In this document: in pieces, positions 1 through 7,139 of the stretch
Position numbering within the stretch: the stretch's first letter is position 1
Layout: each line of letters starts with the position of its first letter
Made by a program: the position numbers and the translations under genes
Source of the DNA: Neisseria perflava
GTDB taxonomy: Bacteria; Pseudomonadota; Gammaproteobacteria; Burkholderiales; Neisseriaceae
Assembly: GCF_024170405.1 (NCBI RefSeq)
Contig: NZ_JALJYC010000046.1
Span: 1-7,139 of the forward strand
Direction: 5' to 3'
Length of the DNA: 7,139 nucleotides
Notes under the pieces: generated by a model
What the model was told of the DNA's origin: nothing
Database searches by the model: none
What the model saw: the letters and a program-made list of their open reading frames with translations, nothing else

Positions 1-1
1 A

Positions 2-13
2 AGGCCGTCTGAA
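2..13 (+). repeat. DNA uptake sequence, 12-mer AGGCCGTCTGAA (AG-type extension)
   Basis: Exact GCCGTCTGAA core at 4-13, preceded by AG. Confidence 0.9.
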
Positions 14-24
14 ATCACTCCCGT

Positions 25-36
25 TTCAGACGGCCT
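25..36 (-). repeat. DNA uptake sequence, 12-mer AGGCCGTCTGAA on the minus strand
   Basis: TTCAGACGGCCT at 25-36 is the reverse complement of AGGCCGTCTGAA. Confidence 0.9.
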
Positions 37-70
37 TATATATTTAAAGCTCCTAAAAGGGGCATTTCAA

Positions 71-81
71 ACGGTATCTTG
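71..81 (+). repeat. Copy 1 of the exact 11-mer ACGGTATCTTG (candidate attL/recombination core)
   Basis: Identical 11-mers at 71-81, 6117-6127 and 7126-7136, all in direct orientation. Copy 1 lies 34 nt right of the flank terminator. Confidence 0.6.
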
Positions 82-115
82 AGCCGAGTAGCTCGTATCA
101 CACCGTAAGGCTGAT

Positions 116-144
116 AGCCCCTTCAATTTAAAGTTGTAGGGGCT
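116..144 (+). promoter_or_regulatory. Hairpin whose 3' arm contains the Shine-Dalgarno sequence of the 151-372 ORF
   Basis: AGCCCCT (116-122) pairs with AGGGGCT (138-144). An inner CAA/TTG (124-126 / 134-136) extends the stem. The AGGGG at 138-142 is the only SD-like element upstream of ATG 151. Confidence 0.3.
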
Positions 145-150
145 TTAATT

Positions 151-372
151 ATGGCAAACGAAATCACACGTATTTTATCAATTTCAACAGATTCAAAGCG
201 TATAGAAGTCAACAAACATTCTATTAAAGACGCATCTCAAGAAATCATCTTATACAAAAACAACCGCCTTTATTGCACGATTTGGACAGTTCCCCGTTTT
301 ACAGACGGCATTATTAAAGAATTTTTATCGACAGGACAAATTGCAAATTTCACAGGCTTAATGGTGGTGTAA
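151..372 (+). CDS. Hypothetical 73-aa protein immediately upstream of rep (possible phage regulator or accessory protein)
   Basis: The ORF has an AGGGG SD 8 nt upstream. Its stop at 370-372 lies 2 nt before the rep ATG, so the two are probably coupled. I recognise no motif. Confidence 0.5.
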   Translation: MANEITRILSISTDSKRIEVNKHSIKDASQEIILYKNNRLYCTIWTVPRFTDGIIKEFLSTGQIANFTGLMVV

Positions 373-374
373 AG

Positions 375-1757
375 ATGACAAACGCAAACAATACCCAAGT
401 AGAACGTAGTGAGGAACTGAAAACAGCGGCGGCGGATTTATGTCCGCCTTGCGGACAGGAAGCCGCCGCTGTTCAGAGTACCCCCACTAGTAACACGGGG
501 GGACTGGTAAGCGAAGCATACAGCACGTATGTGGTAGCGGGTGGCAAGTTGAAAGAAGTCCCGTTAAAACGTGGTGTATCAACAGCCGCTTTTGTCGATA
601 CCCTGACCTTTACCGTACATGAAGATGTTTTTGTCCGTCCTGACCAACTCGGCACAGAAGAAGAAATTACTGCAAACGTATCTGCCGAACTTGAAGAAAT
701 CATGGGGTACGGCTTATTTTGCCACCAAACAGGGCGTAACGGTTATGAAACCTCTTACAAGATGGGAAACGAAACCGTCAATTACGGATTTGTCGCTCTC
801 GGTGGAAACCGCCAACGCCAAACTATCTGCTTTTACTTTACCGGGGAAGGTTTGGTAGCTGCAAAAGAAGGCTGGGAAGTCCGTTTATACAACTATTTCA
901 AGACCTATGCACCGTTCGCAAAAATCACACGTTGCGATTTAGCTCACGATTTCTTAGACGGCGAATATACCCCCGAACAAGCAAAAAAAGATTGGGAAAA
1001 CGGTTTATATACAGCTCGTCAAAGCTGTCCAGTCGCCGAATGTGTCGGAAGTGACTGGCTCAAAGACGAAGGCCGCGGCAAAACCTTTTATATCGGAAGC
1101 CGTAAAAACAGTTCTCGCTTTGCCCGTATCTACGAAAAAGGCAAACAGTTAGGCGATAAAGACAGCCGTTGGGTACGTGTCGAACTTGAAATGAAAAACA
1201 GGGACATCCTTATCCCGCATGAAGTTTTAATTGAACCAGGTCGTTTTTTAACAGGTGCATACCCTGTGTTTGAAGTCTTATTCGAACAATACCAAGAAAC
1301 AGCCTTCAAAGCGGAAAAAGTAAAAAAGGTTCAGGACTTGGGGCATGAACATGTCCTTAAATATGCCTCCATGCAAGTATCCCCCGCCATCAAGATGTTG
1401 ATGGAAATGGGCTTTAGTGACAGCCAAATAGTAGAAACATTACTTAACCCAAAAGCAAAACTGCCCAAACGCCTTGTGCCGGAAGCATTCGATTGTTCGT
1501 ATCTAAATGTAGCGTTTATCCATGAACATAAACGACTGCCATATAGCGAAGCAGAGTTGTTGGAAAAATTCAGTAATGAACTGAATCCGCCAAAACGAAT
1601 GACTCATAGAACCTATGATCAGTATTTAGAAGCCAAGACCCGCTATGAAGGGGAAAGCATTATCGGTCTGAACCGAAACCGAAGCTATGAAGAATATATG
1701 TATGACCGCTATTTACGGAATGGCATTTTAAATCTAAACGAAAGGAAAACGACATGA
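375..1757 (+). CDS. Filamentous-phage replication initiation protein, Rep_trans / RstA / NicK-like rolling-circle initiator
   Basis: 460-aa ORF. It carries motifs I associate with the Rep_trans family: VDTLTFTV near the N-terminus, ITRCDLAHDF, FYIGSRKNSSRFARIYEKGKQ and WVRVELEMK. It occupies the first large-gene position of the inovirus replication module. Confidence 0.85.
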   Translation: MTNANNTQVERSEELKTAAADLCPPCGQEAAAVQSTPTSNTGGLVSEAYSTYVVAGGKLKEVPLKRGVSTAAFVDTLTFTVHEDVFVRPDQLGTEEEITANVSAELEEIMGYGLFCHQTGRNGYETSYKMGNETVNYGFVALGGNRQRQTICFYFTGEGLVAAKEGWEVRLYNYFKTYAPFAKITRCDLAHDFLDGEYTPEQAKKDWENGLYTARQSCPVAECVGSDWLKDEGRGKTFYIGSRKNSSRFARIYEKGKQLGDKDSRWVRVELEMKNRDILIPHEVLIEPGRFLTGAYPVFEVLFEQYQETAFKAEKVKKVQDLGHEHVLKYASMQVSPAIKMLMEMGFSDSQIVETLLNPKAKLPKRLVPEAFDCSYLNVAFIHEHKRLPYSEAELLEKFSNELNPPKRMTHRTYDQYLEAKTRYEGESIIGLNRNRSYEEYMYDRYLRNGILNLNERKTT

Positions 1758-2065
1758 AAGCAAGTTTGCGTAAAGTGAAATGGAATAAAGGCGTTGTACA
1801 AGATACAGGTCGGGAATACGACTACACCCGTATCTATATCGAAGCACCTATTTGGGACGGTTCATCAAATGAATTTGGCTTAGACACCATTTAACTTGAA
1901 TATGGTAACGAAGAAGCCCATAAAAATCTGTTCCATCTTAAAGGCAAATTGCCGGTAGATATTGAAGTTGAATATATCGACATGGTTAAAGGCAATGACG
2001 TTTTGAAAGTCGTGCAAAGCCTGAAAGTTCTGACACCGCAAGTTTCGGCAACACCGAAACCGTAA
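1754..2065 (+). pseudogene. Gene in the ssDNA-binding (gene V / RstB) position, 103 codons interrupted by an in-frame TAA at 1892-1894
   Basis: ATG 1754 overlaps the rep stop (ATGA), with AAGGA 7 nt upstream. The frame reads MKASLRKVKWNKGVVQDTGREYDYTRIYIEAPIWDGSSNEFGLDTI, then TAA, then stays open for 56 more codons (LEYGNEEAHKNLFHLKGKLPVDIEVEYIDMVKGNDVLKVVQSLKVLTPQVSATPKP) to TAA 2063-2065. The second part has no start codon or SD of its own. The function is assigned by synteny only. Confidence 0.55.
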
Positions 2066-2067
2066 CC

Positions 2068-2097
2068 GAATTCAGGCTACGGGGGTGGCTTGAATTC
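2068..2097 (+). promoter_or_regulatory. 10-bp hairpin between the ssb-position gene and the major coat gene (possible attenuator or RNA-processing site)
   Basis: GAATTCAGGC (2068-2077) pairs with GCTTGAATTC (2088-2097), including one G-T/G-U position, with a 10-nt loop. No U-run follows, so this is not a classical terminator. Confidence 0.35.
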
Positions 2098-2145
2098 CCC
2101 TACATTAAAGCCCCCAAATTCGTCTTATTTTTAAAGGAAAACATC

Positions 2146-2358
2146 ATGAAATTTATGAATACCTGCCGTAAATACGGCGCAAAAGCCGCAGTAGCAGCTC
2201 CTTTGGCTCTGGCAACGCAAGCTTATGCAGCATTGCCTGATGATGCAAAATCAGGCATTGAAGCCGCAAAAACCGATGGCTTGGAAGCAGGATGGTTGGT
2301 TGTCGGCGTATTTGCCTCTCTTTTCGTTATCGCCATCGTGAAACGTCTGTTGCGCTAA
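2146..2358 (+). CDS. Inovirus major coat protein (pVIII/Cep-like) precursor
   Basis: 70 aa, with a signal peptide ending AYA/A (predicted cleavage after residue 28). The 42-aa mature protein has an acidic N-terminus (ALPDDAKSGIEAAKTD), a hydrophobic core (WLVVGVFASLFVIAIV) and a basic DNA-binding tail (KRLLR). A strong SD (AAGGAAA) lies upstream. Confidence 0.9.
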   Translation: MKFMNTCRKYGAKAAVAAPLALATQAYAALPDDAKSGIEAAKTDGLEAGWLVVGVFASLFVIAIVKRLLR

Positions 2359-2367
2359 GGCCATAAC

Positions 2368-2643
2368 ATGTACTACCAAGTTGGAAACCAATGTTTAGAG
2401 CAAAGCCAAGCCGAAAACGTGTATTTCAGCTTGGTAGTACCTACCGTAACCGAAGACGGCAGGATATTAAAACCTGAATATAACGGAACAGGTTGGCAGC
2501 TTGACGGCCAAGTTATCAAAGCAGATTTACCGCAATGCAGCCCTGAAGAGAATTTAAAAGACGGTTTGGAAACAGGTTGGCTGATATTTGGCGTAATGGC
2601 AGCGTGTTACGTGATTATCGTTGTGAAAAGAATGCTCAGATGA
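2368..2643 (+). CDS. Coat-protein paralogue: novel 64-aa N-terminal domain fused to a major-coat-like TM and basic tail
   Basis: Residues 65-91 (DGLETGWLIFGVMAACYVIIVVKRMLR) match 17 of 27 positions of coat residues 44-70 (DGLEAGWLVVGVFASLFVIAIVKRLLR). The N-terminus has no recognisable signal peptide and carries two Cys (C9, C57). An AAGG SD lies 7 nt upstream. Confidence 0.75.
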   Translation: MYYQVGNQCLEQSQAENVYFSLVVPTVTEDGRILKPEYNGTGWQLDGQVIKADLPQCSPEENLKDGLETGWLIFGVMAACYVIIVVKRMLR

Positions 2644-2711
2644 TAGATTTTTATTTTTTACTGGGTTTGGCCGTGCCGGTCATCATAGGCATGATGATTT
2701 TTAAAGATTGA
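2640..2711 (+). CDS. 23-aa hydrophobic micro-ORF, candidate pVII/pIX-type minor coat protein
   Basis: ATG 2640 overlaps the preceding stop (ATGA). The peptide is MIDFYFLLGLAVPVIIGMMIFKD. Size, hydrophobicity and position after the coat genes resemble Ff pVII/pIX. It is too short for the ORF track and its SD is weak. Confidence 0.35.
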   Translation: MIDFYFLLGLAVPVIIGMMIFKD

Positions 2712-2767
2712 AAAACATGTTAAATTCCCATTTCGGATAACACAGTTGACGAAGTGAGGAATTTAAG

Positions 2768-3073
2768 ATGATTTGGGATATTTATAAGGGTTTCCGCCTG
2801 TATCTTTTAATGCGGGTTGTGTTGGATATCTTAGATATTTATCCGGCTCGAAAATATATATTTTGGCTTGTTTTATGTGTGGCTATTTTTGAAATAGTAA
2901 GAATTTTCATAAATAGAAACAATGATGAACCAGATGAAGATATTTTTATTGAAACACCTATAAATCCTAAAGGCTCGCCACCTGATTTTGATTCCGTTCA
3001 ATTCATGAAAGATTTGAACGAATTCAATTTGAAGCAAAAAGAAAAAATACGGGTAAAAAGGAAAAATGAATAA
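2768..3073 (+). CDS. Hypothetical 101-aa membrane protein in a low-GC block (possible moron or minor virion/assembly protein)
   Basis: A GAGGA SD lies 7 nt upstream. The N-terminal half is hydrophobic (LYLLMRVVLDILDI, YIFWLVLCVAIFEIVRIF) and the C-terminal half is charged. By hand count this region is about 27-35% GC per 60-nt line, against roughly 43-52% in sampled rep and zot lines. Confidence 0.6.
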   Translation: MIWDIYKGFRLYLLMRVVLDILDIYPARKYIFWLVLCVAIFEIVRIFINRNNDEPDEDIFIETPINPKGSPPDFDSVQFMKDLNEFNLKQKEKIRVKRKNE

Positions 3074-3086
3074 GTTATTTTTTTAA
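3066..3086 (+). other. Out-of-frame start of the pIII-like gene: ATG plus six codons ending in a T7 tract (3078-3084) and TAA
   Basis: The frame reads ATG AAT AAG TTA TTT TTT TAA, with AAGGA just upstream. One extra T, or a -1 slip on the T tract, joins it to the 3149 frame. That frame is already open from 3074 and encodes the hydrophobic core and AFA cleavage site of a signal peptide. Confidence 0.7.
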
Positions 3087-3148
3087 GCGGTCTTTTACTT
3101 TGTTCTTCATTTGCTTTTGCTGAACTAAATGTATCAAAAAGCGGTAAA

Positions 3149-4468
3149 GTGACTTATAAAAAACAGTCTGTTGCTCATTGGTATTCTAGTGGTTGGTCAA
3201 AAAGTGCAATTTCAGATAGTGCTTACAGAAACTTTCAAACTCAGGCAATGAAGGTCAGATATGAAAAGGCATTGTCGGCTTCATCTGTTCCAGTAGGTCT
3301 TGAAGCGGGTGTTTCAAGAGCAACCGTTCTAAAAAACTTATTCAGTAATTTTAAAAAATTCCGCTTTGGTGGCGGTTTTTGGACTTGGGCGGCTTTTACC
3401 GCTGTCGGTTTCGCTATTGATAAACTCCTAGAAGACGACGGCTACACCTATTCCGATTCAGGCAACAACTACACCAAAAATTATGCTTGTACAGTCAAAG
3501 CCAAATATCGTACGACGGTCTATGAAACCTTAGGCGTGTCCGATTCTGAATGCTCACGCGAATTAGGTTCAGCCATTGGTACTTATCTTTGTCAGAAGCA
3601 TTTTTCTTGGAGTGGATATACTTTTTCAGGATTTAATACAAGTAACGGAAATTGTGAATTTTCTAAAGGAAGTGATGTAAGGTCAAAAGGTAATATCACT
3701 TTTACCAAAAATCCCATAACAACCACACTTCAAGATGAAACCCTAGAAAGAATTATCGGCAAAGCCTTAGACAACGCAACAAGTACCGCTCTAGACAAAT
3801 ATATTCAAGCAACCGCCGATGAAAACGGCGATATTCCCGGTCTGGACATGACTATTTCCGTCCCTGCTGGAACAGTCGTTACCATCGGCCCATATACCGA
3901 CACAGACGGAAAAGTTAAACAAGCCACGATTACGTTCCAGCAAAGCGAAAGCGGAGAGACAACCGCCGATGTACAGGAAGAAGAACGTCCTGATTTAACG
4001 CCAAACAGCGAAGAAGCGCCGTCAGTAGAGCCGGAAGAAGAAACCGGCACCGGGTCGGGCAGTGAAACCGGAACAGGTACGGGAACGGGTAGCAGTACTG
4101 GAACGTCTACCGGAACAGATACCGGCACTTCAACCCGCACTGAAACCCAGCCGCAGGAACAAAGTTTTTTATGTGATTTATTTCCCGACATTCTTGCTTG
4201 CCAAAAAATGGGCGAACCATCAGAAGAAACATTTGAAGAGATAAGTATTCCGCAAGCAACTGATGATACAACATGGAAGCCTGATAGCTTTTTAGCTCCT
4301 AATGGCGTATGCCCGCAACCTAAGTCATTTAGCGTATGGGGTAAATCAGTTGAAATAAGCTACGAGCCTTTATGTGTATTGATGGAACAAGTCCGCTTTG
4401 CCGTTTTACTCGCATTCATTGTCATTTCTGCCTATATTTCATTTGGCGGATTAAGGAGTAAAGACTAA
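3149..4468 (+). CDS. pIII/OrfU-like minor coat (adsorption) protein; the true N-terminus is probably at 3066 via the T7 tract
   Basis: 439-aa ORF from GTG 3149, in the position before the pVI-like and Zot-like genes. It has an acidic and Gly/Thr/Ser-rich linker (EEETGTGSGSETGTGTGTGSSTGTSTGTDTGTSTRTET), a Cys-containing C-terminal domain and a terminal membrane anchor (FAVLLAFIVISAYISFGG). The in-frame upstream sequence encodes ...FLSGLLLCSSFAFA/ELNV. Confidence 0.8.
   Translation: MTYKKQSVAHWYSSGWSKSAISDSAYRNFQTQAMKVRYEKALSASSVPVGLEAGVSRATVLKNLFSNFKKFRFGGGFWTWAAFTAVGFAIDKLLEDDGYTYSDSGNNYTKNYACTVKAKYRTTVYETLGVSDSECSRELGSAIGTYLCQKHFSWSGYTFSGFNTSNGNCEFSKGSDVRSKGNITFTKNPITTTLQDETLERIIGKALDNATSTALDKYIQATADENGDIPGLDMTISVPAGTVVTIGPYTDTDGKVKQATITFQQSESGETTADVQEEERPDLTPNSEEAPSVEPEEETGTGSGSETGTGTGTGSSTGTSTGTDTGTSTRTETQPQEQSFLCDLFPDILACQKMGEPSEETFEEISIPQATDDTTWKPDSFLAPNGVCPQPKSFSVWGKSVEISYEPLCVLMEQVRFAVLLAFIVISAYISFGGLRSKD
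4043..4147 (+). repeat. Imperfect (ACN-GGN)n coding microsatellite-like tract giving a Thr-Gly/Ser-rich linker
   Basis: 35 codons read TGTGSGSETGTGTGTGSSTGTSTGTDTGTSTRTET. The repeated ACCGG/ACGGG/ACAGG units are visible in the DNA. Confidence 0.8.
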
Positions 4469-4752
4469 TGCCTGCCGCTTTAATACCACTTATCGGCATA
4501 TTGCTGAAACTTCTGGTTGTTAGAATTATTATTGCAACCGGTATGACCTTTGTAACTTATACCGGCTATATAGTTGCCTTAGATACCTTCAAAGACTACA
4601 TCAGCCAAGCTATGGCCTCAATGCCCGATGATATTCTTCAGTTATTGCTGATTGGTGGATTCGGTCAAGGACTTGGATATTTGTTTGGTGCATTTTCATT
4701 TCGAATCAGTATGAGCGCATTAAACAAATTGACATTTGTTTTACCGAAATAA
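4468..4752 (+). CDS. pVI/Ace-position small membrane protein (minor coat protein, DUF2523-like by recollection)
   Basis: 94 aa and very hydrophobic (LIPLIGILLKLLVVRIIIATGMTFVTY, LLLIGGFGQGLGYLFGAF). The start overlaps the pIII-like stop (TAATG), with an AAGGAG SD. It sits between the pIII-like and Zot-like genes, as in CTXphi and Ff. Confidence 0.7.
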   Translation: MPAALIPLIGILLKLLVVRIIIATGMTFVTYTGYIVALDTFKDYISQAMASMPDDILQLLLIGGFGQGLGYLFGAFSFRISMSALNKLTFVLPK

Positions 4753-4761
4753 GGGGAAAAC

Positions 4762-5499
4762 ATGATTTATCTGTTTACCGGAAATATGGGTACCGGCAAA
4801 ACCTCGCGTGTTGTATCCATGATTTTAAACAATGAAGACGGTTTGTTTAAAATGAAGCTCGAAGACGGTACGGAGGTTGATAGACCACTATATTTTTGTC
4901 ACATCGACGGCTTGGATAAACGTAAGTTTAACTCCCACGAGTTGACAGAAGAGCAAATTATGGAAGCCCCGTTGCGTGATGTAATCCCGCAAGGTGCAGT
5001 ATTAATTGTAGATGAAGCACACTATACCTATCCAGTCCGTTCTGCCGGTCGTCCTGTGCCTCCTTACATTCAAGAATTAACTGAACTCCGACATCACGGC
5101 CATACGGTTATTTTAATGACACAGCACCCAAGCCAATTAGACGTATTTGTCCGCAATTTGGTTTCAAAACATGTTCATCTTGAGCGTAAAGCAGTCGGAA
5201 TGAAGCAGTATTGGTGGTACAAGTGCGTAACCAGTTTAGACAATCCGGCCGGTGTCAGCGGCGTGGAATCTGCAAGTTGGAAACCGCCTAAAGAAGCATT
5301 TAAATATTACAAATCTTCCAGCCAACACCAAAAATTTAAGAAAAAAGTCCCCTTGGTAATATGGGCGTTAATTGCAATTTTGGGGTTTGTCGGTTGGAAG
5401 GCATACACCATGTACAATTTGTATAAAGAAGGTACGCAGACAACAGAACAGGTTGCAGATGTTCAAGCAACACCGGAAAGCAACATAGCAGAAAAATAA
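4762..5499 (+). CDS. zot: Zot/pI-like assembly ATPase, N-terminal ATPase domain plus TM segment (truncated relative to typical pI/Zot)
   Basis: Walker A is GNMGTGKTS (aa 7-15) and Walker B is VLIVDEAH (aa 80-87). A TM segment is present (VPLVIWALIAILGFVGWKAY), and an AAGGGG SD lies upstream. At 245 aa it is short for this family; the next frame is open from 5489. Confidence 0.85.
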   Translation: MIYLFTGNMGTGKTSRVVSMILNNEDGLFKMKLEDGTEVDRPLYFCHIDGLDKRKFNSHELTEEQIMEAPLRDVIPQGAVLIVDEAHYTYPVRSAGRPVPPYIQELTELRHHGHTVILMTQHPSQLDVFVRNLVSKHVHLERKAVGMKQYWWYKCVTSLDNPAGVSGVESASWKPPKEAFKYYKSSSQHQKFKKKVPLVIWALIAILGFVGWKAYTMYNLYKEGTQTTEQVADVQATPESNIAEK

Positions 5500-5563
5500 T
5501 CAAGGCATTAATGGGAATAGTTCCCCTAATGGCAATCTAAAACCATCCGATTTTGTACCGACA

Positions 5564-5938
5564 TTGGCCGAGCGTCCCGAATCAAAACCTATTTATGACA
5601 GTGTCCGTCAGGTCAAAACCTATGAGCGCATAGCAGCTTGTATTTCCGGCGGCAAAAGTGGATGTACTTGTTACAGCGATCAAGCAACGCCGTTGAAAGA
5701 AATCACTAAGGCTATGTGTGAGAAGTACGCCAAAGATGGCATACCATTCAACCCATATAAAGAGCCGGAAACGCAAAACATGGCCAAAGCGCAGGCACAG
5801 CACCAAACGGCAGATTCAGACGGCCAGCCGTCCCAAATCGTATCACTCGGCGGCAAGAGCCAACAGAATCTGATGTATGACAACCTAGTATCCCGTGACA
5901 GTTTCGGTACGCAAAACGGGGCAAAAGTTGGGGGATAG
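5564..5938 (+). CDS. Probable C-terminal (periplasmic) part of the Zot/pI-like protein, separated by a frameshift; alternatively an independent 124-aa protein
   Basis: This frame is open from 5489, overlapping the zot stop. It has no ATG or GTG and no SD before the TTG at 5564. It contains SGCTCYSDQATPL, which resembles a Cys-x-Cys-Tyr motif I recall in the C-terminal domains of Zot-like proteins. Joined to 4762-5499 it would give about 390 aa. Confidence 0.55.
   Translation: MAERPESKPIYDSVRQVKTYERIAACISGGKSGCTCYSDQATPLKEITKAMCEKYAKDGIPFNPYKEPETQNMAKAQAQHQTADSDGQPSQIVSLGGKSQQNLMYDNLVSRDSFGTQNGAKVGG
5815..5826 (-). repeat. DNA uptake sequence core (minus strand) inside phage coding sequence
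   Basis: TTCAGACGGC at 5815-5824 is an exact match. The 12-mer reads TGGCCGTCTGAA. Confidence 0.85.
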
Positions 5939-5946
5939 ACAATATC

Positions 5947-6000
5947 GCTGCTTTTTTCGGGTTGATAACGCTTTAGCGGAATCGACCCGAAAAAAGCAGC
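5947..6000 (+). promoter_or_regulatory. Perfect 16-bp stem hairpin 9 nt after the last morphogenesis ORF (candidate packaging signal, minus-strand origin, or part of a structured ncRNA)
   Basis: GCTGCTTTTTTCGGGT (5947-5962) is the exact reverse complement of ACCCGAAAAAAGCAGC (5985-6000). Three further pairs (5964-5966 with 5981-5983) extend the stem inward. No U-run follows on either strand. Confidence 0.6.
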
Positions 6001-6001
6001 A

Positions 6002-6023
6002 CGGGGGTTCAGGGAACACCCCG
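6002..6023 (+). promoter_or_regulatory. Short GC hairpin directly abutting the previous one
   Basis: CGGGG (6002-6006) pairs with CCCCG (6019-6023), with a 12-nt loop. Confidence 0.4.
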
Positions 6024-6030
6024 ACAGTTC

Positions 6031-6106
6031 AAACCATACGATACCGCCAAATAAACGGCCTGCCTGATAGCCTAATCAAGATTGGTACGTATGGTTTTCT
6101 TTATTT
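6031..6106 (+). promoter_or_regulatory. Long hairpin with a 38-nt loop and a T-rich tail (terminator-like end of the structured non-coding region)
   Basis: AAACCATACG-A-TACC (6031-6045, A6041 bulged) pairs with GGTACGTATGGTTT (6084-6097), giving 14 bp. The tail is TCTTTATTT (6098-6106). Confidence 0.5.
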
Positions 6107-6116
6107 GTAATTCATT

Positions 6117-6127
6117 ACGGTATCTTG
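6117..6127 (+). repeat. Copy 2 of ACGGTATCTTG, 31 nt upstream of the recombinase ATG
   Basis: Exact 11-mer. With the preceding T it shares 12 nt (TACGGTATCTTG) with copy 3. Confidence 0.6.
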
Positions 6128-6158
6128 GGCATTCAGCCCGTATAAATAAGGTTTGAGG

Positions 6159-7139
6159 ATGGTTTATTTGGGATCAGATGTATCAAAATCAACGATAGAT
6201 TGCTACATTCTGAGTGATGAAAAATCAGAACATTTCAAGATAGAAAACAATTCAGACGGCCTTAACAAACTACTTGAACAATTCAAACACCAAGACCTGT
6301 CAAAAATCCATGCCTGCTGTGAATCAACAGGCATTTATTATTTGAAAGTTGCCGAATTTCTGTACAGTTATCAGATTAAAATCAGCGTGGTAAACCCATT
6401 AGTCATCAAAAATTATGCACGTTTAAAACTGTCACGGATTAAAACTGACAAGCAGGATTCGAAGTTGATAGCGGAATACTGTCAAAATCAGAAGCCGAAG
6501 CTATGGCAACCTGACAGCCCTTTAAAACAGCAAATTCGCAGTTTGAACCGCAGAGCGGATCAACTAAACAGTTTGCTGGTAATGGAAAAGAACCGTCATC
6601 AGGTAGCGGATGATTGCGTTAAATTATCTATTGAGGAAACAATAGGCTTTTTAACCGAACAGATACAATCCGTTAAAAGACAAATTCAGGATTTGATAGA
6701 CAACAATACTGATTTGAAACAAAAACAGGGCATATTGGAAACAATACCGGGTATCGGCAAAACTACGGCTGCATGGTTATTGTCGGTATTGGTTGATTTG
6801 AACAAGTTTCCCAACGCCAAGCACTTTGTAAGCTATCTTGGTCTGACACCGGTTATTAAAGAATCCGGGACAAGTGTAAGAGGGTTATCTGTCATATCGA
6901 AAATGGGGGATAGGGCTGTAAGGAAAGCCCTATATATGCCTGCGCGTTCGGTTTGTACCCGCTCCAAGCTTTGGCGGCCTTGGTATGAGCAAAAACTTGA
7001 AGCGGGGAAACATCCAAAGGAAATTTATGTAGCCATGATGAAAAAAATATGTATTTATGCCTACACCTGCTTACAGAAAAATCAGCCTTTTGATGAAAAT
7101 TTACATAAGCGGCTTACAAGTGAATACGGTATCTTGATT
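6159..7139 (+). CDS. IS110-family (Piv/MooV-like, DEDD) transposase/recombinase, 3' end beyond the window
   Basis: My own translation gives 327 codons from ATG 6159 to the window edge with no stop. It begins MVYLGSDVSKSTIDCYIL. DEDD candidates are D7 (GSDVSK), E55 (CCESTGIYY), and D97 and D100 (IKTDKQDSKLIAEY). A Transposase_20-like C-terminal domain is present (PGIGKTTAAWLLSVLVDLNKFPNAKHFVSYLGLTPVIKESGTSVRG...SKMGDRAVRKALYM). An AAGG SD lies 7 nt upstream. Confidence 0.9.
   Translation, partial: MVYLGSDVSKSTIDCYILSDEKSEHFKIENNSDGLNKLLEQFKHQDLSKIHACCESTGIYYLKVAEFLYSYQIKISVVNPLVIKNYARLKLSRIKTDKQDSKLIAEYCQNQKPKLWQPDSPLKQQIRSLNRRADQLNSLLVMEKNRHQVADDCVKLSIEETIGFLTEQIQSVKRQIQDLIDNNTDLKQKQGILETIPGIGKTTAAWLLSVLVDLNKFPNAKHFVSYLGLTPVIKESGTSVRGLSVISKMGDRAVRKALYMPARSVCTRSKLWRPWYEQKLEAGKHPKEIYVAMMKKICIYAYTCLQKNQPFDENLHKRLTSEYGILI
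6251..6262 (-). repeat. DNA uptake sequence 12-mer AGGCCGTCTGAA (minus strand) inside the recombinase gene
   Basis: TTCAGACGGCCT at 6251-6262 is an exact match. Confidence 0.85.
7126..7136 (+). repeat. Copy 3 of ACGGTATCTTG, inside the last recombinase codons visible in the window (candidate attR / right-end core)
   Basis: Exact 11-mer within ...AGT GAA TAC GGT ATC TTG ATT. Confidence 0.6.

Follow-up and report, generated by a model that had tools for sequence, protein, structure and literature searches.

The question raised by this locus is where the gene for the attachment protein of a filamentous Neisseria perflava prophage begins, and whether the run of seven T that parts its signal-peptide leader from the start codon is a switch, a recoding site, a sequencing artefact or a plain lesion. 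The window, i.e. the whole stretch of DNA that was analysed, is a complete 7.1-kb contig (7,139 nucleotides; NZ_JALJYC010000046.1), which holds a prophage of the Nf/MDA type with the gene order Rep_trans, small ORFs, CoatB, TspB, DUF2523 (pVI-like), Zot and an IS110-family transposase. The genes that frame tspB are the following:

2146-2358, CoatB
4468-4752, DUF2523 (pVI-like)
from 4762, Zot

The tspB gene follows the major coat gene(s) and precedes the pVI-like and Zot/pI genes, in an order identical to that of loci L003 and L009. Its product matches the Pfam family TspB (PF05616) with 175.6 bits against a curated cut-off of 20, and together with the position of the gene this bears out the pIII-like function that an earlier note on this DNA had assigned to it. 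The search returned 285 homologues at E 1e-3 or better. A C-terminal hydrophobic membrane anchor is present (...VRFAVLLAFIVISAYISFGGLRSKD) and aligns with nearly invariant columns of the family; for the N-terminal 265 amino acids, the protein search found no relative beyond their own cluster.

Direct reading of the region around the start of tspB gave the following elements:

2768-3073, plus strand, upstream phage ORF of 101 aa, ending in a TAA stop at 3071-3073 and overlapping the tspB ATG by 8 nt (ATGAATAA)
3058-3062, plus strand, Shine-Dalgarno-like AAGGA, with a 3-nt spacer to ATG 3066
3066-3086, plus strand, six-codon remnant ORF (ATG AAT AAG TTA TTT TTT TAA), the ancestral tspB start, encoding the signal-peptide n-region (MNK)
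3078-3084, plus strand, T7 homopolymer, the frame-break site; T8 restores the gene
3083-3121, plus strand, remainder of the Sec leader, LSGLLLCSSFAFA, in the frame of the tspB body, with predicted cleavage after AFA and before Glu 3122-3124
3074-4468, plus strand, tspB body, pIII-like adsorption protein (PF05616), open frame

The remnant ORF runs from its ATG at 3066-3068 to a stop at 3084-3086, and the T run, which is exactly 7 nt long and the longest homopolymer in tspB, coincides in position with the frame break. A run of at least seven T is also present in 35% of shuffles of the window, so that the T7 alone is within chance. In the frame of the tspB body, the sequence from 3074 reads VIFLSGLLLCSSFAFA ELNVSKSGK, and its sole upstream closure is the TAA at 3071-3073; the upstream ORF now shares this frame, with that single TAA between them. 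The two annotated starts, GTG 3149 (439 aa) and a downstream ATG (406 aa), both give products without the leader. Adding one T yields a precursor of 467 aa with the leader MNKLFFLSGLLLCSSFAFA/ELNV..., and only then does a start codon stand contiguous with an N-terminal Sec signal peptide, an arrangement that is absent from the sequence as written. The leader remainder has a hydropathy similar to that of the homologues' leaders and aligns with SSFAIA/GE in them. The tspB gene of this prophage is, in short, a disrupted member of the TspB/pIII-like family. The earlier note had described a leader cut off from an ATG at 3066 with an AAGGA Shine-Dalgarno motif, a T7 tract at 3078-3084, a body frame open from 3074 and a complete Sec precursor on addition of one T, and each of these observations was reproduced here.

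Comparison with the homologues indicates that ATG 3066 is the ancestral start of tspB, because they, at ~37-41% identity, begin with MNK, a hydrophobic core and AxA/G at an orthologous ATG that overlaps the stop of the upstream ORF. The same overlap is repeated in L003 (upstream gene 2855-3160, tspB from 3153), and L003, L005 and L008 all retain the motif AAATGAATAA(A/G)TTA. The leader is in frame in 116 of 120 homologues. The start at 3066 put forward earlier accordingly stands, as the homologues do not show a leaderless protein beginning at a downstream codon. Three homologues have an odd N-terminus, and the DNA was read for two of these, P0069 and P0082, P0104 (starting MSGLSNAQ) being left out. 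P0069, which starts MGSSYLFAG, was rejected as a tract-length variant: its T8 is unchanged and it lies at a rearranged junction on a low-coverage contig, with differing upstream sequence and, on the opposite strand, part of an integrase. P0082, which starts MRVPAGG, was likewise rejected as a case of leader loss, the in-frame leader being intact; the gene caller had passed over this leader because of its overlap with the upstream ORF, so the short form is an artefact of gene calling. No leader frameshift was thus found elsewhere among the homologues whose DNA was read. Among GTDB representative genomes only five distant loci were recovered, with leaders intact and in frame in all five. No further copies of this phage were found in IMG/VR (protein patterns and a gapped DNA pattern around the T tract) or in JGI metagenomes (protein patterns and a DNA pattern).

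The T7 recurs in a second, independent N. perflava assembly (GCA_024170765.1, locus L001), in which only 2 of 7106 positions are unlike those of the window; the phage is represented by these two closely related isolates, so that fixation of the T7 is weakly sampled. One of the differences, confined to the window, is a nonsense codon that interrupts a third phage gene; the other, confined to the second isolate, is P391L at a nearly invariant proline of TspB. In both assemblies the Zot/pI assembly gene is in addition divided by a frameshift. These lesions are located as follows:

1892-1894, plus strand, nonsense codon cutting ORF 1754-2065 to 46 aa (103 aa in the sister assembly)
4762-5499, plus strand, N-terminal 245 aa of Zot/pI, comprising the ATPase and transmembrane segment and cut short by an early TAA; 84% identity with residues 1-241 of a 392-aa Zot
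5489-5938, plus strand, C-terminal part of Zot/pI in the next frame, matching phrog_197 (Zot-like) at profile positions 290-388

Comparison by tblastn with 392-aa Zot proteins followed frame 1 over 4762-5493 and frame 2 over 5528-5932. The frameshift must fall within 5489-5499, a stretch with a run of five A (5492-5496), and removal of one A repairs the gene to 391 aa. A reading of the split as a pI/pXI-like arrangement was rejected, as the C-terminal piece is without the transmembrane segment that pXI keeps and relatives encode a single 392-aa protein.

The reading that we favour, at a probability of about 0.6, is that the T7 results from a real deletion in a T8 tract and that tspB is a frameshifted gene in a degenerating Nf-type prophage, a case of ordinary decay rather than a switch. 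The gene would originally have begun at ATG 3066 and encoded the leader MNKLFFLSGLLLCSSFAFA, until replication slippage presumably removed one T from the T8 run. Translation from ATG 3066 would now end after six codons, leaving the export signal without a start codon, and initiation at the GTG or the downstream ATG would give no Sec-exported, membrane-anchored product. As written, tspB would be off, a young pseudogene, since no usable start would yield an exported and anchored protein. The zot frameshift would in both isolates part the cytoplasmic ATPase and transmembrane section from the periplasmic C-terminal domain, and the whole prophage would be degenerating, with lesions in tspB, in zot and, in the window, in ORF 1754-2065. 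An inactivating mutation was among the options listed in the earlier note, and it is the one favoured by the zot frameshift in both assemblies and the nonsense codon in the window. Read-through fusion of the upstream ORF with tspB, which the shared frame might suggest, was judged an accidental by-product of the deletion.

Against decay stands the tspB body itself, which is still uninterrupted over 465 codons; the lesion is therefore recent, or the gene possibly still in use. In addition, TspB of meningococci serves the host in IgG binding and in biofilm formation (PMC5472700), for which reason tspB may be retained irrespective of phage assembly, and a broken zot alone does not prove that tspB is dispensable. 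The T tract could at times regain its eighth T, and slippage on it by a small share of ribosomes or RNA polymerases may cause low-level leakiness; there is no indication of selection for either reversion or slippage. Nothing in the present data supports leaky or switchable expression of TspB. Such expression, if true, would concern an IgG-binding phage protein and bear on the control of a virulence-linked factor in commensal Neisseria.

A reversible ON/OFF switch, in which slipped-strand changes between T7 and T8 would govern TspB and hence adsorption, infectivity or host-surface IgG binding, both isolates being OFF by chance, is unlikely. The ORF downstream of the T7 is intact, an in-frame T8 occupies a similar leader position in one clade of relatives, and the break lies inside a homopolymer of the signal-peptide coding region, much as in pilC of pathogenic Neisseria, where the production of an exported surface protein likewise hangs on a 5'-proximal in-frame homopolymer (PMC5953494). 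The pilC tracts, however, are long poly-G/C runs, conserved and length-polymorphic among strains, whereas the tract here is a T7, is not conserved and shows no length polymorphism in the two assemblies, which come from closely related isolates. Most homologues have no run at this place, and a sister subclade interrupts the T8 (MNKLILFIFFCF). The threshold applied to poly-A/T tracts in the Neisseria phasome is at least 11, compared with seven here and eight in the intact form, and the same study regards even G7, switching at <1e-5, as too stable to phase-vary efficiently (PMC5953494). Neither P0069 nor P0082 carries a leader frameshift, and the zot frameshift, at a run of a mere five A, cannot serve as a switch. 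No report of phase variation of TspB was found in the literature. The only related item concerns G3P of the meningococcal prophage IMSAR-11, likewise the attachment protein of a filamentous prophage, which resembles TspB in its C-terminus. In a homopolymer-rich region it has versions that are truncated or non-coding, for which the authors raise phase variation versus assembly artefact (PMC9779448); IMSAR-11 belongs to another phage lineage in another species, and the proposal made there is putative. Phase variation, the first option offered in the earlier note, is therefore left unsupported by homologues with single in-frame ORFs and by a tract that is both short and not conserved.

It is also unlikely that the genome truly has T8, with tspB intact, and that the T7 is a homopolymer error of sequencing or assembly, as had also been suggested. 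Homopolymer indels are the commonest consensus error on several platforms, but the T7 and the zot frameshift are the same in two separately assembled isolates that are distinguishable by two SNPs. Systematic miscalling is further argued against by three other runs, A7 and G6 in Rep and A7 in the transposase gene, all of which are in frame, and at the run of just five A in zot a miscall is very unlikely. The contigs are short and repeat-bounded, which suggests short-read assemblies.

Very little weight is given to the view that the T7 allele is alive, either because the six-codon leader ORF with its UUU-UUU-UAA end would be a shifty stop that admits a small, fixed share of ribosomes (or extra-U transcripts) to the TspB frame and so throttles a membrane-toxic, IgG-binding TspB to few copies per cell, or because a slow ON/OFF switch would control a host-beneficial surface protein in a defective prophage. 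Slightly less still is given to recoding as such, raised in the earlier note, in which full-length TspB would arise from the T7 allele by a -1 slip of the P-site tRNA-Phe (UUU 3081-3083 to 3080-3082) with UAA in the A site, or by an extra U added by RNA polymerase, supplying the few copies that a virion needs. Only ~5 copies of pIII are needed per virion in the Ff phages. On U UUU UUU UAA the P-site UUU would re-pair perfectly at -1, the product being a homologue-like precursor, and a U run followed by a stop codon is reportedly, after Weiss et al. in 1987, a plausible 'shifty stop', so that some full-length TspB may be made. The two-frame arrangement, however, is conserved in no homologue, tspB being a single in-frame ORF in 116 of the 120 homologues and in the five genome loci, and no stimulatory structure follows the site, the fold of the RNA of 3050-3170 being no stronger than that of shuffled sequence (z = -0.13). 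The initiation SD, the sole motif of its kind, precedes the slip codon by ~19 nt, a distance at which dnaX-type shifts are not stimulated. For the zot break, a shift in the opposite direction would be required at its A5 run, and no slippage mechanism supplies that; virions could therefore not be assembled from this element alone. Transcriptional slippage can rescue frameshift-disrupted genes on A/T runs, but selection against slippage-prone runs, and their use, typically start from ~9 nt, occasionally 8 (PMC1088944), compared with 7 here. An unconserved two-frame layout, the lack of a stimulatory structure and a run that is too short leave this option without support.

It is scarcely credible that TspB remains functional through initiation at ATT 3077, which lies in the body frame, or as a leaderless product of GTG 3149 or of the downstream ATG, since the ATT product (MFLSGLLLCSSFAFA...) would keep the hydrophobic core and AFA site but begin at a very weak start 14 nt from the SD motif and without a basic n-region, and the GTG and ATG products have neither a hydrophobic leader (maximum 10-aa hydropathy -0.29) nor the N-terminal residues conserved in the family.

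For annotation, decay of tspB means that the deposited 439-aa and 406-aa N. perflava TspB proteins would be artefactual N-terminal truncations, and that the locus fits annotation as a frameshifted tspB with its ancestral start at 3066, zot being likewise frameshifted. More broadly, divergent Nf-type prophages of commensal Neisseria would decay through homopolymer indels. Truncated or defective forms are common among Nf prophages (PMC7058167).

[quoted passage not shown] In contrast to meningococcal TspB, to which it is ~37-41% identical, the protein studied here has a Thr/Gly-rich rather than a Pro/Asp/Lys-rich linker, and it differs from TspB of Nf1-Nf4 in that its leader lies in another frame than the start codon; zot, too, is frameshifted here. 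When the whole window was compared with phage records by megablast, no nucleotide-level similarity was found, and the closest deposited phage genomes by tblastn were the Human-associated Inovirus D_HF33_10 and D_HF6_34 (OR148975.1 and OR148969.1, respectively), whose 'attachment protein' is ~40-42% identical over ~75% of TspB. At 7.5-7.7 kb these genomes are about as large, and their genes and attachment-protein leaders (P0091, P0106) are intact. Commensal Neisseria, as this prophage illustrates, host divergent Nf-type prophages, and the receptor-binding N-terminal domain encoded here is novel.

The window, an entire 7139-bp Neisseria perflava contig, carries an Nf/MDA-type filamentous prophage, which is a divergent new member of this Neisseria family (PMC7058167). 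Among deposited phage genomes, those of the human-derived Inovirus D_HF33_10 and D_HF6_34 come nearest, with an attachment protein of approximately 40% protein identity.

Features of the window (forward-strand coordinates)
375-1757: Rep_trans replication protein
2146-2358: Inovirus CoatB
2368-2643: second coat-like ORF
2768-3073: 101-aa ORF
3074-4468: TspB-family protein (PF05616, 175.6 bits)
4468-4752: DUF2523 (pVI-like)
from 4762: Zot/pI
6159 to the contig end (7139): IS110-family transposase

The pIII-like adsorption gene tspB is annotated from GTG 3149 (439 aa, MCP1661310.1). Upstream of this codon its frame remains open back to 3074 and codes for VIFLSGLLLCSSFAFA followed by ELNVSKSGK; an ATG at 3066, preceded by AAGGA at 3058-3062, continues AAT AAG TTA TTT TTT TAA, and a run of seven T (T7, 3078-3084) parts it from the TspB frame. 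This layout, described in the earlier note, proved exact on re-reading. Among 120 TspB homologues (~37-41% identity overall, ~70% in the C-terminal fifth), 116 have a Sec-type leader at the N-terminus and 66 start with MNK (MNKFIIPLLVLFTSSFAIAGEIQV..., MNKLILFFFFFLGSSYLFAGDINIKGKSVTY...). As had been proposed, one added T restores such a leader: the resulting 467-aa precursor, beginning MNKLFFLSGLLLCSSFAFAELNVSKSGKVTY..., aligns with the homologues residue for residue through the cleavage region into the mature protein, and its leader matches those of the relatives in hydrophobicity. The correction of the gene start to 3066 likewise holds: this ATG is the ancestral start, because the homologue leaders and MNK starts align with it, the DNA AAATGAATAA(A/G)TTA is common to the window and the related prophage loci L003, L005 and L008, and the 8-nt overlap of the tspB ATG with the stop of the upstream ORF (ATGAATAA) recurs in L003. 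The product started at GTG 3149 has no hydrophobic N-terminus whatever, and published work gives TspB a signal sequence at the N-terminus and a stop-transfer anchor at the C-terminus (PMC5472700). The 439-aa and 406-aa database entries are therefore artefacts, truncated because the gene caller met a frameshifted gene. Because a T is missing, the tspB body (3074-4468) now shares the frame of the upstream 101-aa ORF (2768-3073), with TAA 3071-3073 as the sole separator.

In a search of 5.8 billion protein clusters with word-seeded sensitivity, the N-terminal 265 aa of TspB (3066-3860), presumably the receptor-binding part, matched nothing beyond the cluster of four members to which they themselves belong. 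The linker (4037-4146) is a Thr/Gly-rich repeat (ETGTGSGSETGTGTGTGSSTGTSTGTDTGTS), whereas it is Pro/Asp/Lys-rich in all retrieved relatives; its DNA consists of periodic 12/18-nt repeats.

The same element is also found in another N. perflava assembly, GCA_024170765.1 (contig JALJYS010000059.1, 7106 bp), which departs from the window at two positions only, both changes being predicted to be damaging. The T at 1892 in the window (C in the sister contig) creates a stop that cuts ORF 1754-2065 (phrog_4994, function unknown) from 103 to 46 aa, while C4320T in the other isolate converts a nearly invariant TspB Pro, retained in the window (...GVCPQPKSF...), to Leu. Common to both assemblies is a frameshift in zot. 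The Zot/pI of relatives is a single 392-aa protein; in the window (4762-5938) it is present as a 245-aa piece and a C-terminal piece of ~130-150 aa in the next frame. Residues 1-241 lie in frame 1 (4762-5493, 84% identity), which ends at TAA 5497-5499, and residues 258-391 in frame 2 (5528-5932, 63% identity), the downstream piece matching a Zot-like PHROG at profile positions 290-388. The two frames overlap solely at 5489-5499 (CAGAAAAATAA), and one A dropped from an A5 run gives a 391-aa Zot, a frame correction opposite to that of tspB. The break parts the ATPase and transmembrane portion from the periplasmic domain. Together, the T7 in tspB, the zot frameshift and both inter-isolate changes point to a prophage no longer held by selection for virion production, presumably under relaxed selection.

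The most likely mechanism (probability about 0.6) is a replication slippage that would have shortened T8 to T7 where tspB is most prone to indels, T7 being its longest homopolymer, and would have been fixed in the common ancestor of the two isolates, the prophage having lost zot as well. Among the options raised earlier, an inactivating mutation, with probable loss of TspB function, is thus favoured by the identical T7 in two assemblies and the further lesions. The tract itself is statistically unremarkable, runs of at least seven T being present in 35% of window shuffles. Prophage genes commonly decay by frameshift, so the tspB finding is ordinary and its chief value lies in the annotation correction. 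The attachment protein of meningococcal IMSAR-11 filamentous prophage offers a known precedent of homopolymer-associated truncation, speculatively tied to phase variation (PMC9779448).

A phase-variable switch at the tspB tract, as the earlier note had suggested, is improbable. T7 lies below the Neisseria phasome threshold for poly-A/T (at least 11; poly-G/C, at least 9), and even siaD G7, switching at <1e-5, was judged so stable that it could not phase-vary efficiently (PMC5953494). Nor is the tract conserved: most homologue leaders have no run, and one clade carries an in-frame T8 (TTC TTT TTT TTG) that its sister subclade interrupts (MNKLILFIFFCF). The window leader is the sole frame-disrupted one among homologues with DNA read (P0104, with an odd N-terminus, lies outside this set), and the second frameshift of the prophage, in zot, falls at an A5 run far too short for a switch. 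Two candidate truncated-leader relatives were ruled out, P0069 (locus L002) as a rearranged contig junction and P0082 (L009) as a gene-calling artefact with an intact leader. Somewhat less probable again is a sequencing error, which would have had to hit two data sets, T7 being found in GCA_024170765.1 too, yet miss runs of similar length, A7 and G6 in Rep and A7 in the transposase gene, all in frame in both assemblies. Production of full-length TspB from the T7 allele by recoding is very unlikely: U UUU UUU UAA does permit perfect -1 re-pairing with the stop in the A site, but the two-frame arrangement is conserved in no homologue, RNA at 3050-3170 folds no better than shuffled (z = -0.13), and the run has 7 nt against the ~9 nt, occasionally 8, at which transcriptional slippage typically begins to be avoided by selection or put to use (PMC1088944). 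Some incidental slippage at T7, at a low level, probably occurs, with no sign that it is programmed.

Several further elements were observed around these genes. The transposase gene (DEDD_Tnp_IS110/Transposase_20) shares only 33-38% identity with those of related Nf-type phages and leaves the contig a few codons short of its expected stop. It is flanked by two copies of the 11-nt motif ACGGTATCTTG (6117-6127 and 7126-7136), the contig stopping directly beyond the latter; a third copy (71-81) lies just inside the left end. These copies may have served transposase-mediated integration as recombination or att cores. The left end (1-37) contains a perfect 14-nt inverted repeat with the Neisseria DNA uptake sequence (AAGGCCGTCTGAAA ... 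TTTCAGACGGCCTT), and a further TTCAGACGGCCTTA copy is located within the transposase gene (6251-6264). Directly 3' of the zot stop lies a hairpin (5947-6000) whose 26-nt arms are 88% complementary around a 2-nt loop; it could serve as a terminator, a packaging signal or a phage origin.

What the first reader, a model, noticed from the sequence alone, without database searches (positions are those of the whole stretch)
5939..6158. Structured non-coding region upstream of the IS110-type recombinase: candidate bridge/seek-RNA-like guide, or inovirus packaging signal and origin
The 220 nt between the last morphogenesis ORF and the recombinase ATG contain three back-to-back hairpins. These are a perfect 16-bp stem (5947-5962 / 5985-6000), a 5-bp GC stem (6002-6006 / 6019-6023), and a 14-bp stem with one bulge enclosing a 38-nt loop (6031-6045 / 6084-6097). 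The last ends in a T-rich tail (6098-6106). Copy 2 of the 11-mer follows at 6117-6127. Work published in 2024 on IS621 and on IS1111/IS110 elements established that IS110-family recombinases are guided by an element-encoded structured ncRNA (bridge RNA / seekRNA) whose loops base-pair with target and donor DNA. In the IS110 subgroup this RNA lies in the non-coding end upstream of the recombinase gene. A transcript spanning about 5940-6106 would be about 160 nt, a comparable size. The region also contains GATACCG (6040-6046), complementary to CGGTATC of the 11-mer. It contains CAAGAT (6077-6082), complementary to ATCTTG. It contains TTCAAAC (6028-6034), identical to the sequence spanning the left edge of copy 1 (66-72). 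The two antisense pieces overlap on GAT/ATC, as guide halves sharing a core would. These 6-7-nt matches are each within chance expectation, and two of them lie in stem arms, so they are only suggestive. The equally good conventional reading is the inovirus intergenic region. All genes are on this strand, so these hairpins would form in packaged (+) ssDNA, like the Ff packaging signal and minus-strand origin located after the last morphogenesis gene.
Basis: partly seen in the sequence, partly recalled or inferred. Interest (0 to 1): 0.8.

Follow-up and report, generated by a model that had tools for sequence, protein, structure and literature searches.

The report
Bridge RNA guiding filamentous phage integration
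The non-coding stretch in front of this filamentous prophage's IS110-type recombinase gene encodes a bridge RNA related to that of IS621, and its guide loops match the phage ends and the host DNA-uptake-sequence hairpin where the phage is inserted.

Summary
The three hairpins and the three 11-mers are real. The bridge-RNA reading is right in kind but wrong in detail.

Window 6029-6158 (hairpin 3 plus the stretch holding "copy 2") lines up with the IS621 bridge RNA:
- target-binding loop: LTG AAACGGC-CU and RTG AAUCA-AG
- donor-binding loop: LDG ACGGUAU-CU, which is "copy 2", and RDG AUAAG

Evidence from more than 40 related loci (Neisseria, Kingella, Eikenella, Suttonella):
- 18 of 21 stem pairs show compensatory changes.
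- The RTG matches the 5 nt right of the insertion core in 26 of 34 cases (0.95% across loci, p<=1e-5).
- The LTG follows the host DUS dialect.
- A covariance model built from this clade finds the IS621 bridge RNA.

The true junctions are CT cores at 35-36 and 7133-7134, not the 11-mers. The target is the 3' arm of an inverted DUS pair. "Copy 1" lies in a second, donor-loop-like leader just after a promoter that forms only in the circular phage.

Hairpins 1-2 (5947-6023) are specific to this lineage. Hairpin 1 could still be a packaging signal or origin.

This is a new member of a known RNA family, in a phage setting that the papers searched do not describe.

The parts
6029..6155 (+). Bridge RNA gene (target-binding loop followed by donor-binding loop). 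The exact 5' and 3' ends are unknown.
   Evidence: It lines up with the IS621 bridge RNA. Model R1 scores it at 108.9 bits over 6019-6162 (the window is part of the model) and also hits the IS621 bridge RNA.
6031..6097 (+). Target-binding loop module.
   Evidence: Of the 13 basal-stem pairs, 11 have changes on both sides and 92% of cells are paired. All 4 distal-hairpin pairs are compensatory.
6053..6061 (+). Left target guide AAACGGC (6053-6059) plus core CU (6060-6061). It has the same sense as the top strand of the left target.
   Evidence: It matches window 28-36 (AGACGGC-CT) at 8 of 9 positions. In 14 loci the best match of LT in the loop falls at this homologous position with 7-8 of 9 matches (permutation p = 5e-5).
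6074..6085 (+). Right target guide AAUCA (6074-6078), core complement AG (6079-6080), then the conserved AUUGG; AAGAUU (6078-6083) is invariant and the two G nearly so.
   Evidence: It is the reverse complement of CT-TGATT at 7133-7139. 26 of 34 non-redundant loci match 5 of 5, against 0.95% for cross-locus pairs (p <= 1e-5).
6117..6125 (+). Left donor guide ACGGUAU (6117-6123) plus core CU (6124-6125).
   Evidence: It is identical to the right end of the element, 7126-7134. LDG and LD agree in 43 of 44 loci, including the A/G difference at position 3. It aligns with the IS621 LDG ACAGUAUCA.
6126..6140 (+). Distal hairpin of the donor-binding loop (GGGC 6127-6130 / GCCC 6136-6139).
   Evidence: 3 of 4 pairs have compensatory changes and 90% of cells are paired.
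6146..6151 (+). Right donor guide AUAAG (6146-6150), overlapping the probable Shine-Dalgarno AAGG (6148-6151) of the recombinase gene.
   Evidence: It is the reverse complement of CTTAT at 35-39. Relatives whose element begins with TG carry CAAG; those beginning with TA carry UAAG. It aligns with the IS621 GCAAGG.
6159..7139 (+). IS110/IS621-type recombinase gene (DEDD plus Ser). There is no stop codon inside the window.
   Evidence: Pfam DEDD_Tnp_IS110 and Transposase_20 match. It is 35% identical to the IS621 recombinase. D7, E55, D97, D100 and S236 are conserved.
7126..7139 (+). Right junction (attR): left donor ACGGTAT 7126-7132, core CT 7133-7134, right target TGATT 7135-7139. The -35 box of the junction promoter, TTACAA, lies at 7114-7119.
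   Evidence: It is homologous to the IS621 right end TTGCAG-N6-ACAGTAT-CT.
1..45 (+). Left junction (attL). Inverted DUS pair 1-14 / 24-37, left target AGACGGC 28-34, core CT 35-36, start of the phage (right donor) TATATATTT 37-45, which includes the -10 box TATATT at 39-44.
   Evidence: (I19). The circular forms pMU1 and L096 read LD-CT-TATATATT.
59..121 (+).
   Evidence: It is conserved in every lineage, with different stem sequences, and takes the same minimum-free-energy architecture in 11 loci. Its function was not tested.
5947..6023 (+). Hairpins 1 (5947-6000) and 2 (6002-6023). They are specific to this lineage and are not part of the conserved bridge RNA.
   Evidence: They are present only in the closest relative with this stretch, L001 (L094 keeps hairpin 2). 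In L001, hairpin 1 keeps pairing through G-T wobbles and one compensatory pair, on the + strand only. Kingella and Eikenella relatives have unrelated sequence here.

Best explanation
Window 6029-6155 encodes an IS621-type bridge RNA. It serves as the guide for the integration module of an Nf-like filamentous phage.

The RNA has two modules:
- Target-binding loop. Its 5' side (AAACGGC-CU) has the sequence of the top strand left of the insertion point, which is the end of a DNA uptake sequence arm (AGACGGC-CT). Its 3' side (AAUCA-AG) is complementary to the top strand right of the insertion point (CT-TGATT).
- Donor-binding loop. It carries ACGGUAU-CU, identical to the right end of the phage, and AUAAG, complementary to CT-TAT at the left end of the phage.

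By analogy with IS621, a recombinase tetramer loaded with this RNA would bring together the circular phage junction (..ACGGTAT-CT-TATAT..) and a host DUS hairpin (..GACGGC-CT-TGATT..) and exchange strands at the CT core.

What is shown here:
- the structure and its covariation
- the four guide-site correspondences and their covariation across relatives
- homology to the IS621 bridge RNA
- the position of the junctions

What is inferred:
- that the region is transcribed as a discrete RNA
- that the recombinase binds it
- the chemistry of strand exchange

Hairpins 1 and 2 are not part of this element. Hairpin 1 is selected as a + strand single-strand structure and is a reasonable candidate for a packaging or origin hairpin.
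For: Structure:
- RNAalifold on 34 distinct relatives predicts 14 pairs, and all 14 have compensatory changes.
- For the curated 21-pair structure, 91.6% of cells are paired against 73.3% in shuffles and 29-42% when partners are slid. 18 of 21 pairs change on both sides.

Guides:
- RTG against the right flank: 26 of 34 non-redundant loci match 5 of 5, across 15 different 5-mers. Cross-locus pairs match perfectly in 0.95% of cases (permutation p <= 1e-5).
- LTG against the left flank: 7-8 of 9 at the homologous loop position in 14 loci (p = 5e-5).
- LDG and LD agree in 43 of 44 loci.
- RDG CAAG or UAAG tracks an element start of TG or TA.

Homology:
- The recombinase is 35% identical to that of IS621.
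- The IS621 left and right ends show the same order of motifs.
- Model R1, built only from this clade, hits the IS621 bridge RNA over its full length at L083 1593-1749 (33.5 bits, E 3e-5 to 1.6e-4). It also hits the stretch just upstream of seven other distant IS110 recombinase genes.

Junctions:
- The circular relatives pMU1 and L096 carry LD-CT-RD.
- Reconstructed empty sites are inverted DUS pairs of the host's own dialect, and that dialect is abundant in the host flanks.

Mechanism: the roles of LTG, RTG, LDG and RDG are as defined for IS621 in PMC11208160.
Against: - No expression data are available. The sigma-70 scan found no promoter in the non-coding region of the window, L009 or L015, so the source and the ends of the transcript are unknown.
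- The distal hairpin of the target-binding loop is weak in this window (2 bp). The basal stem of the donor-binding loop is not consistently predicted in this clade.
- Four relatives (L002, L012, L085, L088) match the RTG at only 2-3 of 5 positions.
- The LTG has one mismatch to the left target here (A opposite G at position 2).
- This copy looks defective. It has a nonsense codon in the small gene at 1754-2065, a frameshifted Zot-like gene, and a recombinase reading frame that runs through attR. The RNA may therefore no longer be in use in this strain.
- The E-values from R1 are rough because calibration was shortened.
Confidence: 0.88

Rival explanations
1. The whole 220 nt is the inovirus intergenic region. 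The hairpins would form in packaged + strand DNA and act as the packaging signal and complementary-strand origin, with no guide RNA involved.
For: - All genes are on this strand.
- The region folds equally well with DNA parameters (z = -7.7).
- Hairpin 1 is a long, near-perfect hairpin. Its substitutions in L001 keep pairing on the + strand only (G-T wobbles), as expected for a structure in single-stranded phage DNA.
- No promoter was found.
Against: - 6029-6158 is homologous to the bridge RNA of IS621, which is not a phage.
- Its loop sequences covary with the chromosomal flanks and with the phage ends. A packaging signal or origin has no reason to do that.
- Hairpins 1-2 are absent from the Kingella and Eikenella relatives, which keep only the bridge-RNA part.
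- This reading can therefore hold at most for 5947-6023. For hairpin 1 alone I give it about 0.4.
Confidence: 0.05
2. 'Copy 2' (6117-6127) is a DNA recombination site, an internal pseudo-att site. Together with copy 3 it would let the recombinase gene be deleted or moved as a 1-kb cassette. Together with copy 1 it would excise a phage that lacks the recombinase.
For: - There are three direct copies of ACGGTATCTTG.
- Copy 2 resembles the phage junction over 14 nt (ACGGTATCTTGgGC against ACGGTATCTTGaGC at copy 1).
- Recombination that relies only on donor-arm recognition has been reported for IS621 (bioRxiv 10.64898/2026.08.31.748434, abstract).
Against: - The same motif sits at the same place inside the IS621 bridge RNA, where it is the experimentally defined left donor guide (PMC11208160).
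- It is followed by a covarying hairpin and by the RDG, as in a donor-binding loop.
- None of the loci examined shows a recombinase-only cassette or a phage ending at copy 2. The junctions found are at the LD next to the -35 box and at the DUS.
Confidence: 0.05
3. The conserved structure is only a cis-acting leader of the recombinase mRNA. It would control translation or stability (the RDG region overlaps the ribosome-binding site) and would have no role in choosing DNA sites.
For: - It lies directly upstream of the ATG.
- AAGG (6148-6151) is both the RDG and the likely Shine-Dalgarno sequence.
- The minimum-free-energy fold of the window pairs this region with 6106-6116.
Against: - A leader would not covary with the 5 nt of host DNA beyond the far end of the gene, nor with the host DUS dialect.
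- A regulatory side-role is not excluded and could coexist with the guide function.
Confidence: 0.04

Closest known systems
IS621 bridge RNA (IS110 group; Durrant et al. 2024, PMC11208160; Hiraizumi et al. 2024, PMC11208158)
   Same: - The recombinases belong to the same clade (35% identity, about 320-326 aa).
- The RNA is encoded directly upstream of the recombinase gene.
- The order of elements is the same: target-binding loop with LTG..CU and RTG..AG-AUU, then donor-binding loop with LDG AC(A/G)GUAU-C(U/A), a distal hairpin and RDG (C/U)AAGG.
- The core is CT.
- The right end carries a -35 box, 6 nt, then LD-CT, so the circle junction creates a sigma-70 promoter.
- The covariance model built from this clade finds the IS621 RNA.
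   Different: - The mobile unit is a 7.1-kb inovirus, not a 1.3-kb IS.
- About 6 kb of phage genes lie between the donor junction with its promoter and the bridge RNA.
- No counterpart of the IS621 5' stem-loop is conserved in this clade.
- A second module resembling a donor-binding loop follows the junction promoter.
- The target is the DUS rather than REP sequences.
seekRNA of IS1111 and ISEc21 (Siddiquee et al. 2024, PMC11187229)
   Same: It works on the same principle: a short RNA derived from a non-coding region, with segments matching both strands of the target, guides a DEDD transposase. For the IS110 type, the non-coding region is upstream of the gene.
   Different: - IS1111-type elements carry the RNA downstream of the gene and have subterminal inverted repeats.
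- Their two target-matching segments are in the opposite order.
- None of this applies here.
Nf1-Nf4 / MDA filamentous prophages of Neisseria, integrated at dRS3 by their IS110/PivNM transposase (Kawai et al. 2005; PMC7058167)
   Same: - The phage type and gene set are the same (Rep_trans, TspB, Zot, IS110 transposase at the right end).
- Integration occurs at a CT inside an abundant host repeat.
   Different: - The recombinase here is only 33-38% identical to those found in N. sicca and N. gonorrhoeae loci.
- The target here is the DUS inverted repeat, not dRS3.
- No RNA guide has been described for Nf phages in the papers searched.
Ff (M13/f1) intergenic region: packaging signal, minus- and plus-strand origins
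   Same: Both are a non-coding stretch after the morphogenesis genes, with large hairpins on the packaged strand. Hairpin 1 (5947-6000) fits this picture.
   Different: The conserved part (6029-6158) is shared with a non-phage IS, and its loops track recombination sites. No sequence similarity to the Ff intergenic region was examined.

Membership tests
IS110-group (IS621-type) bridge RNA | Encoded in the non-coding stretch directly 5' of an IS110-group DEDD/Ser recombinase gene, on the same strand | tested here: met
   The ORF starts at 6159 and matches Pfam DEDD_Tnp_IS110 and Transposase_20. It is 35% identical to the IS621 recombinase. The element occupies 6029-6155.
IS110-group (IS621-type) bridge RNA | Two stem/internal-loop modules in the order target-binding loop then donor-binding loop, supported by covariation | tested here: met
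   [quoted passage not shown] The basal stem of the donor-binding loop is not consistently predicted.
IS110-group (IS621-type) bridge RNA | LTG has the sequence of left target plus core; RTG is the reverse complement of core plus right target; both covary with the insertion site | tested here: met
   In the window, LTG matches 8 of 9 and RTG 7 of 7 (core plus 5). Across relatives, RTG matches perfectly in 26 of 34 (p <= 1e-5) and LTG at 7-8 of 9 in 14 loci (p = 5e-5).
IS110-group (IS621-type) bridge RNA | LDG and RDG match the element's own right and left ends across a shared core dinucleotide | tested here: met
   LDG 6117-6125 equals 7126-7134. RDG AUAAG is the reverse complement of 35-39. 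LDG and LD agree in 43 of 44 loci. The circular junctions of pMU1 and L096 read LD-CT-RD.
IS110-group (IS621-type) bridge RNA | Sequence and structure homology to an experimentally validated bridge RNA | tested here: met
   Model R1, which contains no IS621 sequence, hits L083 1593-1749 over its full length at 33.5 bits (E 3e-5 to 1.6e-4, rough). LTG, RTG, LDG and RDG align correctly. Rfam 15 has no such family: the IS621 RNA itself gets no relevant hit.
IS110-group (IS621-type) bridge RNA | The RE-LE junction of the circular form creates a promoter that drives the adjacent bridge RNA | tested here: inconclusive
   A junction promoter is present: pMU1 TTGACT-18-TATATT and L096 TTGACA-17-TATATT. 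In the window, read by eye, it is TTACAA-17-TATATT. However, it lies 6 kb upstream of the bridge RNA, and what follows it directly is only a leader resembling a donor-binding loop. No promoter was found next to the bridge RNA.
IS110-group (IS621-type) bridge RNA | The RNA is expressed, bound by the recombinase and required for recombination | not testable with these tools
   This needs RNA-seq or Northern blots, co-purification and recombination assays.
IS1111-type seekRNA | Non-coding region downstream of the transposase gene; subterminal inverted repeats; target-matching segments in the reverse order | tested here: not met
   The element is upstream of the gene and has the IS110-type order, LTG then RTG. 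No subterminal inverted repeats were seen.
Ff-type inovirus intergenic region (packaging signal / origins) | Hairpins on the packaged strand, needed for packaging or complementary-strand synthesis and specific to the phage | tested here: inconclusive
   Not met for 6029-6158, which is shared with IS621 and whose loops track att sites. Hairpin 1 remains open: pairing is kept on the + strand in L001, but the hairpin is absent from more distant relatives. Function cannot be tested here.
Neisseria Nf-type filamentous prophage | Rep_trans, TspB-like and Zot genes, with an IS110-family transposase at the right end | tested here: met
   Pfam hits. The gene order is shared with L001 and pMU1.
Neisseria Nf-type filamentous prophage | Integration into dRS3 repeats (ATTCCC-N8-GGGAAT) | tested here: not met
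   The junctions lie at the 3' arm of an inverted DUS pair in 15 loci with both junctions (the window and 14 relatives). No dRS3 is present at either junction.

The most novel reading that the evidence does not exclude
This phage lineage may have rewired the IS110 bridge system in three ways.
1. The left target guide is kept matched to the host's DUS dialect (Neisseria ACGGC-CT, Kingella GCTGC-CT, Eikenella TAGC-CT, king3DUS CCTGCA-CT). The thousands of uptake-signal hairpins then become landing pads, and the 5-nt RTG picks a subset of them.
2. A second RNA module, resembling only the donor-binding loop, is transcribed from the junction promoter that exists only in the circular phage.
3. This donor-only RNA either drives donor-arm ('half-match') single-strand excision, which would feed the ssDNA life cycle, or acts as a recombinase-sensing leader whose GGGGC/GCCCC stem competes with a downstream hairpin ahead of the replication genes.
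Probability: 0.3. Interest if true: 0.85.

Novelty: new member of a known kind. Interest (0 to 1): 0.68.

Why it matters
This result moves bridge-RNA-guided recombination from small insertion sequences to the integration module of a virus. It gives a concrete, testable mechanism for how Nf-like filamentous phages choose their sites. That group includes relatives of the meningococcal disease-associated phage, and their integration by an IS110 transposase has been known since 2005.

It also shows a guide RNA coevolving with the DNA-uptake-sequence dialect of its host. That links a phage's integration specificity to the host's transformation signal.

The natural set of RTG variants (15 different 5-mers, each with a matching site) amounts to a natural reprogramming series for a compact recombinase.

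The report also corrects the map of this prophage: where its ends are, and which of the repeated 11-mers are guides rather than att sites.

Tried and rejected
- Rfam 15 scan of the window gave no relevant hit. This is uninformative, because the IS621 bridge RNA itself is not recognised.
- Megablast of the window against the phage collection gave no match.
- Sigma-70 promoter scans of the non-coding region in the window, L009 and L015 found nothing. A TAAAAT-like box about 7 nt upstream of the stem in many relatives is visible by eye, but it does not pass the scan and is absent from the window.
- My first working model treated the 11-mers at 71-81 and 7126-7136 as attL and attR. I rejected it when circular pMU1 showed that the DNA left of 'copy 1' is phage, and when the LTG pointed to 28-36.
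- GATACCG (6040-6046) as a guide is rejected. It is a stem arm that becomes GACACCG, GACACCC, TCACGCC or GAAACCG in relatives whose donor sequence is unchanged.
- TTCAAAC as a guide is rejected, because it lies at the stem base.
- Similarity of GGGCATTCA (6128-6136) to GGGCATTTCA (60-69) as a guide-target pair is rejected, because it is not kept in L004.
- A basal stem for the donor-binding loop was not consistent across lineages.
- The MAFFT alignment A3 of the left-end leader is not consistent with the structure, so I used per-sequence folds instead of pair counts.
- Literature searches linking bridge RNA or IS110 to filamentous phage, Neisseria, DUS or pMU1 found nothing on this point.
Full report
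**What the window is**

The window is an Nf-like filamentous prophage. It carries Rep_trans (375-1757), a TspB-like gene (3149-4468), a Zot-like gene (4762-5499, continuing in another frame to 5938) and an IS110/Piv-type recombinase gene that starts at 6159 and runs off the window. The recombinase is 100% identical to a 'transposase, partial [Neisseria perflava]'.

**The observation**

The three hairpins are present at the stated coordinates. The 220 nt fold much better than shuffled sequence, with RNA or DNA parameters (z about -8). ACGGTATCTTG occurs at 71-81, 6117-6127 and 7126-7136.

**Relatives**

Protein-based scans returned more than 170 loci. About 50 of them carry a recombinase 47-73% identical to this one. 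They come from Neisseria, Kingella, Eikenella, Alysiella and Suttonella, and include viral and metagenomic contigs.

All of these keep one architecture directly upstream of the recombinase ATG:
- a long stem whose loop ends in the invariant AAGAUU, followed by a conserved GG
- a U-rich linker
- AC(G/A)GTATC(T/A)
- a small hairpin
- (C/U)AAGG
- the ATG

Only the closest relatives keep any of the hairpin 1-2 stretch: L001 has both hairpins, and L094 keeps hairpin 2. Kingella and Eikenella relatives have unrelated sequence there.

**Structure**

RNAalifold on 34 distinct sequences predicts the long stem and a distal hairpin, 14 pairs in all. Every pair has compensatory changes.

A curated 21-pair structure adds the hairpin after the GTATC motif:
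- 91.6% of cells are paired, against 73.3% in column shuffles and 29-42% when partners are slid.
- 18 of 21 pairs change on both sides.
- G-U pairs are frequent, so the structure is specific to the + sense strand.

**Homology to IS621**

I recovered IS621 from an E. coli chromosome. Its recombinase is 35% identical to the one in the window. Its left end reads:
- 5' stem-loop
- ..AUCGGGC-CU-UGG.. (LTG)
- ..UGCGU-AG-AUUU.. (RTG)
- ..ACAGUAU-CA-UGG.. (LDG)
- hairpin
- ..UUUGC-AAGG-UUGG.. (RDG)
- ATG

Its right end reads TTGCAG-N6-ACAGTAT-CT.

The window shows the same order:
- AAACGGC-CU (6053-6061)
- AAUCA-AG-AUUGG (6074-6085)
- ACGGUAU-CU-UGG (6117-6128)
- hairpin (6126-6140)
- AUAAGG (6146-6151)
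- ATG at 6159
- TTACAA-N6-ACGGTAT-CT at 7114-7134

Model R1 was built only from this clade. It hits the IS621 bridge RNA over its full length (L083 1593-1749, 33.5 bits, E 3e-5 to 1.6e-4, rough), with the four guide segments aligned. It also hits the stretch just upstream of seven other distant IS110 recombinase genes.

Rfam has no bridge-RNA family, because the IS621 RNA also gets no relevant hit. The negative Rfam scan therefore means nothing.

**Where the ends really are**

pMU1 of Eikenella corrodens is deposited as an 8.7-kb plasmid. It is a circular Nf-like phage genome with the same module.

In the circle, the sequence after the recombinase gene reads ..TTGACTttcgattACGGTAT-CT-TATATATTTcgcgccgtcgggggctagtcctgACGGTAT-CT-TTGCC... 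The DNA left of the window's 'copy 1' is therefore phage DNA.

Searching upstream for the LTG sequence followed by TAT placed the true left junction of the window at ..TTTCAGACGGC-CT-TATATATTT.., with the core at 35-36. That is the 3' arm of the inverted DUS pair 1-14 / 24-37. The right junction is ACGGTAT-CT-TGATT, with the core at 7133-7134. The element is 7,098 bp.

**Guide-site covariation**

- RTG. In 34 non-redundant loci with a right junction, the 5 nt after the core equal the reverse complement of the RTG in 26 cases, across 15 different 5-mers: TGATT, TTTCT, TTCTC, TTTGT, TTTTG, ATAGT, ATATT, TTGGA, TTTCC, TCGGA, TTCCC, TTGCT, TTTTT and others. Cross-locus pairs match perfectly in 0.95% of cases, and the permutation p is <= 1e-5. 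Two Suttonella copies differ by ACTATAG against AATATAG in the guide and by ATAGT against ATATT in the flank.
- LTG. In 14 loci with a left junction, the 9-mer of left target plus core finds its best match (7-8 of 9) at the homologous position of its own loop (p = 5e-5).
- LDG. LDG and LD agree in 43 of 44 loci, including the A/G difference.
- RDG. CAAG goes with element starts of TG, and UAAG with TA.

**The target is the DUS**

Reconstructed empty sites are inverted pairs of the host's own uptake sequence:
- aaggccgtctgaaa..tttcagacggc[CT] in Neisseria
- ..ttcaggctgc[CT] in Kingella-type hosts
- aggctacctgaaaa..ttcaggtagc[CT] in Eikenella
- aagcagcctgca[CT]..tgcaggctgctt in king3DUS hosts

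These 12-mers are abundant in the host flanks, for example 17 in 10.4 kb and 27 in 12.3 kb. The canonical 10-mer and the dialect names come from PMC3630211. The dialect sequences themselves I recalled from that paper's figure and then checked only through these counts.

Nf1-type phages are reported to integrate at a CT in dRS3 (PMC7058167). This clade uses the DUS instead.

**How it most likely works**

By homology with IS621 (PMC11208160, PMC11208158), the recombinase bound to this RNA pairs four segments:
- LTG with the bottom strand of ..GACGGC-CT
- RTG with the top strand of CT-TGATT
- LDG with the bottom strand of ACGGTAT-CT at the phage junction
- RDG with the top strand of CT-TAT

It then exchanges strands at the CT. 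All of this is inferred from homology, not shown here.

As in IS110 elements, the circular junction creates a sigma-70 promoter. L096 has TTGACA-17-TATATT (11 of 12) and pMU1 has TTGACT-18-TATATT. In the window, read by eye, it is TTACAA(7114-7119)-17-TATATT(39-44). Unlike in IS621, this promoter lies 6 kb upstream of the bridge RNA, and no promoter was detected next to the RNA. How the RNA is produced is therefore open. It could be processed from a long same-strand transcript, or made from an unrecognised promoter.

**'Copy 1'**

The stretch 59-121 is a paralogue of the donor-binding loop:
- GGGGC (59-63)
- ACGGUAU-CU (71-79)
- hairpin GAGC/GCUC (81-84 / 91-94)
- ..CGUAAGG (104-110)
- GCCCC (117-121)

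It is kept in every lineage with different stem sequences. For example, Eikenella has GCTAGTCC/GGACTAGC in place of GGGGC/GCCCC. It adopts the same fold in 11 loci.

It sits just downstream of the junction promoter. In Neisseria and Kingella its 3' arm overlaps a hairpin that precedes the first phage gene.

Recent work reports that recognition by the donor-binding loop alone is enough for IS621 excision, and that this releases single-stranded circles (bioRxiv 10.64898/2026.08.31.748434, abstract). Other work reports that excision is structurally disfavoured (PMC13626964). A donor-only RNA made from the circular form is therefore an attractive candidate for an excision or regulatory role, but nothing here tests it.

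**Hairpins 1-2**

Hairpin 1 is conserved in L001 with three G-T wobbles and one compensatory pair, all compatible with pairing on the + strand only. It has no following T-run on either strand and is not flagged as a terminator. This cannot be decided with these tools.

**State of this copy**

Three disruptions suggest a decaying prophage:
- The small gene at 1754-2065 has an in-frame TAA where L001 has CAA.
- The Zot-like gene is split by a frameshift.
- The recombinase frame differs from L001 by one base near 7105-7120 and reads through attR without a stop.

The guides still match both junctions.

**Verdict**

The finding is real. The bridge-RNA interpretation is right in kind, but it needed re-mapping. 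The RNA is a new member of the IS621-type bridge RNA family. Its setting is not described in the papers I could search: it is a phage integration module, it targets the DUS and follows the host dialect, and it has an extra module resembling a donor-binding loop.

Noticed in passing
window 59-121: A second module resembling a donor-binding loop sits just inside the left end. It is conserved, with compensatory stem changes, in all lineages. It lies downstream of the junction promoter. In Neisseria and Kingella its 3' arm overlaps a hairpin (117-146) that precedes the first phage gene.
   Followed up: partly
window 7114-7119 joined to 39-44; L081 3746-3775 (- strand); L096 7767-7795: The junction of the circular phage creates a sigma-70 promoter, with the -35 box in the right end and the -10 box TATATT in the left end, as in IS110 elements. 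In the integrated state the -35 box is replaced by the DUS terminator hairpin.
   Followed up: partly
window 1-37 and the host flanks of L004, L009, L011, L012, L015, L016, L019, L101, L103: The insertion site is the end of an arm of an inverted DNA-uptake-sequence pair: the 3' arm in most hosts, and the first arm in king3DUS hosts. The left target guide differs between hosts in step with the DUS dialect (Neisseria, Kingella, Eikenella, king3DUS).
   Followed up: yes
L081 (NC_007093.1, Eikenella corrodens plasmid pMU1): The deposited 8.7-kb 'plasmid' has Rep_trans, TspB-like, Zot and DUF2523 genes, plus the bridge RNA, the recombinase gene and an LD-CT-RD junction. It looks like the replicative form of an Nf-like filamentous phage.
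   Followed up: partly
window 1892-1894: There is an in-frame TAA in the conserved small gene 1754-2065. The relative L001 has CAA and an intact 102-aa ORF. This is probably a nonsense mutation in a gene at the position where a ssDNA-binding protein gene would sit.
   Followed up: yes
window 5493-5564: The Zot/pI-like gene is split. The 388-aa protein of L001 aligns to 4762-5493 in one frame and to 5534-5929 in another. The '124-aa last morphogenesis ORF' is therefore a frameshifted C-terminal fragment.
   Followed up: yes
window 7100-7139: The recombinase ORF has no stop codon in the window. Compared with L001, which ends ..GTTGACAAGTGA, the window has one base fewer, so TGA is out of frame and the ORF reads through attR into host DNA.
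   Followed up: partly
L032 470-608, L033 9845-9986, L041 9843-9993, L031, L035: Model R1 also hits the stretch just upstream of more distant IS110/PivNM-type recombinase genes (33-38% identity) in N. sicca and other Neisseria and Eikenella loci. The classical Nf-type elements probably carry bridge RNAs too. I did not compare their loops with dRS3.
   Followed up: no
L002 5149; L085 7854; L088 8920; L012 11127: In four relatives the right flank matches the RTG at only 2-3 of 5 positions. L002 also has an Eikenella-type right end (ACGGTATCT) with a Kingella-type LDG (ACAGTATCA). These may be off-target ('half-match') insertions, recombinants between phages, or assembly chimeras.
   Followed up: no
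window 4037-4146: A degenerate 12/18-nt periodic repeat encodes a Gly/Thr/Ser/Glu-rich linker in the TspB-like (pIII-like) protein.
   Followed up: no
L083 1476-1563: [quoted passage not shown] Each repeat is preceded by a ..GGC-CT-TGTATTATCC junction.
   Followed up: no
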